Source: a virus
Taxonomy: Duplodnaviria > Heunggongvirae > Uroviricota > Caudoviricetes
Virus record (IMG/VR): IMGVR_UViG_3300045988_134234
Location: 1-55,008 of that record
Length of the DNA: 55,008 nucleotides
Strand: one strand, 5' to 3'
In this document: one piece after another, positions 1-55,008 of the stretch
How the letters are laid out: each line of letters opens with the position of its first letter
Numbering within the stretch: position 1 is the first letter of the stretch
The notes under the pieces: generated by a model
Told to the model about the DNA's origin: nothing
Database searches by the model: none
The model's input: only the letters and a program-made list of their open reading frames with translations
Made by a program: the position numbers and the translations under genes

Positions 1-248
1 CAAGGCTGGGACGGAAGTCACTGTCGTTCTCAAAATCGGTGGAGCTGCATGACAAAGTCATCGGGCATTATCTGAACATAAAACACTATCAGTAAGTTGG
101 AGTCATTACCAGCCTGCCCGGCGTGAGTGTCCTGTGCGCCTGGCGGCGTTTGCTGTTTTGCTCTTTCCTGATGAGTTCAAATACGCGTGTGAAATCCTTA
201 GAGGACAGGCCGTCAGTGATATATCGCCCGTCCTGATTTTTCAGGAAG

Positions 249-578
249 TCAGGCATTTTCTATCTCCGGTGCCGAGCCAGCGTAATCGCGAATCTTGTTT
301 CTTAGCCATGCTGCGTCAGGAAGAGTTAACGTTGTCCCGACCGGCATTTCTTCCATTTCTGACTCATGGCCCACCAGCACGCGAAATACCCAGCGCAAAT
401 CAGCGTTGCCATAGGCGCGATAGGCCGCCAGGTCTGAGCGATAAACCTCATCAATTTTTATCGTGTACTGGAAATTATCGGAGTGATACTCCGATACCCG
501 CTTGATCATCTCCTGATGGAATAGTGCGCGCAGCACATCGTCTTCAATGCATCGATCGTCGAGCCTGCTGTAACTCAT
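249..578 (-). CDS. hypothetical protein (109 aa)
   Basis: Complete ORF with RBS-like GAGGAA upstream; no recognisable motif. Confidence 0.4.
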   Translation of the reverse strand: MSYSRLDDRCIEDDVLRALFHQEMIKRVSEYHSDNFQYTIKIDEVYRSDLAAYRAYGNADLRWVFRVLVGHESEMEEMPVGTTLTLPDAAWLRNKIRDYAGSAPEIENA

Positions 579-774
579 AACAGTTCCTCACAGTCATAAC
601 CTGGGGGGAACTGTATGCAGGGTGTGAAATGCGAGAAACAGACAGGCCACCAGTTCAGGGGGATGTGGTTCATAAATCCCCTCACTGGTGACAAGTGACT
701 TTCATTAATCTTTATGCGGGGGCCAGCTTCATTGTTTGCTGGCTGTAGATTAAAAATTAAATAGTGTGAATGAC

Positions 775-909
775 ATGGACGTTATTCTCGAATTGTTAAA
801 GCTAATTGTTCTGTTTATGAACGCCTCGTTGACCACGCAAATACTGGCGTTAGTATTTTTGTTACTCTTCTACCTGGTATTAAGGGAGTTAACAAAGCTA
901 CTGAGTTGA
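775..909 (+). CDS. possible small hydrophobic peptide (~44 aa)
   Basis: Short ORF below ORF-track threshold, read by eye (MDVILELLKLIVLF...); approximate coordinates. Confidence 0.2.
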   Translation: MDVILELLKLIVLFMNASLTTQILALVFLLLFYLVLRELTKLLS

Positions 910-1563
910 TTAAAGTATCACCGTATCTTCATCAATTACTTGCCCGGCCAGCGATTTTGGTTGGGTATTTCCTGCTTTAGCTTTTTGATCGCTGATAATG
1001 GACAGGAACGAGGCCATTATCCCTGCTTTGTTTTCTTTCTCTACCGCTCCTGTCATTTGTTTCAGGTAATCCGCGCTGGCAACATTGTGGTATACCGTTG
1101 CATAGCAGCACAGAATCATCAGGATGTGCTCTGGTCGGATATCTTGCCAGTTAACTCGATAAACCTCTTCACCGTTGCCGTTGTATTCGGTATCGACGAT
1201 AGAGTCGGGGATCTCGAATGCCCCTTTGTTCTTGTCAGGCAGGGATAGCAGCCTTTGTAGTTTCAGCTCTCGGTATCTCTCCATGCCGACAATGATCGCC
1301 GCTCTGCCGTCGGCGTGCCGTGTTTTTAATGTTACCTGGCTGGCACCTGTACCGGCTGAAATGGTTGGCGTGATTTCGTCAACCAGCACCTTAAATTCGC
1401 TTTTACGCAGCTCGGCAATTGCTGGTGGAATTTTTCGTTTTTGTTCAATAGCAGATGCTGGGAGGGGCTTTACTTTGTCAATTACAAGCGCACCGTCTTT
1501 CAGGACTGCCGTAGCCATCAGCGGCTTGTTAGTCGAAAGGCTGAATATTGCGATCTTTTGCAT
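910..1563 (-). CDS. hypothetical protein (217 aa)
   Basis: Long ORF, GGAG about 9 nt upstream of ATG; no family recognised. Confidence 0.5.
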   Translation of the reverse strand: MQKIAIFSLSTNKPLMATAVLKDGALVIDKVKPLPASAIEQKRKIPPAIAELRKSEFKVLVDEITPTISAGTGASQVTLKTRHADGRAAIIVGMERYRELKLQRLLSLPDKNKGAFEIPDSIVDTEYNGNGEEVYRVNWQDIRPEHILMILCCYATVYHNVASADYLKQMTGAVEKENKAGIMASFLSIISDQKAKAGNTQPKSLAGQVIDEDTVIL

Positions 1564-1590
1564 GGCTTTTGCTCCACGATAGCAGGCACA

Positions 1591-1614
1591 AAAAAAGGCC
1601 GCACATGGCGGCCT
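1591..1614 (-). terminator. terminator-like hairpin (GGCCGC-loop-GCGGCC followed by T7 on minus strand)
   Basis: Perfect 6-bp GC stem followed by T-run on minus strand; sits in the 5' leader of the 910..1563 gene, so function is uncertain. Confidence 0.3.
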
Positions 1615-1829
1615 GCTTTGGCGTTATGACTCCCTACCGCGCATCGGCTGAAAGTTAGTCGTCAAAAGAACCTTCAACGGGAGCCGTTTGCGCAATGGAT
1701 TTTGTCCAGATTGTGATTTCCAGAATAGTGTCAACAATTTTTTTTGAATTTTTTATTCGCGCTGAATTTGGCCTAAGTCATTTTGGCGTAGATGTTTGTT
1801 TTTGTAACATAAAACTTCAGTTTGTTTAC

Positions 1830-2450
1830 ATGAAGGATGGTTTTGTGAAGTTAAGGGTTTTGGGAGCAGTGCTCGCGGTTATATTGGGGGGAGTTTCTCT
1901 TAATGCTGCCTATGCAGGCGCGTTACCTGCAAAGTATGAGGCTGGACTGAAGGTATTGCGGGACTATAAAACCGATAGACCTGATGAATTTATAGACTTT
2001 TGCGAAAAAGAAAATATCACGCTGCAACCGGTTGAACCGGGGTTTACAGGAAAGGGCGATTTCTGTTTGTTTGCGTATTCAGCAGACCGATTAGACAAGG
2101 CTATACGCAAGGCTGGCTATTCCACCAAAGACACTATGACAGCGTTAAGTAAAAGCTGGATGCAGTTTCAAGTTTATAGCCGGGAAGGAATGGGGGAGCT
2201 GTTGCAGCCGTTGTATGCTCTAGCATTGGTGCCGGAAGGTCAGCAGTTTCTGATCAAGAAAGGGTTCATGAGGGAGGAAGATGTAGCTGGTTTCGATGCC
2301 ATCGTTGCCTATGAAAAACAACTCAAGGAACAGCGCAATAAAAAACCATCTGCCTCATGCGTGCAAAGCAAAACAGCAGAATACAGCGCAGTGGCTGGGC
2401 CTTTAGCCCCACAAATGGCAGAGCAATGGTGTAAACAATACGGGCAATAA
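1830..2450 (+). CDS. secreted protein with N-terminal signal peptide
   Basis: Internal ATG of ORF 1695..2450; hydrophobic signal VKLRVLGAVLAVILGGVSLNAAYA; AT-rich upstream region. Confidence 0.5.
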   Translation: MKDGFVKLRVLGAVLAVILGGVSLNAAYAGALPAKYEAGLKVLRDYKTDRPDEFIDFCEKENITLQPVEPGFTGKGDFCLFAYSADRLDKAIRKAGYSTKDTMTALSKSWMQFQVYSREGMGELLQPLYALALVPEGQQFLIKKGFMREEDVAGFDAIVAYEKQLKEQRNKKPSASCVQSKTAEYSAVAGPLAPQMAEQWCKQYGQ

Positions 2451-2470
2451 GTTACGCAGCGGAGGCAGAA

Positions 2471-2863
2471 TTGAAAAGATTAGCTATTGCTTTATTGGCA
2501 GCTTTCCCTTTGATCGCTCACGCCGGGAATTTACAAGTGAAGTGCGGTAGGTTTGATATAAAAATCTATCCGAACGCCATATTTCTGAATGGGAATAAGG
2601 TCGATAACGCGCACCGGAAAACTGAATCTGACGTAATGAGCTATGTGTTCCAGGAGTATGCCGAGATGGGGGGAACTTACACGTTGTACTCGCTGGATGT
2701 TCCTTCTCGTGGTGATATGACGTTATCTCATCAATGGCAGAATGCCGATGGCGAAGCTCTGCGCGAGGTTAAAACAGAAAAATGTGGCACTTTCCATTCT
2801 TTTAAAGGGAAAGCGCCCAATGTTAAATCTACGCTTGAAAAACAGCGTGCTGGTGAGCTTTAA
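2471..2863 (+). CDS. small secreted protein with signal peptide
   Basis: MKRLAIALLAAFPLIAHA signal-like N-terminus; follows previous gene by about 20 nt. Confidence 0.5.
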   Translation: MKRLAIALLAAFPLIAHAGNLQVKCGRFDIKIYPNAIFLNGNKVDNAHRKTESDVMSYVFQEYAEMGGTYTLYSLDVPSRGDMTLSHQWQNADGEALREVKTEKCGTFHSFKGKAPNVKSTLEKQRAGEL

Positions 2864-3198
2864 GCCCCTTTAATCACGGAGATTTCGTTTCCCGCACGAT
2901 AGCGGCGGGGAACGGAACTCTCCATCAGGTCGCGAATTGCTCCCGCCTCACGCAGTTCCTCTGTCTCCCAGTATCTGTTTGTCACCAGGTCAAGGCTGGC
3001 AATGACTTTATGCCGGTCATTCGGCATTGCTTCTTTTTCAGCCATTATCATCAGTGAGAACTCTTCATCCAGTAGAATTTGATACCAGACTTTTGACAGT
3101 TCCAACTCTCTAATGAGGGTGAAGCGCCGCTCAATTGTGGCGGAAGAATAAGTGAAATCAATTTTTTTCGTGGCATACATTTTGCTGTGTCCGGTCAC
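2860..3198 (-). CDS. hypothetical protein (112 aa)
   Basis: ORF only; no motif recognised. Confidence 0.35.
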   Translation of the reverse strand: MTGHSKMYATKKIDFTYSSATIERRFTLIRELELSKVWYQILLDEEFSLMIMAEKEAMPNDRHKVIASLDLVTNRYWETEELREAGAIRDLMESSVPRRYRAGNEISVIKGA

Positions 3199-3210
3199 TT
3201 AGTAGTTAAA

Positions 3211-3229
3211 GCCCCGGCATGACCGGGGC
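3211..3229 (-). terminator. GC-rich hairpin downstream of Rha-like gene
   Basis: GCCCCGG-catga-CCGGGGC stem-loop; weak T tract; a similar hairpin follows the paralogous module at about 43979..43997. Confidence 0.3.
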
Positions 3230-3236
3230 AAATCTA

Positions 3237-4163
3237 TTAACTAACAATCCAGTCGGTCGCTGCTACATCTTCTGGCTGTAAATCAATCGCACAGATCTTG
3301 CCGTCGCGAATGGTGCGCCAGTTTTTCCGTGAGCCTCTTTCGGGCCATACCCAGACACTTTCAGGCCAGGATGCTCGACGGCATACGGTTGCATACCCTG
3401 TTTTAATCTTCTCTCTGGCGGTATGCAACGACAGGTTTGCCTTTGGACTTTCAGGCACAGGATGGTGAATGGCCTGAAATAGCCCCATCCTGGGATGATA
3501 CCAGCGTTTGTTACGTGGTTCTGCCTCCGACATAACCTGCTTAAAGGCTTTCCGGAAGGGGGCCAGGGCCACAATGGAGCGTCTCGCGAGCAAACCATCG
3601 GGAGTTAAAAACTCATGTGTATCGGTGGGAATCCGATACGCATTGACCAGGTTACGGCATTTGGCTTCAGTCAGGCCGCATTTCGCCGCTAACTGGCGGT
3701 AGCCAATGTAGCCTTCCGGAATATTGCCTTTCTTTATTTGCTCGACGGTTTCAGCGACTTTGGACACTTGTGCCGATACTTCGGCTACCTGGGCATTAAC
3801 GGCGTTGATCCGGCGTTCATGCTCAAGATGCATTTGCGCCATTTCGGCCAGGATTTCGGCTTTTGATTTTAACGGTCCCCTGGCATTCTCCAGTTCGCGC
3901 CAGCGGTCCACCAGCCGGGCGGTGAATTCGGGAGAGAGCTGCGCGACGACAATGATGCTATCGCGCTTGCCTTGCTCGCCTTCGAAGACGTAATAGCTCG
4001 CCGGGCGGCCTGCGGTGGGCTTTTCCTCAATTTGAGGAAAAGATATTACGCCCCGTTCCGCCAAGTGTTCAATGGTGCGTTTAACGTTATCAGGGCGCTT
4101 TCCTACCAGTTCCGCGATCTCAATGCTGGTCATTGTCGCTTTTTGAGAGATGGACAGATTCAT
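3237..4163 (-). CDS. Rha-family phage regulatory/antirepressor-like protein with DUF2829-like C-terminal domain
   Basis: N-terminus IEIAELVGKRPDNVKRTIEHL matches recalled Rha signature (IAE.FGK.H.NV.R.I..L); C-terminal 65 aa (CRRASW...VWVWPE...ATDWIVS) resembles the separate 70-aa ORF at 44006..44218. Confidence 0.6.
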   Translation of the reverse strand: MNLSISQKATMTSIEIAELVGKRPDNVKRTIEHLAERGVISFPQIEEKPTAGRPASYYVFEGEQGKRDSIIVVAQLSPEFTARLVDRWRELENARGPLKSKAEILAEMAQMHLEHERRINAVNAQVAEVSAQVSKVAETVEQIKKGNIPEGYIGYRQLAAKCGLTEAKCRNLVNAYRIPTDTHEFLTPDGLLARRSIVALAPFRKAFKQVMSEAEPRNKRWYHPRMGLFQAIHHPVPESPKANLSLHTAREKIKTGYATVCRRASWPESVWVWPERGSRKNWRTIRDGKICAIDLQPEDVAATDWIVS

Positions 4164-4378
4164 CAGTGCACCTCCACGCAGTTCATTGGCAGATTCCAGT
4201 AATTGAGGATCTCCATCGCATCAAGAGTGAAGCGAGCAGCAAAAATGCAGGGTTCTTCGGGAAGGTATGAGCGCGCCTCTGCTTCGGTAGCAGCCATTAC
4301 GCAGATATAAAGGTGTTTTTGGCAGGAATAGAAACGCCAGATAAATTCAGAATGAGTTGGGGTAGGGATAGTAGCCAT
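4163..4378 (-). CDS. small protein upstream of Rha-like gene (Icd/Ash-like position)
   Basis: 71 aa, AAGGAGG RBS, start overlaps stop of downstream gene; paralog at 44910..45134 shares EFIWRF...AATE.EARS motif. Confidence 0.5.
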   Translation of the reverse strand: MATIPTPTHSEFIWRFYSCQKHLYICVMAATEAEARSYLPEEPCIFAARFTLDAMEILNYWNLPMNCVEVH

Positions 4379-4379
4379 A

Positions 4380-4640
4380 TTGGCAGCCTCCTTTGACTAA
4401 GTTAAGGAGCTACCGCGTGAGGTTCCAATCTCAATGGCGGTAGCACTGACTGGGTTGGAACTACCGGCGTCAAAGGGAACCGGCCTGCCTTTCGGCAGCC
4501 CAGCCAGCACTACCATTGATCTCTGAGCTAAACGCTACGTATGGCTGTGCGATGGCGTGACACAAAAAAAGACGCTTTCGGCGTCTGTGTCGCCTTTGAC
4601 ATTATCCGGGGTTCCAATCCCGGCACCCGTTTTTCTAAGG
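4380..4640 (-). ncRNA. structured leader / candidate antisense-regulatory RNA (C4-like hypothesis)
   Basis: About 260 nt untranslated leader with repeated GATTGGAACC elements and a complementary GTTCCAACC element, multiple hairpins, and an anti-SD hairpin (CTCCTT...AAGGAG) sequestering the RBS of the 71-aa gene. Confidence 0.25.
4562..4586 (-). terminator. rho-independent terminator (minus strand)
   Basis: GACGC-cgaaa-GCGTC hairpin followed by T7 on minus strand. Confidence 0.55.
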
Positions 4641-4690
4641 TGCCGTAGAAATATACCTCACGATAATGCCAGGGCGCAACAGTCAGTATT

Positions 4691-4858
4691 TTATGCTTTG
4701 GCGGATTTCTTCCGGGCTTGCTTGCAGGCGTAGGCCATTGCTTTAGCTTTCACTTCATCCAGCTTTCCGGTGATCACTTCTTTTCCGAGAGTGACAAACC
4801 AGTCATAGCAACCGCCAGTAATGTTCTGGATTTGAAAGTTGAGGTAGCGAACGGTCAT
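4691..4858 (-). CDS. possible small protein (~55 aa)
   Basis: ORF below threshold read by eye (MTVRYLNFQIQNITGGCYDWFV...); G-rich RBS-like tract upstream; approximate coordinates. Confidence 0.3.
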   Translation of the reverse strand: MTVRYLNFQIQNITGGCYDWFVTLGKEVITGKLDEVKAKAMAYACKQARKKSAKA

Positions 4859-5179
4859 TTTGACCCCCCCAGCGCGAGTAAAGAATGCAGATTATCGCGT
4901 GAGTGGCGGACAACGAGTGATGGGAAAAGACAGTAGCTGTTCATAGTGTAGTGACTCCTTGCTTTCGGAGCCGCCATCGACTGTTCCACGGTCTGGTGGC
5001 GGCGCAATAAAGGTTGGAACACCGTGAGTCAACGGGGGCTTTTCAGCCACCTATATTGCACCGCCATTGGTATGGCGGCGGCAATCATACGAAAAACCAA
5101 ACGGTTTGTCTCAAAAAGTTGACCGGTGTACCAATCGGTTGTGAATGTACAACGGCGAATCTCACAATTCAACTTAAAA

Positions 5180-5202
5180 TGTTAGAAAATTAATTTATTA
5201 AT
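5180..5202. promoter_or_regulatory. operator-like motif TGTTAGAAAATTAATTTATTAA
   Basis: Member of a dispersed motif family (more than 12 copies) located at promoter regions. Confidence 0.4.
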
Positions 5203-5765
5203 TCAGTCACCATCTGATACAACGTCATTTCATCAGCATTGTGCCGCCTGAAATCTGCTTTGCCGCCTATTTTTCCATCAGCATGAACAGGAACCAACCA
5301 GGGGTATTGCTCGCGGATCTCTGCTGGCGCTGCGTGTTGATGGTGCCATTTACACAAAGGGAGGACGTATTTATGCGCGTTCTCTGCTGTTCTCCCGAAG
5401 ATGTGGTGCAGGGATACCACAGGGCTATGCTGTCCGTGCATATGGCAGGCAATGCAGGGGAGAGCACCGATGGCAGTTTGTATCCGGCGCTCATCTGCTG
5501 TGAGTGTTCTGCCTTTCAGGCCGCGTGACGCGCGAGTTTTTTTGACAGGAGCAGAAGCGGCCTTCTCTTTTCTTCGCTGTTCATATTGCTTCGCTTTTTC
5601 AATTTTCTTTTGCCGATATTCAGGCGATGCGGCTTTTTCTCGCGCACGCTGCTGCTGGCGTTGAGCTTGCTGAAGACGCTTTGCCCTTTGTTCCTCCCGC
5701 CATTTCGGATCAGCCAGTTTTTGCAGGGCTTTTTGTGTCTGTTTCTCCCAATAGCTTTGCTTCAT
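5190..5765 (-). CDS. HNH-family nuclease with basic N-terminal region (P1 Ref-like)
   Basis: C-terminal C..C / HH...N..H...LCKWHH HNH-like motif; Lys/Arg/Gln-rich low-complexity N-terminus; ATG chosen at Met15 of ORF 5190..5807 (a TTG at 5807 is the alternative); operator palindrome immediately upstream. Confidence 0.5.
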   Translation of the reverse strand: MKQSYWEKQTQKALQKLADPKWREEQRAKRLQQAQRQQQRAREKAASPEYRQKKIEKAKQYEQRRKEKAASAPVKKTRASRGLKGRTLTADERRIQTAIGALPCIACHMHGQHSPVVSLHHIFGRTAENAHKYVLPLCKWHHQHAAPAEIREQYPWLVPVHADGKIGGKADFRRHNADEMTLYQMVTELIN

Positions 5766-5810
5766 AGAAATACCCGGTTTGTCTACATCGCCGCTATGGT
5801 TGATCAAATG

Positions 5811-5840
5811 TGTTAGAAAATCAAAATTGATTTTCTAACA
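5811..5840. promoter_or_regulatory. 30-bp near-perfect palindromic operator TGTTAGAAAATCAAA/ATTGATTTTCTAACA
   Basis: Inverted pair of the dispersed motif between divergent Ref-like gene and the 5882.. operon. Confidence 0.6.
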
Positions 5841-5881
5841 CAAAATGAAGATACTTTTTTCAGACGCTATATCAGGAGGTC

Positions 5882-6037
5882 ATGATGCTTGTCGCAATAA
5901 GTGCAATCCACCAGCAATCCGGTACAGAAATTGGGTTGCTATATGCCCTGTTTTTCACTGTCCTGGCGTTGTTTGAGCTGGGCATTGAACTCTTTGCTCT
6001 CATCAACTTTTGCGTAACGTTCCTGGGGAAACTTTGA
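5882..6037 (+). CDS. possible small membrane peptide (~51 aa)
   Basis: Strong AGGAGG RBS; hydrophobic MMLVAISAIHQQSGTEIGLLYALFFTVLALF...; stop overlaps ATG of next gene (TGATG); approximate coordinates. Confidence 0.35.
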   Translation: MMLVAISAIHQQSGTEIGLLYALFFTVLALFELGIELFALINFCVTFLGKL

Positions 6038-6648
6038 TGTCAAAACGCATTATGAAAATTTACATCGCGGGTCCGATGACTGGTTATCCCGACTACAACC
6101 GCACAGCGTTTTTTTCGAAAGCAAAAGAGCTGATGGAGGAAGGGCATATTGTTCTGAATCCGGCGCTGTTACCTGCTGGCCTCTGCCAGAGCGAATACAT
6201 GGATATTTGCCTTGCAATGGTGCGTTCGGCTAATGCGGTCTATTTGCTCAAGGGGTGGGAGGAATCAGTTGGCGCTCGTGCAGAGCACGAGCTGGCTCAA
6301 AAGCTGGGGCTGAATGTAATTTATGAGTCACCAACCAACATTGAATGCCAAGTTGCTCCGCATATTTACCGGGAACTGGTCAATGCACTGCGTGATATCG
6401 CTGCTGTATATCACGGCACAGAACAGCTTCGTGAGCGTTTAGCCCATACCATTTCCTATTACCTGTCTGCATCTCATGAGCACAAGCTCCGTCAGAAGGT
6501 AATGATCAAATTTATCATGAGGTTATCGAAATCCCTGGCAAACGCCGATCCAAAGAATCCATTACCGAAAGTGGCAATGAATTACCTGAAGTCCTGCAAC
6601 ATTGTTTCTGAAGATGGCGTTCTTTTGGTTAGAAGGAGTTCTGCGTGA
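6037..6648 (+). CDS. nucleoside 2-deoxyribosyltransferase-like (DUF4406-like) N-terminal domain protein
   Basis: KIYIAGPMTGYPDYN...VLNP...YLLKGWEESVGARAEHELAQKLGL resembles recalled DUF4406/NDT-like fold signature; internal ATG of ORF 6010..6648. Confidence 0.4.
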   Translation: MSKRIMKIYIAGPMTGYPDYNRTAFFSKAKELMEEGHIVLNPALLPAGLCQSEYMDICLAMVRSANAVYLLKGWEESVGARAEHELAQKLGLNVIYESPTNIECQVAPHIYRELVNALRDIAAVYHGTEQLRERLAHTISYYLSASHEHKLRQKVMIKFIMRLSKSLANADPKNPLPKVAMNYLKSCNIVSEDGVLLVRRSSA

Positions 6649-6962
6649 GCTGGCGGGGATGGGGAAGGGCAGAAATCATGATACTCCGCCAGTGCGCCGG
6701 GACTATGACAGTCGAGGGTATTGGGAGACTGATCGGGCGTACCGGTGGTGCTGTCAGGACTAAAGCGCGGCAATTGCGGATCAGCATGATTCTGAAAGGT
6801 GACTTTCACCAGTCAGCCAAATACCGGCAGAGCGATATAGAGCTGGCGCGGCAGCTTCATCAGTGTGGCGTTCCCCGCCGTGAGATCGCAGAAAAGCTCG
6901 AAATGCCCCTGGGCATGATTAATCAGTACGTTTATTTCGAAAGGAGAGTGCATGAAGTCTGA
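6645..6962 (+). CDS. small HTH-like DNA-binding protein
   Basis: GTG start after AGGAG; two HTH-like segments (GRLIGRTGGAVRTKARQL; REIAEKLEMPLGMINQYV). Confidence 0.4.
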   Translation: MSWRGWGRAEIMILRQCAGTMTVEGIGRLIGRTGGAVRTKARQLRISMILKGDFHQSAKYRQSDIELARQLHQCGVPRREIAEKLEMPLGMINQYVYFERRVHEV

Positions 6963-7455
6963 AGGTTTAACGCCCGCACAACTGGCAGAGCGTAACGCTG
7001 AGTATGTAACGGAAATTTCCCGACTTGAGAAAGAGCGCGCGGCGCTGGCGGCGGAGAATGCACTTGCTCGTAAAGCTGTTCAGGCATTCTGTGATGTTGT
7101 TGGCGACAACACTGAGATTATCTCCGAGTTGGTTGGGCAAGATGGCGTTCTGGTTATTTTGAAGGCCATGAAGGCAACAGGAAATATGTCAGCCACCGAC
7201 GCTTTCCTGGCTGAAATACGTGCGGAGGCACGCAACGAGGGGATTAACTACACCGCAAGCCGTCTTGCTGCTGCGTTCAATCACGGATTTATCAATAAGT
7301 CTTTGCGTGAAGTTTTCGACGTTACACGCATGATTTTGTCAGCGAAAGAAGAGTTGGCTAATGAACCGCATCCGATTGATGGCCTGTCCGGTGAATATGC
7401 GGAGAAATCCCTTGAAGAATGGGCGGAACAGATTCGCAAAGGAGTTCAGTCATGA
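6952..7455 (+). CDS. hypothetical coiled-coil protein
   Basis: AAGGAGAG RBS; coiled-coil segment ERAALAAENALARK also seen in the 8495.. gene. Confidence 0.45.
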   Translation: MKSEGLTPAQLAERNAEYVTEISRLEKERAALAAENALARKAVQAFCDVVGDNTEIISELVGQDGVLVILKAMKATGNMSATDAFLAEIRAEARNEGINYTASRLAAAFNHGFINKSLREVFDVTRMILSAKEELANEPHPIDGLSGEYAEKSLEEWAEQIRKGVQS

Positions 7456-7685
7456 GCATCCGAACTGAACATGGATTTGGTCCTTCAACGGTCGAAGTCG
7501 AATGGCTTGATGATTGCCCTAAGTGCCAGCACGGCAAAGCCAGGGTAACAGGATGGTCGGTAACCAAAGATTCTTTGTGGGCGGGTGATGAGGCCGTTTG
7601 TTCCAAATGCGGTCACAAAGGTGAAATCGATGCTGATGGAGAGAATGCCTGGGTGGAATGGGACGAAATCGAGGAGGCACAATGA
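7452..7685 (+). CDS. small zinc-ribbon protein (CxxC...CxxC)
   Basis: CPKCQHG...CSKCGHKG; start overlaps upstream stop. Confidence 0.45.
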   Translation: MSIRTEHGFGPSTVEVEWLDDCPKCQHGKARVTGWSVTKDSLWAGDEAVCSKCGHKGEIDADGENAWVEWDEIEEAQ

Positions 7686-8173
7686 GCAACATCGACATCG
7701 ACACACTGGCGCTGCGTGAGGCGGCAGAACGTGCAATTCCGGCAATGGAACGCCTGTTAATGTTGCCAGTTGATGATGATCTGATAAGTGAACAGGAACT
7801 TAAAGATTACGGTGTGGATATTGATGCGCTCAACGCCTTCAAATTTCTGGCCGGACCAGAAACCGTGCTGGCGCTTCTGGATGAACGGGAAAGAAACCAG
7901 CAATACATCAAACGCCGCGACCAGGAGAACGAGGATATTGCGCTAACGGTAGGGAAGCTGCGCGTTGAGCTTGAAGCAGAAAAACAGCGGGCAAAGGTTC
8001 TATTTATGGAAAATGCTCGGCTTAAGTCAGGCATAGCCGGTCTGATACACCTCGGTATTCGATATGCAGATGTTGAGGTCATGAAAATTGCTGGAGATGC
8101 CCAGCTTTCTACCCCATGCACTGACAGCATCATAAACAGCATTGCAACAGGCATTCGCATCAAAGGAGAGTGA
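7682..8173 (+). CDS. Ea22-like coiled-coil protein
   Basis: N-terminal [10 protein letters not shown] motif shared with the 12322.. gene; C-terminal GIRIKGE shared with the 12322.. gene. Confidence 0.4.
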
Positions 8174-8174
8174 G

Positions 8175-8498
8175 ATGACCACATCGCATTCTGCAATCAC
8201 CCAGGAAAAAGTATTTCGCTTGCTCGAACGTCTGGAGGCGCTCGCCACGGAGGAGGATATATCCCCGGAGATGCTGGTCGAGTGCAGCCGTGTGATATTG
8301 CGTCGCAAGAACGACATCGCGCGGCTGACATCTGGCGCACCATCCGTATCAGCCAGTCCAACGCTTTATTGCAGCTTCTGCAACAAATCCCAGCACACCG
8401 TTAAAAAGTTAATTGCCGGGGACAACGTTTTCATCTGCAACGAGTGCGTGAAAGATTGCAACAACATTATCCAGGAAGAGCAAAGGGAATCAGCATGA
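8175..8498 (+). CDS. small protein with ClpX-type N-terminal zinc-binding domain (ZBD) at its C-terminus
   Basis: [39 protein letters not shown] closely matches recalled E. coli ClpX ZBD ([39 protein letters not shown]); no AAA+ domain; AAGGAG RBS. Confidence 0.7.
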
Positions 8499-9205
8499 AA
8501 TTTTCCAAATTTTCTGAGTTGGTGAATCGTATTTTGTCCAACAACCACAGCCATCGTCGCGATATGGATGTAACGATCGTTGTTCATTCGCCTGGCAGCA
8601 TTGGTTCAACACCTTCAGTTGAGGTTCAGTCAATTCACGCTGGTTTTGATTGGGATTCCGGGAAAGTGCTGATTTTCCCAGCACAGCCACTGACCACGCT
8701 AACACCAGAACAGATTACTGATATCACGGATAGTGTGCGCAAAGGTCAGTCTTGGCACGCATATCAGGAATACAAGAAGCATAAAGAGCAGTTGGAAAAA
8801 TTGTCGATTGAACTGGATGCTGCAAGACGGCGCATTACAGAACTGGAGAGCGAACGCGCGGTGCTGGCGGCGGAGAATGCGGAGCTGAAGTCTGTGCACC
8901 CTCAACCATTCGGAGCTGAGATGATGAAGGCTCTTGATGCGTATGAGAAGCATCAGGATGAAGTGCCAGAGACAGGAATGCTCAATGCATTTTTCATCTT
9001 GCGCGACAGCATCCGTGTTGAAACCCCAGCCACCGACTCTTTCCTGTCTGAAGTACGGGCGCAGGGGGTGGATATGGCTCGTAACGCGATGATTGATTTT
9101 GTTGATGGTGAAGTTGGGCCAAACAAGAACGTTCCGGGGCTGATTAGAGGCGCAGAGATATGCGTAAGTATTGCTGAACAGCTTCGCAAAGGAGGCAACC
9201 AGTGA
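8495..9205 (+). CDS. hypothetical coiled-coil protein (Ea22-like region)
   Basis: Internal ATG of ORF 8444..9205 overlapping upstream stop (ATGA); [17 protein letters not shown] coiled coil. Confidence 0.45.
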
Positions 9206-9477
9206 ATATCGACACGACAATAACGATCGATACGCTCCTAAATACCGGTCTGGCACTTCTCGGTTGGCTTTACATCATGTCCCGTACATGGCGATGGCTG
9301 GGTTCCATTTTCCTGAAACAGTGGAAAAAACGGCGCAAACAGGAACTACGCCAGAAGGCATTAGAAGCGTTCTATGACGCATTTGAACTTGGCAGCATTG
9401 AACCCGGCACAACAGCGAGGATAGCGACAAAAGGCGACCTGATGATAGTGATGTTCAGACAGGAGAAAACCAAATGA
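9202..9477 (+). CDS. small membrane protein
   Basis: Hydrophobic segment LLNTGLALLGWLYIM followed by basic stretch. Confidence 0.4.
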   Translation: MNIDTTITIDTLLNTGLALLGWLYIMSRTWRWLGSIFLKQWKKRRKQELRQKALEAFYDAFELGSIEPGTTARIATKGDLMIVMFRQEKTK

Positions 9478-9701
9478 CAGAACAGACGATGACAAATCGC
9501 GAACTTGTTGATGCCGCGATTGAACTTGCTGGCGATTTTTATTCCATGATGGGGTACACGCATCGCCCTGGCTTCAAATATTGGGAGTCTCCGCACCCGC
9601 AAGAGCAACAGGTATTTCAAATGGCCTGCCGCGCTTTTGAAGTTATTCGCGGTTCTGATGTGATGGACGCGGTTGCTGATTTGGAGGATGTTGCAGAATG
9701 A
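9474..9701 (+). CDS. hypothetical protein (75 aa)
   Basis: ORF in tightly packed same-strand array. Confidence 0.4.
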
Positions 9702-10381
9702 TCACCGTTAACGGCCAGGCTTTATATGGCCGTATTGATGGTTCAGGATACAGAAACATATGGGTTGTTGGTGATTTGCACGGTTGCTACACCCTACTTA
9801 TGAATGAACTCCATCGTGTGGATTTTGACCCGACACAGGATTTACTGATATCGGTTGGCGACCTTATCGATCGCGGCACCGAAAATGTTGAATGCCTGGA
9901 GCTATTGCAGATGCCCTGGTTTCGGTCGGTTATGGGAAACCACGAGCGATTAATGATCGATGCGTTAAGTCCCGCAGGCAATGTGAATAACTGGCTAATG
10001 AATGGCGGTCAATGGTTCTTCATGCTGGACGCTGATCGGGAAATATTAGCCAGGGCGCTGGTGGAGCTGGTAAGACGTTTGCCCTATATCATTGAGTTGA
10101 ACACCGGGCATGAAACTATCGTTATAGTCCATGCCGACTATCCTGATAACGAATACCAGTTTGGTAAACCTGTTAGCGATCTCAATGTTACCTGGCGTCG
10201 TGAGCGATTTTATGACGCGGTTGATGGTGTTGGTGGAATGATCACTGGTGCAGATAGCTTTATTTTCGGGCATACGCCAGTAAACAGCCCGAAATCTTTC
10301 TGGAACCAGCACTACATAGACACTGGCGCGGTTTTTTGCGGAAATCTGACGCTAAAGCAGGTGAAGGGAGGACAGCCGTAA
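9698..10381 (+). CDS. Ser/Thr protein phosphatase (lambda-PPase/NinI-like metallophosphoesterase)
   Basis: GDLHG, GDLIDRG, GNHE, and later HADYP / GHTP metallophosphatase motifs. Confidence 0.85.
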
Positions 10382-10413
10382 TCCTGAACACATCGTTTAT
10401 GCACTCAAAATGG

Positions 10414-10443
10414 TGTTAGAATATTGATTTTAATTTTCTAACA
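10414..10443. promoter_or_regulatory. operator-like inverted pair TGTTAGAA...TTTCTAACA
   Basis: Between phosphatase gene and the 10486 gene. Confidence 0.5.
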
Positions 10444-10485
10444 TATTATTTTACCGCTTGGAACAAAACAGAGTCGGTATACATT

Positions 10486-11481
10486 ATGAGTGCAATAATC
10501 ACACCTCATTTCGTAAACGGAGCTGGTGTGGCTGTCTTTCCGGTAGACAAGCCCACCAGCAACTACATTGGCGCAGGTCGCCGTTTCATTATCTCTCCAC
10601 TTCCGCGTGAACAGGCTGAAAACACGCCAGATGGCGTAGTGGATCTGAATTATTCGCTGGTTGCCAACCAGTCTCTGAAACCGTTTTTTCAAAGCGAGCG
10701 CGTATTTAACGCGTTGGGCGGTGAAGATTCGCTTGTTCATTGGGTAAGTTCCAATATCCACGATTGCCAGGCGCACGATAAGCGCGATTGCAGCCACCAG
10801 CTAACCACTCATTTCTATAACGGCTCTGCCGTTCGCCTGTGCTGGAAGCATGATGCGGAATACATGATGAAGGGGTACAGCAAGCTGGACGACCAGTTAT
10901 CCCTGAATCGTGCCAACTGGGTTATGAACTGGGCTGCGAGCGAGTTAAAACTACCGCCAGAACGCGATCTGAGCATGGTTGAACTCACTTTTTGGGCCAT
11001 TCGCCGAAATCTTAAAGACGAGCTGCCAGATGAAGCCGGTCGCATTGCATTTTGTCAGCCAAAACAGGAAATCCCTACCGGCACACTGAAAGAATCGGAT
11101 ATCACCTGGGAGCACAGCACCCGTGAGCTGGTGGACATAACCGCAGAGCAGATCGTCAACCTGTCTGTAGATGAGGATTCCGGCCTGCTGTATATGCGCC
11201 GACCAAAAGCGGTTCTCGGTAAAAGCCCGGCTTATCTCCGGTTTGTGATTTCTCGTCCGTGCATCGGATGCGGTGGCAAAGTTAATCACCCGTTCATGTA
11301 CCGCGCCCGCTCGTTAAACGAACACGATCGCTGGGCCGTTCCTCTTTGCGATGAATGCGCCAGAAGCGCAGAAAACGATGTCCGGGCATGGGAAAAAGCA
11401 CATGGCATACGCCTTTACGTAGCCGCTAACCAGCTTTTCGACTTCGCCATCGAGCGCGGAGTGATCACGTTCAATAACTGA
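10486..11481 (+). CDS. hypothetical protein with C-terminal Cys cluster
   Basis: 331 aa; CIGCGG...CDEC motif near C-terminus; family not assigned. Confidence 0.5.
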   Translation: MSAIITPHFVNGAGVAVFPVDKPTSNYIGAGRRFIISPLPREQAENTPDGVVDLNYSLVANQSLKPFFQSERVFNALGGEDSLVHWVSSNIHDCQAHDKRDCSHQLTTHFYNGSAVRLCWKHDAEYMMKGYSKLDDQLSLNRANWVMNWAASELKLPPERDLSMVELTFWAIRRNLKDELPDEAGRIAFCQPKQEIPTGTLKESDITWEHSTRELVDITAEQIVNLSVDEDSGLLYMRRPKAVLGKSPAYLRFVISRPCIGCGGKVNHPFMYRARSLNEHDRWAVPLCDECARSAENDVRAWEKAHGIRLYVAANQLFDFAIERGVITFNN

Positions 11482-11485
11482 TGGA

Positions 11486-12076
11486 GTGGATCAAAAAATG
11501 AAAGAACGCGGGATGATTTTTAACGATGAAATGGTCCGGGCAATTCTTGGCGGGGATAAAACACAGACTCGCAGGATTGTTGAAGAAAAATTCTATGGAC
11601 GGGCAGTGGCCGCAGAGTTGCTTGCCAAGCATTGTCCATATGGTCAACCGGGCGATCGTATTTGGGTTCGCGAAACCTACCGGGTACATGGCAAAGCGAC
11701 GGACGTCGCAACGCTGGTTTATCGCGCAAGCGTGCGTAACTCCTGGACAGAACAAACGCACCGGGTTCCGGTCGATGTTTGTAATAAACCAGTATCAGAA
11801 AAGTGGACGCCATCAATTCACATGCCGCGCTGGGCATCACGCATTCTTCTGGAAATTACCGACGTGCGTGTGGAACGGCTGCATGACATGAGCGAGGCAG
11901 ATGCTAAAGCAGAAGGCGCAACTCCGGCGACGTACAAGATTACGCCACCTGAAGCTGTTTATCGCGTTGGTTTTGGTGATATCTGGCGCAGTATTTACGG
12001 GCAGGATAACTGGCTATCTAACCCGTGGGTATGGGTAATCGAGTTTAAGCGTATTCAGGGGGCAACCAGTGAGTGA
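11486..12076 (+). CDS. hypothetical protein (196 aa)
   Basis: N-terminal MIFNDEMVRAILGGDKTQTRR motif; family uncertain. Confidence 0.45.
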   Translation: MDQKMKERGMIFNDEMVRAILGGDKTQTRRIVEEKFYGRAVAAELLAKHCPYGQPGDRIWVRETYRVHGKATDVATLVYRASVRNSWTEQTHRVPVDVCNKPVSEKWTPSIHMPRWASRILLEITDVRVERLHDMSEADAKAEGATPATYKITPPEAVYRVGFGDIWRSIYGQDNWLSNPWVWVIEFKRIQGATSE

Positions 12077-12335
12077 GTCAAAATGCCAAATTAATGGCAA
12101 CAAGATAGAACCGTGCGCGGCTTTGGCACAATCGCTGGAGTATGACGCTGAATACACGACGCGAAAAGGGCTTCTGAAATACAAAATTTATAACCATGCA
12201 TTAATTAATTCACAAGACCTGATCATGCTGCGGTCTGGTGAATTTTCTAAATCGCCTATTCGAGTTTCATTTTGCCCGTTCTGTGGTGAAAGTCTGAAAA
12301 CGTGGGAAGCGGAGGCAACCAGTGAGCAAAATTAA
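12069..12335 (+). CDS. hypothetical small protein with CxxC
   Basis: ORF; CPFCGE motif. Confidence 0.35.
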   Translation: MSESKCQINGNKIEPCAALAQSLEYDAEYTTRKGLLKYKIYNHALINSQDLIMLRSGEFSKSPIRVSFCPFCGESLKTWEAEATSEQN

Positions 12336-12999
12336 CTATCAAGAACTGCGCGAGGCGGCGGAACAGGCAACGCAAGATGAATGGGTAGCATATATTTTGC
12401 CGGGTCATAACGGCATTTATCCTGCGCGCACGTCTGAGGGTAGGCATTGCGGATACTTTATTGACTGGCCTGGCATTGATGGGCAAAGGAATGCTGGTGC
12501 TAATGCCCGTTATATCGCGGCTATCCCACCAAAAGTTGCGCTGGCACTACTGGATGAGATCAACGCATTAGAGGAAACGCGTATCAACGATGTTTGCCGT
12601 ATTGCGGAACTAACAAAACAACTGGAGTCGGCAAAATCAAAACTCAACGAACAGCGTGAATATTACGAAGGTGTTATCTCGGATGGGAGTAAGCGCATTG
12701 CAGAACTGGAAGCACGGGAAATAAAACCAGCCAAAGGTGAAGTTCTTGTCGTTGTTTCTGGTTTTACTGGTTGCGGAAAAAGCGCCATCGCCGGGGAAAT
12801 AGAAATCGCGATGCAGGCTATTGGTGTACCGGTTCAGTGGACTAATGGCGATGCGGAAAAGCGCATGACAGGAGCTGACTGGCTGACAGCGATTGATATG
12901 TACAAACCAACAGTGCGCATCGTGGAAGTTAATGTGCCACGCGCCCCTGGCATTCGCATCAAAGGAGACGCAGGAGAACAAAACGATGAAAAACCGTAA
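12322..12999 (+). CDS. Ea22-like protein
   Basis: N-terminal YQELREAAEQA and C-terminal GIRIKGD shared with the 7682.. gene. Confidence 0.45.
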   Translation: MSKINYQELREAAEQATQDEWVAYILPGHNGIYPARTSEGRHCGYFIDWPGIDGQRNAGANARYIAAIPPKVALALLDEINALEETRINDVCRIAELTKQLESAKSKLNEQREYYEGVISDGSKRIAELEAREIKPAKGEVLVVVSGFTGCGKSAIAGEIEIAMQAIGVPVQWTNGDAEKRMTGADWLTAIDMYKPTVRIVEVNVPRAPGIRIKGDAGEQNDEKP

Positions 13000-13570
13000 A
13001 GCAAAATTACTTCTTTTATCGCGTTCGACGGGGTACGAGAAGCTACCAATCAGCAATCACAAACGGGCGGTGATCGGCATGTTTGGTAGGGTGGTATTCG
13101 CATTTAACTATAAACCCACCGCGTCGCGGAACAGACGAGAGAAGGGGTACGCAGTGCGATGAAAAACCGTAAGGCAAAGATGCTGATAGCAAAGCCCGGG
13201 CAGCGTATCCGTATCTCAAATCGGCTTGTTATTTACTATAGATATCTGGGTTTTAGGGGGTGTTCCTCTATTCGTTTTTACGGTGTCTGGCGGAGCAGAA
13301 GCGTGGCGCAAAACCGCTGGAAAAACCACTTGCGCACTAAAGGAGAGTGAGGTGCCTACACTATTCAGGAAAAACTATCCGCGAAAGAGTAGAGCAATAG
13401 AATTGCTGTTTATCATTCTGTTTTTCGTGTTGCTGATACCAATATCCTCAATATTAGTGACTGTTCTAGTGGGGAAAGCATTTGAACCGTTAGTTGACCT
13501 GTATATCGATATAGTGTGTAAACCATTCGGGGCACTACACAATAAAATTAACCCATACAAGGAAACTGAT

Positions 13571-13807
13571 ATGGCAACTTTGACAAAAGAAGATCGTTTT
13601 ACCAAAAAACAAATCGCCGAGGCAAAAATCCTCGATAACAACGGAACCTACTTCATCAACGGTTCCATTCTTCCTGTTTATATCAATGAAGATGGAGACA
13701 CTTACCTTATTGAAGAGTACGAAAAAGGCGAGCCGAGCGAACACCTCATTAAAGATTTGTTCGCGGATGGCGTTATTGTTGCTGTTAATCCGATTGGCTA
13801 CAACTAA
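13571..13807 (+). CDS. hypothetical small protein
   Basis: Internal ATG (Met116) of ORF 13226..13807 in AT-rich region; start uncertain. Confidence 0.3.
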   Translation: MATLTKEDRFTKKQIAEAKILDNNGTYFINGSILPVYINEDGDTYLIEEYEKGEPSEHLIKDLFADGVIVAVNPIGYN

Positions 13808-13817
13808 AGCATAAATT

Positions 13818-14330
13818 ATGACCAGTATTACCAGAGAACAGGCCAAGAAAATTATTGAAGCTGCCGATGAGGTTATTAGTGCGCTTGCCGGAACTAACGA
13901 GGATGTTCACCCTGGTAGCGATAACATGCTACGTCTGTGGGATGACCTGAATGACCGTTACGCGCCCCCTGAAGTTGTGCGTGAGCTGGCACGAATTGTG
14001 CTGGCATCGCTGGAAGCAGAACCGATGGCATGGCGATATCGCTACGTGAAAAAAGGCATTACGGACTCACAGGGGGAGCCGTGGGTTGGTGACTGGAAAT
14101 ATGTACCGACAAAAGAGGATTGCAACGACAGACCGAACTATGAAATTCAGGCGTTATTCACTGCCCCGCCTGTGCCACTAACACCAGAAGGATTGATTAA
14201 AGCAGTGCGCTTCTATGAACAGGTTAAGCGTGAAAATCCGCCAGTCGAAACCGGAGCATGGAAAGACGCTGTTGACTGGGTGCTCAAAGAGGCTTGCCAG
14301 GCTGTAAACATTGGTACCAAAGGAGATTGA
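13818..14330 (+). CDS. hypothetical protein, paralog pair member A
   Basis: Shares ALASLEAEPMAW and LFTAPPVP motifs with the next gene. Confidence 0.5.
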   Translation: MTSITREQAKKIIEAADEVISALAGTNEDVHPGSDNMLRLWDDLNDRYAPPEVVRELARIVLASLEAEPMAWRYRYVKKGITDSQGEPWVGDWKYVPTKEDCNDRPNYEIQALFTAPPVPLTPEGLIKAVRFYEQVKRENPPVETGAWKDAVDWVLKEACQAVNIGTKGD

Positions 14331-14331
14331 T

Positions 14332-14718
14332 ATGAGCGCTTTTACCGACAAAGAACTGATTAAAGAAATCAAAGAGCGCATAGGCAGCTTGGACGTGCGA
14401 GACAATATTGAGCGCCGGGCTTATGAAATAGCGTTAGCCTCGCTGGAAGCAGAGCCGGTGGCATGGGTAATGGCTGACGACCTTAGAGATAATGCAATTG
14501 TATCTACCCCGGCCTACCCATGTCTGGATGATGCGAAAGAGCGAACAATTGGCAGTTTGATTGCTTTGTACGCCGCCCCTCCAGTGCCAGTAGTACCGGA
14601 AGAAAAACCAATGCCTAATCCTCTTAGCATGTACGCGGTTGATGCTGTTGCCGCTATTGCAGAGGTGAGAGGATGGAACGCCTGCCGTGCAGCCATGCTT
14701 AAGGGGGATAAATCATGA
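14332..14718 (+). CDS. hypothetical protein, paralog pair member B
   Basis: Internal ATG of ORF 14311..14718; ALASLEAEPVAW, LYAAPPVP. Confidence 0.5.
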   Translation: MSAFTDKELIKEIKERIGSLDVRDNIERRAYEIALASLEAEPVAWVMADDLRDNAIVSTPAYPCLDDAKERTIGSLIALYAAPPVPVVPEEKPMPNPLSMYAVDAVAAIAEVRGWNACRAAMLKGDKS

Positions 14719-15074
14719 TTAATCGAACCAAACTGGAGCACATCCTCGAGTATGCCAGGCAGCAGAGGCGCTTTGGCCAGCTTTGTAAAATTCTGCCAGG
14801 AGATATGGTTGAAATCGTGGAGATTGCCATGCGTAAGACTGGCAACTCTCCGGTAACTCCGGATAGTTGGATAAGCTGTAGTGAGCGAATGCCAAATGAT
14901 GGTCAGCACGTAATTATTTTATGTGATGGCGCATTCGTTCTTTATGCGCAATATCGAGACGGAGAGTTTTTCGATATTGTCCGCAATGGTGATGAATTTT
15001 TCGAAACACAGAGTCACAATGTAACCGACTGGATGCCTCTACCAGAACCGCCTCAGGAGGTTAACCGTGGCTAA
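14715..15074 (+). CDS. DUF551-like phage protein
   Basis: C-terminal VTDWMPLPEPP signature. Confidence 0.5.
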   Translation: MINRTKLEHILEYARQQRRFGQLCKILPGDMVEIVEIAMRKTGNSPVTPDSWISCSERMPNDGQHVIILCDGAFVLYAQYRDGEFFDIVRNGDEFFETQSHNVTDWMPLPEPPQEVNRG

Positions 15075-15250
15075 CCTGCAACTTATCCTCAAAGGTGAAA
15101 AGATTTGAGGATTCGCATCATTAATAACACCGACAAGCATCCGGATGATTATTTGGATTGCTCGTTAGCAGAGCGCGTGGAATTGATATAAGAGAATCTC
15201 CGCACATCGGCAACACACAGCTAAGTATGTTCGCAATAAAGGTTAAATCA

Positions 15251-15652
15251 ATGGCTAAATTTCGGAGAACTATTATTTTTCTGGCAATGTTATCTGCCTG
15301 CCATTTATCACATGCATCGGTTATTGTTGCAACCGCCGCAACAACGGCAGCAATTAGCGCCTCAGCCGCAAGCGAGCAGGAGCAACGCACTGCAATCAAT
15401 GCATCCGCAAATACCACCACTGTAGCAGTCACGCAAGATAAGCCAAATATAGGCTTTGTTACTTGCGGAAAACGGCATGGAGAGACGGTCGGTTCTCTTG
15501 GTTGCGCAGTGTGGCATGACGAACGAGCAGAAATTCCGTGGAAATCATGGCCTGGTTACATTCTTGGCGAAAAGATACCCACCAGCTATGAAGTAAATGC
15601 TATTTCGTTCGATCAATATAACAGAGTCGCAACGGTTTACTTTTCTTATTAA
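15251..15652 (+). CDS. putative lipoprotein
   Basis: Internal ATG of ORF 15158..15652; MAKFRRTIIFLAMLSAC lipobox-like signal. Confidence 0.45.
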   Translation: MAKFRRTIIFLAMLSACHLSHASVIVATAATTAAISASAASEQEQRTAINASANTTTVAVTQDKPNIGFVTCGKRHGETVGSLGCAVWHDERAEIPWKSWPGYILGEKIPTSYEVNAISFDQYNRVATVYFSY

Positions 15653-15658
15653 CACGGA

Positions 15659-15958
15659 GTGATTATGTGGCGCGGTAATAATCATGGCGGAAGCCAGATG
15701 ATACTTACCGAATATAAGCTAGACCACAAAACCAATAAATCACGCTCAGTATATTTGCTCCGGCACAATAGCCGCGTAAGGAACACCGTGCTGGAGCAAA
15801 ATCTGACCGTTGAAATGGATAATTTGGGAAACTTCAAGCCAACAATATCGCTTGATGATTTTCCTCGTGGTTTAAGCGAAAGAGAAGCAATGCTGAAATT
15901 AGCAGAATGGCTACAAAGATTGAGCATTGTTATTGAAGATAACTGGAGTCAACCATAA
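15659..15958 (+). CDS. hypothetical protein (99 aa)
   Basis: ORF only. Confidence 0.4.
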   Translation: MIMWRGNNHGGSQMILTEYKLDHKTNKSRSVYLLRHNSRVRNTVLEQNLTVEMDNLGNFKPTISLDDFPRGLSEREAMLKLAEWLQRLSIVIEDNWSQP

Positions 15959-16041
15959 TGAAAAACAGAAAGAAATTTTGGATTACTTTTTTTGTTTGTA
16001 TGCCTTTGCGGTTTATTTGTTTTATTAGCTGGTGGTGTTAA
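15958..16041 (+). CDS. possible tiny hydrophobic peptide (~27 aa)
   Basis: MKNRKKFWITFFVCMPLRF...; start overlaps upstream stop (TAATG); approximate coordinates. Confidence 0.2.
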   Translation: MKNRKKFWITFFVCMPLRFICFISWWC

Positions 16042-16155
16042 ATGGGGTACGGTGGGGTGTGGTTTTTGGAGTGGGCTTACTCTTTTCGCAGCCTGGCTTA
16101 TCGCCAACTTTGAGTCAGGCGGAGGGTATTGGTAAGTGGTCTTATTCCCCACTTC

Positions 16156-16207
16156 ATAACGGATATCACGCTCGTGATAACGGATATTCCAATTTTGATA
16201 ACGGATA
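16156..16207. repeat. three direct repeats of (T)GATAACGGATA phased at 21 bp
   Basis: Copies at about 16156, 16177 and 16198 immediately upstream of the 16215 ATG. Confidence 0.6.
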
Positions 16208-16214
16208 AGGCCAA

Positions 16215-16424
16215 ATGAAGCATTTTTTAAGGTTGGCATTTGTTCTGGCGCTATTTGCTCCTCCGGCTGCGATGGCTGGAGAACAGCAACATTGCACAAA
16301 AGAGAATGAACACCCTTTCATCGTTATTCAATGTGATGATGGAACGGTGACAGTAGTTAATGTAAGAGATAAACGTGCAGCCGTATGCCGTAAAGGCGAA
16401 CCATGCAAGGAAATAAAACTATGA
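16215..16424 (+). CDS. small Cys-containing secreted protein
   Basis: MKHFLRLAFVLALFAPPAAMA signal-like N-terminus. Confidence 0.5.
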   Translation: MKHFLRLAFVLALFAPPAAMAGEQQHCTKENEHPFIVIQCDDGTVTVVNVRDKRAAVCRKGEPCKEIKL

Positions 16425-17218
16425 CTAAAATCACTAAATTTCGCATATCAGAGATTATTGCACGCATCGAAATGTATGGACACGGCGCTGGATACACGGC
16501 GGATGAGGTATTGGAGCTTGCCCAAATAGCGTTAGCAACCTGCAAAGACGGTGAGAGTATAAAGCTGATTGACTTGTTGGTGCTGGAGCTGCCAAAGCGT
16601 GGAGGGTGGCCTGATGATGTGCTCGATTGTCGCATGGTTAGAGAGGACTGCTGTGAACCATCATATGGTTTCTTTGCTTTTGGCTCTGATCCAGCGAAAA
16701 GCCCGCGTGGGCGCAATTTTTGCCTTGAGGTCAGGCTTCCGATAAGTAACCTTGATCGCGAGGAATACACGGAAATAATTTCGCGCAAACAATACGAAGA
16801 GGCTCTTGAAGCATCCAATAAGTTAAATTTTGAGCAATGGCTGGGACAACAACGCGAAAAAATCGACCTGGACTGCGGTTGTGTGTCTACTGAAACATTC
16901 ATGCACTGGCTGCGGGTAGCCTATGAATCTGGCAACCGTCTGGATACTCATCCACAAGAGGTGCCGAAGCCAAGAGTAAGCACAACTCTGGAAAGGAGCT
17001 ATCTTGAAACTGCATTAAAGATTAAGGCAGGCCATACGCTAGGCGTCATTGATGCCATGTTGGTTCATGAAATGGCGAAGGCTTTACTACCAGAAATTCC
17101 CGCGAATACGCCTACGCAAGTTCTGGCGCTAATGAACAAACACAATCTGCCCAGGGAAGCATTCTGGTGCTTTGACCATGAACAGTGGAGATACTCATGC
17201 TATGAATGCCGGTATTAA
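16403..17218 (+). CDS. hypothetical protein (271 aa)
   Basis: ORF only. Confidence 0.45.
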   Translation: MQGNKTMTKITKFRISEIIARIEMYGHGAGYTADEVLELAQIALATCKDGESIKLIDLLVLELPKRGGWPDDVLDCRMVREDCCEPSYGFFAFGSDPAKSPRGRNFCLEVRLPISNLDREEYTEIISRKQYEEALEASNKLNFEQWLGQQREKIDLDCGCVSTETFMHWLRVAYESGNRLDTHPQEVPKPRVSTTLERSYLETALKIKAGHTLGVIDAMLVHEMAKALLPEIPANTPTQVLALMNKHNLPREAFWCFDHEQWRYSCYECRY

Positions 17219-17274
17219 TGATGACTGGTGAGCTTGTAGTTCTGGCTACCCGCAGCACCCCTGGTTACTACAAA

Positions 17275-17625
17275 TCATTGTAGTGGGTGGCATTTAACGA
17301 AATCGATCACCCTATCCTGAACTTCAGAAAGAAGGGCTTTTTCACGCGCCAGGACGTCAGGATATTGACGTTCTGGCCTTACCAGATGCCGGAGCTTCCC
17401 ATTAAGCAGAATGGCCTCAGAAAACACTTTTACGCTGTGCTTTATCCCCTCTGTTTCACTTTTCAACGTCAAAATAAAGCGCAATTGCTTATTAGCCTGA
17501 TTCAGATTCAATACACGAATTTGCAGTTCGTCTATGCTGTTTCGCAATGGGATTGATGCCACCACACTGGTGCAGTCTCTGATTGTCTGAATTGAACGGC
17601 TAACATTGAGAACGTTATTGTGCAT
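17275..17625 (-). CDS. hypothetical protein (116 aa)
   Basis: ORF on opposite strand between same-strand arrays. Confidence 0.3.
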   Translation of the reverse strand: MHNNVLNVSRSIQTIRDCTSVVASIPLRNSIDELQIRVLNLNQANKQLRFILTLKSETEGIKHSVKVFSEAILLNGKLRHLVRPERQYPDVLAREKALLSEVQDRVIDFVKCHPLQ

Positions 17626-17657
17626 GTGCCTGATCCACTAACTCCGGGAGGTTTCTT

Positions 17658-17909
17658 GTGTCAGATCGAAATATAGCAGCTAAAAGCCAGGAAGAGCGAG
17701 ACAAGGTGAACGTAGACCTTGCCGCCAGCGGCGTTGCTTACAAAGAACGCCTGAATATACCCGTGATTGCAGAGCAGGTGGCCCGTGAGCAACCGGAAAA
17801 CCTGCGCGCCTATTTCATGGAACGGCTACGGCACTACCGGCAGTTAAGCCTCCAGTTGCCAAAAGGGAGCGATCCGGTGTATCAGAACGAGGATGCACCA
17901 AAAAAATAA
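17658..17909 (+). CDS. hot: DNA polymerase III theta (HolE)-like protein, P1 Hot-like
   Basis: [43 protein letters not shown] aligns with recalled E. coli HolE ([43 protein letters not shown]). Confidence 0.75.
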
Positions 17910-18285
17910 CGGCAAGATGGGGGAGACATTAAACATGCTTAACTATCACGACAACACGCGTTCTATGCAGACAATCCGCACCAATACAGCGGTGGTCGAT
18001 AGCTTTCCTGTACATACTCAAGGCCGTGAAGATACCGTGGAAGTGCGACGCATGTTGTGTCGCCGGTCACCAGGCCACCAGCACTTCATCGTAACGTTTA
18101 AAAGCGATGTAGAGCGCGCCGAGAAAATCTCTAACTCCACATCTCTGGTTAAGCCGTTGGCGGAGGTTATTGTGCGCAACAATAAGGCGCGCTTTGTCCT
18201 TGAGGAGCATCATTCTGATTTTAATGAAAAAATTGAGTCAAGCATTTTGCAATATATGAATGGCAAGTTCACGCCACCAATGTGA
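17893..18285 (+). CDS. hypothetical protein (130 aa)
   Basis: ORF between hot-like and humD-like genes. Confidence 0.4.
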
Positions 18286-18346
18286 TTAGCCCCCAGCGTG
18301 GCGCGCGTACAAACCCCGCTTTCACAAACTATGCCTTTTCAATGTA

Positions 18347-18366
18347 TACTGTATGAATAAACAGTG
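18347..18366. promoter_or_regulatory. LexA (SOS) box-like site CTGT-N8-ACAG
   Basis: taCTGTatgaataaACAGtg about 20 nt upstream of the humD-like start. Confidence 0.5.
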
Positions 18367-18384
18367 TTATTGAGGTAAAACGCT

Positions 18385-18774
18385 ATGGGCTTCCCTTCTC
18401 CTGCTGCGGATTATGCAGAGAGCCGTATTTCTCTTGATCAGCAACTAATCAGACATCCTTCCGCGACCTACTTCATGCGGGCGGCAGACAGCCATCACCG
18501 TGAGGGAATATTGCAAGGTGCTTTGCTGGTGGTTGATTCCTCACTTACTCCGGTTGATGGTTCACTGCTTATATGCGCTATGGAGGGGGAATATCGCGTA
18601 AAAAGATACCGGAAGTATCCGCGCCAGCACCTGGAGGATTTAAGCACCGGGAAGAAAGAGGCGTTACCAGTAGATGACGATGGTTACACGGGTAGTAATG
18701 CTGTTTTTGGTGTGATCACTCATGTCATCAATGATGCCCGAAGTGGGGAGTTTGATGATTGTCCGGTCATTTAA
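18385..18774 (+). CDS. humD: UmuD-like protein (P1 HumD-like)
   Basis: [32 protein letters not shown] matches recalled UmuD ([32 protein letters not shown]); C-terminal FGVITHVI. Confidence 0.8.
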   Translation: [129 protein letters not shown]

Positions 18775-18846
18775 GCTGCAAAGTGCTGGTGCTTTATGCC
18801 TGTGAAGTTTATGATTGCGTACACATAACGAGTACACGAGGTGTTT

Positions 18847-19068
18847 ATGCAATCCATTAACTTCCGTACCGCGCGTGGCAACCTTTCTGAAGTGCTCAAC
18901 AATGTTGAAGCCGGGGAAGAGGTTGAAATCACCCGCAGAGGCCGTGAGCCAGCAGTAATTGTCAGCAAGGCTACTTTCGAAGCCTACAAAAAAGCGGCGC
19001 TGGATGCTGAATTTGCATCCCTGTTTGACACCCTGGACTCCACCAACAAGGAACTGGTTAACCGATAA
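18847..19068 (+). CDS. phd: Phd antitoxin
   Basis: [39 protein letters not shown]... matches recalled P1 Phd; ATG at Met3 of ORF 18841..19068. Confidence 0.9.
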
Positions 19069-19448
19069 TGAGGCATATATCACCGGAAGAACTTATTTCG
19101 CTTCATGATGCGAATATAAACCGCTACGGCGGCCTGCCGGGAATGTCAGATCCGGGTAGGGCTGAGGCCATTATCGGGAGAGTTCAGGCCAGAGTTGCCT
19201 ACGAAGAGATCACCGACCTTTTCGAAGTCTCCGCCACCTACCTGGTGGCTACAGCGAGAGGGCATATATTCAATGATGCCAATAAGCGTACCGCGCTAAA
19301 CAGTGCGCTGCTATTTCTACGCCGTAACGGTATACAGGTATATGATTCTCCCGTGCTGGTGGAACTTGCGGTGGGGGCTGCAACTGGTGAAATCCCCGTA
19401 TCTTCAGTAGCGGAAAAACTACGTGAACTATATGGTTCCAATATTTGA
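19068..19448 (+). CDS. doc: Doc toxin (Fic-fold)
   Basis: Fic-type [11 protein letters not shown] motif; 126 aa; translationally coupled to phd. Confidence 0.9.
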
Positions 19449-19452
19449 AAAG

Positions 19453-19478
19453 AAGCCCGCTCAACCAAGCGGGCTTCC
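19453..19478. terminator. hairpin terminator between convergent doc and TerL-like genes
   Basis: GAAGCCCGC-loop-GCGGGCTTC; T4 on minus strand. Confidence 0.5.
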
Positions 19479-19483
19479 TACTA

Positions 19484-20590
19484 TCACTCAATGATTTTTT
19501 CTGCTGTCAGCCAGCTAACTTCTTGCCTGTCTTTCGGCGGTTTTAGCATGTGGGCGTATTCAGCGACATTCTCCCACGGAATTGTTTTTGCCCACTCAAC
19601 GATAGCATTGTGATCTGCAGTGAAGAGTGGAATGGTGTGCGATTTCAACCACTCTAATGTTGTAACGCCATGTTTTTTGGCGTGGTGCTGTGCATGATGC
19701 CGGGCTATCACTAGTAATGGCATTGTCCATTCACTACCATCATGCATCGTAAAGCGCATTGTTTTCGGCATATCTGATTCAAGAACAGCCTCCCGAATAC
19801 CAGGGAACTCACCAAGAACCATACGACGGTAGTAATCGCTATTTTTACCACCATATATTTCTGCAATGTTATCAAGATAACCTTGAGAAATAATGGGGGT
19901 ATCTTCTGCGTTCAACTTGATGGCTGTATAAATACCACATGGATTTTCTTCAGATTTTGCACGACCATGATGGGAATCGTAAAAGTGTCCATGCTCCTCC
20001 TCTGAAGGAGCGGACATTAAAAGTATACGTGAATCGTCACTTACTAACGATGCTCTTAACATGCTGAATAGCCGATCGCCAGCAAGAGCCGCCTCCGTAA
20101 CAATGATTAAAAGATGTTCAGCATAATATCCACCGAAACCTTCCTCATAATTTCGGTGATATGGCTTAATTTCGCAGCCCCAATATTCCCGGTAACGATG
20201 AGTGATGCCGTTTCCGTCGACTTTAAAATATTCTCCCAGCAATGGGATTCTGTTACTGACTCTATCCCAATACGTACTTATGTATTGGATAACTTGCCTG
20301 CGACAATTATAGAACTTTGGGGAAACAATGACCGTTTTAGACTCAGGCATCAGGATTGTATAAAGAATACTAATTATAGCCATAACCGTCTTTTGGCCTA
20401 TCCCTTCAGGAGTGGTGACGCTGACTGCTGAACCTTTTTGTTGAATCGCCTCAACAATTAGCTTTTGCTGGTGGGTTAACTTAACACCCATCAACTCTTC
20501 TGCTGCTAATGCCCAGTCATGGCTATATTTGCTTACCAGCTCTCTCCACTCTGGTAATTCGGTGATGTTTTTAGGCGTCAGCATCAGCAT
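19484..20590 (-). CDS. truncated terminase-large-subunit ATPase-domain paralog with degenerate Walker motifs
   Basis: Aligns by eye to N-terminal half of window TerL 25963..27471 (HQQKLIVEAIQQKGSAVSVTT vs HQQQQIIQSVQETGSRTTVTS; YYAEHLLIIVTEAA vs EHAEHLLLILDEAS; HFYDSHHGRAKSEENP vs YFYESHHSRAKAEGNP); Walker A GHGTGKS replaced by PEGIGQK, Walker B DE by TE; no nuclease domain. Confidence 0.65.
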   Translation of the reverse strand: MLMLTPKNITELPEWRELVSKYSHDWALAAEELMGVKLTHQQKLIVEAIQQKGSAVSVTTPEGIGQKTVMAIISILYTILMPESKTVIVSPKFYNCRRQVIQYISTYWDRVSNRIPLLGEYFKVDGNGITHRYREYWGCEIKPYHRNYEEGFGGYYAEHLLIIVTEAALAGDRLFSMLRASLVSDDSRILLMSAPSEEEHGHFYDSHHGRAKSEENPCGIYTAIKLNAEDTPIISQGYLDNIAEIYGGKNSDYYRRMVLGEFPGIREAVLESDMPKTMRFTMHDGSEWTMPLLVIARHHAQHHAKKHGVTTLEWLKSHTIPLFTADHNAIVEWAKTIPWENVAEYAHMLKPPKDRQEVSWLTAEKIIE

Positions 20591-21377
20591 CCTCCGCTAC
20601 CTCTGCTTCCACATCTGCCGCGACTTCATCGGACTGTTCTTCTTTGGCCTGTTCTGCAATCGCCGCACGGCATTTCGCCCTGGCTGTGGCGATAGCCTCA
20701 ACTTTCACGTCATTAGGAATACTTGAGGTGACATACATATCCAGTTCTTCAGCACGGAATACTGTTTTGCCCAAGAATTCATCAAGCATCCAGGTTAAGG
20801 AAAAGTCGCAGGAAATCAGGTCTACTTCGCCTTCCGCGCCGTTTGGGAAATGGATAAACATCTGCTTGCCCAGGCCAAGCACGCGACAAGCTGCCATCAT
20901 TACTGCAAGTTCCAGGTCTTTGTTTTCACCTGCTACTGGTTGATCCACACCAGTAATAGTGCCGTTCAAATGGATATTATATGGCTGATATTTAGAGATG
21001 CGTTCTACACGCCATGTGCCGGTTAAGGTTCCCTGGCGGAAGATTATTGGCGTGACCGAAAGCGACAGCTCTCGAATGAGTTGTTGCGCTATGGCTGGGT
21101 CATACAGGGGATCTAACGCGATGCATCCATAAGACTGCGCCAGTTCAAACAATTCTTCCTGTGTGCACTGAATGCCTCTTGCCGTAATAAAACGTCTGAC
21201 TCCCGTTTTTCCGTCACGCCAGATAGCAATGCCATTCTCACTATCTAGCTCTTCGTCTAAGCCCAGGTATGTAAGGATGGTTCGCTCAATGGTGGCAAAG
21301 GGCAGGGACATATCATCGTTTACATCCACCAGCAGGCCGTTACGCAGGCGATATTGAATGTTCTTGGTATTTTCCAC
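20571..21377 (-). CDS. hypothetical protein with acidic C-terminal tail
   Basis: 268 aa; C-terminus EEQSDEVAADVEAEVAEDADADA; overlaps start of TerL-like gene. Confidence 0.5.
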   Translation of the reverse strand: MENTKNIQYRLRNGLLVDVNDDMSLPFATIERTILTYLGLDEELDSENGIAIWRDGKTGVRRFITARGIQCTQEELFELAQSYGCIALDPLYDPAIAQQLIRELSLSVTPIIFRQGTLTGTWRVERISKYQPYNIHLNGTITGVDQPVAGENKDLELAVMMAACRVLGLGKQMFIHFPNGAEGEVDLISCDFSLTWMLDEFLGKTVFRAEELDMYVTSSIPNDVKVEAIATARAKCRAAIAEQAKEEQSDEVAADVEAEVAEDADADA

Positions 21378-21383
21378 GTTAAA

Positions 21384-22070
21384 TCACTCCACAACAAACC
21401 AGTCACAGGCCAGCAGGTCGCCAACTGAAGGCACCCACGGAACAACTACACCTTGTGCATTTTTCAAAGCGAAATGCGTACCATAAGGAGCAAGAGGAGA
21501 GTCGAAATTGATTTCAAGCTCTCCATTGATGGCATGTTTTATAGGGGTTAGTCTTGAAGCGCCCTGTTTGTCTGGAACCAGCCAGCAGAATTGGTTTTCG
21601 CCGTTCCACCCGCGCCGGGCAACTTTCTTGCCATCCTTCAGCCACATCAGCGCGTCAGAAAAGTCGGCTGCTTCAAGGTCGATTTCTTCTTGTAGAGTAG
21701 CGATACCGCCAGCAGAAATAGTTACGTCCCTGGCTGTAATGAATGTCACCCCATTGTGACCTTCAATGCTGAGCGATACCCCATTTTCGGAGGCGTCGTT
21801 AACCCGGCTATAGCATTTTTCAAATGCTTTCTCTGGCACATAGACCAGATAGCCATTTTCAGCAGTGACGAGATATCCTCCTATTTGCGGTCGGAATTTT
21901 TCCAAGAACACACCATCAACACGAAGCGTCATTCCTTTTGGCTCCACGACTTCGATACTGCCAAAAATGGGCGCATAAGCTTCGCCGACAATAACAATAT
22001 CTTTGATTTTCGATGCCCGAATGATGCTGTGGCTTTTGTATTTGGGGAACACCTGAAAAGTGCTGGCCAT
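21384..22070 (-). CDS. two-domain protein with C-terminal DUF2829 (Tad2-like) domain
   Basis: C-terminal ALMWLKDGKKVARRGWNGENQFCWLV...VVPWVPSVGDLLACDWFVV resembles recalled DUF2829 signature (GKKV.R.GWNG...VPW....DLLA.DW). Confidence 0.4.
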   Translation of the reverse strand: MASTFQVFPKYKSHSIIRASKIKDIVIVGEAYAPIFGSIEVVEPKGMTLRVDGVFLEKFRPQIGGYLVTAENGYLVYVPEKAFEKCYSRVNDASENGVSLSIEGHNGVTFITARDVTISAGGIATLQEEIDLEAADFSDALMWLKDGKKVARRGWNGENQFCWLVPDKQGASRLTPIKHAINGELEINFDSPLAPYGTHFALKNAQGVVVPWVPSVGDLLACDWFVVE

Positions 22071-22084
22071 AATCTTTCCTCTAC

Positions 22085-22579
22085 TTAAAACTTTTCGTAC
22101 TGAAGCGGTGTACGCTTGATTTCAATGCGGTCTTCCGATGTGCTACCAAAGCCACCAGCACCTCGCTCTGTTTCATCGAGTTCATCAACTTCTACCAGCG
22201 ATACCGGTTCAACACGCTCAAAAATGCCTTGCATGACCGTCATTCCTGGCTTGAGGCAAACGCCTTCACCACCGGGATCTGTAATCAGTTTTGCTTTGAT
22301 TTCACCGCGATAATCGGAGTCGATAATTCCTACGCAGTTAGCCAGGCGCGTATGCTTTTTGCAGCCCAATCCGGAACGAGGATAAAGTTTCAGACACCAG
22401 CCAGGAGGGATCGCCATAGCGAGGCCGGTATGCACCCACCAGCTTGAGGAAATAGCGCCGTTGCTATTGATACCTGGCGTTATTTCAACAGCAATAAAAT
22501 CCATCGCCGCCGATCCGGCGGTGGCGTAAACGGGGAGTTTTGCCGCCGGATGAAGGCGTTTCACTTTCACGTTAATCAT
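22085..22579 (-). CDS. dut: dUTP diphosphatase (trimeric dUTPase)
   Basis: YATAGSAAMD, PRSGLG, GIIDSDYRGEI, RGAGGFGSTS motifs. Confidence 0.85.
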   Translation of the reverse strand: MINVKVKRLHPAAKLPVYATAGSAAMDFIAVEITPGINSNGAISSSWWVHTGLAMAIPPGWCLKLYPRSGLGCKKHTRLANCVGIIDSDYRGEIKAKLITDPGGEGVCLKPGMTVMQGIFERVEPVSLVEVDELDETERGAGGFGSTSEDRIEIKRTPLQYEKF

Positions 22580-23064
22580 TGCTTTTTAGCTCTCCGGGTA
22601 AATGTATAAATCCGGCGTTTGATATGCGGAGCGGTCGGGACGGAGACGCAGGTATTCTCGATAACACCTTGTTCCTCCAGCGATCGCACAGCACGCAAGA
22701 ACTGTGATGCATCGCCACCGCCAGACAGCCAAAATTTGCGGGCATAGACGCTGCCATTACGGATAATTTCTGCGATCACCCGCGCTTGCGTCTGGCTTTC
22801 TCGATAGCCAAAGAGTTCTCTTGCCTCTCCTTGTGGGATAGCCAACTGATAGCCTTTCCCGCTACGGTGACGGACAAAACCGTGAGCAATGAGGTTCTTC
22901 AGCTCATTTCGGGTGCGGATACACCCGTACTCAGGGAACTGTGTGTTGATATCACCAGGCTTATGCCATTCATCAGGACTATCAGCCAGGAGGGACAGAA
23001 GTTTCCCTGACAGCTCAGGATTAGTGGTTGGATAGCAGTTCAGGGATGGGTAGTAAGTTTTCAT
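22576..23064 (-). CDS. hypothetical protein (162 aa)
   Basis: ORF; start overlaps upstream stop. Confidence 0.45.
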   Translation of the reverse strand: MKTYYPSLNCYPTTNPELSGKLLSLLADSPDEWHKPGDINTQFPEYGCIRTRNELKNLIAHGFVRHRSGKGYQLAIPQGEARELFGYRESQTQARVIAEIIRNGSVYARKFWLSGGGDASQFLRAVRSLEEQGVIENTCVSVPTAPHIKRRIYTFTRRAKKQ

Positions 23065-23405
23065 TTGCGCCCCCTTGCCGGATAGCGCCCGGCATTTGCA
23101 TCAGGGGCAATGAAGCCGCTGGTGGGGCGAGTGAAAACATGGTTAATTTTCTCGGTCATAGCGCGATAATTTTCCTGATAGTGGGCCAGGAGTTTTTCAG
23201 CAGCAATGACGGTTACTTTCCGGACGTAGCGTTCAGCTTCCTCCAGATTTCGCCAGTTTTTTTCGAGGGTAAACACGGGAACGGCATCAAGTCCGGTCAT
23301 AACACCGAACACCACGACCGCCTGGTCGCGCTTAACGCCCGCAGTGAAGGTTATGGTGTAACCGTCAACAGTGAAGCGTTTTGATTCCGTAATACGATTG
23401 TGCAA
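23061..23405 (-). CDS. hypothetical protein (114 aa), first gene downstream of cre
   Basis: ORF; operator-like motif upstream. Confidence 0.45.
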   Translation of the reverse strand: MHNRITESKRFTVDGYTITFTAGVKRDQAVVVFGVMTGLDAVPVFTLEKNWRNLEEAERYVRKVTVIAAEKLLAHYQENYRAMTEKINHVFTRPTSGFIAPDANAGRYPARGRK

Positions 23406-23462
23406 AGTACCCTCCGCAATAGGCGAGGGTACTTTACATTAAAATGCACTGTCTAAAAAGGT

Positions 23463-23484
23463 TGTTAGAAAATTAATTTATGAG
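23463..23484. promoter_or_regulatory. operator-like motif TGTTAGAAAATTAATTTATGAG
   Basis: Overlaps 3' end of cre-like gene, upstream of 23405 operon. Confidence 0.4.
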
Positions 23485-24506
23485 TCCATCAGGCGACTAT
23501 TTGCACCAACGGATGCCCCGCTACGGCGCAAATATCGCATAAGTGTTTCGGGCTTTTTCCATGTGCCTTCCTGCATGATCTCGACCATTGACACCTGTTT
23601 CTCAGCCATATCAATTGCCGCACCAACACGCGCACTATGACCTGTCCACGTCCGGTATCTTCCTTTGTTCGGCGTTGCATCTCGTTTGTTCAGCAACCCC
23701 CAGGCATCGCTGAATATTTTCTCCATTGCAGGTGCAGTAAGGGGAGTTGTCGTGATTCTGGCCTTATTACTGCGGTGTATTGGCGGGAATAGCACCGCGT
23801 CCGGATGTTGACGAAGTCCGGACACCTCCAGCCAGTCGTTCAGTACGGCGGTAGTGCAACGAGAAAGCACCTTATCAAGTCCGGCGGCGGTCGTGATGGT
23901 CTTCGTGTGTGAAATATGCAGCGTTACAGTGTCACCTGTTTGGTCCAGATCTCCGACGCGGATGCGCGAGATTTCTGACATACGCATCAGGGTATTGTAT
24001 GCCACGAAGAGAAACGCCCGATTGCGCAGGTCCACCAGCCGCTCGGAACGGGACAGCAATACGTCGAGCAATTTCAGATCATCCCACCGCAACGGTATAG
24101 CCTGGCCTGTTCGCTCGCCTTTTTCCGTTGCCGCTTCGCGTCGGATGCGCCGCATGGCCAGAGACACACTTTTATCGTCCGACAGTGGCGGGAGGCCACA
24201 TTGCGAAAGCAGCATGTTAAGCATGGCATAGTGCTTATCAATGGTGGTCGAAGCCAGATCGGCCTCATGCAACTGGAGAAGATACTCGCGGGCCATTTCC
24301 GGCGTAATCGGGAACCAGGGGCGCTGGCGCGAATTACACCACCGCGCCCAGGAATGAAACACCAGACGGAGATCACGAAGTGTATTTGGGGCATAAGCTC
24401 CCTGGTCGTTCATGAACTGCATAAAGTTTTTTGCAGCTTCCTGGTATTCGGTGCCAATATCGCGCAGAAAACCACCAGAACCGCCGGAGATAACTAGTTC
24501 ACCCAT
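23478..24506 (-). CDS. cre: Cre-like tyrosine site-specific recombinase
   Basis: 342 aa; colinear with recalled P1 Cre (HSWARWC/RSWAAWC, KHYAMLNML, VSLAMRRIRRE, AYNTLMRMSEISRIRV, GHSARVGAAIDMA, W...Y near C-terminus). Confidence 0.85.
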   Translation of the reverse strand: MGELVISGGSGGFLRDIGTEYQEAAKNFMQFMNDQGAYAPNTLRDLRLVFHSWARWCNSRQRPWFPITPEMAREYLLQLHEADLASTTIDKHYAMLNMLLSQCGLPPLSDDKSVSLAMRRIRREAATEKGERTGQAIPLRWDDLKLLDVLLSRSERLVDLRNRAFLFVAYNTLMRMSEISRIRVGDLDQTGDTVTLHISHTKTITTAAGLDKVLSRCTTAVLNDWLEVSGLRQHPDAVLFPPIHRSNKARITTTPLTAPAMEKIFSDAWGLLNKRDATPNKGRYRTWTGHSARVGAAIDMAEKQVSMVEIMQEGTWKKPETLMRYLRRSGASVGANSRLMDS

Positions 24507-24657
24507 GAAACTATTAAACCTCTATATACAGATAACGCTACGTGAAAAATAGAAAACTGACAGGGTAGTTATAAGTTAATTTTCAAAATTCAAGCCTTTG
24601 ATTCGAGGCATGATTTTTCATCCTTGTCAATACTACCTGTTTACTGGAGATTATAGC

Positions 24658-24691
24658 CTAACTTTAAATAATGCCAATTATTTAAAGTTAG
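24658..24691. other. lox-like recombination site (13-bp inverted arms, 8-bp spacer)
   Basis: CTAACTTTAAATA-ATGCCAAT-TATTTAAAGTTAG; arms resemble loxP arm ATAACTTCGTATA; about 150 bp upstream of cre-like start. Confidence 0.6.
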
Positions 24692-24771
24692 AAATCGGGA
24701 CTTTTTTCCCAAAAAAAACACCGACCAGATCACTTCGCAAATCCGTCAGCCATGCGGTAGCCGTTCCTGGT

Positions 24772-24786
24772 TACATTTTCTAATAG
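24772..24786. promoter_or_regulatory. operator-like motif (ACATTTTCTAATAGG)
   Basis: Inverted relative to the 24860 copy, upstream of candidate repressor gene. Confidence 0.4.
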
Positions 24787-24859
24787 GAACAATCAAAAAA
24801 AAGCGGTTTTATCCTTTACTCACCTTGTTATTCAGCATAAATTTGTCACAGGACTTTTA

Positions 24860-24875
24860 TGTTAGAAAACTAAAT
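24860..24875. promoter_or_regulatory. operator-like motif TGTTAGAAAACTAAAT about 12 nt upstream of the 24888 ATG
   Basis: Motif immediately precedes RBS/start of the 345-aa gene. Confidence 0.45.
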
Positions 24876-24887
24876 CGAGTAGGAATA

Positions 24888-25925
24888 ATGAGTAAGAAGT
24901 CGATCGAGAATGAGTACAAACGGTTCCTGCAAACCGCTGAACGGTGGAAAGAGCTGGTGGTCGCAAACTCTGTTTTCCATGATACCAGTTATGTTGGCGA
25001 GGAATTTCGCCATGTTGCATTAACACATGATCCGGCTGTATTAGAAGAAGCTGAAAAATGCATAGCCGAATGGAAAGCCTTTGTTGATCTGTGTCGCAAG
25101 GATGATGACAAAGCCTCAAACATTGTTGAGTCGGTTTATTTACCGATCCCATTCATTGTTGAGGATACTAATCAGAGTACGCATATCGTTATGCAAAGCG
25201 CAACCACAACGAGAACATTTACGCGCGAAGACCTGCTGAAAAAATACGATAAAACTATAAAGAAAAGCATGAAAAACAGGATATTTTCACAGGTTGTCGG
25301 TGCGCTTGAAGAAGAACGCAGATTCTTCGCCGCTGAACGTGAGGGCGAGGTATACCGCGCAAGAAAAGAAGGTTATACCGATGTGGTGATTACCACCAAT
25401 ATCGAGGGCAACAATGGACTTTCACGCTTCAGAGTGGGTACGCACGGTGCGCTGATCTTTGCCAGAAAAGCAAACACAGAGATTCCCGTTGTTAACAACG
25501 TTGGTGAGCGCCGCACCCTTACCATTTACACTGGCATTAAACCGCTTCCGTGCGGACTTCTCGGCGAATTTGACCTTTATCGGGTTCGTGATCTGGAAAA
25601 GCAGCAGCCAAGCTATGTCGTGAAGTCATATATCCTGAGAAACATTGATATCCGCAATCAGAGTTTAAAAAACAAATCAGATAAAATGCTGGCCGAAGCC
25701 GATCCAGCCATACACCAGATCGTTAGCCGGAAAATTCAAGAGGCTAAAGATGCAATGGCAAGGCTGGATAAAATGGACCTGGAACTACTGGAAGTTATGA
25801 TTGCCTCCGGCGATGACCTGACAGGCATCCGCCTTACTGAAGCCAGGAAAAAATACGGTAAAAGCGTTGAAGAACGCTATGGGTACACATTCACACAAAC
25901 GATGTACGCGGCAAAACTCTGGTAA
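24888..25925 (+). CDS. hypothetical protein; candidate master repressor by position and operator context
   Basis: Internal ATG (Met22) of ORF 24825..25925 with AGGAA RBS; between lox/cre and terminase, convergent with pacB; no sequence-level family assignment possible. Confidence 0.35.
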   Translation: MSKKSIENEYKRFLQTAERWKELVVANSVFHDTSYVGEEFRHVALTHDPAVLEEAEKCIAEWKAFVDLCRKDDDKASNIVESVYLPIPFIVEDTNQSTHIVMQSATTTRTFTREDLLKKYDKTIKKSMKNRIFSQVVGALEEERRFFAAEREGEVYRARKEGYTDVVITTNIEGNNGLSRFRVGTHGALIFARKANTEIPVVNNVGERRTLTIYTGIKPLPCGLLGEFDLYRVRDLEKQQPSYVVKSYILRNIDIRNQSLKNKSDKMLAEADPAIHQIVSRKIQEAKDAMARLDKMDLELLEVMIASGDDLTGIRLTEARKKYGKSVEERYGYTFTQTMYAAKLW

Positions 25926-25942
25926 TCGCAAACCACCCACAA

Positions 25943-25964
25943 GCCCCGAATCGCCGGGGCTTTT
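25943..25964 (+). terminator. rho-independent terminator
   Basis: GCCCCG-aatcgc-CGGGGC followed by TTTT, directly after the 24888..25925 stop. Confidence 0.55.
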
Positions 25965-27471
25965 AAATGTCAATATCAGGAATATCCACTTCTGCCAACA
26001 CCTGATCGCGGAATGTTGCGAGTTCTGCGCCAATGTCTTCATTAGCAGGCACGTAATCCACCAGCATAGTGAAGCAGTAGGTATCCCATCTGTCCGGCGA
26101 CTTGATGTTTAACTTCTGCCGCATGTGCTCCTTGCGCATCATCGCTACCTTCCCTTCTTCGTTAAGCATATACGGGATTTTTGATGCCTGATCTGCGGTT
26201 TTGGGGTCACTATCGATACGCATACGCCCGGATTTAATGGCATCCCCTGCCATAATATTGGCGTAAGCACGCTGATTGACAAAGCGTTCTCTGTCTCTTA
26301 GCGCAAACATAGGCTTACCCCAACGGATGCGAACGGGATTAGCACCACGGCGGACAAGCTGCGCACACGTATCTGAACCAAAGCCATCAGCATCCACAGC
26401 AATGGTGATGTTCGGGTATTTATCAGGAGTGCATTCGTTATAGATAAAGTCGGCAAAAGCCAACGGGTCCATAGTGCCTGACATCTCCAGTATCTTAAAG
26501 TTCACAACGCGTCGTTTCTCACGATAACCGGATACTTTGCATATATTGAGCACCGATTTGTCGCGACCATTACCGACGTCAGCGGTCGCTACCCAGCCCC
26601 AATCTTTCTCCAGCAACACTTTACGCCGTGCGGCGCGGTCGCACTCATCACGACCAAGCAAATACCCGTTAATTGCACGCGGGAACTGGCCCAGCACCTT
26701 AACCATGTACTCCAGCGAATCCCTGCCGCCGTACTCCAGCAATTTCTCACGAATAAAGCTCGGTTCAACGAATGGTGATTCTTCAGAGTTAAGGACTATT
26801 GCCGTCCAGACACCTTCCGGATTGCCTTCTGCCTTTGCCCTTGAATGGTGAGATTCATAAAAGTAACCGCTTGGACGCGTAGGCTGGGAAAGCATGAGCA
26901 TACGGTTATCTTTCTGCGTTAACGCCCCCGTCATGACGTTAATCGCCTTATCGGATATGCCCGATGCTTCATCAAGGATTAGCAGTAAATGCTCCGCGTG
27001 CTCCCCCGCCAGTGCCTCTTCGTTACCGAGTCGATAACCTTTACAGAGCACTTCCCATATCCCTTTACGGGAACGCTCATAAAACATGGTGTCAGACAGG
27101 ACAAAATAGGTCTGTAACCAGCCGTGGCGCTTAACAGCATTCGCCCAAAACTGTTTCACGTATTTGAATACGCCTGTTTTTACCTGGCCTATTTTGTTCG
27201 CAACAATAATGACGCGGGCGTCGGGGAACAGGATCATAAAAATTAGTAGCAACATCGCGGTAAGGGACGACTTACCCGTTCCGTGTCCGGACGTAACGGT
27301 CGTCCTGCTCCCCGTCTCCTGCACTGACTGAATGATCTGCTGCTGCTGGTGGGAGGGGAACATCCCAAAAATATCGACAACCGCTTGGGTAAAGTTGTAT
27401 CGATACCTGATAACCATATCGCGCCAACGTGGATCACTGGTGACGCACTTAATCTTACGACCACCAGCCAT
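25963..27471 (-). CDS. pacB: terminase large subunit (PacB-like)
   Basis: Walker A VTSGHGTGKSS, Walker B LLLILDEAS; C-terminal nuclease-type region; 502 aa. Confidence 0.85.
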   Translation of the reverse strand: MAGGRKIKCVTSDPRWRDMVIRYRYNFTQAVVDIFGMFPSHQQQQIIQSVQETGSRTTVTSGHGTGKSSLTAMLLLIFMILFPDARVIIVANKIGQVKTGVFKYVKQFWANAVKRHGWLQTYFVLSDTMFYERSRKGIWEVLCKGYRLGNEEALAGEHAEHLLLILDEASGISDKAINVMTGALTQKDNRMLMLSQPTRPSGYFYESHHSRAKAEGNPEGVWTAIVLNSEESPFVEPSFIREKLLEYGGRDSLEYMVKVLGQFPRAINGYLLGRDECDRAARRKVLLEKDWGWVATADVGNGRDKSVLNICKVSGYREKRRVVNFKILEMSGTMDPLAFADFIYNECTPDKYPNITIAVDADGFGSDTCAQLVRRGANPVRIRWGKPMFALRDRERFVNQRAYANIMAGDAIKSGRMRIDSDPKTADQASKIPYMLNEEGKVAMMRKEHMRQKLNIKSPDRWDTYCFTMLVDYVPANEDIGAELATFRDQVLAEVDIPDIDI

Positions 27472-28835
27472 TAGTCATCCTCCGGCTGGTCTATCGCAAT
27501 CTCGTCATCCACAGCATCAAAACCGGTATCCCCCGCGTCATAATCACCGTAGATATCAGCCGTGGCGGAAGGGTCTATATTCAGGTCTTCATCATTGGCC
27601 TCAAATTCACCGGCTTTACGTTCTCCGTTCCGGTCGTAATCCCCCATCCCAAGCCTATCAACGATTTTCGCTACTTCAGCCCGGCGTTGTGCAAGCCATT
27701 GTGGGAGTCCAGCTTGTTGCTCGGCAAACTGCTTCGCCTCTTTATCCAGTTGCTCATCATCAACATCGTTAACGTCAGAAACCGGAGGCTCCAGAAGTGA
27801 GATCGCTTTTGCCGCTCGTGCCGCCAGGATAGCCGGGACACTGACGCCCTGCCGCTCGATATATTCAGCAACACCTATATCATCCAGCTCCTCGCGCTCA
27901 CGCATACGTATAGCGGCGGCGATAACTCTGGCGGCGCGTGCGTCAGCGCCAATGCGATACTCAATCTCCTTGCCACGCTGCTCGGCTTGTAGGCGGGCAA
28001 TCGCCAGTTTTTCTCTGGCCTCAGCCTCCCTGAATGCCTGCTGACGCGCGCCCTGCGCAAGTTTTTCATCCCCCTGGCGTAGCTTCTGCTCGTTCTGATA
28101 GATGGCTGCCAGCCTGGTGATAAAGTCATTCATGTAGTAGGCCGCATCGCTGATCAGTCCGAGAAGACGCTGCCCTGGGTGCATCCCCTCTGGCTGTGTA
28201 TCACCGAGGGCGTCAATCTCTTCCTGTAGTCGCTCCGCTTCCTGGTCAACGATAGCCTGATACTGAATTGCTCGTTCCTGCGCCATCTGTATCGCAAGTC
28301 GTAAATGTTCAGTCGCGCCGTTCTTCATCATCTCACGGGCGACGTTGGTGGCTGGCAAAGTGGCGCTTTGAGCTGATGAATCAGGGATCATTTGCAATGA
28401 TCCCTTGTTTCGTTGGGCTTTTTCGCTGCTTTTAGGGATCATTTCTCCAATTTCATCACAAAATGATCCCTTCACATCCTTGTGTATCTTGCTGTTATTG
28501 CTTGACTTTTCTTTGTGATCCGCATTTTGTTTTTGCGGCATGGCGCGGAACCGTCCACCAGCTAACGATTTGTCAGTTTTTGTAAATTCTGTGCTTTTAT
28601 CAGCCTTTTTTTGCTCTTTTTTTGAGCCGGTGGCGCAGCTTTTTGCGCGCTGTTTTGTACTTTTCCCGGCAGCCTTAGCTTTCGCCTTAACCTCATTTTT
28701 TTTCATATTGAGATGCTTTCTGGCGGTGTTAAAGCTGAGGTCATGCTGCTCGCAATATTCTTTTATGGTGATCCCGGTTTCTTCTCTTAACTCCAGGAAC
28801 TTAGCTCGATGCGCTTCCCAGTTAATTAACGTCAT
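27471..28835 (-). CDS. pacA: terminase small subunit (PacA-like) containing pac-like GATC cluster
   Basis: N-terminal HTH-like (ITIKEYCEQHDLSFNTARKHL), Lys-rich region, acidic C-terminus; overlaps pacB start. Confidence 0.6.
   Translation of the reverse strand: MTLINWEAHRAKFLELREETGITIKEYCEQHDLSFNTARKHLNMKKNEVKAKAKAAGKSTKQRAKSCATGSKKEQKKADKSTEFTKTDKSLAGGRFRAMPQKQNADHKEKSSNNSKIHKDVKGSFCDEIGEMIPKSSEKAQRNKGSLQMIPDSSAQSATLPATNVAREMMKNGATEHLRLAIQMAQERAIQYQAIVDQEAERLQEEIDALGDTQPEGMHPGQRLLGLISDAAYYMNDFITRLAAIYQNEQKLRQGDEKLAQGARQQAFREAEAREKLAIARLQAEQRGKEIEYRIGADARAARVIAAAIRMREREELDDIGVAEYIERQGVSVPAILAARAAKAISLLEPPVSDVNDVDDEQLDKEAKQFAEQQAGLPQWLAQRRAEVAKIVDRLGMGDYDRNGERKAGEFEANDEDLNIDPSATADIYGDYDAGDTGFDAVDDEIAIDQPEDD
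28383..28520. promoter_or_regulatory. pac-like cluster of five GATC-containing heptamers (GGGATCA/TGATCCC)
   Basis: GATC at about 28386, 28399, 28437, 28465, 28516 arranged as inverted pairs within pacA codons about 105-150. Confidence 0.5.
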
Positions 28836-29224
28836 AGGGAAGCCTCACGTTTTTTCACAGCGGCGTTCCATAGCTGGTTAGTCATCGCCACCAACTGACG
28901 CTGCTCCTTTCGTAATTGAGCTTCTATCTTTCGGTTGGTGTTTTTCACCAACAGCCGACCGAATTCAGGAGTGCGCCCGCGCACCTTGAACTGGTATCCA
29001 TTCAGGCCATGTAACCAATATTTCCGGGGGTATACGCGGTCGTCTATTTCGCAAATGGCACGACTGGAACGAACAAAAAAACGTATGATGTTATTTACGT
29101 TTACGCGCGACACATGAAGGTGAGGATATTGTGCTTTTGCACGGCTGGTGATTTCGGTGACCGTCAGATAGCAGTCAGCCCTGATCATGATATCCGCTAT
29201 TTCGGCGCTACTGATTTGCTCCAT
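28832..29224 (-). CDS. hypothetical protein immediately upstream of pacA (Lpa-like position)
   Basis: 130 aa; operator palindrome directly upstream. Confidence 0.35.
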   Translation of the reverse strand: MEQISSAEIADIMIRADCYLTVTEITSRAKAQYPHLHVSRVNVNNIIRFFVRSSRAICEIDDRVYPRKYWLHGLNGYQFKVRGRTPEFGRLLVKNTNRKIEAQLRKEQRQLVAMTNQLWNAAVKKREASL

Positions 29225-29301
29225 TTATCCCCCGGATAGAAAAAGACCGAGGGGATGATAATCAGCTTGTTAATACTGAGAAGACTGTCAAAAACATGAT
29301 G

Positions 29302-29331
29302 TATTAGAAAATTAATATTAATTTACTAACA
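29302..29331. promoter_or_regulatory. operator-like imperfect palindrome TATTAGAAAATTAAT/ATTAATTTACTAACA
   Basis: Upstream of the 29224 start. Confidence 0.5.
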
Positions 29332-29715
29332 CTACCAGCGGGATAAACGAACAACATGCTTAACTTTTGCCTCCCACTTCCCTTTATGTTTGTTGATCAC
29401 CGCCTGGGCCATCTTCAGACTGGCTTCAAAATCGGCTTTTCGACCACTATTACCCACCAGCAACGCTCCGTCTATTTCAGGTAAGCATAAGTAATCCTGC
29501 TCGACGGTAAGCGGCATTGATGATGTAACCTGGCAGGCTTTCCATCTGAAGCGTATGCGCACACTCCTGACTGACATCACGACATAACCTGATATTGTGC
29601 TCTTGTGTCCGGCGTCTGTGCGTGTAGCCTTGCATGATGTTATCTTGCAGGTGATGATGTCCCAACCAATGTGCATCGCATCCTCAATGCGTAATTTAGT
29701 AGCCTCGTACATCAA
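29332..29715 (-). CDS. hypothetical protein (127 aa)
   Basis: ORF; overlaps next gene. Confidence 0.4.
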   Translation of the reverse strand: MMYEATKLRIEDAMHIGWDIITCKITSCKATRTDAGHKSTISGYVVMSVRSVRIRFRWKACQVTSSMPLTVEQDYLCLPEIDGALLVGNSGRKADFEASLKMAQAVINKHKGKWEAKVKHVVRLSRW

Positions 29716-30287
29716 AAAACCTCCCAGTCAGTAGCGATAATATCAACACCAGTTGCAAACCAGTCTGTCTGCGCCTGTAAATCCCCATTCATCATTACCA
29801 GGCGAGGCATAACCATCACATCACAACCTTCAACAATATCGAATGCCTCTTCCGGCAGGAATTCGACGAGCTTTTCTTTGCTACCAACACTGCCACGGAG
29901 CATCGATATATAGCTCCCTTTAGGCCATGATGTTCGCCGGGCATCAAGCCCCTTCATCATCCAGTAAAAGGCCGATGAGAACGGGATGTTCTTTTTGGCG
30001 ATGAGCACGTTATTCGCTTCTGTGTACTTCAGGAACTTAACTAACCTTACCATCGACTCGGATAACGCAATGTACGGCTCATGATTGATTGCTGACACAC
30101 TTACGCCGTGCAGTCCAACACTTACCACTGTCATATCACCGTTCTGTGCGGTTTCGATGTTGACGCCTTTACGAACTAACGCTGCATAAAGCTCCTCGCG
30201 CTTTTGCGTCCAGCATTCTCGTCGCCCTATAAAGTCACTCAAAACGAGATCATCTTCTGAATACGCGTTATCGTTCGCCGTTAACAT
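29712..30287 (-). CDS. hypothetical protein (191 aa)
   Basis: ORF downstream of tRNA island. Confidence 0.45.
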   Translation of the reverse strand: MLTANDNAYSEDDLVLSDFIGRRECWTQKREELYAALVRKGVNIETAQNGDMTVVSVGLHGVSVSAINHEPYIALSESMVRLVKFLKYTEANNVLIAKKNIPFSSAFYWMMKGLDARRTSWPKGSYISMLRGSVGSKEKLVEFLPEEAFDIVEGCDVMVMPRLVMMNGDLQAQTDWFATGVDIIATDWEVF

Positions 30288-30507
30288 AACGTCTCCTTTT
30301 TTACACGCGCGACTATCCCCCGGCTGAACCGGTAGTGACGTCGTAACTTCGTATTAATTAAGGGTTACAGCCTGAGCGGCTATATGATGAATTGAAAGGA
30401 GTTGTGGCGGTGGTGCCTCCACCTGCCAGGTTAGCCACGCCCGGCGACGACACTTATCAGAACGTAGTGAATGAAAATGGCTTCGTCACGAGCGCATAGC
30501 CGCAATT

Positions 30508-30556
30508 ACCACAACGGAGAAGGCGCTCGTATTAATTAAACACCTTTTCCTGTTGT
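30508..30556. repeat. long-hairpin family unit A
   Basis: ACCACAACGGAGAAGG...CCTTTTCCTGTTGT inverted arms. Confidence 0.45.
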
Positions 30557-30741
30557 ACGCCGTGCTATTCCGGCTGTCACACCGAATCGCCAGGATGGTG
30601 AGTCCCTGAGTCCGCTATCCTACCAACGGTGACTTGCACATTCCGGCTACCTGATGTGCCCATGCAGTGTTAGTAAGGCACCTAACAGCTACACCAGACC
30701 GCTAACGACGCATGTGCCATACGCCGTGTTACAACCAAATG

Positions 30742-30817
30742 TGGTGGCCCCTACCGGACTTGAACCGGTGACCGTGCGATTATGAGTCGCCCGCTCTAAC
30801 CACTGAGCTAAGGGGCC
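30742..30817 (-). tRNA. tRNA anticodon CAU (Met or Ile2 via lysidine)
   Basis: RC reads GGCCCCTTAGCTCAGTGGTTAGAGC...CTCATAA...GGTTCAAGTCC...GGGGCCACCA; resembles recalled E. coli ileX/ileY-type tRNA. Confidence 0.8.
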
Positions 30818-30826
30818 AGATTACTG

Positions 30827-30955
30827 TTAATTACGCTTACGCTTTTTGCCAGAACCGCGTAAGGCTTTTGCCGCTTGCTCTACCCCGTATGCAACCACCA
30901 GCAGAAACAATAATGTCCACTCCGGGTTTTTATCGGCAAACGCCCAAAAATCCAT
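30827..30955 (-). CDS. possible small membrane peptide (~42 aa)
   Basis: MDFWAFADKNPEWTLLFLLVVAYG...; AGGTGG RBS-like upstream; approximate coordinates. Confidence 0.3.
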   Translation of the reverse strand: MDFWAFADKNPEWTLLFLLVVAYGVEQAAKALRGSGKKRKRN

Positions 30956-31133
30956 CACTTGCAGCCACCTTTTAAGACAAAACGCCATTGCTGTTAGGTT
31001 GCGGTGCCGGGTGCCTCCCGGTGACGTTAACCAGTTAACAATTAACGCCGGATCACTTATGGATTCTCGTTACGCCAGTAAAAAGACCACCTTTACTGTT
31101 TTAACTGTTCCGCGTGCGCTTAGCCGCATTCAC

Positions 31134-31246
31134 CGCAATGGTAAGAGCATTTGGCTGACTGGGCGGCGATGACGCCTGTACGCATTTGGTGATCCGGTTC
31201 TGCTTCCGGCATTCGCTTAATTAGCCAAATACTCTTAACGTTGCGA
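31134..31246. repeat. long-hairpin family unit B (abuts 3' end of tRNA-Ser)
   Basis: CGCAATGGTAAGAGCATTT ... AAATACTCTTAACGTTGCG. Confidence 0.45.
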
Positions 31247-31333
31247 TGGCGGAGAGTAATGGAATCGAACCATCATCGCTTGCGCGACGGGACGGTTTTC
31301 AAGACCGCTTGAGCACCATGCTCCCTACTCTCC
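31247..31333 (-). tRNA. tRNA-Ser (anticodon UGA), class II with long variable arm
   Basis: RC reads GGAGAGT...GCGGTCTTGAAAACCGT (anticodon TGA)...long variable arm...GGTTCGATTCC...ACTCTCCGCCA. Confidence 0.65.
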
Positions 31334-31483
31334 AGTGATTGTGGTGGTCGGTACTGATCTCCGACTGCGCCTCTTTTTTTCATAGCGCATAAGGCCGGTC
31401 AGTGCGCTTGATGACTGAGGCATCGATATTTACTACGCCGCCTCGTTGCCATAGGGCGGACTTGCGCGCCAGCAACGCGCATT

Positions 31484-31573
31484 CACCACAACGGAAAGAG
31501 CATTTATGGCTCGCATCGCGGGAAAAAGCCCACGGTAGAGAGTCGAACTCTACAAATGCTCTTACCTGTTGTG
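31484..31573. repeat. long-hairpin family unit C with internal T-loop-like hairpin
   Basis: CACCACAACGGAAAGAGCATTT ... AAATGCTCTTACCTGTTGTG; internal GTAGAG-TTCGACT-CTCTAC on minus strand. Confidence 0.45.
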
Positions 31574-31698
31574 TTGTGATGACCGGTGCTGATCTCCGGC
31601 TTGCGGTAATTTCAGACTCTCACGGGCGTTTAATTGCCCCGCCGAACAGCTCTTTTCCGCAATAGCTGCAATGTCTTTCGCGCATCAGCCTGCGCATT

Positions 31699-31788
31699 CA
31701 TCACAACGGTAAGGGTACTTCGTAGGGATTCGAACCCTCTGCCAAGCTCGGCGATCTCCGACGTCGCAAAATACCCTTACCTGTTGTG
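31699..31788. repeat. long-hairpin family unit D with internal T-arm-like GGGTTCGAATCCC (abuts tRNA-Thr)
   Basis: CATCACAACGGTAAGGGTA ... TACCCTTACCTGTTGTG; tRNA-like but lacks D-arm and CCA. Confidence 0.45.
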
Positions 31789-31789
31789 C

Positions 31790-31865
31790 TGGTGCCGATT
31801 AACGGACTCGAACCGCTGACATCCTGCTTACAAGGCAGGCGCTCTACCAACTGAGCTAAACCGGC
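31790..31865 (-). tRNA. tRNA-Thr (anticodon UGU)
   Basis: RC reads GCCGGTTTAGCTCAGTTGGTAGAGC GCCTGCCTTGTAAGCAGG...GGTTCGAGTCC...AATCGGCACCA. Confidence 0.8.
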
Positions 31866-31867
31866 AT

Positions 31868-31943
31868 TGGCGATGGTGGATGGATTTGAACCATCGACCC
31901 GTTGATTAACAGTCAACCGCTCTAACCGCTGAGCTACACCATC
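31868..31943 (-). tRNA. tRNA-Asn (anticodon GUU)
   Basis: RC reads GATGGTGTAGCTCAGCGGTTAGAGC GGTTGACTGTTAATCAACG...GGTTCAAATCC...CACCATCGCCA. Confidence 0.8.
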
Positions 31944-32131
31944 ACTTGCCGGGTACGTCTCCGGCGAGGGCTTCCACCTCCGTATGCTTTTCGGCGCACC
32001 GCGCCCTGGCTGCAATTCGGTAACAGGGGATGCATAACCCTGGCTTCTAGCGTGATTAGCGCCTTCAGCATGACGGGATATACCCGTTACAAGACATTAT
32101 TCCAGAAAGCCATTAACCAATGGCTGTTACG

Positions 32132-32225
32132 CGGGAAGGACGTAACAGGTAAGGGCGCTGACCAGAAAGACCTGACCCTTCTCATTCATCTGGTTAATCA
32201 CACCAGCGCCCTTGCCTGTTATGCC
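32132..32225. repeat. long-hairpin family unit E
   Basis: CGTAACAGGTAAGGGCGCTG ... CAGCGCCCTTGCCTGTTATG. Confidence 0.4.
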
Positions 32226-32841
32226 TCCCCGTTCCCTAATACACAGACGGGGACACTCTGCGGTCGATTTTTTGACGGGGGACGACTCATACCCCGTGGC
32301 GTCTGGCTTCTTAGGCCGCTACCATCATCAGATCATCGTTTGCATTTACTTTAATGGTCGGATTCTAAACCGCCGCAAAGTCGCTAACCATGACGAAAAC
32401 CCTGAAAAAACACCCACCCGAAGGTGGGCAAATATCCCACTCACGGTATTGCCACTTAGGCGTATGGTCAGCCTGGCAAATCGGCGTCATAAGGGGGAAG
32501 GAGTCACTGCCCCGCCATACTTGCCGCCGCGCCTGTCGCGGTTATCGCTACGTATCAACATAAAAGCCGACTGCCTGAGCAAGATTCACTTTCAAAGGCC
32601 CGCAGAAAGGAATCCATAGTCGGCTTTTATCTTGAAGCGGCTCTCTCTCCGCCCGTCACCGTCCTATCCCGGTTGTCGCGTTTGCCACGCCAGCCGTAAC
32701 GAGGTTTAAAGTCTTTTCACGTTTTCATCACTCGACTGCCGTCTATGGCTGTTCGTTGCAGCGGGGGTGCCTCCCCCTGGGGATATCCCCGGCCTTACCC
32801 CCATTCTTTCAAAACACAATGCAAGGCCACATCCGCATAGG

Positions 32842-32930
32842 TGCATTACCGCAACGTTAAGGAGACTCAGAGTCAGCAAAATAAGAGGAAAACCCAACTC
32901 TGCGCCTCCTTAACGTTGAGGATGTGCACT
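32842..32930. repeat. long-hairpin unit F (about 22-bp stem)
   Basis: GTGCATTACCGCAACGTTAAGGAG ... CTCCTTAACGTTGAGGATGTGCAC. Confidence 0.4.
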
Positions 32931-33139
32931 GATGATGACCCGATGCAGCCTGGCCCACTTAACATACTCACTGCCAGATCATCATCAATGAACACCTTAA
33001 AAAGACCTTCCGTGGCTCAAGTCACTGTCGTTTACTCCGTAAAATGCTCTCGCTGAAACCACTTTACGCACTAAACCTGCCGGGCATGTATTTGCACGGT
33101 GCCGGAGCTTTCCCTTACCTTAAAATTTACTTTCTAACA

Positions 33140-33150
33140 CTTAAATTTGT
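33140..33150. promoter_or_regulatory. operator-like motif (ACTTTCTAACA)
   Basis: Single arm near the head of the non-coding island. Confidence 0.35.
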
Positions 33151-33259
33151 TTTATGCTGGTGGGGAAAGACAATGAAGTGACTATCAAACCCGCAAGCGA
33201 CATGGGAAGCTCCCCACCAGCACGAAAAATTCTATGTTAAGTTAACCTCATAATCAATA

Positions 33260-33289
33260 TGTTAGAAAGACAATTCTAATTTTCTAACA
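33260..33289. promoter_or_regulatory. operator-like inverted pair TGTTAGAAA-N12-TTTCTAACA
   Basis: Perfect 9-bp arms; downstream of the 402-aa gene, at the head of the non-coding tRNA island. Confidence 0.5.
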
Positions 33290-33291
33290 CA

Positions 33292-34500
33292 TTATTTCCC
33301 GTAAAGATTTTCAACTCCACCGTTCTTCTTATCCCACTCGTTCGCCCATACCCGGCAAGCATCAATTATTTCCTGACGGCGATCGCCCTGCATGAACGGA
33401 ATGCTTTCATGAAAGCTGCTTGGAATGCAGGCCACACTGAACACTGTATCAAACTCAGTCTGCTTGATTGCCTCCAACGTCTCTGGACGCATTTTCAATT
33501 CGTCGATCGGTGCATCCTTAGAGTCCATAATCCGGCGATGCAAGCGTGGAAAATCCGTTTCAAGGTACGCCATAATTTTATCTGCCAGACATTCGTCTAT
33601 GTCGGTATTCCAGTCAGTTTCGAAGCCAGGAATTCGGTAGTAAAGCGGCGTTCCCCATACTGACGGGATCACATCCATCGTCAGCAGGCGGCTGGTTCTG
33701 ATTTGCTGATGGTAATTTGCCGTCAGCAACGCTTCGCCACGTTGCCCAGTCTCCGCGACCAGACCATGCGGAAACTCATGGATATAGGCAATAGCTTCTC
33801 TTCCGTCATACATTAGCGGGAATGTCTCTGGCCTTTGCCCCATGCCACAGGCGCGATTCAGATCATGACCAAGCTCTGAACACTCTCGTTTCAATGTTTC
33901 AATAATGCTCTGCGCCGCTGCTAACTTTTTACGCAGTGTGACGAGTTCGCCTTGATACTCAACGCATTGCTGATTTAGCTTGGTTAAACGCTCTTTTAGT
34001 TCGCGACGCTCTCTTTTCAGCGTGCGGTTATCTTTCTCCGCAACATCCAGTCGTTTTGTCAGGCTTGGCGGATAGTCTTTTTTGTAACGACTCAAATCGA
34101 CTTCAGCAGATTTGCGCAGTGTATTTGCCTGCTCAAGACGCGCCTCCAGATTGCCGATCTCATTACGCATATTCGCGGCAAATTGATTAACTGCATCCCC
34201 CAGGCTTTCAACTGTCGCTGATACACCAGTGACTTGAGAAAAACGGATCAAGCCATCATTAACGGCTTGCTGATATTCCTCAAACTGATCCACCAGCTTA
34301 TTGTAATCAACTGCCCCATCATCAAGGAGCTGGTTGATTTCCGCCACCAGGTTATCTGTAGTGGCAATGACGCTCTCATGCAGTCGCTTTGACAGGTCAT
34401 CGCCCGGATTTCGTTTCTGTATAAGCGCGATTTGTGTCCGCAGTGTTTCAATTGCGGTTGAGATGATCTCCAGGCTTGATGATTCTACTTGCTGACTCAT
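33292..34500 (-). CDS. hypothetical protein (402 aa), coiled-coil N-terminal half
   Basis: Monocistronic unit bracketed by operator motifs and an upstream terminator. Confidence 0.55.
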   Translation of the reverse strand: MSQQVESSSLEIISTAIETLRTQIALIQKRNPGDDLSKRLHESVIATTDNLVAEINQLLDDGAVDYNKLVDQFEEYQQAVNDGLIRFSQVTGVSATVESLGDAVNQFAANMRNEIGNLEARLEQANTLRKSAEVDLSRYKKDYPPSLTKRLDVAEKDNRTLKRERRELKERLTKLNQQCVEYQGELVTLRKKLAAAQSIIETLKRECSELGHDLNRACGMGQRPETFPLMYDGREAIAYIHEFPHGLVAETGQRGEALLTANYHQQIRTSRLLTMDVIPSVWGTPLYYRIPGFETDWNTDIDECLADKIMAYLETDFPRLHRRIMDSKDAPIDELKMRPETLEAIKQTEFDTVFSVACIPSSFHESIPFMQGDRRQEIIDACRVWANEWDKKNGGVENLYGK

Positions 34501-34520
34501 GTTTGTTCCCTTTCTTGAAA

Positions 34521-34534
34521 TTAGTTTTCTAACA
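34521..34534. promoter_or_regulatory. operator-like motif (TTAGTTTTCTAACA) in promoter of the 402-aa gene
   Basis: About 20 nt upstream of the 34500 start. Confidence 0.4.
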
Positions 34535-34575
34535 TATTTTATTAGTATGCAATTTCAATAAAAAGACTCAGGCAA

Positions 34576-34597
34576 CAAAAAACCCGCCAACTGGCGG
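34576..34597 (-). terminator. rho-independent terminator (minus strand)
   Basis: CCCGCC-agtt-GGCGGG followed by T6 on minus strand. Confidence 0.5.
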
Positions 34598-34609
34598 GTT
34601 TATGACCGT

Positions 34610-34936
34610 TTAGACGTGTTGGAGTAGCATGTATGCCATATAAATCAAAGCTATCAGTACGACAACTACCTCTGAAATTCTAAACGCGCGCTTTACTATC
34701 TGCCGCTCACCGTGGGGTATACCATCCGAGTATTCCTGATCCGTCATTTTCCCCAGCCAGCTTACCGATAACAGAGCTGCATTCTCACTCATATCAAGTT
34801 CACTTACGGCCTCTCGTATAAGTGGAGCGGTTACTTTCCTGGAAGCAACTTTCATGGTTATGCTTCTGGTTCTTCCGGCGTCATCAGCAAACGTCAGATT
34901 TACGTGGTGTTTTCTGCTCAATGAACAAACTCCCAA
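34610..34936 (-). CDS. hypothetical tail-anchored membrane protein
   Basis: C-terminal hydrophobic VVVVLIALIYMAYMLL. Confidence 0.4.
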   Translation of the reverse strand: MGVCSLSRKHHVNLTFADDAGRTRSITMKVASRKVTAPLIREAVSELDMSENAALLSVSWLGKMTDQEYSDGIPHGERQIVKRAFRISEVVVVLIALIYMAYMLLQHV

Positions 34937-35118
34937 TCATTGGCTGTCGCGCTTTCCGGGGTAATGCATACCTTGTCGCCGGTAACTATGTTTCGGGCTT
35001 CTAATGCCCCATCATCCATCTTTTTAAGCTCTATACAGAAAGAATGAGGCCATGAGCAGCGACGAGCAACAACGTTAGCACCGGCAGGGATAAGTTCAGC
35101 CACGTTAAGTAAACGCAA
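34918..35118 (-). CDS. hypothetical small protein (66 aa)
   Basis: ORF only. Confidence 0.3.
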   Translation of the reverse strand: MRLLNVAELIPAGANVVARRCSWPHSFCIELKKMDDGALEARNIVTGDKVCITPESATANDWEFVH

Positions 35119-35132
35119 AACGATTTCTCCGT

Positions 35133-35576
35133 TTAATCAAGATTTACATATTCCGTGATAGCTTTTATGGCTTCATCGGCACTGCGCGCCTCAAAGCAGT
35201 AATAGCCTGCTTCCGTGAGGCGGGTCATCCAGACGAGCTGTTCGGGAGTCAGACGGTTTCTCCCGTGCTTCATCTCAATGCGCATTCCGTGATACCCACC
35301 ACGAGCAAGGTCAATAGAAAGGTCCGGATAGCCCTTCTTCTGACCTTCTGCCACCATCTTAATGGCTGTCCTTTTGCCTCTCAGGCCGCCGTTCGGTGTT
35401 GAGTGTGTGTGCTCATACACGTATCGCATGTTGCGATACAGCCAATCCAGAACGCGAACCTGTTCGTAATGTTCGTAATTCCGTTTTAATAAGTCAGGAT
35501 TTCTTTCTAACTCTCTTAGTGCAGCAGCGTGCGGGGATATTTCAGAATACGCACTATGATGCCTGCGCCTTCGCAT
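35133..35576 (-). CDS. VRR-NUC domain nuclease-like protein
   Basis: GYPDLSIDLARGGYHGMRIEMK resembles recalled VRR-NUC (PD-(D/E)xK) signature; ATG at second Met. Confidence 0.55.
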   Translation of the reverse strand: MRRRRHHSAYSEISPHAAALRELERNPDLLKRNYEHYEQVRVLDWLYRNMRYVYEHTHSTPNGGLRGKRTAIKMVAEGQKKGYPDLSIDLARGGYHGMRIEMKHGRNRLTPEQLVWMTRLTEAGYYCFEARSADEAIKAITEYVNLD

Positions 35577-35579
35577 CAA

Positions 35580-35590
35580 ATTTCTAACAC
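35580..35590. promoter_or_regulatory. operator-like motif abutting VRR-NUC start
   Basis: TGTGTTAGAAATTTG immediately 5' of start on minus strand. Confidence 0.35.
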
Positions 35591-35765
35591 AAACTTCCTG
35601 AAATCATGAACACGATAATAACAAGAGCGTTAGTTTTATCAAAACCGAGGGGAATACTACTAAAGAGATAGGTGGATGCAACAGGTCGGACTTGTTTTTA
35701 GAGTAAATGGTGATGCGGGTCAACAAGCCGGGTAAATTGTATGTCATTTACCCAACTTGTTATTT

Positions 35766-36026
35766 TTAATGGTTTATTTTATCCGGTTCGTTAATTTCCG
35801 TAACCGCCTTGTCGATAGCAATCATCCATCCTTCATAGGATAAATCATCAACAAGCCCCACCAGCTTATCGTCAGTGTGCGGAAAATAAATCCATCCCCA
35901 TTTCGAAGGGTTTTCTATATGCCGCAGGGTAAATACCCGCTTATAACGGTGGTATTCAAGGGCGTATCCCTTCCCTTGTGAGTACGCTTTTAAGTCGTCG
36001 ATCGTAAACCTACGATTCTTTCGCAT
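35766..36026 (-). CDS. hypothetical protein (86 aa)
   Basis: ORF downstream of DarB-like gene. Confidence 0.4.
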   Translation of the reverse strand: MRKNRRFTIDDLKAYSQGKGYALEYHRYKRVFTLRHIENPSKWGWIYFPHTDDKLVGLVDDLSYEGWMIAIDKAVTEINEPDKINH

Positions 36027-36028
36027 GG

Positions 36029-36463
36029 CTACCCCACGATTCGATATTTCTCTATAGACTCGTCGTAACTTGTGTATACGTATGGCTCTGTATCATCAGC
36101 ATAAGGCGCGACTTCCAGAGCATGAACGGGATTGTATACCGCGTCATTTTCCAGGCGATCGCTCGAATACAGATGCCCGGCTAAAACCGTAAGCGCCGGG
36201 CGACTCATTTTGTAGATCTCTGCCACATCACTATCTACAACTTGTCCAAATGATATGTCGCCGCGCTCCAGCAATAACGTTTTAAGCGCAGGCCACCACG
36301 GCCCATAAAGGTGATAAAGCTGTGGATCTCTTTTCAGCCTTTCCACCATGCCATCCAGATATGCATCCAGAAACGCCTCTTCACTCCTGCCATTGAGCGC
36401 CTGCGGCAAAATGTCCTCAAGGTAGGATTCCGTCGGTTTTACAGTGTCAATTAATGTCGTCAT
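36029..36463 (-). CDS. hypothetical protein (144 aa)
   Basis: ORF downstream of DarB-like gene. Confidence 0.45.
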   Translation of the reverse strand: MTTLIDTVKPTESYLEDILPQALNGRSEEAFLDAYLDGMVERLKRDPQLYHLYGPWWPALKTLLLERGDISFGQVVDSDVAEIYKMSRPALTVLAGHLYSSDRLENDAVYNPVHALEVAPYADDTEPYVYTSYDESIEKYRIVG

Positions 36464-36499
36464 TCAAATTCGGCCCCGGATGGGGCCGCTCCTTATCTG

Positions 36500-39400
36500 T
36501 TAGGCCGCATCGGCGATTATTTTACGCAGTTCATCTACCGAGTAACGCGTAGATACCATCCATGCCGGACGGTCAAAGTTCACATCAGCAACCGGGTTTG
36601 CTTCAAAATTCCAGAAACGCCCGCCAATCTTCTTAATCGCGTCTTTGGCGTTCCGTATTGTCGAGGAACCAGGTTGGTCGGCAATGAGATAAACCGCGCC
36701 AACGTCCTCGCTGACGCTCCACCAGCGCCCGCGAACACGCGCCTTAGCGCGAATCGGCTTATCATTAACCACAATGATATAGTCATCATTCGCCGCTTCA
36801 TCAGCTCTGGCTTCTGCCACTGCCGCCTGCTCTTCTCTTTTGCTTTCAGCCTGTTCAAGCCTTTCCGCGATCTCTGATTCGGTGGCTCCGCCGTTTTTCA
36901 GCGATACATAGTCTTGCCACGTTGCTGATTTGAGCGCATCCGGCAACTCATTCACATAGTCACCGTCTTTCAACTCACGGGCGCGGCGGGTAGCCATTTC
37001 TACCAGGCGATTAACAGAAACAGCATCAGCAAAATCGTCCTTACTAATGTGTTTTTCATCAAATGCATTGATGACAGCCCCCACCTTAATCCACTGTGCT
37101 GCCGGTGATTCCAGGGGGTTATCAGCCTGGACAATGGCGAGTTTCGCTCCATCTACCCCATTATTCGCCAACTGTTCCAGTGCCGCCCATCCATCTGCAT
37201 CACTGAGTGATTTATATTGCTCAAACAATGCATCGCGCCAGGCCACCAGCGCAGAACGTGTTTTTTCGATCTTCGTCTTAATTTTCGCGATCTTGACCTG
37301 ATTAAACATCCGTTCAATATCATCGATATTGCTAAAGGCTTTCATCCTGCCCTTGAATAAACGGTATGCCAGCACGGTCCTCCAGAATGATTCCAGACCT
37401 TCTCCGGACGGTTTGCGGAACAAGCTAAGAATATCTTCAGAAGTGACTTTATTAAGCGAACGACCTGACAGACCACGCCCAGCCATCCAGTTTTCGAACT
37501 CCTGGGCAACATCATCCATCGTTGCCTGTGCGCCCCATGCCTGCATTCCCTGGATGTAATCATACCCATACAATGCCTGGAGGAATCCCTCACCGTCCAC
37601 GATATTCAGCGGGTTATCACTGGCTTGTATTTTTGCCACTTCACGCTTCAGCGCCTCATCGTTGCCATCTGGATATATCCATCGTTCAGGTGCTATATCC
37701 GATGCTCGCCCGATTTTTTGGCCTATCACGCCATCATAGGCCGATGACAGCGCGATCTGACCATCATCTGTGCGATATGCCCAGTATTTAATAGCTGACC
37801 CACCGCCCCATGCATTACCAGGTTTACCAGCAATAACATTCATTACCCCATTGCGAATAGCATCATAGAACTGATCGCGAGTAAGTATTGTTGATAGCTG
37901 GTGGCACTGAACACCACGCGCAGCCGTTGCGCGCGATTCAGCTACCCCCTCTTCAAAAGTTACCGCTTCAATCACAGAGTCAAACGGCAATGTAACGATT
38001 GACCCCGGTGATCGAGCGTAACGACTTGCTCTATCCAGCCAGGCGATACGGCAGAGGTATTGTGCTTTTTCACCGTCAATTTTTTCCACCCGGACAATCG
38101 CTGTTGTTTCGCGATCATCAATGACTGCACGGTAATAACTACCTTTATGCAACAGGATATTCTTGTCAGTGCGCATATATTCCTGTGGGTTCTGAATAAC
38201 ATCGATACTGATATCCAGCACACCAGACTTAATAGCGCGCTCCACATCACCACGAGAGCGTTTCATTATGGTATCCGCGTCTTTTGCCCTGGTGATCGCA
38301 AACCGCAGCACCCGCGCACGTTTTCTGTAGCTACTCAACTGCTCAAGCGCGAATTTTTGCCCATTCCTGTTCGTACCCGCTTTTATCAGGTCGTCAAGAT
38401 TTCGCTGGTAATACTCTATCTGTTCCATCGCGCTTTTCAGTTCTGTCTCCATCATGCCGATATCTTTTCCAGCGGCGTTTGCCGCTTTCAGGTAGATATC
38501 GAGAGCATTGTTGGCCTCGCGCTGTGCTTTCAGTTTCAGACGTTCTTCACGCTCTTGCGCCTGGCGAGCCATGATTGCGCGGCGTTCTTCCGGGTTTGCC
38601 GCCAGCATAATGGCGCGTTCATCAGCATCATCCGCATCACCATTGGCGATCTCTGACATGTCGGAGGTCATCACCATCTTGATCCAGTCTTTCTTACGTT
38701 TCAGCGTATCCAGACGGAAGTCGTCGAATGTGCCTTTGCCACAATAGTAGTGAACATTGACCTTCTCTTGCGGTGAACCTACGCGCGCACCGCGCCCATT
38801 TCGTTGGTCGATACTGGCTGGTGTCCAGGGTAGTGTCAGGTGGTGGATATCGGTTGTCCCGATATGCAGGTTAATACCTACTTCAGCCTTCTTGTTACAG
38901 ATAATGATGCGCGTGCGCCCTTCGTTATAGTCGGCGGCAATGCCTTCCATACCCTCAAGGCCAGCATCATTTTTAGCTGAGAGATAATCCTCATATTGGG
39001 CAAGTTTGCTGTAGTAGGTTTCCCATGCCCCTTCTTTGTATTCACCGTTTTTATTCGGAGTAGGTTCAGTCGGCTTATTCACCTTCTTCAGCTTGATGCC
39101 GCCAGCCTGGCTAACGGTCGTCGCATTGATAATGCCTATCTCCTGCTCCGGCATTTGCAGTGCACTGGCGATAATACGGCGCAGCTTCTGGTGCTGGGCT
39201 TTTTCATCAATGAAGACAATTTGTTTACCGTTCTTCAGACCTTCACGAAGGTTTTCGATCAGCGCGGCATACTTCGGCGGGATGGGGTGTGATACCTGCT
39301 GCAGATCAATCCCGGCGGCAGCAATGGCCTTCAGTATTTCAGCTTCCAGTTCAATGCTGGCACGTATTTCAACATGCGCCGGATGTTCACTAAAGGTGGT

Positions 39401-42400
39401 CTTCACTACCTTACTGGTGCGCGTACTAACCAGCCCACCAGCGCCGTCTTCTTCGGCCTCGTCTGCATCATCTGCCACTTTACCGCCAGCTACTTTTGGC
39501 AGGGCATCAGCAATAGCTTTTACCTTGTCTGCAAGCTCAACGGGGAACTGGAATGTAATCGCACTGGCATACAGATCCGGATCTATAGCAACCTTATCCA
39601 TGTCGCGGATGATGGAGAAGATGAAATCATCCGGTTTTTCGTTTGTGATATGCCCGTTTTCATCAACCGTCAGCGCATCTTTACTACTTAACTCCTGTGC
39701 ACGCTTACGAAGCTCTTCATAAGCAGCCTCCTGCTCCCCTGTCATCGGGATCTGCAAGGTATTCTCGACAATATCAGGGATTTTAACCGTCGCCCCGACG
39801 TCCGCAGCAGTCTTCAGAGTAGTCCAGCGATGGAAAATACCACGCAGGCCATCAAGGTTCTGGAAGCCAACCAGCCCCTGCTTCTCTTCCACTTCCCCGG
39901 AAATTTTCTGGACCTGAACTGTGGCTGTTTTACCAAACACACGAACGAAATCATCAGGCGTAATGATGCCCATGCGCATCCACTCTTCCTGCGGAATGAC
40001 AGTAGACAGCATGTTGAAGGCATCAATCGGACTGTTCACCAGCGGTGTTGCCGTCAGCATCACTACACCACGCCCGTTGTTGCGTTTCATCATGTACGCA
40101 GCTTTTACAGCCATGTCGCGGGCCATCTTGGATACTGCCGGGTTAGGCAAATATGCCAGTTGTCCCGCTTCACGCCCGGCATTAAAGGAGTTGCGGTAGT
40201 TATGCCCCTCGTCGGCAATCACGCTATCGAAGTTCATATCCTCAAAGTACGGGATATTCTGCTTCTTCGTTGTACCGGTATTCGCGGCCTGATCCTTAAT
40301 CTTGTTCTTCTTCTGCGCATCACGGTGTTTACCAGACGCCAGGTCAAGACGCCCCATTTCCACAGCATTAAAGACAGCTTGCTGTGAGTTCTCCTCGATG
40401 GTTTTTTCTCGTAGCGGGATAGACGCGAATTGTTCTTTTGTCATGATGACCGTTCGCCAATTTGACGACGGGATCATGTTCATGCGCTGAACGATAACGG
40501 CGCTGGCGGACTCTTTCACAACATTTCTGGTAAGAGGCTGCCCGTTACTGTCGAGGCGTGGTTCGCCATTTTCATCAAGCACCGGCGCGGTCAGAATATT
40601 TCCGCTGTCATCACGAACTTCATCCAGACCGATAAACATCATATTGGCGAAGGCATCAGCACTGTAGAAGCTCTGTGCCTCGTGATACCAGTTCTGATAA
40701 ACCGCCTTCGGAACAACAATACACGTGCGTTTAGTACGACCTGTTTCGAAGTTATACGCCTCAAGCGCAAGCGCGGTCGTGGTTTTACCCAGCCCGGTAC
40801 CAAATCCCATGATGCCGCGCCCATCTTCTGACAAGCGACGAACTTCTTCATTCTGATAAGTCAGAGGAATGCGCTTTCCACTAATCCCTTCCAGGCCAAG
40901 CGGTGCGTTAGAGTGCGTGAACGGAATGAAGCCATTGAATGCGTCGTTATAGTCACGGGCTATCTGATCCGCCTGCGGGTGGGTGCGTAACCAGTCGTTA
41001 AAGCTAACTTCCAGTTGAGCAATTTTATCCAGGTACTCGTTAGCGTTCTGCCCACGCGGTTTAACACCGTTCAGGTAGTTTTCTAACTGGTTCAGGAAGC
41101 CGTCTTTATTGTTGGCCTTCTTGAACTCATTCCCGTTTTTGCCGTTTACGGTTCGTAGCTGATAGCCGGTAAATACCCCGTCCTTACCTTCGTAATCGTC
41201 CGGAGATACCAGAATGCCATCGACGACCTTCAGATCAGGTTCAGTGTACTTAAACTCGTCATAGCCCTGCTCTGCCAGGAACTCTTTTATCAAGCGGCGA
41301 TCCAGCCAGCGGGCGTTCAGATTAACGGTGACTTTATTTAGTGGCGTGAAAATGCGTTTCTCTTCGATTTTCGCCAACTGACGCTCAAAGTTCGCTTTCT
41401 GCTCACCTGTTGATGCATCACGCCAGCCCACCAGCAATGCTGTTTTGGTTACAATATCGCCGCTGGTGGCGCGGTCCATCGGCAGCAGGCAGCCATACCC
41501 ATCAATAGCGATATCATCAAATTTCGCCAGGTATTCAAGGGCCGCGTCGTCGTCCTCTGGCAGTTCACCAGCAAACGCCTCACGAAAGTCGCCCAGCGTT
41601 ATAGGATTAAGGGCTACATCACTGAAAAGATGTGCTATCACTTGTTCCGGACGTGTAAAGTCAATACCGGCAGCACCATCCGTTACATCAAGTCGCCCTG
41701 CCAGAAGGTCAGAAGTGGAACCATCCTGTTTCACATTGCCAGTGAACGTCATCCAGTTTTTAGCGCCAGCTTCAGCAAGCCCATTCAGCTTAATCGCGTG
41801 CGGTGGTCCATACTTCGCAACTTCTGCTGCCGCCAGGCGGGATGCATCTGCCAGTTTGTCATCAACGTTCACCCCCAGGTTACGCAAATCAAGTGCCTTG
41901 TTGATCAACTGCCCTATCAACGCACCGCGCATAACGCGCTCCCTGTCTTTTTCTCGCTGTTTGCCAGCAAAGCGAATCATTGCTGCCACTTCATCACTGA
42001 CAACCGATGGATAGTCGGACGCGATCGCCGATATCTGGTCCCATGACAAAGCCAGAATCCCGTTTGTTGACTGGAACGCGATCTGCAGATCGCCAAACGT
42101 CGAAACACCATATCGACTTACATCAAGCGCGGAGGATTTGGTTGTCGTGTCCTTAACCCATTTCAGGCCATCAAACTCATGCCAGATACCGCCTACAAGA
42201 CGCTTATCCCCTACTTTTGCGCCCTGCCATGCCTGGGTAGTTACTCCGAGCAAATCCCAATTAATACGGCTTTCAAAGCGGCGTGATAACGCGGTTTTCA
42301 TCGACTCATTGGATACACGACCGTCCTTTTTCACCACCAGGGTATTGCGGAAGCTGGTGCGTTCCATGTCGCCGTAAACAAATCGCTTCCCTTCGGTTGT

Positions 42401-43351
42401 AAACCATTTCCCTTTGAGGAAGGTATCCCAAAGGACGTTTGCCGATTTGAGCGTTGCATCATCCGTGTCGGGGATCATCTCCAGGAAGGTTTCCGGGTGT
42501 TTACGCAATACCCATACGTCCACCACGGTATCTGTACCGGATTCGCTGAACGTACCAGAAGGCATACGATGCGCGCCCAAAAATTCCGCTTTACGGCTGA
42601 CTTTATCGCGCAATTTTTTGTATTTCGTACCATCGGTCATGCCATTCGGCACCACCAATACAATTAGTCCACCAGGCTTAACCTTGTCGATCGTGCGCAG
42701 CACAAAATAATTGCCAACGTTCTTCTCGTTTGCATATGCCGGATCAAGCCCGGCGACGCCGGAACGCCCTTCACCAAACGGTACGTTACCAACTGCGTGG
42801 TCATACATTGCATCTTTCGCCGCCAGCGCCTCAAACGCCCCGATATTCACATCATCTTCCGGGTGCAAAAGCTGGTTTATTCGACCGGAGATCGGAGACA
42901 GTTCGGCGCTGGTCATTATCATGCCCTGCCGTTTTGTCTCCTGGAAAATACCTGTGCCTGCTGACGGTTCCAGTACGTGACCGCTATCAATACCGTAGTC
43001 GCCGAAGAGATCCCATATACCTTCTGCCATAAACTGTGGCGTATAGTATTCGTATTGGCTGCCCTCACCATCTGTCAGGCCGCCTTCACCGGTATACCCG
43101 GCAAGAATCTGACGCTGTTCGTCAGTTAATTTCGCCCCATCGAAGCCAGGCGGAAGGGAATTAAGAAGATTTACTGCGGCGTTGTTTGCTGCCCGGCGTG
43201 TTTTCTGAATACTGACGCCATCGACTTTCTTAACGCCAAAGGTCACTACAGCTCGCGGTTTATGCAACCGACTAACAATTTCAATCAGCGCCCCAATGCT
43301 GGTGGCCTGGCTAATTGAATCAATTATTTTGTCCAAAGGAAGCCCCCTCAA
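36500..43351 (-). CDS. darB: giant methyltransferase-helicase (P1 DarB-like antirestriction protein)
   Basis: 2283 aa; N6-MTase motifs EPSAGTGIF and NVPFGE; SF2 helicase motifs GFGTGLGKTT, DEGHNYRN, TATPLVNS, QRNGRGARVG; size close to recalled P1 DarB (about 2255 aa). Confidence 0.7.
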   Translation of the reverse strand: MRGLPLDKIIDSISQATSIGALIEIVSRLHKPRAVVTFGVKKVDGVSIQKTRRAANNAAVNLLNSLPPGFDGAKLTDEQRQILAGYTGEGGLTDGEGSQYEYYTPQFMAEGIWDLFGDYGIDSGHVLEPSAGTGIFQETKRQGMIMTSAELSPISGRINQLLHPEDDVNIGAFEALAAKDAMYDHAVGNVPFGEGRSGVAGLDPAYANEKNVGNYFVLRTIDKVKPGGLIVLVVPNGMTDGTKYKKLRDKVSRKAEFLGAHRMPSGTFSESGTDTVVDVWVLRKHPETFLEMIPDTDDATLKSANVLWDTFLKGKWFTTEGKRFVYGDMERTSFRNTLVVKKDGRVSNESMKTALSRRFESRINWDLLGVTTQAWQGAKVGDKRLVGGIWHEFDGLKWVKDTTTKSSALDVSRYGVSTFGDLQIAFQSTNGILALSWDQISAIASDYPSVVSDEVAAMIRFAGKQREKDRERVMRGALIGQLINKALDLRNLGVNVDDKLADASRLAAAEVAKYGPPHAIKLNGLAEAGAKNWMTFTGNVKQDGSTSDLLAGRLDVTDGAAGIDFTRPEQVIAHLFSDVALNPITLGDFREAFAGELPEDDDAALEYLAKFDDIAIDGYGCLLPMDRATSGDIVTKTALLVGWRDASTGEQKANFERQLAKIEEKRIFTPLNKVTVNLNARWLDRRLIKEFLAEQGYDEFKYTEPDLKVVDGILVSPDDYEGKDGVFTGYQLRTVNGKNGNEFKKANNKDGFLNQLENYLNGVKPRGQNANEYLDKIAQLEVSFNDWLRTHPQADQIARDYNDAFNGFIPFTHSNAPLGLEGISGKRIPLTYQNEEVRRLSEDGRGIMGFGTGLGKTTTALALEAYNFETGRTKRTCIVVPKAVYQNWYHEAQSFYSADAFANMMFIGLDEVRDDSGNILTAPVLDENGEPRLDSNGQPLTRNVVKESASAVIVQRMNMIPSSNWRTVIMTKEQFASIPLREKTIEENSQQAVFNAVEMGRLDLASGKHRDAQKKNKIKDQAANTGTTKKQNIPYFEDMNFDSVIADEGHNYRNSFNAGREAGQLAYLPNPAVSKMARDMAVKAAYMMKRNNGRGVVMLTATPLVNSPIDAFNMLSTVIPQEEWMRMGIITPDDFVRVFGKTATVQVQKISGEVEEKQGLVGFQNLDGLRGIFHRWTTLKTAADVGATVKIPDIVENTLQIPMTGEQEAAYEELRKRAQELSSKDALTVDENGHITNEKPDDFIFSIIRDMDKVAIDPDLYASAITFQFPVELADKVKAIADALPKVAGGKVADDADEAEEDGAGGLVSTRTSKVVKTTFSEHPAHVEIRASIELEAEILKAIAAAGIDLQQVSHPIPPKYAALIENLREGLKNGKQIVFIDEKAQHQKLRRIIASALQMPEQEIGIINATTVSQAGGIKLKKVNKPTEPTPNKNGEYKEGAWETYYSKLAQYEDYLSAKNDAGLEGMEGIAADYNEGRTRIIICNKKAEVGINLHIGTTDIHHLTLPWTPASIDQRNGRGARVGSPQEKVNVHYYCGKGTFDDFRLDTLKRKKDWIKMVMTSDMSEIANGDADDADERAIMLAANPEERRAIMARQAQEREERLKLKAQREANNALDIYLKAANAAGKDIGMMETELKSAMEQIEYYQRNLDDLIKAGTNRNGQKFALEQLSSYRKRARVLRFAITRAKDADTIMKRSRGDVERAIKSGVLDISIDVIQNPQEYMRTDKNILLHKGSYYRAVIDDRETTAIVRVEKIDGEKAQYLCRIAWLDRASRYARSPGSIVTLPFDSVIEAVTFEEGVAESRATAARGVQCHQLSTILTRDQFYDAIRNGVMNVIAGKPGNAWGGGSAIKYWAYRTDDGQIALSSAYDGVIGQKIGRASDIAPERWIYPDGNDEALKREVAKIQASDNPLNIVDGEGFLQALYGYDYIQGMQAWGAQATMDDVAQEFENWMAGRGLSGRSLNKVTSEDILSLFRKPSGEGLESFWRTVLAYRLFKGRMKAFSNIDDIERMFNQVKIAKIKTKIEKTRSALVAWRDALFEQYKSLSDADGWAALEQLANNGVDGAKLAIVQADNPLESPAAQWIKVGAVINAFDEKHISKDDFADAVSVNRLVEMATRRARELKDGDYVNELPDALKSATWQDYVSLKNGGATESEIAERLEQAESKREEQAAVAEARADEAANDDYIIVVNDKPIRAKARVRGRWWSVSEDVGAVYLIADQPGSSTIRNAKDAIKKIGGRFWNFEANPVADVNFDRPAWMVSTRYSVDELRKIIADAA

Positions 43352-43488
43352 AACCGTTAAATCCGCCTTAAGCGGTTCGGTTTGAGAGGGTATGGAGAAT
43401 GTTATTTTCAGGGATGAACGACACTACCGTCAAAATCACATACTCACCATAGTTTGCCTACTTATTAACCCATGAGCGGGAGAAATAT

Positions 43489-43974
43489 ATGGCAAACATT
43501 GAACCTCGCTGGCTTATTGAGGCCCGTAAAAATATTGGAGTCACCGAAATAAAAGGAGCGAAACACAATCCAGAGATCGTTCAGTTCTGGCGGGATATTA
43601 AGCGCAGCGGAATTAAAGACGACGAAACGCCGTGGTGCGCTGCATTTGTTGGTGCAATGCTGGAACGTGTAGGTATCCGCTCAACAAGATTTGAGTCGGC
43701 AAAATCCTATCTGGATTGGGGCGAGAAATTAGATACACCGGCATACGGATGTATCGTTGTATTTACTCGCGCAGGCGGTGGGCATGTAGGCTTTGTTGTC
43801 GGACACCGCGCCAATGGCGATCTGCTTGTCTTGGGTGGGAACCAGGGGGATGCTGTTAATATTCGCGCATTCCCAACATCAAGAGTGTCTGGCTATCGCT
43901 GGCCTGCTGGCGAACCACGCAATACAGCTCTGTTACCAGTCGGAGACGCAGCAACCTCAACTAATGAGGCATAA
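43489..43974 (+). CDS. NlpC/P60- or CHAP-like peptidase family protein
   Basis: Conserved Cys (TPWCAAFVG) and His (GGGHVGFVVG) spacing typical of papain-like cell-wall hydrolases. Confidence 0.5.
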   Translation: MANIEPRWLIEARKNIGVTEIKGAKHNPEIVQFWRDIKRSGIKDDETPWCAAFVGAMLERVGIRSTRFESAKSYLDWGEKLDTPAYGCIVVFTRAGGGHVGFVVGHRANGDLLVLGGNQGDAVNIRAFPTSRVSGYRWPAGEPRNTALLPVGDAATSTNEA

Positions 43975-43978
43975 AAAA

Positions 43979-43997
43979 GCCCCGGCCAGGCCGGGGC
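43979..43997. terminator. GC-rich hairpin between convergent genes
   Basis: GCCCCGG-ccagg-CCGGGGC; A6/T6 on one side. Confidence 0.45.
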
Positions 43998-44005
43998 ATC
44001 ACACT

Positions 44006-44218
44006 TCAAGTTACGATCCAATCATTACCGACTGCATCCGCCGTCGATAAATCGACTTCCCGGATCTGGTATCCATTGATACAAAACCATCCAGTAGTAG
44101 AGCTATTATCAGGCCAGACCCATACACCAACACTCCATGCTTTACGGCGGCACACTTCAGCCTGTCCTTCCCTGATTTTTTTTACCGCCTGCATGATGTC
44201 CATCACTCGCCTCCCCAA
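44006..44218 (-). CDS. DUF2829-like small protein (separate ORF; fused to Rha-like gene in the first module)
   Basis: AVKKIREGQAEVCRRKAW...VWVWP...NDWIVT parallels C-terminus of 3237..4163 product; overlaps upstream ORF by 16 nt in a different frame. Confidence 0.4.
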   Translation of the reverse strand: MGRRVMDIMQAVKKIREGQAEVCRRKAWSVGVWVWPDNSSTTGWFCINGYQIREVDLSTADAVGNDWIVT

Positions 44219-44910
44219 CCGATTACCTGGAATTGCCCCATCCTTGGGTGATACCAGCGTTTTCCTCGGTGTTCAGCCTCCGACATCATCAGGGTAAAGG
44301 CATTCATGAAGGGAGATAAGGCCACAATAGTACGACGCGACAATACCCCCTCTGGCGTCAAAAACTCATGCGTATCTGTGGGGATCCGGTAAGCGTTGAC
44401 CAGGTTGCGGCATTTGGCTTCAGTCAGGCCGCATTTCGCCGCCAACTGGCGATAGCCAATGTAGCCTTCTGGTATGTTGCCTTTCTTGATCTGCTCGACG
44501 GTTTCAGCGACCTGGCTAACCTTTGACTCAACAGCATGAAGCCGCTTTTGCTGCTGAACTGCATTCGCAGCCATTGCAGCGATCATCTCTATTTCGGTCA
44601 ACGGCTGGCGTACTTGTTCTTCCAGTTCGCGCCAGCGGTCCACCAGCCGGGCGGTGAATTCGGGAGAGAGCTGCGCGACGACGATAATGCTATCGCGCTT
44701 GCCTTGCTCGCCTTCGAAGACGTAAGCCTCAACACTACGTCGTAGTCCTAAGTTATTGATTTTTTCGAAAACCTCAATTTGAGGACGAACAATAACGCCA
44801 CCTTTGGCTAATGTCTCAATAGTGCGTTTCACATTGTCATGACGTTTTCCCACCAGCTCCGCGATCTCAATGCTGGTCATTGATGGCTTTTCGAGAATGC
44901 AGATATCCAT
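44203..44910 (-). CDS. Rha-family regulatory/antirepressor-like protein (paralog of 3237..4163)
   Basis: IEIAELVGKRHDNVKRTIETL; long stretches identical to the first module. Confidence 0.6.
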   Translation of the reverse strand: MDICILEKPSMTSIEIAELVGKRHDNVKRTIETLAKGGVIVRPQIEVFEKINNLGLRRSVEAYVFEGEQGKRDSIIVVAQLSPEFTARLVDRWRELEEQVRQPLTEIEMIAAMAANAVQQQKRLHAVESKVSQVAETVEQIKKGNIPEGYIGYRQLAAKCGLTEAKCRNLVNAYRIPTDTHEFLTPEGVLSRRTIVALSPFMNAFTLMMSEAEHRGKRWYHPRMGQFQVIGWGGE

Positions 44911-45134
44911 CAGTGAGCCTCCGCAATGCCGGGATTGGTAATATTGCGATACCAGGGATTGGTGTTTGGTTGTGGGGAAGTAGAGAAACGACCAGTGAGA
45001 ACGCCATACTGATCAGGGATCAGAGAACGGGCTTCTTTTTCAGTTGCGGCAATTGCGAAGTGATCGCAGTGTTTTTGCAGGGAGTGAAAACGCCAGATGA
45101 ATTCTGGACGTGAGCAAGGATTGGCATTAACCAT
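44910..45134 (-). CDS. small protein (paralog of 4163..4378)
   Basis: EFIWRFHSLQKH...AIAATEKEARS. Confidence 0.5.
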   Translation of the reverse strand: MVNANPCSRPEFIWRFHSLQKHCDHFAIAATEKEARSLIPDQYGVLTGRFSTSPQPNTNPWYRNITNPGIAEAH

Positions 45135-45159
45135 AGTTACGGCCTCGTAAGTTGATAAA

Positions 45160-45360
45160 CAACCTGCGACCCGCTGTCAAACAGGTGGCAGGACGTGACA
45201 GGGTTGACAGACTGGCACTTACGAAACCAGCAGGCCGAAGCCTCCCCATCACGCCCCACCATAATTCGGGCGTAACGTGGTTTTACGGACACAAAAATAC
45301 CGCAATATCGGAAATGTGCGGTTGTCCGCGTAAGTATTCAGGCTGTCAAACCTGGTCGCA
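45160..45360. repeat. TGTCAAAC / GTTGACAG short repeats in leader region
   Basis: CGCTGTCAAACAGG, GGGTTGACAGACTGG, GGCTGTCAAACCTGG: two direct copies plus one complementary copy. Confidence 0.4.
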
Positions 45361-45462
45361 GAATTTGCTACGACGGCATGAATATAAGCCTGAACATTAG
45401 AAAGATCAACAGAATTTTTATCAAATGCTGTTTTTTAGTGACAATGTAAATCATACATTCTT

Positions 45463-45491
45463 GATTAGAAACATCAATTTAATTTTCTAAC
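45463..45491. promoter_or_regulatory. operator-like inverted pair GATTAGAAA...TTTTCTAACA (plus a single copy at about 45395..45410)
   Basis: Upstream of second Icd/Ant-like module. Confidence 0.5.
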
Positions 45492-45549
45492 ATACATTTT
45501 CGAGCGATGAAATTCCCGCCGCACGGTTATTGTACAGTCAATCGCAACA

Positions 45550-46497
45550 TCATCCCCGAAAGCCCTCCGGAATTGACCAGTCTTCCCGGTCAAATTCAGA
45601 CCTATAGCCACGCTGTTTCATCAGGTCAAATGCTTCATTGATGGTTGCACATCCCTGGGAAGCAGAATAATCCATAGAGAAATCCAGGGCGCTGGATCGT
45701 TTGGGCTTATTCACTGTGGTAGCACTACGTAACCATGCAAATTTTTTTGCCAGTTTTTCAGCGGTACGATACAGAGCCTGCCGTTTTGCGTACCCCTCGT
45801 CTGAACGACGCTTTGCAGCTCTCGCTTTTGCTGCCGCCAGGCAGTGGTTGGTATGTTCTTCCCTGATTACTGTCAAGCCATTATCCGCTTGAGAACTATC
45901 TGCTGGTGAAGCCTTTGGCTGAACCGCGCATGATCTTTCTCTTCTTTTGGCTATAGAGTGACTCTTATTTTCTATTGGCTGTTCATTTTGAACATGGGGG
46001 GACTTGTTCAATTTGAACAGGGGGTTCCCAGTTTCAAAAAAATAACGAACCTTTGAAATCAACTGCTTAACCAGTTTTGTGGCGTTGGCAAATTTGATGC
46101 CCTGCTTACTCCCTATCTCCATTGCTACATGAATGAAGTGGAGAAATTGTGTTGTAAACCGGTACACGTTACACACCTGAGCATTGTTATTCGCTACCTG
46201 ATGCTGCTTAACAAGCATTCCGCACTTCGTCGCTTCGGTAAATGCCCGGCGCACAGTAGAAATACTGCGTCCTGTAATCTCGGACATATCAGCATATGAG
46301 CGACGGATCATGTATTCATCGGTAGCTCCTGCCAGGTTGGCGAACTCGGCAATAATGGCGCTATGTGAAGGGGAAAGAAAACCGCTATGACGAGCAAAAA
46401 AACTCAACTGATGACCTTTGATTTTTTTGTGGTATTCAGTGTTGTTTTTATACTCAGAAGTGTTGAAAGTAACTGAAACTGAATTTAAAATACTCAC
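45550..46497 (-). CDS. HTH-containing protein; candidate replication initiator (speculative)
   Basis: HTH-like MSEITGRSISTVRRAFTEATKCGML; own operator-bearing promoter; repeats downstream. Confidence 0.3.
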   Translation of the reverse strand: MSILNSVSVTFNTSEYKNNTEYHKKIKGHQLSFFARHSGFLSPSHSAIIAEFANLAGATDEYMIRRSYADMSEITGRSISTVRRAFTEATKCGMLVKQHQVANNNAQVCNVYRFTTQFLHFIHVAMEIGSKQGIKFANATKLVKQLISKVRYFFETGNPLFKLNKSPHVQNEQPIENKSHSIAKRRERSCAVQPKASPADSSQADNGLTVIREEHTNHCLAAAKARAAKRRSDEGYAKRQALYRTAEKLAKKFAWLRSATTVNKPKRSSALDFSMDYSASQGCATINEAFDLMKQRGYRSEFDREDWSIPEGFRG

Positions 46498-46669
46498 CAG
46501 ATAGTTCCGTGAAAAATCTATCTACCGTATAAATCTATGCCAGTGGATTTATACACCCAAAAGCCGCTACTCAGCGGCTTTTGCTTTTTTTGGCAGTCGC
46601 TACCGAAGCAGTGACCGCGATCCTACTCGATCACGTGCCGTCGGATCAACAGTGTATAAAAACACACTG

Positions 46670-46693
46670 TGTTAGAAAATTAAGCTAGCTTTT
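46670..46693. promoter_or_regulatory. operator-like motif TGTTAGAAAATTAAGCTAGC
   Basis: In the 200-bp gap upstream of the 46497 start. Confidence 0.45.
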
Positions 46694-46696
46694 AGC

Positions 46697-47695
46697 TCAC
46701 ATCCTCTTAGACACAAAGATCAGCGGAGTCACCGTCTTGTTCTCTTTCACCGGTATTTCTTGTTGTTTATTGGCTGATATTGGCAGACCATAAGTGGCAT
46801 TAGCCCCTAGGGATTCAAGCATCGCTGCGACAATGCGTGCATCATCCTCTGACTGCATACGGCAGAGCGCCCGGCGCTGTTCTGCGCTGATAAAAACAGG
46901 CATTTCCTGGATAGCATCACGCAAAATACGGCGGCATTTCTTCGCGTTCTCCCCCTGGCTTTCCATCATCGCGGCCTGGTCGCGTAGTTTGTCGCGAAGC
47001 TGCATATTTTCCACTTCAAGATGTATCAGTTCCGACTCCAGAACTTCACGTTGTGCTGATTCGAATATGGCTTGCTGACTCTTCATTGCTGAAAAGTGGT
47101 GAACCAGATCCGTAGCAGCATTATCGGTAAAACCTTGTTCGATAAGTGCCGCATGAATCGCCGCGTCGCGTTCTTCTGCTGATTCAAGCATCAGGCTTTT
47201 CTTGTCGAGGCTGATATAGTTAGGCACAGTTACGTAATCAAAACCGTGAAAAGACTTTACCAGGGATACAGAGTAATCTGGACCAGATGTAGCCCATGAC
47301 CAACCACCTGCGCCAGAATTAATCATACCCTGAACAATACGTCCGGTGTCCGTATCCAGTATTTCCTGTGTATGGGTAACAATGCCGTTGTCGTCAATTG
47401 AAATGTCGATAGTCCTGTTTGACGGCACGTTCTCCAATACAACAGGCTTCCCATCTACCATCACAACAGAGACTTCCGGCAAGTCCAGGCTTTTCGTTTT
47501 GTTATAGTGCATCGCCCGGCGACCATGACCGTAATAACCATACATCTCACCCAGTGCGATACGCTCTTTTGTTTCTGGCGAGTTGAATGTGTCTCGTACC
47601 GACTGGATAACGTAATTGCGATTGTTCTGAGGTGTGTGTTTGCGGATTTTCTCTACCAGGGAGAAGCGATCCGTAACGGTATTCAGTGATTGCAT
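46697..47695 (-). CDS. putative prohead protease/scaffold-like protein (Pro-like position)
   Basis: Globular N-terminal half plus C-terminal coiled coil; adjacent to portal-sized gene; assignment by context only. Confidence 0.3.
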   Translation of the reverse strand: MQSLNTVTDRFSLVEKIRKHTPQNNRNYVIQSVRDTFNSPETKERIALGEMYGYYGHGRRAMHYNKTKSLDLPEVSVVMVDGKPVVLENVPSNRTIDISIDDNGIVTHTQEILDTDTGRIVQGMINSGAGGWSWATSGPDYSVSLVKSFHGFDYVTVPNYISLDKKSLMLESAEERDAAIHAALIEQGFTDNAATDLVHHFSAMKSQQAIFESAQREVLESELIHLEVENMQLRDKLRDQAAMMESQGENAKKCRRILRDAIQEMPVFISAEQRRALCRMQSEDDARIVAAMLESLGANATYGLPISANKQQEIPVKENKTVTPLIFVSKRM

Positions 47696-47708
47696 TATTT
47701 CCCTCCGG

Positions 47709-49394
47709 TTAATTATTGCTCATCACAAATTTTGCAAAGTTGATTAATTGTTCTTGCGTCCAGTTTTCCGGATCGTCACCGGACGACAACGGCGCGGATT
47801 CGTACATACCATGCTCGTTGTTTTGCTCTGATTCATTCGCCTTAAACTCTTTGATCATTACGTTGAGAGTGTCATCGTCGATACGAAGCTGTTCGGTGAA
47901 CAGATAACGCATAAACGCGTCGCTACCCGCCAGTTTCGGGTTGTTCTGGATCTGGTCCATTATTTGCGAGATGACAGCTACGAAGTTGGCGCGCGCATCC
48001 AGCTCTCGGTTTTCCTCTTCCTGGATAGCTGTGTTCATTGAGTTGAATTGCACGTCATAAGGACGGTTTTTTTCGGTGTAAACCTTCCCGTATTTATAAG
48101 CGAGGTGAATGTCATGAAGCCGATAAATAGTTCGCTGGGCGGCCTGTCTGATCCAGTTCGCACGTAATGCGGCCTGGATAGCTGTTTGCTGCCAACCGCC
48201 TTCTCCAAGTCCCCCACTCATCTGATCAGCCCAGCCAAGCATTGTTGCGTCAATGCCGAGGCTTGCCGCGAGCTGTCGGAGATGAAACATAACGTCTTCG
48301 ATACCACTGATATCTGCGGGTATAGATTGCGTATCAATGGTGATCCCGTTCTTCCCATCCCCCATGACAGGTATCAGATGGTTAAGTACAGATGGGAGAG
48401 CATTAGAATTAATCGACCGTTGCGCTACGAGGTCGCTATGGCGCTTCAGCGCCTGGCTGACCCCGCGCGTATAATTCGCCGCGTTTACCGGATCTATCGT
48501 GTTCGTTGTGAGTGCAATCAGGCGATCAATTTTTGCAGCGTTGTTTCGCGTTGCTTTCAGCGCAGCAAGCGCGGCACATAAATTCAGGTAGGGTTCATAA
48601 CTGTATTCAAGAAACGACGTACCGTAGTTCTGCGTCTCCATTAACGGCTTGTCCTGCTGTTCACTAAGCAAGGAATAGCCTTTAGTGCCGTAAGTTACTG
48701 GCATTACTTTATGCTGAGGCGTCCAGTACGGGTTTTTCATGGAAACCAGATTCCACGGTTCGGTTATAACTCTGCGCAAAGTATGCGTATCCAGAATATA
48801 ATCACCGCTGAATCCGACAAGTTGGCTACCGCGATAAAACTCCTGAATGAAATGAGGGAGCGTGTAATAGCTCGACTCAATTCCAGTTATCCCCTTCCCT
48901 TGCTCTGCATATGGACGGATATACGACACACCGAAAATAGCCATGATCATGGCCCACGATGGCAGGCCATCATTAATCATTGAGCTTAAATCAGCGGTCA
49001 ATTCCTCACATCGACTTACAGCCTCCTTATCCGCCCCATTTTTCGGAGCGAGAATAAATGCGAGGCCTGTTTTTTTTGATGGAGCCAGAGAATGCGCAAT
49101 GTGAATGTTTAATGCTGTGGAGATAGTCGGACTTTTCGCCATCGTCTCCAGTATGTTGTATTTTTGCAGGCGGTCACTCGGTAATTCTGCCGATATAGAT
49201 ACTGTATCCGCCGCGCTTGTCATGCCATCGCTATTGCTCCCCAGGATGCCAGGACGCAAGGCGGACAGGCCAGAACGAGCAACGACGCTATGCCCGCTCG
49301 CAAATACGACCGGATCGGCAGGCGTAACATCACCACCGCTGAAGGCTTTCTTCAATGCCGACAGAAAGCCCTTGTTTTTGTCTTTCGTTGCCAT
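47709..49394 (-). CDS. putative portal protein (Prt-like position)
   Basis: 561 aa; size and position next to protease-like gene; no motif-level proof. Confidence 0.3.
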   Translation of the reverse strand: MATKDKNKGFLSALKKAFSGGDVTPADPVVFASGHSVVARSGLSALRPGILGSNSDGMTSAADTVSISAELPSDRLQKYNILETMAKSPTISTALNIHIAHSLAPSKKTGLAFILAPKNGADKEAVSRCEELTADLSSMINDGLPSWAMIMAIFGVSYIRPYAEQGKGITGIESSYYTLPHFIQEFYRGSQLVGFSGDYILDTHTLRRVITEPWNLVSMKNPYWTPQHKVMPVTYGTKGYSLLSEQQDKPLMETQNYGTSFLEYSYEPYLNLCAALAALKATRNNAAKIDRLIALTTNTIDPVNAANYTRGVSQALKRHSDLVAQRSINSNALPSVLNHLIPVMGDGKNGITIDTQSIPADISGIEDVMFHLRQLAASLGIDATMLGWADQMSGGLGEGGWQQTAIQAALRANWIRQAAQRTIYRLHDIHLAYKYGKVYTEKNRPYDVQFNSMNTAIQEEENRELDARANFVAVISQIMDQIQNNPKLAGSDAFMRYLFTEQLRIDDDTLNVMIKEFKANESEQNNEHGMYESAPLSSGDDPENWTQEQLINFAKFVMSNN

Positions 49395-49626
49395 GATTCA
49401 CCGCAAAAGGTTTCCGATTTCGTGGCAGCTTATCCAGTGTGTGATTTCATCAGTAATTTTTCGTTGTTTTCACCATATGCTGATGTTTTTTCATATGCGG
49501 AAATGCTTTTCCAAAAACGCAACCACCAAACAAATAAGTTATGTTTATAAACATTTTTGTTGTGTTTTATGTCTTTTGTGTTACTATTCTTATCGCCCAT
49601 GATGGATAAATTGCATAAGGAAACTT

Positions 49627-49809
49627 GTGAAGTATTCAGAGTTCAAACGCTGGTTAATCCAGCAAGGGGCAGAGTTCAGGAAAGCGCCAGGTGGCGGCAG
49701 TCATCAGAAAGTGAACCTGAACGGAAAGCGGTCGGTTTTCCCGGACCACGGTTCAAAGGAAATGCCTGAACCGCTACGCAAGAAAATAATGAAGGACCTG
49801 GGGCTTTAA
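49627..49809 (+). CDS. hicA: HicA toxin (mRNA interferase)
   Basis: 60 aa; KYSEFKRWLIQQGAEF...GGSHQKV...PLRKKIMKDLGL matches recalled HicA; GTG start after AAGGA. Confidence 0.85.
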   Translation: MKYSEFKRWLIQQGAEFRKAPGGGSHQKVNLNGKRSVFPDHGSKEMPEPLRKKIMKDLGL

Positions 49810-49839
49810 GCCCCAGCCTTTTTCACTAGGAGCTTCTCT

Positions 49840-50271
49840 ATGTTTAACTATCCGGTAAAACTGGAGCGCGACGACAAAACCGGCGCGTATGTCGTATCAT
49901 GCCGCGACCTACCATTGTTTAATTCCGTGGGTGACTCAGTTGAAGAAGCGTTGCTTGAGGCTGGTTATGGATTGGTCGCAGCGGTTGCGATTGAGATTGA
50001 AGAACGCCGACCTGTTCCCACTGGTAGCGAGCCAAAAGAAGGTGAGTACGTTGTCTCTTTGCCAGTGCTACCAGCAATGAAGGCTGCACTCCACAACGCG
50101 ATGATAGAAACCGGCACACGCAAAGCAGAGTTGGCGCGCAAACTCGGAAAAAATGGAACACAGATTGATCGGCTTCTCGACGTCGAACATTCATCGAAAG
50201 TTGAAACTGTCGAGCTGGCACTGCATCAACTGAATAAAAATATCGCCGTATCTGTCACACCAATGCGGTGA
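49840..50271 (+). CDS. hicB: HicB antitoxin
   Basis: N-terminal MFNYPVKLERDDKTGAYVVSCRDLP HicB fold signature plus C-terminal HTH-like region (ELARKLGKNGTQIDRLL). Confidence 0.8.
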   Translation: MFNYPVKLERDDKTGAYVVSCRDLPLFNSVGDSVEEALLEAGYGLVAAVAIEIEERRPVPTGSEPKEGEYVVSLPVLPAMKAALHNAMIETGTRKAELARKLGKNGTQIDRLLDVEHSSKVETVELALHQLNKNIAVSVTPMR

Positions 50272-50383
50272 CTGCTCCCCGCCCTGGCTGGGCGAGGATT
50301 TACGGGGTATTTGTTAAAAACGCTCTATTCAAAGAAGAAATACCGAATCCCCCGGAGGTTATCCGGGGTGTCCGGTCGCCAGG

Positions 50384-51769
50384 TCAGGTTTCCAGCCCAA
50401 AATCGCTTTGTTCTGTTTTGGCTTCGAACATCGTGAAGTTAAGCCCTTTCCCCTCTCCATGTTCCAGTTCAATCTCATTAGAAACAGCGGTCAAAATACT
50501 ACGTAGATCGACATCTCCACCGCCGAACATATCGCCCAACGCCTGCTGTTTATGAATCAGTTCGTCGTTGATTTTTTGTGCCATTTTTTTGAATGCAGCC
50601 CCCATGCGCTTCGCGCTTCGATTATTTGCCACGATGAATAGCGCCAACGCCTCAGCTTCCGGCGTGCTATCACCGAAGAGTCCGCGCTGGGCTATCACCT
50701 CTTCCACTGCCTGACCGTTGTCTTTGGCTTCACGAACAAGGTTAATCGCGTCCTGGAGTGCTGCTATAGCCTGTTTATCCAGACCGTTCACCTGCTCTAT
50801 ACCATCAACCAGACCAGTTACAGCATCATGATGTGCATCGCCAGAAATCGACTGCATTTGCGCAAAGTCACTGGCTGCTGTATTAAGCGCGGTCAGGATA
50901 TTGCGCATTTCCGGATCCGGTTCTTCCGCCACAAGCCGAACAAGTCGCTCATCCTTATAGGCTTTGGCAAAAATCGCATTCTGAATGCGATCGATAAGCT
51001 GTTTCGTTGGACGTCCATCGGCTGTAAGCAAACCTGCCGTCGCCGTATCACCTATTTCGCGCAAAAACGCACGAATAAACGCATCATTGGACCGCGCCAG
51101 TAGATTTCCATCATCTGAAGGATTAAATAGCGCCATGACGCTCTCAGTGAGAAATTGCGCATCCGCATACGCTTTCTCACTTGCAGCCATCTCTTGCAGA
51201 TCGCTGATGTTTGAGTCGCGTGCAAATTGAGCACGATCAACGTCAGTGAGGCGCTCGCGAACCAGTACAGGCATCACCATTGCCCTGACGTCTTCGGGAT
51301 TAAGGCCAAACTCTTTAGCGTGATCGATAAGATATTGTCGGTAATCTTCAGCCTGCCCTTGTTCATAAGCACGCCAGATTCCCATGCTTCGACCATTACC
51401 AGACTCAACGACATTATCCGGACCAACAATCGGGGAACCATGACTACTCATACCCGAATCAGTGAGTTGTGCCGGGCGTAAATTGGCGGCGATACGGTTA
51501 ACCTGGAGCTTGCTTGACAGTCGGGTGCGATCGCGAGGCTGGAGTTCCTCCGGAAATGACGGATTTATACTTCCGTCCAGGTTGTTAGAAATGATGAGCT
51601 TTTTGGCATCAATAACCTTGAACGCTGTTTTAACTTCGTCGCCTTTGCTGGTGACGACATAGCTGCTACGCCCCAACTTCGTCTCTTGCTTTTCAAGAGA
51701 TGACACCACAGCGATAACCCCCTCAATGTTCGCTGCGGCCAGAAGTGCTGATGTTACGTTTTGAGTCAC
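50384..51769 (-). CDS. hypothetical protein (461 aa), last gene of DarA-like operon
   Basis: ORF in same-strand operon 54816 to 50384. Confidence 0.45.
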   Translation of the reverse strand: MTQNVTSALLAAANIEGVIAVVSSLEKQETKLGRSSYVVTSKGDEVKTAFKVIDAKKLIISNNLDGSINPSFPEELQPRDRTRLSSKLQVNRIAANLRPAQLTDSGMSSHGSPIVGPDNVVESGNGRSMGIWRAYEQGQAEDYRQYLIDHAKEFGLNPEDVRAMVMPVLVRERLTDVDRAQFARDSNISDLQEMAASEKAYADAQFLTESVMALFNPSDDGNLLARSNDAFIRAFLREIGDTATAGLLTADGRPTKQLIDRIQNAIFAKAYKDERLVRLVAEEPDPEMRNILTALNTAASDFAQMQSISGDAHHDAVTGLVDGIEQVNGLDKQAIAALQDAINLVREAKDNGQAVEEVIAQRGLFGDSTPEAEALALFIVANNRSAKRMGAAFKKMAQKINDELIHKQQALGDMFGGGDVDLRSILTAVSNEIELEHGEGKGLNFTMFEAKTEQSDFGLET

Positions 51770-51860
51770 AATTAACCACCTTTCTGTAAAAAAGGCAGTG
51801 TAAAAAGTGTGTTATTTCGCTGACTATTTTAAGAAGAAAGGGGCATTCTGCCCCTCTCTT

Positions 51861-52232
51861 TCACGCTGCATACCCGTTAGCTGAAACCCAGTTTACGGTC
51901 TGTTCTTTGGCCTGGTCGAGTGTCAAAAATTCACCAATATATTGAGATATGCCTCTCAAAGCATCGATGAACTCCATTTGTGATGATTTAGTAAATGCAC
52001 CACTAAGGAAGTCAGCAACAATTTTAGGCGTTTCTTGTGCCGCCGGTTGCACTTCCTCTTCTTGCTGTTGTGCTGGATTATTCGATGAACCAAGCCCCAG
52101 CTTCATCATCACTTCAACTATCCGCACGCCAATAGTGACACGTTGTACCGCAGTCGCGCTTTTTTGCGCTGACATCAGCTCAGACAGTTCTTTGCCTAAG
52201 CTAAGGCGCTCCGTTACTGATATTTTCACCAC
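51861..52232 (-). CDS. hypothetical protein (123 aa)
   Basis: ORF; overlaps upstream gene end. Confidence 0.4.
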   Translation of the reverse strand: MVKISVTERLSLGKELSELMSAQKSATAVQRVTIGVRIVEVMMKLGLGSSNNPAQQQEEEVQPAAQETPKIVADFLSGAFTKSSQMEFIDALRGISQYIGEFLTLDQAKEQTVNWVSANGYAA

Positions 52233-54178
52233 ACGCCCCCTTGTTGTATCTCTGCCAGAATGTTGATCAGGTGATCGGCTGCCGCACCGACAAGTGACTC
52301 GTTCTCATCATATCGACCTGCGTTGATAAGAACATTAGCTGCCTCCTGAATGCGATCAAACTCCGCTCTAATCACCGTCAAATCACGAGACGTAAACTGC
52401 AACGGCACGGATTTCAGATATTCCAGCGCACTGTCCGCCTCCTGATCAGCCTCACTAACTACTGGCCCATCTGAACCTGTATCAGACTCTTGGGGGGATT
52501 CAGGTTCAGACTCAGGTTCTGGTTCTTGTACAGCTTCCGGTGCCTGATCTAATGTCTGTTCAGCTTCGACTACTTCTGATTGATTCTGAAGCGCGTCATA
52601 GATATCCATTATAAAAAGGTTCTCCCCATCTCCAAGTGGATAAGCGACGTTAGGAAATGCTTTGCGGAAGAGGATTTTTATCTGCGCCTTAAAGGTTTTC
52701 AAGTCGCTTCCAAACAGATCAACATAGCCATCAATATGGTTCGACATACTGGACGCAACCAATTCGCCTGCAATCTCTTTCAATTCATCGTCACCAGGGA
52801 GATATAGCAACTCGTACTGACTGACTTCTTCGTCTGTCAGTTTGCGGTCATACGTAATGATTCCGTGACGAGCATATTCGTAATACGGATCAGCCTGATC
52901 AGGACGGTCAAGTACAGCTTTATTTCCTTCAGGAACCGCACCAACACCCGCCGGGCGAGATTGGAGCGCATAGCGATATTTACCAACTTCCAAGGGATCA
53001 GGATGTGATTCTGGTTGTGGCTCCTGTTCAGGCTGCGGCTGATCAGTTGGCTCAGGCTGGCCCGGCAACACATCCACTTTGTATTGATCAGCATTATGTT
53101 CACGATAGGCTTTAAGTAATTTGGTTGCAGCGTCCGCTGAACTCCCACCTTTAACAGCACTGACATCAATACTGAAATTGCCTTCTGGTGCCTCAATCGT
53201 GACAAAGCTATCACTGCCTGACGTGACATACTTAACTACAGCACCATTATCCAGCGTTGTTTGGCCTTCTGTAGCAAGATTATGTTTTATGTGTCGCAGT
53301 TGATCATTGAAGGCACGCTCTTTAGTTCCTTGGCTCTTAGCTGACAATAAATTATCGCGTTTAGCCTGCAATTCCGCGTTAAGGGCTTTTTGTGCGTCTA
53401 ATTTATTCTGCATATCATTGAGTGTTGAGCGTTTCTCTGCCAGCCCCCGCTGTGCGTCTTCAACCTGCTCAATCAGCACAGAACGTTCTTCTGCCAGCTT
53501 GTCGGCTTCATTGAGATACCCCTCAATATCAGCCTTCATTTTGTCCTGGCGCTCCTTTGCTTTTTTGAATTTTGCACTGTTACGCTCAATGAGGTTAGAA
53601 AGCGCCTGACACACCTGGCTCAGAGATACATCACGCCCACCGATTGGCGCAACAACATGCGTAACGTTTCTTTTGTTAAGAAGAAACTGAAACGCAACCA
53701 GCTCGTCATCCCCTTTAATTCTTGTGCCGTCTGCGGTTGGAGAATGGAAAATTATGCTTGTCGTTTGCCCATCGGTTAGAGGTATTTGTGCTGTTACAAC
53801 AGGGATATTAGCAACCCGGCGCACGCGCCCAATGATTGCCCCACCGATACTATTACGTCCGTCTTCATATTCACCTGCCTCATCCGTACCCGCAGCAATG
53901 TTAGTGCCATTCAGGCCGCGATTAAGCGCCCGGACAAATGCTCGCATTGTTTGCGCTAACCGCAATTTTGTTGTGGTTATAGCTTCGAACATTGCCTCAT
54001 TGGTAGTTACCAAAATTTCGTTGCCCATATAGGCCAGCTCGATATCTTCCAGCGTCGCAGGCTCGATAAGTAAATCATCCTCGGTGATATCTTCCGCCAC
54101 CCAACGATTAGGCGTATATCCAGTGAGCGTATCTGCAAAAGTGGACTGGATATTTATTCGAATAGGTTTCTTTATCAT
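52226..54178 (-). CDS. large acidic coiled-coil protein (DarA-like internal head protein by size and context; speculative)
   Basis: 650 aa; central coiled coil; Pro/Glu-rich linkers (PEPTDQPQPEQEPQPE; EPEPESEPESPQE). Confidence 0.3.
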   Translation of the reverse strand: MIKKPIRINIQSTFADTLTGYTPNRWVAEDITEDDLLIEPATLEDIELAYMGNEILVTTNEAMFEAITTTKLRLAQTMRAFVRALNRGLNGTNIAAGTDEAGEYEDGRNSIGGAIIGRVRRVANIPVVTAQIPLTDGQTTSIIFHSPTADGTRIKGDDELVAFQFLLNKRNVTHVVAPIGGRDVSLSQVCQALSNLIERNSAKFKKAKERQDKMKADIEGYLNEADKLAEERSVLIEQVEDAQRGLAEKRSTLNDMQNKLDAQKALNAELQAKRDNLLSAKSQGTKERAFNDQLRHIKHNLATEGQTTLDNGAVVKYVTSGSDSFVTIEAPEGNFSIDVSAVKGGSSADAATKLLKAYREHNADQYKVDVLPGQPEPTDQPQPEQEPQPESHPDPLEVGKYRYALQSRPAGVGAVPEGNKAVLDRPDQADPYYEYARHGIITYDRKLTDEEVSQYELLYLPGDDELKEIAGELVASSMSNHIDGYVDLFGSDLKTFKAQIKILFRKAFPNVAYPLGDGENLFIMDIYDALQNQSEVVEAEQTLDQAPEAVQEPEPESEPESPQESDTGSDGPVVSEADQEADSALEYLKSVPLQFTSRDLTVIRAEFDRIQEAANVLINAGRYDENESLVGAAADHLINILAEIQQGGVW

Positions 54179-54816
54179 GCATCTTCCTCCAGGCGCGCTA
54201 TTTCTTCTTTCAATACGCGAGTTTTCGCCAGTTCCTGCGCCATCTCGGTTCTAATGATTTCAGTTTCTCTTGTTGCGCGGTCTGAATTACCTTGCACCTG
54301 ATTTAATTTTTCTTTGGCCCTTTCAATATCCTCGCGGATCGCATCGCGAGATTCCTTTGCCTCTGCTAGTTTCTGCGCATTGGACTTAACGCCTTTTATT
54401 TTCTTATTTCCATCATCAATATCTTTCGCCGCACGAGCTAACTTACGCGCCAATGATTTCTGAAATGATGATGCGCCTTTATTAAATAAAGCAGCCAGTG
54501 ATTGCCCTAAAGCCGTCAGCGTTTTAACTGGCTTGAAAGGAACAATTTTTCCGTTCAGTTTTACACCAGAAATATCACCAGTATCATTAACCTGAACGTC
54601 CATCGTCTGCTCATCGATTCCGATAAGGGTAAACGTGCGCGTCATGATCCCGTCTTTCTTCCTGCCATTACTGGCGGGGATCACCCTCGCTATCTTGTAG
54701 CCTCCTTTACCGATTTCTTTGACGAGTTTTGCCAGCCCCTTTTCGTTTAACTCATCATAATTAAGAAGAACATAATTAGACTTATTTGACATTCCAGTCT
54801 CCTTCACACTTTTCAA
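54175..54816 (-). CDS. hypothetical coiled-coil protein (Hdf-like position; speculative)
   Basis: 213 aa; first gene of operon; overlaps next gene start. Confidence 0.3.
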   Translation of the reverse strand: MKSVKETGMSNKSNYVLLNYDELNEKGLAKLVKEIGKGGYKIARVIPASNGRKKDGIMTRTFTLIGIDEQTMDVQVNDTGDISGVKLNGKIVPFKPVKTLTALGQSLAALFNKGASSFQKSLARKLARAAKDIDDGNKKIKGVKSNAQKLAEAKESRDAIREDIERAKEKLNQVQGNSDRATRETEIIRTEMAQELAKTRVLKEEIARLEEDA

Positions 54817-54863
54817 TCATAAACTGGCGTTCTATGCAGTCATTGATAGGGAAAATGCGATAA

Positions 54864-55008
<145 letters not shown>

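Follow-up and report, generated by a model that had tools for sequence, protein, structure and literature searches.

In our reading, the region between positions 5809 and 6648 probably forms the start of an early operon that, by analogy with phage P1, is controlled by a D6-type C1 repressor; its first two genes encode a membrane peptide and a DUF4406 protein predicted to act as a nucleotide-monophosphate N-glycosidase. The window (the whole 55,008-nt stretch of DNA analyzed) is, by sequence comparison, a D6-like, P1-family phage-plasmid or plasmid prophage of Escherichia coli. It is 88% identical in DNA to phage D6 and ∼99% identical to E. coli plasmids, including pEC361_3 (99%), and D6-type c1, dre, and rox are all present. 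The gene order, operator position, and TGATG junction described below are the same in D6 itself (orf87, which is ref; orf88; and orf89, which encodes DUF4406) and in D6-like plasmid prophages of 80–95 kb from E. coli, Salmonella, and Shigella. The locus is an ordinary, already-annotated accessory early region of a well-populated phage-plasmid group.

In a lysogen, C1 would, by analogy, bind a 34-bp operator that separates the operon from the divergently transcribed ref gene and so keep the operon silent. On derepression or infection, the rightward transcript would be translated first into the 50-aa membrane peptide. The DUF4406 enzyme would then cleave the N-glycosidic bond of nucleoside 5′-monophosphates, and this activity would alter or sanitize nucleotide pools early in lytic growth.

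The probable operator palindrome and its half-site family

The boundary between ref and the rightward genes is occupied by a perfect inverted repeat of 16+2+16 bp, TGTGTTAGAAAATCAA AA TTGATTTTCTAACACA. A preliminary description of this DNA had placed a 30-bp operator palindrome here; the palindrome is real, but its length was understated, as it covers 34 bp. It is the longest perfect inverted repeat in the window, with arms of 16 bp vs. at most 10 bp in all 30 composition-preserving shuffles. The features relevant to its function are as follows.

4433–4520: C4 antisense RNA (Rfam match), in the immI block
5179–5193, minus strand: monovalent half-site TTAATTTTCTAACAT, at the 3′ end of ref and upstream of the c4-icd-ant (immI) block
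5190–5765, minus strand: gene for a Ref-like RecA-dependent nuclease (PF16786, 6.2e-36), running leftward from the palindrome
5796–5824, minus strand: putative leftward ref promoter, read from an alignment (−35 TTGATT at 5824–5819, 17-nt spacer, −10 AACCAT at 5801–5796)
5809–5842, no strand: perfect 34-bp palindrome, putative bivalent operator
5810–5824, minus strand, and 5827–5841, plus strand: the two half-sites of the palindrome, in 15+2+15 geometry
5827–5855, plus strand: putative rightward sigma-70 promoter, read by hand (−35 TTGATT at 5827–5832, 17-nt spacer, −10 GATACT at 5850–5855)
10413–10444, no strand: second putative bivalent operator palindrome, which ends the peptide/DUF4406 operon and starts the DUF968 (pdcB-like) operon
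24888–25925: c1 repressor gene, 345-aa product, 80.6% identical to D6 c1, beside dre and rox

The palindrome pairs one half-site, TTAATTTTCTAACAY, with its own inverted copy. The half-site has 17 matches in the window vs. 2.0 expected; its 9-mer core, TTTCTAACA, occurs 14 times vs. 0.43 expected. Besides the copy at 5809–5842, the 15+2+15 arrangement recurs at 10413, 29301, and 33259. Positions are kept as well as sequence. Across lineages that differ by ∼25–30% in DNA, sites remain upstream of c1, between ref and c4, and before DUF968. The half-site at 5179–5193 keeps its place in the D6, Salmonella, E. fergusonii, and Shigella loci, the palindrome at 10413–10444 keeps its own in three related loci (L006, L011, and L013), and the region of the 34-bp palindrome is conserved across lineages in the alignment.

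This layout resembles the C1 regulon of P1, in which operators are likewise dispersed at ref, in the immI/c4 block, at c1 itself, and in the pdcB region, and the overall genome layout matches. As in a P1-type C1 immunity regulon, asymmetric operator copies are scattered and some are palindromically paired, and c1 lies next to a recombinase and a lox-like site. P1 ref is annotated under a C1 operator located between the −35 and −10 of P2ref, and we take the half-site at 5179–5193 to be placed like P1 Op51. The sites themselves differ. The P1 C1 operator consensus, ATTGCTCTAATAAATTT, does not match the operators of the window; compared with the P1 Oref site, TTAATTTTCTAACAY is unrelated in sequence, and it is unlike the P1 site that begins ATTGCTCTAAT. 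This difference fits a heteroimmune repressor. A tblastn comparison did not detect the D6-type C1 (345 aa) as similar to P1 C1, and the examined stretch of the D6 record holds no annotated operator features.

By analogy with P1, the D6-type C1 repressor very likely uses the 34-bp palindrome as a bivalent operator. The repressor control proposed in the preliminary description is in line with the dispersed half-site family, its conserved positions, and the D6-type c1 in the window, from which we infer binding. The perfection of the inverted repeat could also suggest a hairpin-type element, for example a terminator, an origin, or a site of recombination; rox, which serves for recombination, is likewise a perfect palindrome in the window. 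We regard this as very improbable: the palindrome is AT-rich and lacks a T-tract, monovalent half-site copies are scattered at promoter-like positions, and in the D6 clade, including D6 itself, the left arm that is perfect in the window is degenerate, whereas the right arm, with which the −35 overlaps, has stayed perfect. Such an arm pattern is what a protein-binding site would show, rather than a hairpin.

From the sequence, we infer divergent promoters flanking the palindrome. The rightward −35 sits inside the right half-site and the leftward −35 inside the left one, and therefore a bound repressor would shut both promoters. The equivalent of the rightward promoter in D6 is TTGATT-16-TAATAT. 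On the leftward side, the D6-clade −10 is AATCAT, and the promoter region falls within a near-invariant block, CTATG(A/G)TTGATC, with one variable position. The proposed hexamers are weak (8/12 vs. consensus), and a consensus promoter scan called neither promoter; the rightward one was missed because 8/12 scores below the threshold. The Ref protein of the window is 54% identical to P1 Ref, and ref is annotated in pEC361_3 at coordinates matching 5190–5765. The TTG start at 5807 in the open reading frame list is probably an artifact, since it overlaps the operator and relatives are annotated with the ATG at 5765. P1 does not carry the peptide/DUF4406 pair beside ref; its neighbor there is mat.

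The peptide gene and the extent of the operon

Downstream of the operator, the rightward genes are arranged as follows.

5874–5879, plus strand: Shine–Dalgarno sequence AGGAGG, 5′ of the peptide gene
5885–6037, plus strand: peptide gene, 50 aa (alternative start at 5882, giving 51 aa), equivalent to D6 orf88 and phrog_8890
6035–6039, plus strand: TGATG stop–start overlap, with the peptide stop at 6035–6037 and the DUF4406 start at 6037–6039
6645–10381, plus strand: nine further tightly packed or overlapping operon genes, encoding an HTH protein, phrog_614, phrog_4446, an Ead/Ea22-like protein, a ClpX-type zinc-finger protein, phrog_368, DUF4752, phrog_4132, and Metallophos
9698–10381, plus strand: lambda-type Metallophos phosphatase, the last gene of the operon

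The peptide is hydrophobic (GRAVY ∼1.5), in agreement with the ∼51-aa hydrophobic product and AGGAGG ribosome-binding site described beforehand. The GGAG of the Shine–Dalgarno sequence is kept in all aligned relatives. The ATG at 5885, with a 5-nt spacing from it, appears the likelier start than 5882, because the divergent versions in E. fergusonii and Shigella have no other ATG. AlphaFold2 returned a single long helix over residues 2–49, with pLDDT above 88 for residues 21–50; as modeled, the product is a single-helix membrane peptide. It matches phrog_8890 (6.9e-31) and is 72% identical to D6 orf88.

The small open reading frame might instead be a mere leader, an upstream or spurious frame whose sequence is immaterial: it is short, matches nothing in Pfam or NCBIfam, and is often unannotated in plasmid records. 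The substitution pattern argues strongly to the contrary. Close pairs have dN/dS values of 0.03–0.11, and 35 third positions vary vs. 16 second positions. The core LALxELGIELFA (including ELGIELFA) is invariant in spite of synonymous change, with 9 of its 12 motif codons varying at the third position only, and the frame is open at the same length in all lineages compared. By these measures, the peptide gene is a real protein-coding gene under purifying selection, conserved as the preliminary description had it, and the leader reading, to which we give hardly any weight, is already largely refuted. A type I toxin–antitoxin system was also considered and rejected; there was no Rfam match over 5800–6100 or elsewhere in the peptide/DUF4406 stretch, Rfam matches being confined to the immI RNAs farther left, no antisense promoter was found, and the gene is the first in a long repressed operon.

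The gene appears restricted to the D6-like phage lineage, judging from database searches. Word-indexed searches with the single peptide and with a five-sequence profile returned no relatives beyond three peptide clusters. Searched exhaustively with a HMMER profile, 1.84 billion representatives yielded these three clusters again, one spurious match, and no outside relatives.

The TGATG overlap noticed earlier is present and is invariant in 7/7 compared loci, with a weak Shine–Dalgarno-like GGGG/GGAG ∼8 nt upstream. Translational coupling of the peptide and DUF4406 is plausible from this arrangement. No stable RNA structure was found around TGATG, which is less structured than shuffled sequences (z = +1.58), and a structure-dependent form of coupling is therefore unsupported. 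The pair had been called a mini-operon, a description that does not hold. Eleven tightly packed plus-strand genes run without gaps from the peptide to 10381, ending before the second bivalent operator, and we found no convincing plus-strand terminator before that point. As read from the sequence, the peptide and DUF4406 genes thus open an early operon of 11 genes; they do not make up a self-contained unit of their own. Its conserved core comprises the peptide, DUF4406, and the Metallophos phosphatase; a minimal three-gene version exists, and which genes lie between DUF4406 and the phosphatase varies from lineage to lineage. Stop–start overlaps are the general style of this operon, and TGATG is therefore no evidence of a special peptide–enzyme link.

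The DUF4406 domain and its predicted activity

The DUF4406 protein is 203 aa long and has two parts.

6037–6336, plus strand: DUF4406 catalytic domain, residues 1–100, with Y9, AGPMTG, and S77-x-G79-A80-x-x-E83, and an NDT/DNPH1/MilB-like alpha/beta fold
6337–6648, plus strand: C-terminal helical extension, residues ∼101–203 plus the stop codon, with low pLDDT in an all-helical model

The N-terminal domain matches PF14359 (DUF4406) with E = 4.5e-35 and 120.4 bits vs. a cut-off of 22, over residues 6–96 and the full model (1–91). It has the flavodoxin-like alpha/beta fold of the nucleoside-deoxyribosyltransferase (NDT) superfamily, to which DNPH1, MilB, and DUF1937 also belong, and its best Foldseek and PDB sequence matches are NDTs, among them the Trypanosoma brucei enzyme (2a0k), with whose KIYIAGP the KIYIAGP of the DUF4406 protein aligns. 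The NDT/DUF4406-like N terminus originally proposed is borne out by these matches, and on this evidence, the domain belongs to the NDT superfamily. Y9, the Tyr of the beta1 loop (Y-x-A-G-P) that partners the Glu in this superfamily, and A11, G12, and P13 each reach at least 90% conservation among the homologues. E83, the putative nucleophile of the (D/S)-x-G-x-x-x-E motif that follows beta3, is invariant in 43 homologues and aligns with the Glu of T. brucei NDT (DCGTAFE) and of BcmB (SPGTHIE). S77, also invariant, lies six residues before E83, at the position of the NDT Asp, and is aligned with the BcmB Ser. D55, a candidate for the third triad residue (Asp/Asn; D80 in DNPH1 and N77 in DmtZ), is conserved in closer homologues only, and the alignment shifts in distant ones.

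The identity of residue 77 bears on the predicted substrate. In type I/II NDTs (PF05014; T. brucei 2a0k and L. leichmannii), the catalytic Glu aligns with E83, but an Asp that holds the 5′-OH stands where DUF4406 has Ser. The Asp/Asn responsible for holding the 5′-OH is absent from NDT hydrolases (PMC12884076). DNPH1 contacts the phosphate through S98 and uses E104 as its nucleophile, and S97 of MilB is the equivalent Ser (PMC10603095); S77/E83 correspond to S98/E104 of DNPH1 and to S97/E103 of MilB. DUF4406 thus has a Ser six residues before the Glu, as expected of a nucleotide N-glycosidase. We therefore predict cleavage of nucleoside monophosphates, because S77 matches the phosphate-binding Ser of DNPH1, MilB, and BcmB and not the NDT Asp. 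Beyond these motifs, DUF4406 has no significant sequence similarity to DNPH1/Rcl, MilB, or BcmB. Its domain is also smaller (∼95 aa) than those of DNPH1, MilB, and BcmB, in which the second phosphate ligand is S128′ (DNPH1) or R23 (MilB).

A natural fusion points in the same direction. One metagenomic protein joins DUF4406 to PF18909, a domain that converts dNTPs to dNMPs (PMC12884076). The replacement of the NDT Asp by Ser, together with this fusion to a dNTP diphosphohydrolase domain, points to hydrolysis of nucleotide monophosphates, and on sequence grounds we predict that DUF4406 is a nucleotide-monophosphate N-glycosidase. A phage enzyme of the NDT superfamily with such an activity is DmtZ of Z-genome actinophages, a proven dAMP hydrolase that is also a deoxyribose-5-phosphate transferase and is paired or fused with a dNTP hydrolase, in parallel to the DUF4406–PF18909 fusion (PMC12884076). 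According to its authors, DmtZ has no Pfam model and hence is not a DUF4406 member (PMC12884076). Unlike the actinophages that carry DmtZ, the phage of the window has no PurZ/DpoZ pathway. Goku gp111, labeled a MazG-like pyrophosphatase, was considered as a possible fusion and rejected, as it is really a 110-aa DUF4406-only protein whose label is probably an annotation slip.

DUF4406 might instead be a true nucleoside 2′-deoxyribosyltransferase that exchanges bases for salvage or for a non-canonical base in phage DNA. NDTs head its matches in Foldseek and by PDB sequence, the NDT label is common among annotated phage homologues, and an NDT linked to a diaminopurine pathway has been reported. 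We nevertheless consider this unlikely, given that the protein has no PF05014 match at E ≤ 0.1, that an invariant Ser replaces the Asp, and that genes of a modification pathway, such as PurZ or DpdA, are absent from the operon. The part in DNA modification or signaling suggested in the preliminary description likewise finds no specific support, as no partner modification genes are present. Still less probable is a TIR/ThsB-like anti-defense enzyme acting on NAD+, NAD-derived, or cyclic-nucleotide immune signals: the motifs YxAGP and SxGxxxE belong to the NDT branch and not to TIR, and no PADLOC or other defense-related match was found. NCBIfam likewise returned nothing.

The peptide and DUF4406 could form a dedicated two-part module, with stoichiometry fixed by TGATG: a toxin and its partner, for instance, or a nucleotide hydrolase tethered to or gated by the membrane. 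All D6-like lineages examined carry the two genes together, against a mosaic background of downstream genes, the peptide is found in 111 plasmids and most of the 881-nt region in 112, and the junction is invariant. Against this, DUF4406, which also occurs in PHROG 355, is present in 771 of 50,697 phage records and in lambdoid nin regions without such a peptide, which was absent upstream of DUF4406 from a Vibrio prophage and two lambdoid nin regions inspected. The peptide family is found nowhere else, stop–start overlaps are standard throughout the operon, and co-occurrence is explicable by a common promoter-proximal position. Moreover, a version without the C-terminal domain keeps the peptide, and there is therefore no obvious docking domain. 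We judge such a module unlikely. A more elaborate proposal, to which we attach little credence, is that the acidic transmembrane peptide and the DUF4406 N-glycosidase jointly form an early anti-defense or host-takeover device with the downstream Ser/Thr phosphatase as its third part; in one version, the enzyme would be recruited or activated at the inner membrane, there to destroy either an immune signal derived from nucleotides or one particular (d)NMP pool.

Among unassigned "nucleotide metabolism" domains in temperate phages, DUF4406 ranks with the commoner ones. The invariant Ser-x5-Glu and the fusion to a dNTP diphosphohydrolase domain turn that label into a concrete prediction, an N-glycosidase acting on (d)NMPs, which, if true, would annotate the whole family. 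The operator map, in turn, offers a usable description of the D6-type C1 regulon.

The C-terminal half of the protein has no Pfam match. A stretch of ∼45 aa within the extension is common to EaA/DUF551 proteins and to P1 PmgT/PmgU. DUF4406 versions of 97 aa in a 78-kb plasmid lineage lack the extension, and six related loci (L006 and L011–L015) carry the N-terminal domain only. By sequence comparison, the extension is a shuffled, mosaic helical module.

The phage-plasmid and its repeated half-site

Over 5100–7000, the window shares 88% identity with the P1-like plasmid prophage Escherichia phage D6, and its 5780–6660 interval is 98–99% identical to nonmobilizable ~90-kb E. coli plasmids such as pEC361_3; 126 PLSDB plasmids match this interval. 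We found a D6-type c1 gene and a complete Dre/rox module, with the rox site lying between the Dre-like recombinase gene and c1. Directly after ref and before icd and a Rha/Ant gene come three RNAs (C4, isrK-like, and C4-like); this is an immI-type block, within which c4 may be duplicated. Together, the D6-like identity, the c1 gene, Dre/rox, and the immI-type block place the 5780–6660 interval in a D6-like phage-plasmid.

Features of the window (half-site, one arm of the palindrome; bivalent, two inverted half-sites)
4433–4520, minus strand: C4 antisense RNA (Rfam, 77 bits)
4565–4643, minus strand: isrK-like RNA (Rfam, 63 bits)
4992–5071, minus strand: second C4-like copy (Rfam, 42 bits, just under the gathering score of 45)
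5179–5193: half-site at the start of the c4/immI block
5809–5842: palindrome, with the half-site at the ref promoter
9698–10381, plus strand: lambda-type Metallophos phosphatase gene, last of eleven genes
10413–10444: second bivalent operator site, 15+2+15, after the Metallophos gene and before the DUF968 (pdcB-like) gene
23462: half-site downstream of dre
23478–24506, minus strand: Dre-like tyrosine recombinase gene
24658–24691: rox site, a perfect 15+4+15 palindrome identical to phage D6 rox
24859: half-site just upstream of c1
24888–25925, plus strand: D6-type c1 repressor gene, 80.6% identical to D6 C1
29301–29332: bivalent operator site, 15+2+15
33259–33290: bivalent operator site, 15+2+15

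The palindrome, noted as 30 bp in the preliminary description, is a perfect 16+2+16 inverted repeat and the longest in the window; across 30 composition-preserving shuffles, no inverted-repeat arm exceeded 10 bp. Its arm, TTGATTTTCTAACAC, occurs with up to three mismatches at 17 places (2.0 expected; shuffle maximum, 6), and the core TTTCTAACA occurs 14 times vs. 0.43 expected. The half-site consensus is TTAATTTTCTAACAY. Four sites (5810, 10413, 29301, and 33259) are inverted pairs of identical 15+2+15 geometry, and the rest are single; of the three pairs beyond 5810, we looked at the genes presumably governed by the one at 10413. Four half-sites cluster within 33126–35590.

The half-sites lie at positions that correspond to those of C1-controlled promoters in P1, whose RefSeq record annotates the ref promoter as under the C1 operator Oref. 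In the D6, Salmonella, E. fergusonii, and Shigella relatives, the sites keep the same relative positions despite flanking DNA that differs by up to ~30%. The left arm of the palindrome is degenerate in the D6 clade and the right arm is perfectly kept, which argues for protein binding and against the need for a hairpin; we infer that a repressor binds here. The half-site shows no resemblance to the P1 operator, and tblastn detected no similarity of the D6-type repressor to P1 C1, consistent with a heteroimmune repressor of distinct specificity.

Each palindrome arm contains TTGATT, and two divergent promoters can be proposed from the sequence, both with weak hexamers that a promoter scanner left uncalled in the window.

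Putative promoters at the palindrome
Rightward, plus strand: TTGATT-17-GATACT (TTGATT-16-TAATAT in D6)
Leftward, minus strand: TTGATT-17-AACCAT (AATCAT in the D6 clade), within the near-invariant CTATG(A/G)TTGATC

A Dam site conserved in all seven aligned lineages, the GATC within TTGATCAA (5800–5807), falls right beside the operator, in the spacer between the two hexamers of the putative leftward ref promoter. In a mechanically derived list of ORFs, ref begins at a TTG (5807) that overlaps the operator; relatives annotate ATG 5765, and the 5766–5807 extension is probably an artefact.

A membrane peptide at the head of a long operon

In the best-supported picture, an early accessory operon repressed by C1 begins after the palindrome; its first product would be a lineage-restricted membrane peptide and its second a probable nucleotide N-glycosidase. 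Databases already annotate the two products as "hypothetical protein" and "DUF4406 domain-containing protein." The proposal of a mini-operon is unsupported: past 6648, plus-strand genes abut or overlap up to the Metallophos gene, so that the pair heads an eleven-gene string reaching 10381, across which we saw no convincing plus-strand terminator. One divergent lineage has just three genes in its entire operon, the peptide, a 97-aa DUF4406 protein, and Metallophos, which therefore form a conserved core; the eight genes between core members here are mosaic insertions of the lambdoid ea/nin type. A PAPS-reductase-family gene occurs in some D6-like variants: it directly follows DUF4406 in an E. 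fergusonii plasmid (2332–3204 of locus L005) and lies further downstream, past the second operator, in loci L011 and L012 (~7960–8834).

The described AGGAGG ribosome binding site is present (5874–5879), with ATGATG after it. Spacing to the second ATG (5885) is a normal 5 nt, and the divergent versions from E. fergusonii and Shigella have this start codon alone; the strongly hydrophobic ORF (GRAVY ~1.5), previously put at ~51 aa, is therefore most likely 50 aa. AF2 modeled a single long helix (pLDDT 88–97 over residues 21–50). Overall the peptide is acidic, and its hydrophobic stretch holds two invariant Glu residues spaced by one helical turn.

Several lines of comparison show a real gene whose protein is under purifying selection. 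The ORF is open and of equal length in all seven compared loci. We counted 9 synonymous and 1 nonsynonymous changes between D6 and a Salmonella plasmid, and 27 and 18 between the window and D6. The dN/dS ratio is 0.03–0.11 for close pairs and 0.2–0.46 for distant pairs; of the shifted-frame controls, one exceeds 1 (1.2–3.8) and the other, at 0.33–0.46, overlaps the distant-pair range. Over nine loci, 35 third positions vary vs. 16 second positions, and 9 of the 12 codons of the invariant core LALxELGIELFA vary at the third position only. The peptide matches phrog_8890 (6.9e-31) and is carried by 111 plasmids (tblastn). Neither word-indexed searches nor an exhaustive profile search against 1.84 billion representatives turned up relatives outside the same three clusters, and the family is confined to the D6-like lineage.

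As described, the peptide stop (TGA, 6035–6037) overlaps the ATG (6037–6039) of the 203-aa DUF4406 protein; a weak SD-like GGGG/GGAG precedes this ATG, and the surrounding RNA is unstructured (z = +1.58). Stop–start overlaps are typical throughout this operon, so the junction is little evidence of a dedicated pairing.

A predicted nucleotide N-glycosidase

The suggested NDT/DUF4406 fold proved right. Residues 6–96 match DUF4406 (E = 4.5e-35), and the AF2 model, confident for most of this domain (pLDDT ~84–98; 67 for residues 11–20), has the order β1-α1-β2-α2-β3-α3-β4. Foldseek against the PDB returned the T. brucei and Leishmania deoxyribosyltransferases, MilB, BlsM, and DNPH1, each with probability 1.00. 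Among 43 aligned homologues, L71, S77, G79, A80, and E83 are invariant, and Y9, A11, G12, P13, M14, T15, G16, N21, F25, P42, A43, and W74 are at least 90% conserved.

A profile search of PDB sequences aligned the SxGAxxE motif with DCGTAFE of TbNDT and SPGTHIE of BcmB, a CMP N-glycosidase. By this alignment, E83 is the predicted nucleophile, and S77 falls where nucleoside transferases have Asp and nucleotide hydrolases Ser. Published structures support this reading: in DNPH1, S98 coordinates the 5′-phosphate six residues before nucleophile E104, with S97 its MilB equivalent (PMC10603095), and the Asp/Asn holding the 5′-OH in transferases is missing from hydrolases of the NDT superfamily (PMC12884076). 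The alignment gave no confident third member of the catalytic triad. Moreover, a metagenomic homologue (P0102, 215 aa) is a natural fusion of DUF4406 (3–102) with PF18909 (116–214), the dATP/dGTP diphosphohydrolase N-terminal domain, for which conversion of dNTPs to dNMPs has been demonstrated (PMC12884076); the fusion suggests a two-step route from dNTP through dNMP to free base. From the motif, the structures, and the fusion, we predict a (deoxy)nucleoside 5′-monophosphate N-glycosidase as the probable activity. The hint of DNA modification or signaling found no support. The main value of the finding is this testable biochemical prediction for a widespread, uncharacterized phage domain named in only three papers.

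The C-terminal half has no Pfam match and modeled poorly (residues 101–203). A ~45-residue helical stretch (6349–6500; residues ~105–155) is common to EaA/DUF551 proteins of P22-like phages, Eaa proteins of Klebsiella phages, and P1 PmgT/PmgU; it seems to be a promiscuous recombination module. The 97-aa versions, from a 78-kb plasmid lineage, are without this half, which is a shuffled accessory module.

The N-domain occurs in 771 phage records, including those of actinophages and of Vibrio and Pseudomonas phages, often near replication or nucleotide-metabolism genes, and in lambdoid prophage nin regions directly following the O/P replication genes. The peptide was absent from all three DUF4406 loci examined elsewhere; its pairing with the enzyme is therefore particular to D6-like phages. 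Mycobacterium phage Goku gp111 (110 aa; 2492–2824 of locus L018) matches DUF4406 and is annotated as a "MazG-like pyrophosphatase"; several actinophage homologues are similarly labeled "hydrolase" or "dCMP deaminase," and these labels are probably propagated misannotations.

Follow-up and report, generated by a model that had tools for sequence, protein, structure and literature searches.

A 21-bp direct-repeat array before a small secreted-protein gene of a P1/D6-like phage-plasmid: a possible copy of a horizontally spreading, frame-compatible minisatellite

An array of three 21-bp direct repeats, located just before the start codon of a small secreted-protein gene, was analysed in a stretch of viral DNA of 55,008 bases (hereafter the window, i.e. 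the whole stretch that was studied). Our preferred reading, to which we give a little less than an even chance, is that this array is one copy of a horizontally spreading, frame-compatible minisatellite placed at a mosaic joint, with the local role of a translationally coupled upstream ORF or a spacer. The parts of this reading differ in firmness: that the array is such a cassette we regard as very likely, and the local mechanism is more doubtful, because the translation of the repeats was deduced from the sequence and the start signals of the mini-ORF are weak. The repeats are discretely present or absent among relatives, vary in copy number, occur in both orientations, have a core that is conserved at the nucleotide level and end in an ATGA overlap with the downstream start codon.

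A first-pass annotation of the DNA had described three repeats spaced exactly 21 bp apart immediately upstream of a secreted-protein gene with a signal peptide and cysteines. Direct reading and a repeat search bore this description out (Table 1). The positions given in that annotation (16156, 16177 and 16198) are the starts of the common 10-mer ATAACGGATA, and the full 12-mer, T[C/G]ATAACGGATA, starts 2 nt earlier in each copy, the first copy beginning with TC and not with TG. The array reads ..cacTTCATAACGGATATcacgctcGTGATAACGGATATtccaattTTGATAACGGATAAGGccaaATG and takes up most of the 79-nt gap between an upstream membrane-protein ORF and the secreted-protein gene; its third core ends 7 nt from the ATG at 16215, and the adjoining AAGG (AAAG or AATG in some haplotypes) is the Shine-Dalgarno-like element of that gene. 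The G at 16174 precedes core 2 and thereby creates a GTG (16174-16176), a possible start codon in the open frame of the core.

Table 1 Features of the array and its surroundings (positions in the window)
Feature	Position	Strand	Remarks
Upstream small membrane-protein ORF, 58 codons	15958..16135	+	stop codon TAA at 16133-16135
Only stop-free frame through the cores (ATA ACG GAT = Ile-Thr-Asp)	16129..16218	+	peptide LVSGLIPHFITDITLVITDIPILITDKAK; translation inferred
Cassette as a unit, three 21-bp units, ~59 bp	16152..16210	+	homology edges against L005 and L411
Repeat core 1, TCATAACGGATA	16154..16165	+	identical in 8/8 haplotypes
Repeat core 2, TGATAACGGATA	16175..16186	+	sole variant in L005 (GGATAT to GGACAA)
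Repeat core 3, TGATAACGGATA	16196..16207	+	3' end merges into AAGG (16207-16210)
Downstream secreted four-Cys protein gene, 69 aa, PHROG 20764	16215..16424	+	function not known

The search for further copies of the 12-mer, suggested in the same annotation, was performed on both strands of the 55,008 bases, and the exact 10-mer ATAACGGATA was found in the array only. With up to one mismatch allowed, the 10-mer gave 9 matches against 2.9 expected (none of 100 shuffles reached 9), and no enrichment of the 12-mer was seen outside the array in the 55 kb (12 matches against 7.0 expected at up to two mismatches). The array was not reported by Tandem Repeats Finder, because its spacers differ, and Rfam 15 gave no family at the gathering threshold for positions 16100-16250. 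CRISPR and type III antitoxin repeats were ruled out (units too short, and spacers that do not resemble units), and among the resemblances to IHF, Fur, DnaA, LacI-family, HipB, FliA and RfaH-ops sites, considered by sequence inspection only, none fits the invariant core. Full-text literature searches with ATAACGGATA or its complement led to nothing beyond primers and unrelated sequences, and to no published motif, and the literature on 21-bp repeats in phages likewise gave no match; as far as these searches reach, no description of the presumed repeat-cassette family was found.

As to the origin of the window, the region 15000-17500 was compared by BLAST, which revealed matches to ~90-kb non-mobilizable plasmids of E. 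coli, Salmonella and Shigella (identity up to 98%) and partial matches to Punavirus P1, RCS47, SJ46 and D6. In the closest annotated relative, pMUB-MIN14-1, the genes for DNA polymerase III theta (hot), an S24 peptidase (humD) and phd lie just downstream. These relatives and neighbours identify a P1/D6-like phage-plasmid as the source of the window. The array is surrounded by tightly packed, co-oriented accessory genes, whose products include Ead/Ea22-like and DUF551 proteins and PHROG-only proteins of unknown function. The 69-aa protein encoded downstream carries a Sec-type signal peptide (MKHFLRLAFVLALFAPPAAMA|GEQQ) and four cysteines in its mature part, both recognised by inspection. It belongs to a small, unnamed family, with homologues in P1/D6-like phage-plasmids and in array-free IncI2 plasmids, where the gene adjoins type IV secretion genes (in L006, at 1467-1718, it lies just upstream of them). 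At least three exchangeable signal-peptide types are found in this family on a nearly constant mature part.

Several other features of the window were recorded. A run of seven T residues (15987-15993) frameshifts the 58-codon membrane ORF (MKNRKKFWITFLFVCLCG..GGYW in relatives), with six T in L001 and L007; the explanation is a sequencing error, a genuine inactivation or slippage in the run. The same ORF contains a Chi sequence (GCTGGTGG, 16028-16035, + strand), ~120 bp 5' of the array. Two divergent ORFs, at 17275-17625 (-) and 17893-18285 (+), flank hot and have an N-terminal motif in common (..SIQTIRDCTSVVASIPL..), so that they look like diverged paralogues. Just after doc, a 368-aa ORF on the minus strand (19484-20590) resembles, by eye, the N-terminal ATPase part of a PacB-type large terminase (L259), with PEGIGQKT at the Walker A position versus GHGTGKSS in L259; this ORF may encode a terminase paralogue that has degenerated or been repurposed. 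Two C4 antisense RNA genes were identified with Rfam on the minus strand (4433-4520 and 45181-45266), the first adjoined by an IsrK-like Hfq-binding RNA (4565-4643) and the second by a c4-a1b1 target element (45335-45387), both also on the minus strand; the window therefore holds two immunity-type antisense modules, at 4433-4643 and 45181-45387. A tRNA cluster (30742-31943, minus strand) comprises a CAU tRNA (called Met, possibly of the AUA-reading Ile2 type), Ser-UGA, Thr-UGU and Asn-GUU. The codons AUA-ACG in one frame of the repeat core and AAC in another could potentially be served by these tRNAs, which may be a coincidence.

The window-type array is kept in eight haplotypes from phage-plasmids of E. 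coli, E. marmotae and Salmonella (plasmids, viral contigs and assemblies), with three copies in every case. Among 5,426 complete E. coli genomes it was present in 20 (coverage of at least 80%), on plasmids of ~90-130 kb in each case and never on a chromosome, and in PLSDB 22 plasmids cover at least 80% of a query composed of the membrane ORF, the array and the gene. With the 63-bp cassette alone as a BLAST query, E. coli genomes gave no match, which is probably an effect of low-complexity filtering. Pattern scans of genome and metagenome contigs, whose results were dominated by unrelated GGATAAC heptamer microsatellites and coding repeats, added at least one further window-type locus among the matches listed. 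There is one array only in the 55-kb window, as there is in the 87-kb Pantoea plasmid pPSP-26e.

All substitutions but one in the eight haplotypes fall outside the 10-mer cores. The exception is the Salmonella IncY relative L005, in which copy 2 has changed at one position of its 12-nt core and at another position one base further on. Between the window and L005, in which the adjacent gene is 81% identical, the cores differ at 1/36 positions and the spacers at 9/18 (Fisher p = 7e-5), and a comparison with the third codon positions in that gene likewise shows less change in the cores (P = 4e-5). The cores are constrained at the nucleotide level, and the spacers are free of such constraint. This contrast, at one orthologous non-coding locus, points to a function in place and speaks against the cassette reading, since, with its spacers diverging, an element that is purely selfish or a relic would have had to renew its cores again and again by conversion from other arrays.

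The array is missing in several relatives that carry the secreted-protein gene. In the D6-like plasmids L408 and L409, the gene has a different signal peptide and is preceded neither by the array nor by the membrane ORF; in L411-413, an array-free gene with the same signal-peptide type overlaps an upstream 279-aa gene by ATGA; and in L417 and L418, the membrane ORF overlaps the secreted-protein gene directly. The first-pass annotation had named the absence of the repeats from close relatives with identical expression as evidence against a binding array; of this pair, it is the absence that was found, in all three of these arrangements. The edges of the array are sharp. On the left, homology with L005 begins at 16152, exactly at the array edge, and on the right, homology with the array-less L411 begins just past the array (CAAATGA). 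The three array-less arrangements and these edges together define the array as an optional, sharply bounded insert of ~59 bp.

The core frame listed in Table 1 is open from 16114, and the TTG at 16129 overlaps the stop codon of the upstream ORF. In all haplotypes this frame ends with TGA (16216-18) over the ATG at 16215, forming an ATGA overlap with -4 spacing. Besides this end, all haplotypes share the possible starts GTG16174 and TTG16195, both lying within the repeat; TTG 16129 is absent from the haplotypes other than that of the window. In the E. marmotae-type haplotype (L004, 1584-1760; L414, 1328-1504) the core frame is open for 58 codons from an ATG; it overlaps the membrane ORF in another frame and is probably not a gene.

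In the array-less L411, the upstream gene ends in ..Ser-Lys-stop, matching the end of the core frame (..Ala-Lys-stop). A functionless, decayed 3' end of a coding heptad repeat, left behind after a swap of the gene body, would account for this likeness (..AK* against ..SK*) and for the coincidence of the left breakpoint against L005 with the array edge, and the conservation would then reflect recent common ancestry. We find such a remnant distinctly improbable: the cores are far more conserved than the spacers and the third codon positions of the adjacent gene, and the substitutions in the eight haplotypes avoid the cores with one exception.

Scanning of IMG/VR with the repeat pattern revealed about 10 distinct contexts with 2-4 copies of T[C/G]ATAACGGATA; the arrays belong to temperate phages and phage-plasmids of Enterobacterales. 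These contexts include: (i) five in which the array lies in frame as (hydrophobic)-Ile-Thr-Asp-x-x-x heptads (L129 type, L241 type, L255, L273 and L146), occupying linkers of small mosaic proteins in an Ea22/DUF551 neighbourhood, (ii) a terminase context, in which the array lies within the last 60-90 bp of a 437-aa gene of Pantoea pPSP-26e-type P1-like phage-plasmids, and (iii) three non-coding or frame-breaking contexts (L279, L246 and L230 type), with intact cores spaced 19 or 22 bp apart. In L279 a gene ends within copy 1, copies 2-3 being intergenic. In the L230 type (8 loci) the array follows the antiterminator gene Q and precedes the holin gene; it lies within a leader that extends from a promoter-like site to terminator-like hairpins, and is antisense to this leader. 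Overall, the arrays are in sense orientation in 7/10 contexts and antisense to the local transcript in pacA and the Q-holin leader.

Filled and empty sites could be compared directly in two of these contexts. In the L129/L419 family, a protein-based search recovered 10 homologues reading ..LEQQE|RGDGWIEWGGG.. (..CAG CAG GAG|CGG GGT GAT GGC TGG..), and 5 filled sites have exactly 63 bp (3 x 21) more, inserted in frame between the same codons (ATGATAACGGATAGCCAGCCG GTCATAACGGATAGCGCGGGA GTGATAACGGATAGCGCTGAG). One insert of this family is flanked on both sides by 'GAG', the sole possible trace of insertion. The L419-type family gave only short BLAST matches, to Pantoea phages, which makes its host assignment weak. 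In the terminase context, the 437-aa gene precedes and overlaps the large terminase gene, a position held by the small terminase subunit PacA, and its product is therefore referred to here as putative PacA. Among the 19 intact putative PacA homologues, 12 lack the array and end in ..PPEIDVIPGEDEA (..PPE IDVIPGEDEA*), and 7 distinct loci carry 2, 3 or 4 units, the coding strand being the reverse complement of the core (..E ISVMSDD ESVMTDA LSVMKDK..). The array in pPSP-26e contains a perfect, fresh tandem duplication of one unit. The putative small-terminase tails (L434-L453) consist of one ..E-IDVI-PGEDEA unit or of 2-4 ..E-(I)SVM-(T/S)DD units; the ancestral tail unit already has GTTAT in common with the cassette, which may have been directed to this place by it.

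Arrays in unrelated genes share identities of 17-31 nt that include the spacer, e.g. ATAACGGATAGCGCATC, common to the sense L129 array and an antisense pacA array, so the arrays are related by descent and not by convergence. The filled and empty sites in three families (L129/L419, putative PacA and the secreted-protein family of the window) support a mobile cassette. We found neither a mobilising enzyme nor a target-site rule nor transposition-like ends for it.

The conserved entity is the DNA or its transcript and not the encoded peptide. A logo of 47 distinct units displayed 12 conserved and 9 near-random positions, with core values somewhat inflated by the selection of units at up to one mismatch to the 9-mer ATAACGGAT; in this same set of units, ATAACGGAT is exact in 42 of the 47. 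By comparison, 0/12 Ile-Thr-Asp tripeptides in the long open frames of the window (at least 80 codons) are encoded by ATAACGGAT, and the synonymous third-position variation expected of a heptad repeat kept for its peptide only was not seen in the core units. The consistency of the frame is no evidence for selection on the peptide, since two of the three sense frames of TGATAACGGATA[A/G] hold stops and Ile-Thr-Asp is thus the only frame usable by a coding insert. The conclusion that nucleotides are conserved follows from the codon usage of Ile-Thr-Asp together with the antisense pacA arrays.

The regular spacing had led the first-pass annotation to see in the repeats a cooperative binding array for a regulator. 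One part of this proposal stood, in that the contrast between cores and spacers marks a selected, sequence-specific element; the other part did not, as neither a promoter nor a second site accompanies it. A consensus scan, from which activator-dependent promoters could escape, detected no sigma-70-like promoter in the gap (16136-16214), and no terminator was detected there by the same kind of scan; with no second site in 55 kb, there is no sign of an operator or a regulon. In addition, Pfam revealed no recognisable DNA-binding domain in the neighbouring proteins. The helical phasing on which the proposal leaned is real as to distance (21 and 21 bp). As an argument it is confounded and weighs little, because seven codons likewise make 21 bp and non-coding arrays are less strict in their spacing. 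The array, which the first-pass annotation had set apart from the main operator family, is unrelated to the P1 C1 operator consensus, taken here as ATTGCTCTAATAAATTT. This consensus had 0 matches in the whole window at up to three mismatches, and the immunity specificity of this phage-plasmid presumably differs from that of P1.

In a fuller form of this alternative, a host protein or a widely shared phage protein would bind the three cores cooperatively on one helix face and control transcription into or through the secreted-protein gene. Several direct-repeat operators have a spacing of about two helical turns, namely AraC I1-I2, the XylS sites at Pm and O1-O2 of the P2 C repressor, and the array is like them in its asymmetric, head-to-tail sites ~21-22 bp apart with a ~12-bp specificity core. 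An operator would also explain why the 12-bp core is constrained at the nucleotide level next to free spacers, and the occurrence of arrays in either orientation to local genes, including antisense in a late-operon leader, would favour recognition of DNA over RNA; moreover, the L279 array lies ~50 bp upstream of a promoter-like site. Nevertheless, we consider an operator rather unlikely in the window, where the gap is devoid of promoter-like sites, core 3 ends 7 nt from the ATG within tightly packed co-oriented genes, no further site occurs in 55 kb and no DNA-binding gene accompanies the array. Furthermore, the secreted-protein gene is array-free in several relatives, seven codons explain the 21 bp (19 or 22 bp where non-coding) and no published motif matches. 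The array thus differs from the known direct-repeat operators in being a dispensable, in-frame ORF insert with no promoter, cognate protein or second site.

The location just 5' of a start codon is also natural for translational control. Three AACGGAUA elements on a polycistronic mRNA, bound by an RNA-binding regulator or a small RNA, could repress or tune initiation at the AUG at 16215, the obvious candidate being CsrA, a protein specific for GGA motifs, whose dimer can bridge two sites this far apart; the array contains three GGA motifs 21 nt apart, the last of them 10 nt from the AUG and next to the AAGG of the ribosome-binding site, and 7/10 contexts are on the sense strand. The several GGA motifs, one of them beside a Shine-Dalgarno sequence, recall CsrA-controlled leaders. 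However, the cassette motif is much longer than theirs, invariant, not presented in a hairpin and also found in antisense orientation and within coding regions. The folding of the gap was unremarkable against shuffles (z = -1.07), no significant or conserved structure and no conserved hairpin was found at the array, and the spacers are not conserved. The pacA and Q-holin leader arrays are antisense to the transcript, the invariant 12-nt core goes beyond the known specificity of CsrA, and no interpretable duplex (only unrealistic, long ones) was obtained with the C4 and IsrK-like RNAs of the window or with a MicA sequence. Control at the RNA level is therefore improbable in our judgement.

The first-pass annotation had mentioned iterons as another possibility. 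This was not borne out: no replication gene or origin context adjoins the array, its neighbours are accessory genes, and it is missing in close relatives. A broader version, in which the array is a once-per-genome cis site (replication iterons, a centromere-like, packaging or recombination site) with a free position in the genome, would explain why it is found in different genes of different phages, and has on its side the single array in the window and in pPSP-26e, the independence of location and orientation from the local gene, and the terminase context, the 3' end of a small-subunit gene being a frequent location of pac sites. We regard it as very unlikely, given that the array is missing in close P1/D6-like plasmids and in 12/19 intact PacA homologues and is therefore dispensable, that no replication, partition or packaging gene stands beside it in the window and that neither AT-rich surroundings nor DnaA boxes could be seen when the sequence was read.

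Returning to the preferred reading, the unit of the minisatellite would be a 12-nt core, T[C/G]ATAACGGATA, followed by 9 variable nt, and the cassette would be carried once per genome. In the window it would occupy the joint between the membrane ORF and the secreted-protein gene and would not serve as that gene's own promoter or operator. It may once have formed an in-frame part of the 3' region of an upstream gene, whose body was later replaced by exchanges at the left edge. As the core frame still ends in the ATGA overlap, the likeliest local effect would be that of a short coupled upstream ORF or a spacer: if the Ile-Thr-Asp mini-ORF is translated, as we suppose, its coupling via ATGA would allow the cassette to be tolerated in the operon, with downstream translation not cut off. 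The cassette presumably moves by recombination, and its core would be kept through recognition, either by a recombination function or by a DNA-binding protein. In the first case, use of the core in recombination could preserve it and would also explain the arrays at module junctions. A DNA-binding protein could do the same and would be compatible with one array per genome; as the arrays are orientation-independent, recognition at the DNA level is favoured over an RNA-level mechanism, in which a factor such as CsrA could keep the core through the three GGA motifs. In a bolder version, which we think unlikely, the cassette would be an undescribed phage mini-element, an array of 42-84 bp that is recognised by a dedicated host or phage protein, copied between genomes and landed in frame in linkers and gene junctions, acting either as a 'linker' for recombination, through which domains and genes of mosaic accessory regions are shuffled, or as a portable, once-per-genome binding platform.

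Of the systems with which the cassette was compared, mycobacterial MIRUs, with units of roughly 46-100 bp, provide the closest parallels in layout. Both consist of short tandem units in an intercistronic gap of a row of co-oriented genes, as in the window, and both exhibit presence/absence and copy-number polymorphism (2-4 units in pacA, always 3 in the window type). The internal ORF of the cassette has a stop codon that overlaps the downstream start in all haplotypes (ATGA, -4), and MIRUs are described as mobile elements with start codons as their insertion points, their own ORF being coupled to the gene at -4 nt (PMC12548453); their insertion has been proposed to cost little downstream expression (PMC12548453). 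The differences are that the units measure 21 bp here, each with a sharp 12-nt core and a free 9-nt spacer, that there is one locus per genome versus dozens, and that the cassette is found in phages and phage-plasmids of Enterobacterales, also within coding regions and in both orientations. With unit length and sequence unrelated, we would class it as an analogue of MIRUs and not as a member.

Two further systems combine repeats with coding sequence. In gene O of lambda, the origin iterons lie in a coding linker; they are inverted-repeat sites tied to one replication gene. The likeness is that protein-binding repeats are read through there as an interdomain linker, and the difference is that the cassette core occurs in unrelated accessory genes, a terminase gene and non-coding DNA with no replication context. 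Rickettsia palindromic elements are single palindromes of ~100-150 bp, dispersed in many copies; like the cassette, they are selfish-looking repeats that enter protein-coding genes with the reading frame intact, whereas the cassette is a tandem array of 42-84 bp with no dyad symmetry.

If the cassette reading holds, a regular 21-bp spacing before a gene need not mean a regulator, which would call for caution in the motif-based annotation of phage genomes. A 12-nt core that is carried between unrelated phage genes at mosaic joints would be a testable handle on module exchange in temperate phages. If a protein binds the core, it would constitute a new cis-element common to P1-like and lambdoid phages and, if the parallel drawn above is true, translationally coupled minisatellites of the MIRU type would extend from mycobacterial chromosomes to the phages and phage-plasmids of enterobacteria.

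Follow-up and report, generated by a model that had tools for sequence, protein, structure and literature searches.

A putative LexA operator in front of the UmuD'-like gene humD in a D6-like phage-plasmid of the P1 family

A 20-bp palindrome resembling a LexA box lies immediately upstream of humD, a UmuD-like gene, in the 55,008-nucleotide stretch of viral DNA that was analysed here (the window, taken at its full length). This site is very probably an operator at which the LexA protein of the host acts on the humD promoter, in a D6-like, P1-family phage-plasmid of Escherichia coli. SOS control of humD, as predicted from homology and conservation, is well supported, while LexA binding, the transcription start and inducibility by DNA damage are the steps that we infer. 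The original prediction had proposed that a LexA box places this UmuD analog under SOS control, and it is supported by the homology of the site to those of P1 and P7, by its overlap with a predicted promoter and by its conservation in varied gene contexts.

An SOS box is defined as a 20-bp palindrome, TACTGT(AT)4ACAGTA, in which the trinucleotides CTG and CAG are invariant. The site at 18347..18366 (not assigned to a strand), TACTGTATGAATAAACAGTG, has this form. As read from the sequence, it contains a perfect CTGT-N8-ACAG core at 18349..18364, seven of the eight spacer bases are A or T, and 18 nt separate the end of the box from the humD start codon (ATG at 18385). The motif with its AT-rich spacer was thus found exactly where it had been predicted, and the predicted distance of about 20 nt to humD agrees with the 18 nt observed. 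To score the site, a Lewis-type heterology index (HI) matrix was rebuilt from the 18 LexA boxes that Table 4 of PMC3009722 lists for E. coli genes induced by UV; this matrix differs from the original Lewis 1994 matrix. The HI of TACTGTATGAATAAACAGTG on the rebuilt 18-site matrix is 4.68, which is better than the median proven site and falls within the range of LexA-binding sites, the 18 reference sites having HI values of 0.3-9.3, or of 0.6-12.8 (median 6.9) in a leave-one-out calculation. Published HI values for classical SOS genes extend from 1.8 (tisB) to 13 (polB), with recA at 5.0 and sulA at 5.4 (PMC11228462). In predicted strength, the box ranks with mid-to-strong operators and is comparable to the recA, sulA and dinI boxes. 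It carries a rare G at position 20, where the closest plasmid and 79 of the 80 viral loci compared below have A, and this single base lifts the HI from 2.6, the value of the closest relatives, to 4.7.

The bare CTGT-N8-ACAG pattern is not significant in the 55-kb window, with two matches against 0.69 expected and at least two matches in 14 of 100 shuffles. The score of the full 20-mer, in contrast, is significant: in 500 shuffles of the 55-kb window that preserved dinucleotides, no site at 4.75 or below appeared, the lowest being 5.48. A chance palindrome was rejected on these grounds. Furthermore, when the window was scanned by HI for a second LexA site, none was found below HI 11; the second-best real site scores 11.4, leaving TACTGTATGAATAAACAGTG alone below HI 11. 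The other CTGT-N8-ACAG match in the window, TGCTGTAACTCATAACAGTT at 566..585, has an HI of 11.4, a score that lies at the weak edge of the known sites and inside the shuffle range. A minus-strand ORF of 109 aa (249..578) has its start within this match.

The position of the box relative to the humD promoter was then considered. A sigma-70 scan of 17200..19700 gave one good plus-strand match only, TTCACA-18-TATACT, which agrees with the consensus at 10 of 12 positions; PhumD is a predicted promoter, defined by this consensus match. Its predicted -35 hexamer, TTCACA, is at 18321..18326 (+), a position kept in three upstream sequence families, and its predicted -10 hexamer, TATACT, is at 18345..18350 (+). 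In the upstream alignment, the TATACT hexamer is kept in nearly all of 41 unique sequences, P1 itself having TGTACT. The last four bases of the predicted -10 fall inside the LexA box, which is also expected to cover the transcription start near 18357; SOS operators that block initiation are usually placed in this way. A Shine-Dalgarno sequence of humD, GAGG, was read from the sequence at 18372..18375 (+) and is conserved in the upstream alignment. Compared with P1 (TTGCAC/TGTACT), the proximal promoter is closer to consensus here (TTCACA/TATACT). In the P1 record (AF234172), PhumD is predicted about 440 bp upstream, inside lxr, a region that is absent from the window. No terminator was found between humD and the upstream gene orf122, so LexA-independent read-through from upstream is possible.

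The gene behind this promoter, humD (18385..18774, +), encodes a 129-aa UmuD'-like protein of the S24 family without a cleavable N-terminal arm. The protein matches Pfam Peptidase_S24 (PF00717; 35.4 bits against a cut-off of 23.3) and phrog_811 (UmuD-like), its S24 fold is indicated by an alignment with UmuD' (PDB 1umu) at an E-value of 4.7e-23, and it is 97% identical to HumD of P1. In alignments, its residue 2 falls opposite residue 25 of full-length UmuD (8gmt_B) and residue 1 of UmuD' (1umu); HumD begins at the position of the Cys24-Gly25 cleavage site of UmuD, and the N-terminal arm is missing. No umuC-like gene lies beside humD, whose neighbours are orf122 and phd. HumD was reportedly characterised by McLenigan et al. 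in 1999, and in that work P1 HumD is said to complement UmuD' in SOS mutagenesis.

The region matches the P1-family phages RCS47, D6, P1, P7 and SJ46 at 91-96%. When 18 kb are compared, D6-like E. coli phage-plasmids of about 90 kb come closest, and NZ_CP104667.1 ranks first among them (97.7% identity over 89% of the query). As regards the LexA specificity of the host, the closest relatives are plasmids and phages of E. coli, Salmonella and Shigella. Upstream of humD and on the same strand lie hot (17658..17909, +), which encodes a homolog of the DNA polymerase III theta subunit (Pfam DNA_pol3_theta, E 2.8e-33), and orf122 (17917..18285, +), which encodes 122 aa of unknown function (phrog_2594). 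The latter is located between hot and humD, ends before the box and occupies the place of the divergent lxr in P1; in NZ_CP104667.1, PGAP starts it at an ATG equivalent to 17935. The hot gene is flanked by inverted, diverged paralogs at 17275..17625 (-) and 17917..18285 (+), both belonging to phrog_2594 and 36% identical over 87 aa. By comparison with RCS47, which keeps only a start-plus-end remnant of it, ATGGGGGAGAAATGTGA, orf122 is an insertion. Downstream of doc, D6-like genes at 19484..21377 (-) stand in place of P1 pdcA and pdcB; they encode a 368-aa protein (phrog_5902, with a weak terminase-large-subunit-like match) and a 268-aa protein (phrog_2326). A Pfam search of orf122, orf116, orf368 and orf268 gave no match. 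At the DNA level, nothing in the window matches the P1 pdcA-pacB-c1-coi block, and the P1 late promoter LPhot, upstream of hot, could not be aligned with the window.

The predicted gene order, humD and then phd-doc, was borne out by the Pfam domains Peptidase_S24, PhdYeFM_antitox and Fic/DOC, which follow each other in a row. The antitoxin gene phd (18847..19068, +; PhdYeFM_antitox, E 2.8e-13) and the toxin gene doc (19068..19448, +; Fic/DOC, E 3.6e-9) form a module; the two genes overlap at 19068, where phd stops and doc starts. This module has a conserved promoter of its own, the separate sigma-70 promoter Pphd (18787..18815, +), which was mapped from the P1 annotation by alignment, as were its -35 element TGGTGC (18787..18792, +) and its -10 element TATGAT (18810..18815, +). 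Just downstream of the -10, at 18816..18837 (no strand assigned), are the GTACAC repeats TGCGTACACA and GAGTACAC, identified by alignment with P1, P7 and RCS47, in which they are kept; the window has one substitution. These repeats are presumably the Phd/Doc operator, a role that we assign from the known autoregulation of phd-doc (Magnuson and Yarmolinsky). Together, Pphd and the repeat region are 98% identical to P1, P7 and RCS47. In the window (18810..18825), the Pphd -10 is TATGAT and the first GTACAC repeat is GCGTACAC, whereas P1, P7 and RCS47 have TATAAT and GTGTACAC, respectively; these changes sit in the control region of the addiction module.

A question raised by this gene order is whether the box drives an SOS operon that runs from humD through phd-doc, so that DNA damage would alter the expression of the addiction module, as the original prediction had considered possible. 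We regard this as unlikely. It is true that humD, phd and doc share a strand, that the 72-nt gap between humD and phd holds no predicted intrinsic terminator (the local RNA fold being no better than that of shuffles) and that the humD-phd-doc cluster recurs as a unit in P1-like phage-plasmids. However, phd-doc possesses the sigma-70 promoter described above, which is annotated in P1 and conserved at 98% together with the adjacent operator-like repeats, and a LexA box sought within Pphd was not found. Moreover, the two parts of the cluster are separable: in D6 and in NZ_CP104667.1, the closest plasmid, humD and phd are separated by a 140-aa ORF, phd-doc is present and humD absent in several phages, and a note in the P1 record mentions the phd-doc segment alone, beside an unrelated hsd locus. 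The phd-doc promoter is autoregulated by Phd/Doc, which would buffer any extra transcription. The idea of SOS control over phd-doc therefore finds no support, and phd-doc is an independent, self-regulated module with its own conserved promoter and operator.

It is likewise quite unlikely, in our judgement, that SOS transcription from PhumD reads through the terminator-less gap into phd-doc. If such read-through were true, damage would shift the Phd:Doc balance, and plasmid addiction or growth arrest would become coupled to the SOS response; because the Pphd -10 is weaker here (TATGAT, not TATAAT) and an operator half-site is altered, read-through could contribute relatively more than in P1. 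Toxin-antitoxin or toxin loci regulated by LexA are known in E. coli, namely dinJ-yafQ, yafNO, tisB/istR, symE and hokE, and these are a precedent for SOS-controlled toxin modules. In the E. coli loci, however, the LexA box is located in the module's own promoter, whereas the box described here lies about 460 bp upstream of phd-doc, before another gene, and the promoter of phd-doc itself has no LexA box. Three of these loci, tisB, symE and hokE, appear in Table 1 of PMC11228462.

Returning to the reading of the box as a LexA operator of humD, sites at the corresponding position are annotated in the P1 and P7 records. In P1 (AF234172), a protein_bind feature 'LexA' at 87545..87564 is described as 'LexA binding site in the regulatory region of lxr and humD', and P7 (AF503408) has a LexA protein_bind feature at 94404..94423 for 'regulation of humD expression'. 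The P1 and P7 site, TACTGTATAAATGAACAGTA, aligns column for column with the window box and is identical to it at 17 of 20 bases, with substitutions at positions 9, 13 and 20. The distance from the box to the humD ATG is 18 nt here versus 19 nt in P1/P7, and phd-doc then follows in both. Judged by this alignment, the window box is the homolog of the annotated P1/P7 LexA site, a feature that is already known. The P1 site was reportedly first picked up by Lewis et al. in 1994 in a search for LexA sites; its experimental standing rests on the GenBank annotation and a secondary citation. In the literature, humD has been described as a LexA-regulated SOS gene (PMC9603915), and we found no binding or expression experiment on the exact 20-mer of the window. 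An RT-qPCR study of humD, phd and hot used thermal induction of c1.100 (PMC4713147); it was rejected as a test of SOS induction, as heat induction does not bear on LexA. According to the same paper, the coi promoter of P1 is overlapped by a LexA site (PMC4713147). In the coi region of P1 (AF234172, 92500..94800), no LexA feature is annotated and no site below HI 16 is present.

The conservation of the box was examined in a comparative set of 80 viral-contig loci, in which HumD is at least 95% identical, and of 42 loci from genomes, in which the identity is 27-91%. Every one of the 80 close loci carries a LexA box at a distance of 18-19 nt from the ATG, and 15 variants of its sequence occur. 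Their upstream contexts, at least four in total, are varied: the divergent lxr/upf94.2 is found in about 33 loci, hot lies directly upstream on the same strand in about 33, hot plus orf122 as in the window occurs in 3, and there is also a D6-type context. Since the box is kept across these varied contexts, it appears to travel with humD and not with lxr. Furthermore, the 110 nt upstream of humD fall into three unrelated sequence families, all of which converge on TT(C/G)CAC-18-TATACT plus the box. Among the 39 usable distant homologs, 35 have a box and four have none; in 21 of them the gene is preceded within 200 nt by a box with HI of 8 or below, about 15-21 or 42-45 nt away, and in 14 more the box lies 255-285 nt upstream, before a small intervening ORF. 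In the control stretches, the HI was never below 12.

These comparisons also bear on the alternative that the palindrome is kept merely as part of the humD promoter or 5' leader, or is a chance AT-rich palindrome, and that it is no binding site for LexA. Because it coincides with the -10 region, half of the box would be conserved anyway, and the close relatives are too similar for their conservation alone to weigh much. However, in a set of 48 unique sequences of the box with its flanks, CTG and ACAG never change, including the promoter-distal ACAG that lies outside the -10, whereas the central spacer between the half-sites varies. In the 21 distant loci, positions 3-5 and 16-18 reach 2.0 bits while the flanks (5' flank) are almost without information, and the boxes stand at three distances from the gene (about 18, 43 and 260 nt). 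The outcome of the 500 shuffles and the annotation of the homolog as a LexA site by GenBank curators further argue against this alternative, which we consider very unlikely. In addition, the per-position information is correlated with that of the E. coli LexA profile (Spearman 0.53, p 0.017). The pattern of variation fits LexA recognition rather than mere promoter conservation.

Two further layouts were observed at the distant loci. In about 14 enterobacterial loci (L103 1242..1872, L125 1262..1818 and about 12 others), a strong box lies 255-285 nt upstream, and a conserved ORF of 79-85 aa (MPRRNDIESAF... or MPRNYEIKTAF...) is located between it and the humD-like gene, its stop overlapping the start of that gene. 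A Pfam search of the small ORFs upstream of distant humD homologs gave no match. From its arrangement, this ORF together with the humD-like gene behind the box looks like a two-gene SOS operon. In the region about 20-65 nt upstream of the humD-like gene at L087-L091, L101 and L112, the best box is about 43 nt from the gene, and a second motif, TACTGTG..., begins four bases behind it; this suggests a tandem pair of LexA boxes, the second being a candidate. A LexA box precedes nearly all HumD-like genes of enterobacteria, in three alternative layouts, which is a modest addition to what has been described.

In P1/P7, the divergent lxr/upf94.2 lies upstream of the box, whereas the same-strand orf122 is in that place here, and as lxr is replaced by a same-strand gene the box would not be a shared divergent operator in the window. 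That the box, as in P1, mainly serves a divergent lxr ('LexA regulated function') and only incidentally humD is barely credible: the P1 annotation does assign the site to the regulatory region of both genes, but the window has no lxr, orf122 ends before the box, in about half of the 80 loci lxr is lacking and yet the spacing between box and humD is unchanged, and the promoter scan gave no minus-strand match adjoining the box.

With the box read as a host-LexA operator of humD, the following mechanism can be proposed. In an undamaged lysogen, a LexA dimer would occupy the half-sites CTGT and ACAG at 18349..18364, and because the end of the -10 (four bases) and the expected start lie within the box, bound LexA would block RNA polymerase. 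Upon DNA damage, the RecA filament would promote self-cleavage of LexA, and humD would be transcribed. HumD would be produced in the shortened, active UmuD' form with no need for RecA-mediated processing, and would pair with the host UmuC for translesion synthesis. Since HumD would already be made in the 'cleaved' form, transcription would be left as the main control point.

This arrangement would follow the same logic as the E. coli umuDC operon, in which a LexA box (operator TACTGTATATAAAAACAGTA, identical to the window box at 16 of 20 bases) also precedes a UmuD-family gene and a mutagenic polymerase subunit is kept off until DNA damage occurs. Unlike umuDC, humD encodes an already shortened UmuD' and has no umuC partner, and on account of this shortened form it would lack the second safety step of RecA-mediated cleavage. 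The predicted operator is also somewhat weaker than that of umuDC (HI 4.7 versus 0.3 on the rebuilt matrix).

For the window itself, the finding has little importance beyond correct annotation and opens no new question. Overall, P1-family phage-plasmids appear to put a pre-activated mutagenesis factor under the DNA-damage switch of the host, as already described for P1/P7, which could bear on SOS-driven mutagenesis in hosts with resistance-bearing P1-like plasmids.

Follow-up and report, generated by a model that had tools for sequence, protein, structure and literature searches.

Organization of the Six-gene Operon

The window (the whole 55,008-nucleotide stretch that was analysed) represents a P1/D6-type phage-plasmid that encodes both a working PacB and an apparently dead paralog of this enzyme. 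The paralog gene is the last of six tightly spaced minus-strand ORFs located between a Cre-like recombinase gene and phd-doc, a region with the following features.

23478..24506, minus strand: Cre/Dre-type tyrosine recombinase (ORF; annotated in D6 as "similar to P1 gene cre")
23401..23438, minus strand: strong RNA hairpin, located in the 72-nt stretch that separates cre from the first gene (fold energy -23.5 kcal/mol, z -6.2)
23061..23405, minus strand: 114-aa protein with a TTG start, homologue of D6 orf117 (phrog_1968, 4.1e-44)
22576..23064, minus strand: 162-aa protein, homologue of D6 orf116 (phrog_6669, 2.3e-86)
22085..22579, minus strand: dUTP diphosphatase of the trimeric type, 164 aa (PF00692, 2.2e-13; TIGR00576)
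21384..22070, minus strand: 228-aa fusion of an N-terminal phrog_11049 domain with a Tad2-like DUF2829 domain (PF11195, 1e-21, residues 136-227)
20571..21377, minus strand: IsaA homologue, 268 aa, with an acidic C terminus (47% identity to P1 IsaA over 262 aa, E 4e-86)
19484..20590, minus strand: very probable PacB-derived pseudo-terminase (longest ORF 368 aa; BLASTP, phrog_5902, and AF2 model)
19450..19479, minus strand: intrinsic terminator hairpin, with UUUU after a stem of 13 bp (fold energy -22 kcal/mol, z -4.8)

All six ORFs are present at the coordinates given in the initial annotation, and their packing into one unit is borne out by the junctions, which, in gene order from cre, are two successive 4-nt overlaps, a 14-nt gap, a 6-nt gap, and a 14-20-nt overlap. 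The genes look co-transcribed, as had been proposed, and the transcription unit is closed by the strong intrinsic terminator, which begins 5 nt past the stop codon of the pseudo-terminase gene and faces doc. The recombinase gene lies immediately upstream on the same strand. No sigma-70-like site was found in the spacer between cre and orf117 and no late-promoter motif near the six-gene operon; a sigma-70-like site with an 11/12 match (TTGGCA-16-TATAAT, 24677..24650) is located upstream of cre, and the operon is probably read through from the promoter of that gene. None of 200 shuffled sequences folds as well as the hairpin in the spacer, and the TTG at which the first gene starts lies within the 3' arm of this hairpin.

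The assignment of a dUTPase holds, with scores above the profile cutoffs for TIGR00576 (117.8 versus 102.55 bits) and NF001862 (117.5 versus 103 bits) and the motifs GIIDSDYRGE and GGFGST present in the translation. The DUF2829 (Tad2-like) C terminus previously recognized in the fusion protein is likewise confirmed by its PF11195 score (77.7 bits versus a cutoff of 25) and by matches to solved Tad2 structures (9eib, 2.8e-13; 8v3e, 3.7e-13; 8wjd and 8sme). Unlike Tad2, which is a small stand-alone protein of ~90 aa, the product carries an extra N-terminal domain of ~130 aa; phage D6 has just a short, 146-aa form. The fusion also matches AcrIIA7 (8kbi) and, because the family includes that protein, its ligand or target cannot be inferred from these similarities. 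The acidic tail described for the IsaA homologue is evident in the translation, and the protein matches phrog_2326 (E 8e-125). The 162-aa protein has no match in Pfam, NCBIfam, PADLOC, or the PDB, and profile searches with the 114-aa protein, including Pfam, NCBIfam, and PADLOC, gave nothing besides phrog_1968.

It had been suggested that the operon is an accessory defence or anti-defence island. This interpretation is not sustained, since the first five genes are part of the lineage core, being kept in phage D6 and in ~124 D6-like plasmids, and none of the six proteins matches any family among the PADLOC-DB defence models at E<=0.01. When the P1-family relatives are compared, the sixth gene is variably present (~44 of the ~124 D6-like plasmids), so that the idea of a variable insertion applies to the pseudo-terminase gene alone and not to the operon as a whole.

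Relationship of the Pseudo-terminase to PacB

The comparison of the pseudo-terminase with the resident packaging enzyme involves the following features.

25963..27471, minus strand: working PacB (TerL), 502 aa, the reference paralog, with GHGTGKS, LDEA, and the nuclease half intact
19796..20590, minus strand: N-terminal helices and ATPase-like fold of the pseudo-terminase, residues 1-265, homologous to PacB residues 8-264
20387..20413, minus strand: degenerate P-loop, Thr60-Thr68, TPEGIGQKT versus SGHGTGKSS in PacB, Gln occupying the site of the Walker A lysine
20090..20113, minus strand: degenerate Walker B motif, Leu160-Ala167, LLIIVTEA versus LLILDEA in PacB

The product of 19484..20590 is very probably a pseudoenzyme with the large terminase PacB of the P1/D6 group as its ancestor. 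The residue-by-residue correspondence with the ATPase half of PacB that was noticed from the translations is that of a true paralog, with 87 identities in 258 residues (34%), 2 gaps, and an E value of 9e-52 by BLASTP; the window PacB is itself 56% identical to P1 PacB. Translation probably starts at the ATG at 20584, giving 366 aa, since orthologues of this length are annotated from the third codon. Residues 7-367 match positions 3-358 of the 359 in phrog_5902 (E 5.6e-133), an existing unannotated family that covers both the ATPase-like part and the tail and against which PacB also scores through the common N-terminal half. The AF2 model has a pLDDT of 78 and its best PDB matches in Foldseek, with E values from 1e-8 to 1e-6, are all TerL ATPase domains, those of P74-26 (the best, E 9e-9), D6E, T4 gp17, and Sf6 gp2. 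No account of a dead PacB paralog was found in the searchable literature.

The pseudo-terminase resembles PacB throughout the ATPase domain and in the N-terminal helices (34-36% identity to the D6-type and P1 enzymes) and retains several motifs common to PacB (HQQ, GxG, Ser193, GxFYxSHH, and YGG), but differs in lacking the Walker A lysine, the Walker B aspartate, and the RNase H-like nuclease domain, the alignment with PacB stopping at residue ~264, where a different C-terminal domain takes over. It also differs in being accessory rather than essential and in its location away from pacA and the portal genes; pacA-pacB is ~5.4 kb distant, and the pseudo-terminase gene lies outside the late packaging module.

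Loss of the Catalytic Motifs

The initial annotation reported that the P-loop GHGTGKS is replaced by PEGIGQK and the DE of Walker B by TE. The same substitutions appear in the pairwise alignment, which pairs TTPEGIGQK with TSGHGTGKS and IIVTEA with LILDEA, so that neither Walker motif is intact. Every family member examined, namely the copies in the window, P0002-4, P0007, P0275, and P0020 and the P1-type copy, lacks both the lysine of Walker A and the aspartate of Walker B. The P-loop of other members reads GIGHKS, GIGRPQ, GIGETS, GVGTTT, GVGSSH, or GTGTTT, and the clades with GIGRPQ, GIGETS, GVGTTT, and GVGSSH are without any lysine at this site; the Walker B aspartate is replaced by Thr, Ala, Met, Val, Ile, or Leu, and the adjacent position is Glu, Asp, or Asn, giving the pairs AE, MD, VD, IN, and LN in relatives. 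To judge from these motifs, the protein is predicted to be catalytically dead. It should be noted that the window copy has a Lys-Thr pair one position beyond the expected GK[ST], and residual nucleotide binding is therefore possible in its clade; the displaced pair is missing in the other clades.

Linkage, Distribution, and Selection

The stop codon of isaA overlaps the start of the pseudo-terminase gene in seven of seven Escherichia coli loci, which represent two different genomic positions; in some P1-type phages, the overlapping pair is flanked by ssb and hxr. Together, isaA and the paralog make up the natural unit, and the gene arrangement indicates that the pseudo-terminase is translationally coupled to isaA in the E. 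coli elements. In a distant relative, the pseudo-terminase gene follows a DnaB-family helicase gene. The gene never adjoins pacA, pacB, or the portal genes, and from its neighbors it appears to belong to early or lysogenic-type transcription units, not to the late packaging operon.

Full-length pseudo-terminases are encoded by ~164 plasmids and form several deeply diverged clades. Bootstrap analysis (300 replicates) supports monophyly of the paralogs at 98% and of paralogs plus PacB at 99%; the family branches as sister to the PacB of P1 and D6, a topology that points to a single origin within the PacB lineage. The gene is missing from phages P1 and D6 and from most relatives and hence does not encode a general packaging regulator. 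There is also no sign of co-evolution with the packaging enzyme of the same element, since the resident PacB is no closer than P1 PacB, whether the window copy (34% versus 36% identity) or the P1-type copy (33% versus 33%) is considered.

The whole-gene dN/dS is 0.15-0.57, remaining below 1 in every comparison. That of the tail is 0.06-0.3 in most measurable pairs, reaching ~1.1-1.3 in two closely related pairs with very few substitutions, and that of the ATPase-like part is 0.45-0.55 between alleles A and B, with ~1 in codons 91-150. Two alleles are identical in the N-terminal 30 codons and in the tail but differ at 40% of the nonsynonymous sites in codons 91-120 (pN/pS ~1.1), a pattern of a fast-changing surface patch on a conserved scaffold.

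A decaying, functionless remnant of a duplicated pacB, carried along with isaA, would account for the loss of the catalytic motifs and for the fairly high dN/dS of the ATPase-like part. However, intact ORFs of 364-368 aa are kept in all clades despite saturated dS (dS > 2), the sole length variant observed being one copy (L003) annotated as 356 aa with a divergent C-terminal end, and dN/dS approaches or exceeds 1 just in local windows and in the tails of the two close pairs. The many residues that are invariant across the family, the conservation of the acquired C-terminal domain, and carriage by so many plasmids are further evidence that the gene is not a pseudogene, and the remnant reading, largely refuted by these conservation data, must be regarded as very improbable.

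The C-terminal Domain and Its Genomic Contexts

19487..19795, minus strand: C-terminal domain of the pseudo-terminase, ~100 aa, residues ~266-368, in place of the nuclease domain; member of a conserved domain family

The proposal that the nuclease half was exchanged for an unrelated 85-aa tail is correct with respect to the exchange, but the tail is larger (~100 aa) and is a conserved domain rather than an arbitrary sequence. Its predicted fold is confident (pLDDT 92), and the search for a solved structural relative found none. The family has more than 200 protein clusters, mostly stand-alone phage proteins. In P0020, the tail domain and the dead ATPase domain are fused in the reversed order, which suggests that the two cooperate.

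The settings of the domain suggest that the pseudo-terminase may have left packaging for the early DNA metabolism of the phage, to take part in replication or recombination or to deal with DNA ends. The dead ATPase fold would then be a scaffold that binds DNA or protein, and the conserved activity, which might consist in binding a recombination or replication factor of the host or the phage, would reside in the C-terminal domain. Stand-alone tail-domain genes follow genes for RecT/YqaJ/RNase T/AAA_23 (L009), a RecE-like exonuclease (L012), and RusA (L014). The domain also forms the end of DUF1351 proteins, the genes for which typically adjoin those of single-strand annealing recombinases in phages, where they take the position otherwise occupied by Gam-like or exonuclease genes (PMC8093625). 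With the placement of the pseudo-terminase gene after ssb and isaA or after the DnaB-family helicase gene, and a tail that is better conserved than the drifting ATPase-like core, these contexts point to early DNA metabolism at least as much as to packaging. On the other hand, in Mu-like phages the gene for the stand-alone domain immediately precedes those for the small and large terminase subunits, the remaining contexts are just runs of small unannotated genes, and searches for a motif or fold match indicative of DNA binding or recombination were negative. Furthermore, the whole PacB N terminus and ATPase fold have been kept over a long divergence, which is hard to explain if the tail alone mattered, because the tail works alone elsewhere. 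A role in DNA metabolism is a tentative proposal, nearly as likely as the binding of the packaging enzyme that is discussed below.

Possible Roles of the Pseudo-terminase

Since the catalytic residues are lost and the nuclease half is exchanged, the pseudo-terminase probably works by binding. Our best guess, although a tentative one, is that it binds the PacA/PacB packaging enzyme without itself being catalytic. The N terminus of TerL binds TerS in several phages, and ring ATPase motors are poisoned by catalytically dead subunits. From the retained PacB-like surfaces of the N-terminal region and ATPase domain, we infer that the protein may bind PacA and/or co-assemble with PacB to give complexes that would be unable to cleave pac or to translocate DNA. 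Being made from cre, ssb, or ban-type units, it is proposed to be there before the late genes are on, and could be a safety lock that spares the plasmid prophage from cutting by leaky pacase or an exclusion factor directed against a related P1-like element that superinfects the cell or already resides in it. A second contact, to DNA or to another protein, might come from the new C-terminal domain and from IsaA. The packaging decoy, exclusion factor, or regulator envisaged in the initial annotation is a plausible candidate role.

A different form of decoy is suggested by the presence of the Tad2-like protein, which matches solved anti-Thoeris Tad2, in the same transcription unit: in an anti-defence operon, a harmless TerL look-alike made early might occupy or mislead host sensors of TerL, such as Avs-type NLR-like proteins, or satellites that target terminases. 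The PhiV-1 terminase in complex with Avs3 (8dgc_E) is also among the structures to which the model aligns. However, recognition by Avs3 involves the nuclease active site together with the nucleotide-bound active site of the ATPase and, as both are missing, the pseudo-terminase is expected to be a poor mimic; moreover, binding to a sensor would be expected to activate rather than block it. The allelic cassettes and the patch with pN/pS of ~1 are consistent with such a conflict, but the latter fits plain loss of constraint equally. The gene is accessory and patchy and lies in known variable regions of P1-like elements (PMC6906374, PMC9603915), but the rest of the operon is lineage core and no island, and the pseudo-terminase matches no PADLOC or known anti-defence family. 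This explanation is accordingly considered doubtful, well behind the two preceding ones.

Like gp16 of phi29, an ATPase-only packaging enzyme, the pseudo-terminase has a terminase-type ATPase domain but no RNase H-like nuclease domain; however, gp16 is an active motor with intact Walker motifs and the only packaging ATPase of its phage, whereas the pseudo-terminase is a second, inactive copy. With respect to the proposed binding of the packaging enzyme, and to mechanism only, there is a resemblance to SaPI Ppi and PICI Rpp, through which packaging is inhibited or redirected by binding to a terminase subunit. Those are small satellite-encoded proteins, unrelated to terminases, that bind the terminase of the helper phage, whereas the pseudo-terminase appears to derive from a terminase and has its gene on the phage-plasmid.

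Gene Organization and Transcription Signals

On sequence evidence, the last of six minus-strand genes between a Cre-like recombinase gene and phd-doc encodes a pseudoenzyme that derives from a terminase and carries a new domain. The window belongs to the P1 group of phage-plasmids and is D6-like; its segment 19000-24600 has 82.8% nucleotide identity with Escherichia phage D6 and 98.8% with Escherichia coli plasmids such as NZ_CP104667. The minus-strand order is lpa-like, pacA, pacB, a convergent 366-aa gene, a lox/rox-type spacer, the Cre-like recombinase, and the six genes, with the following locations.

27471-28835 (-), pacA
25963-27471 (-), pacB, encoding the catalytic large terminase (TerL)
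24825-25925 (+), 366-aa gene (phrog_1678, E 3e-159), convergent with pacB
23478-24506 (-), Cre-like recombinase
19484-20590 (-), sixth gene, pseudo-terminase
18841-19448, phd-doc, head-to-head with the end of the six-gene unit

The 366-aa gene occupies the slot held in P1 by the c1 repressor; the P1 C1 operator consensus has no match anywhere in the window with up to 3 mismatches allowed. Two small divergently placed ORFs, 17275-17625 (-) and 17893-18285 (+), of 116 and 130 aa, contain an apparently similar stretch (…SIQTIRDCTSVVASIP… in one, 16 residues in the other), which suggests a local duplicated gene pair.

All six ORFs reported in the initial annotation are present, and they are closely packed: neighbours overlap by 4 nt or are separated by short gaps, and the last overlap is 14-20 nt. 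The 72-nt spacer 3' of cre lacks a sigma-70-like site, a promoter match (11/12) is located upstream of cre, and the unit ends 5 nt past the last stop codon at a hairpin with a 13-bp stem and a trailing UUUU (-22 kcal/mol). The packing, the spacer, the promoter match upstream of cre, and the terminator make it plausible that the genes form one transcription unit, as had been proposed from the packing, and this unit is probably transcribed together with cre. A highly stable hairpin at 23401-23438 (-) (-23.5 kcal/mol, z -6.2) fills the spacer between cre and the first gene, which encodes a 114-aa protein, and its 3' arm pairs over the TTG start of that gene; it may serve to terminate or attenuate transcription after cre, or to control translation. 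No P1 late-promoter motif is present near 19.4-24.7 kb of the window. The positions common to three annotated P1 late promoters (ANGTGANTNNNNTTANNNT) are matched in the window with <=1 mismatch only at 693-711 (+), 48692-48710 (+), and 3145-3163 (-); all three are away from the six-gene unit and from the region upstream of pacA.

Among the upstream genes, 22085-22579 encodes a dUTPase, as first assigned, that scores over the curated cutoffs and has intact motifs. The predicted fusion to a Tad2-like DUF2829 domain in 21384-22070 is also upheld: an N-terminal domain (phrog_11049) precedes a DUF2829 domain that matches the solved Tad2 proteins 9eib (2.8e-13), 8v3e, 8wjd, and 8sme, and also AcrIIA7. 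The N-terminal ~130 aa (window 21384-21770) weakly match the phage L decoration protein Dec (6e3c, E 7e-4, residues 57-98), and this domain is absent in D6 and present in SJ46 and several plasmids. The gene preceding the pseudo-terminase, 20571-21377, encodes a homologue of P1 IsaA (47% identical). IsaA and the 162-aa and 114-aa proteins have no function-annotated match, belonging only to PHROG families that lack an assigned function; PDB sequence searches with these three proteins and the paralog family profile gave nothing meaningful, and PADLOC returned no match for any of the 6 proteins.

Relationship of the Pseudo-terminase to PacB

Sequence comparison identifies the sixth gene as a true pacB paralog. 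In the BLAST alignment of its product with the window PacB, which covers 258 residues with 34% identity and two gaps (E 9e-52), residues T60-T68 (TPEGIGQKT) align with SGHGTGKSS and LLIIVTEA aligns with LLILDEA; the degenerate Walker A and B motifs described in the initial annotation are therefore correct. A Lys-Thr pair lies one position after the canonical GK[ST] in the clade to which the window paralog belongs. The best PDB matches of an AlphaFold model of the protein (pLDDT 78) are solved TerL ATPase domains, those of P74-26 (E 9e-9) followed by D6E, T4 gp17, and Sf6 gp2. Because the annotated orthologues begin at the third codon, giving 366 aa, the true start of the gene is probably 20584.

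Homologues of 364-367 aa were found at 98, 88, 81, 64, 49, and 37-38% identity. In every one, the Walker A lysine is absent or displaced (GIGHKS, GIGRPQ, GIGETS, GVGTTT, GVGSSH, GTGTTT) and the Walker B aspartate is absent, with T, A, M, V, I, or L in its place. Structural positions common to the family and PacB are kept (HQQ, GxG, the coupling-motif serine, GxFYxSHH, and YGG). The dN/dS values (Nei-Gojobori) for the paralog gene are 0.15-0.57; at the same loci, they are 0.05-0.55 (mostly 0.1-0.3) for isaA and 0.10-0.45 (mostly 0.1-0.2) for dut. The view that the gene is a functionless remnant or recent pseudogene, a possibility raised at the outset, is essentially excluded because the ORFs are intact in all clades, overall dN/dS is below 1, and tblastn detects a full-length copy in about 164 of the 790 plasmids that encode a PacB-like protein. 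These comparisons establish the sixth-gene product as a PacB-derived protein, predicted to be non-catalytic, that has been kept by selection.

When the ATPase part was analysed by neighbour joining, 98% of 300 bootstraps placed the dead paralogs in a single group, and 99% split these together with P1 and D6 PacB from other terminases (counted as bipartition frequencies). The window and P1 PacB proteins share 56% identity, the paralog shares 34-36% with either, and synonymous divergence between paralog clades is saturated. The simplest reading is that pacB was duplicated once, long ago, and that the copy then lost catalysis and exchanged a domain.

Linkage, Distribution, and Allelic Variation

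The start of the paralog overlaps the isaA stop in all 7 E. coli loci examined. The pair is found in two positions: in D6-like plasmids it closes the cre-proximal unit, and in the P1-type phages MH422554 and vB_EcoM-813R1 it lies between ssb and hxr, a site that in P1 itself holds isaA-IS1-isaB. P1 isaB was considered as an IS1-split remnant of the paralog and rejected, since IsaB has no similarity to it and tblastn of P1 matches only pacB. The isaA region of P1 is one recognised variable region of P1-like phage-plasmids (PMC6906374, PMC9603915), and CRISPRi shows isaA to be dispensable in P1 (PMC10695390). In phage D6 the unit consists of its first five genes and lacks the sixth, with pdcA on the other strand instead; the orf117-orf116-dut segment is present in about 124 plasmids, the D6-type paralog in about 44, and the P1-type copy in about 120. 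The gene content of D6 and these counts indicate that the five upstream genes belong to the lineage core and only the sixth is variable, at odds with the earlier suggestion that the whole operon is a variable island. In a distant P1-like locus (L016, a 63-kb Logan contig from SRR15600246; 38% identity), the paralog directly follows a DnaB-family helicase gene and isaA does not adjoin it. Within 8 kb of this copy are genes for a 273-aa Tad2-like protein, a HigB toxin with an HTH partner, a Sequestin-domain protein, and a large Dmt-like methylase.

The D6-like plasmids carry two paralog alleles, A (the window and comparison locus L007) and B (loci L006 and L008). These are identical in codons 1-30 and identical or nearly so in the tail, at both synonymous and non-synonymous sites, whereas 40% of non-synonymous sites differ in codons 91-120 (pN/pS 1.13) and pN/pS is 0.6-0.9 in codons 121-150. 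When the window is compared with the 64%-identical type, pS is 0.17 in the tail and 0.64 in the ATPase part. The conserved ends and divergent codons 91-150 indicate that the ATPase-like core behaves as an exchangeable, fast-changing cassette; its divergence is compatible with diversifying pressure on an interface or with simply relaxed constraint.

The C-terminal Domain

The tail that replaces the nuclease half, initially described as an unrelated 85-aa stretch, is ~100 aa long and a domain in its own right. BLAST detects no PacB similarity past residue ~264; that end point and the existence of a stand-alone tail family led us to reject a diverged nuclease domain. Residues ~266-368 alone match 173 clusters (E<=1e-3) among 1.84 billion representatives, and the tail profile matches 227 clusters at E<=1e-5. 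Most relatives are stand-alone proteins of ~100 aa on phage-like contigs, which share MPDGSxWxVP..VIA..RA.HYA...TLPLF..D..EI.DWA.NNMNWxDV...DY.EGWxNG. A reverse fusion is present in a P1-like locus (L018 8001-10384, GCA_024867085.4), where a single ORF, truncated by a later inserted Tn3-family transposase gene, encodes the tail domain followed by a dead PacB-type ATPase with GSGTGTTT; fusion in either order suggests that the two domains work together. An AbiH gene and a gene for a Ref-like RecA-dependent nuclease are located near this ORF. The P1-type paralog of vB_EcoM-813R1 (L003 5971-7041) is annotated as shorter, 356 aa, with a different C-terminal end that may reflect a frameshift or sequencing difference in the tail domain.

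The neighbourhoods of stand-alone tail genes are mixed, and no single consistent neighbour was found. In some loci these genes follow those for RecT, RecE-like, and RusA proteins, and the domain also ends long DUF1351 proteins (phrog_17928), whose genes accompany phage annealing recombinases (PMC8093625). Together with the ssb and dnaB contexts of the paralog, these associations support a role for the paralog in early DNA metabolism, the main rival to the pacase-binding model discussed below and one that we regard as slightly less likely than that model. Against it, in Mu-like phages (loci L010/L011, 6001-8543), a stand-alone tail gene is directly upstream of the DUF1804 small terminase, large terminase, and Mu-type portal genes, the only packaging-module context seen for the domain.

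Possible Mechanism and Significance

We tentatively prefer a model in which the paralog works by binding the pacase and guards the plasmid prophage or interferes with related elements. The retained N-terminal helices and ATPase surfaces would contact the pacase, and the paralog, made from early or lysogenic units, would bind PacA or join PacB in inactive complexes, so that the prophage might be shielded from stray pac cleavage or related elements hindered. Counted against this model, the gene is never linked to packaging genes, and identity comparison found no sign of co-evolution of the paralog with the resident PacB. A more specific version, in which an early or lysogenic nuclease-less PacB derivative is dominant-negative, binding PacA and/or poisoning PacB rings and thereby blocking competing P1-like packaging or protecting the resident plasmid at pac, is unlikely. 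Bacterial terminase sensors are reported to read active-site features of terminase; the paralog lacks these, which weakens the case for a role as an immune decoy, a reading that is quite improbable.

Large terminases are treated as single-copy, essential, strongly conserved proteins; their genes serve as phage markers, and bacterial immune receptors detect the proteins. A long-lived dead second copy with a new domain indicates that the terminase fold can be put to a use other than as a motor. Should this use be pacase inhibition or regulation, it would bear on competition among the P1/P7/D6 phage-plasmids, which disseminate resistance genes in Enterobacteriaceae, and on plasmid-prophage stability and P1-based transduction tools. 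Were the dominant-negative reading true, the paralog would be the first phage-encoded terminase-derived packaging inhibitor, and the ~100-aa domain, which hundreds of phages encode by itself, would be a new module associated with terminases or DNA ends. This previously unannotated domain is now defined in hundreds of phage lineages, and the fusion described here is a first functional lead. The paralog family is already known as the unannotated phrog_5902; a literature search on dead terminase paralogs, isaA function, and the D6 region found no description of the paralog, although a mention in the original D6 genome paper is possible. Automatic annotation labels some paralogs "terminase large subunit" (in MH422554 and comparison protein P0005), which misleads genome annotation and TerL phylogenies.

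Follow-up and report, generated by a model that had tools for sequence, protein, structure and literature searches.

The window analysed here, the whole 55,008-nt stretch of viral DNA, carries a perfect 34-bp palindrome at 24658-24691 close to a gene for a Cre-type tyrosine recombinase, and the question that this locus raises is whether the two form a working pair of enzyme and crossover site and, if so, of which system. The initial annotation took them for a candidate heterospecific pair, in which a lox-like site is served by a Cre homologue of its own. Our reading, to which we give a probability of about 95%, is that the palindrome and the adjoining gene are the Dre recombinase and its rox site in a D6-like phage-plasmid of Escherichia. 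Dre/rox is a system already known, of which the pair in the window is a member and not a new type, and all of the defining features of Dre/rox that can be tested in sequence were found here.

Inspection of the sequence and a repeat finder both bore out the 34-bp element with perfect 13-bp arms that had been reported initially. Positions 24658-24691 read CTAACTTTAAATAATGCCAATTATTTAAAGTTAG, a perfect inverted repeat, and the 13-nt arms CTAACTTTAAATA and TATTTAAAGTTAG are perfectly complementary. The repeat finder returned 15-nt arms with 100% complementarity (24658-24672 and 24677-24691), separated by a 4-nt centre, GCCA. Because the symmetry extends inward past the 13-nt arms, the 8-bp spacer ATGCCAAT is asymmetric in its central 4 bp only; the asymmetric 8-bp spacer of the initial annotation is a usable description, and rox spacer positions are likewise numbered 1 to 8 in published work, by analogy with loxP, but its asymmetry is confined to those 4 bp. 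Published accounts describe rox as 14-bp repeats with a 4-bp asymmetric spacer, and spacer mutagenesis has shown that positions 2 and 7 of the 8 bp govern compatibility (PMC4777119). Crossover is presumed to take place within these 8 bp, at 24671-24678. The parts of the site and the gene beside it are as follows.

24659-24690, no strand: rox site, 32 bp, TAACTTTAAATAAT-GCCA-ATTATTTAAAGTTA; with one more base on each side it makes up the palindrome 24658-24691
24659-24672, no strand: rox arm on the dre side, 14 nt, perfect inverted repeat; presumed, by analogy with Cre-loxP structures and from the published rox description, to bind one Dre monomer
24673-24676, plus strand: asymmetric core GCCA, which sets the orientation of the site
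24677-24690, no strand: rox arm on the c1 side, 14 nt, perfect inverted repeat
23478-24506, minus strand: dre orthologue, Cre-type tyrosine recombinase of 342 aa, 321 of 342 residues identical to D6 Dre

An AT-rich element that is able to form a hairpin could in principle be a palindrome arisen by chance or the stem of a transcription terminator. Chance is not expected to yield a perfect 15+15 inverted repeat in 55 kb (4^-15 per position), and a terminator scan at the site called no G+C-rich stem plus T-run. The element is, moreover, identical to a known recombination site, as set out below, and its distance from the gene is constant in all relatives. On the terminator scan and the identity with rox, both readings were ruled out, and we give them no weight. 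A 61-aa ORF (24598-24783, plus strand) spans the site and has no annotated counterpart in D6 or in the RefSeq plasmid; it was rejected as a gene and regarded as a mechanical ORF.

The window held no second copy of the 34-bp element at up to 3 mismatches and no extra half-site at up to 2 mismatches over its 55 kb. The site being single, its recombination partner would be a sister copy of the same site, in a dimer or through terminal redundancy, rather than a second locus.

The identity of the pair was resolved by comparison with phage D6. Megablast of 23300-25100 against phage records gave a sole match, Escherichia phage D6, at ~86-87% identity, and the D6 features under this match were 'dre: tyrosine recombinase', 'c1' and 'region of crossover (rox) site for Dre recombinase'. 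Record AY753669, which covers immC of D6, marks rox as a misc_recomb feature of 32 bp; the sequence of this feature, TAACTTTAAATAATGCCAATTATTTAAAGTTA, equals window 24659-24690 base for base, and the flanks diverge. The base outside the c1-side arm is G in the window and T in D6, a difference that extends the palindrome to 34 bp in the window. Wild-type roxP, as published for use in genome engineering, is the same 32-mer (PMC4777119), and those 32 bp are sufficient as a crossover site for Dre in both bacteria and mammalian cells (PMC4777119, PMC4957104). Experiments have shown that Dre acts on rox but leaves loxP alone and that rox is no substrate for Cre (Sauer and McDermott 2004, as summarised in PMC4777119; PMC4957104).

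The surroundings of the site also correspond to D6. The order dut-orf3-orf2-dre-rox-c1-pacB-pacA-lpa is that of the D6 immC region (AY753669), with the following neighbours (percentages are identities to the D6 proteins).

22085-23405, minus strand: dut (68%), orf3 (71%) and orf2 (84%), downstream of dre as in D6
24888-25925, plus strand: c1 repressor homologue of 345 aa, divergent from dre; 81% to D6 C1, at the same position in AY753669
25963-27471, minus strand: pacB, packaging gene (92%)
27471-28835, minus strand: pacA, packaging gene (74%)
28835-29224, minus strand: lpa, late-promoter activator (82%)

The site thus lies between dre and c1 and beside pacB-pacA-lpa, the setting of a P1/D6-type plasmid prophage, and Dre, at 94%, is the best conserved protein of the dut-to-lpa block. 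Compared with Dre/rox of D6 (AY753669, MF356679), the window has an identical 32-bp site, a recombinase of equal length that aligns without gaps, the same 152 bp between the 32-bp rox and the start codon, and the same neighbouring genes. It differs in 21 substitutions of the recombinase, none of which is catalytic or at a checked specificity position, and in its surroundings, where the DNA is only ~86-87% identical and the neighbouring proteins range from 68 to 92%. The closest DNA (98-99.6%) was found in circular ~90 kb plasmids of E. coli and E. marmotae in RefSeq. The window lineage is therefore placed as a sister lineage of the D6-like plasmids and is not D6 itself.

The heterospecific pairing proposed at the outset was thus the right interpretation, the site being D6 rox and the protein 94% identical to Dre, and the database search for the same arms that had been suggested as a check recovered an identical rox in D6 and in related loci. 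The word "candidate", on the other hand, understates what is known, since the pair has already been named, characterised and widely used. Dre/rox of phage D6 was reportedly published by Sauer and McDermott in 2004 and has been in wide use since, as a standard tool orthogonal to Cre/loxP. The locus accordingly has little value as a discovery. What has been gained is that a heterospecific lox-type pair was correctly recognised from raw sequence, that the window is now placed as a D6-like phage-plasmid, and that it offers a natural Dre variant, 21 substitutions from the tool enzyme, paired with an unchanged rox.

The recombinase itself was assigned from several lines of comparison. Its ORF is real, and a gap of 151 bp was measured between its ATG and the 34-bp element, in agreement with the distance of about 150 bp given before. 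The protein matched D6 Dre over its full length (94%) and P1 Cre at 41% identity. Cre structures in the PDB were the best solved-structure relatives (E = 7e-72), and the Pfam domains PF00589 (Phage_integrase; E = 1e-16, above the curated cut-off) and PF02899 (N-terminal SAM-like domain) were identified. The catalytic domain has the R..K..H-x-x-R..W/H..Y signature of the tyrosine recombinase superfamily. In a three-way alignment, all seven of the Cre residues R173, E176, K201, H289, R292, W315 and Y324 were kept, as R175, E178, K202, H290, R293, W316 and Y325 in the window protein, a numbering that agrees with that of Dre in PMC4777119. The Cre active-site context named in the initial annotation is present, with GHSARVGAA at residues 289-297 and with W316 and Y325 aligned to their Cre counterparts.

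The 21 differences from Dre fall at positions 2, 5, 9, 16, 19, 26, 30, 58, 59, 62, 63, 68, 76, 81, 102, 217, 227, 233, 270, 329 and 331. All 21 of the DNA-contact and specificity positions that were checked, a set taken partly from PMC4957104 and partly from the known contacts in Cre-loxP structures, hold the same residue as in Dre. Among them are the equivalents of Cre K43, R259 and G263, residues tied to the choice between loxP and rox/pox (PMC4957104), which are R44, P259 and K263 in both the window protein and Dre. The substitutions include R217C and V270G, the latter just beyond the helix that bears the specificity residues equivalent to Cre 259-266. From these comparisons we infer that the 94%-identical variant would be active on rox. 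A protein 100% identical to that of the window, WP_072770514.1 on NZ_CP104667.1, is annotated only as 'tyrosine-type recombinase/integrase'.

Cre/loxP of P1 is the obvious system against which to set the pair. The two share enzyme family and fold, with the catalytic R-E-K-H-R-W-Y set kept at 41% identity; a palindrome of the 34-bp class upstream of the recombinase, in an immC-type region beside c1 and pacAB; and presumed roles in the life cycle of a plasmid prophage. They differ in the site, where the arm departs from that of loxP (ATAACTTCGTATA-GCATACAT-TATACGAAGTTAT) at 4 of 13 positions, the two cores are unlike, and the symmetry is 14+4+14 in the window against 13+8+13 in loxP, and in experiments they are heterospecific (PMC4777119). 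Two details of the initial comparison with loxP were corrected. In place of the "about 5 of 13" arm differences, 4 were counted (positions 1, 8, 9 and 10), of which position 1 lies outside the 32-bp rox. The spacer, called unrelated, has ATG as its first three bases, in common with the loxP spacer read in one orientation, as has also been noted in PMC4777119. Two other assignments were ruled out: the site is not loxP, its arm being different at 4 of 13 positions and its core asymmetric over only 4 bp, and the protein is not Cre or a close orthologue, since 41% identity marks it as a homologue and not an orthologue of the same specificity.

Other known systems, namely Panto/pox (Pantoea sp. aB), Vika/vox, VCre/VloxP and Nigri/nox, likewise combine a Cre-type recombinase with a lox-like palindrome near its gene. 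Panto, 52% identical to Dre, and Dre recombine each other's sites (PMC4957104). Relatives from Pantoea, Rahnella and Mixta have 42-48% identity to the window protein and other arms and cores. In the wider set of such loci (L039-L112; Pantoea, Rahnella, Mixta, Erwinia, Chimaeribacter and others), Cre/Dre relatives of 42-48% identity were accompanied by lox-type palindromes, mostly ~150-300 bp upstream of the gene and with varied cores. Their arms, among them TAACTTTATATAA, TAACTTCATATAA, TAACTTCGTATAA (loxP-arm-like), TGGCTTCGTATAA, TAACATTATATAA and TAACTTTACATAA, formed a graded continuum between those of loxP and rox, and many of the palindromes were followed by a GGATCC...GATCC motif. Together with the natural Dre variant of the window, these graded rox, pox and lox-like sites could be of use in studies of recombinase specificity.

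Conservation of the site was examined across 34 IMG/VR loci with recombinase relatives of 55-100% identity, the upstream region included. A rox-type site was found in these loci at a fixed 151-153 bp from the start codon, and the 152-bp spacing of the window (32-bp rox to ATG) recurred exactly in D6 and at least 30 related loci. The exact rox was present in 21 of the 34 loci, a one-base change in the c1-side arm was seen in 10 (TAACTTTAGATAAT, loci oriented with dre on the plus strand), and a few had changes in the core. Loci L004 and L005, in which the protein is 100% identical, and the loci at ~94%, the level of D6 Dre, all paired with exact rox. Over 36 aligned dre-c1 upstream regions, rox was the most conserved stretch, with a column identity of 0.95-0.98 compared with 0.58-0.70 on the c1 side. 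This is the pattern expected for a selected site with unchanged specificity.

Natural variants of rox were observed ~150 bp upstream of the recombinase in the D6-like contigs L008, L011, L015, L020, L022, L026-L028, L031-L033 and L035. The core variants comprised CCCC for GCCA in L020, a site with 3 mismatches overall in L032, and GCTA in L035, where the protein is 69% identical; such core-variant sites would be expected to be incompatible with canonical rox. In L037 and L038, a recombinase that shares 55-56% identity with the window protein is paired with the site ATAACTTTATATAATGTCAGTTATATAAAGTTAT at positions 1317-1350. Both arms of this site have the identical A-to-T change relative to rox, so that enzyme and site may have changed together in these two loci.

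That the protein departs from the characterised Dre at 21 positions could also mean that the recombinase of the window lineage has drifted to another specificity or become inactive, leaving rox as a relic. We judge this very unlikely. Rox is kept at 100% while the flanks diverge, the catalytic and specificity residues are unchanged from Dre, and the ORF is intact. Four IMG/VR loci moreover encode proteins that are 99-100% identical, and so do independent plasmids whose hosts and countries of origin differ, a pattern expected under purifying selection.

The mechanism of strand exchange in the tyrosine recombinase family is established. For the Dre/rox pair of the window, two Dre monomers would bind the two 14-bp rox arms, and two rox sites occupied in this way would synapse as a tetramer. 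Y325 would then cleave and exchange the first pair of strands, giving a Holliday junction that would be resolved by a second pair of cleavages within the central ATGCCAAT, with the asymmetric GCCA core setting the direction of the reaction. No accessory protein, of host or phage, would be needed. These steps and the independence from cofactors follow from published work on Dre (PMC4777119, PMC4957104) and from the homology with Cre. By analogy, the module would most likely resolve dimers of the low-copy plasmid prophage, allowing the copies to be partitioned, and would most likely, like Cre/loxP in P1, circularise the terminally redundant DNA of an infecting phage. D6-like plasmid prophages have been described, and multimer resolution has been assigned to their recombinase and site (PMC6799933).

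A further feature of the locus overlaps rox itself.

24650-24677, minus strand: promoter-like element pointing toward dre, TTGGCA-16-TATAAT, 11 of 12 positions of the sigma-70 consensus

The -35 hexamer TTGGCA (24677-24672) is made up of the rox core and a single flanking base at either end, the 16-nt promoter spacer corresponds to the rox arm on the dre side, and the -10 hexamer TATAAT (24655-24650) lies 2 bp past the 34-bp palindrome and 3 bp past the 32-bp rox. A promoter scan of both strands of the 55-kb window returned this as the sole match of at least 11/12, with five others reaching 10/12. The match was kept in D6 and in D6-like loci, including L035 (TTAGCA-16-TATAAT), in which the protein is 69% identical and the flanks differ; L037/L038 and the Pantoea and Rahnella relatives lacked it. 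In P1, cra and three annotated cre promoters lie downstream of lox, and none of these overlaps lox; no promoter overlapping loxP is annotated there, and none was seen on reading the sequence, in contrast to the promoter-like overlap of the window. Neither of the two D6 records annotates a promoter overlapping rox, and no report of promoter activity in rox was found in the literature searched, a body that lies apart from the original description of 2004.

A tentative reading of this arrangement, about which we are more doubtful than confident, is that rox doubles as the core of the dre promoter in D6-type elements and that Dre bound at rox shuts off its own transcription. Provided that the promoter works, its occlusion by Dre at rox would be a form of negative autoregulation. 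Were this true, the supply of recombinase would be tied to the occupancy of the site, an arrangement that is not annotated for P1 cre/loxP and that would be a small addition to Dre/rox biology. As a practical caveat, a rox placed upstream of a bacterial gene might then carry -35 promoter activity.

The near-consensus match to sigma-70, the only one of 11/12 in the window, overlaps the site, points at dre and is conserved across the D6 clade, and the palindrome could on these grounds be seen as mainly a means of transcriptional control, a dre promoter or operator whose resemblance to lox is incidental. Yet the identical 32 bp have been shown to suffice as a crossover site for Dre, recombination and regulation are not mutually exclusive, and distant relatives keep a lox-type palindrome without the promoter match, which indicates that recombination is the ancestral, shared role. 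A mainly regulatory palindrome is thus extremely improbable, and rox remains, in our reading, the crossover site of Dre, whatever it may add as a promoter.

With respect to distribution, matches to dre plus rox were present in 155 of 5,426 complete E. coli genomes, and 153 of the 158 matched places were on plasmids; the 60-80% identity band among the E. coli matches probably includes Cre-type genes. The five matches on chromosomes may stem from integration of the element, from more distant Cre-type genes or from errors of assembly.

Divergence between the window and AY753669 was uneven along 22085-28835, with Dre (94%) and PacB (92%) far above PacA (74%), orf3 (71%) and Dut (68%), and ~100 bp of the stretch from rox to c1 were essentially unalignable between the window and D6. 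This unevenness and the unalignable DNA suggest that mosaic exchange took place around a conserved recombinase and site.

The pacA gene (27471-28835) lacked a P1-type cluster of TGATCA/G hexamers, with one hexamer only (28151), and no enrichment was found window-wide; the pac site of this lineage is located elsewhere or is built unlike that of P1. Four tRNA genes, for Met(cat), Ser(tga), Thr(tgt) and Asn(gtt), are clustered at 30742-31943 on the minus strand. RNA features were located at 4433-4520, 4565-4643, 45181-45266 and 45335-45387, all on the minus strand. They comprise two C4 antisense RNA genes, separate from each other, together with an isrK-like RNA and a single a1/b1 C4 target element, and they suggest that one element carries two antisense immunity modules of the P1 immI type.
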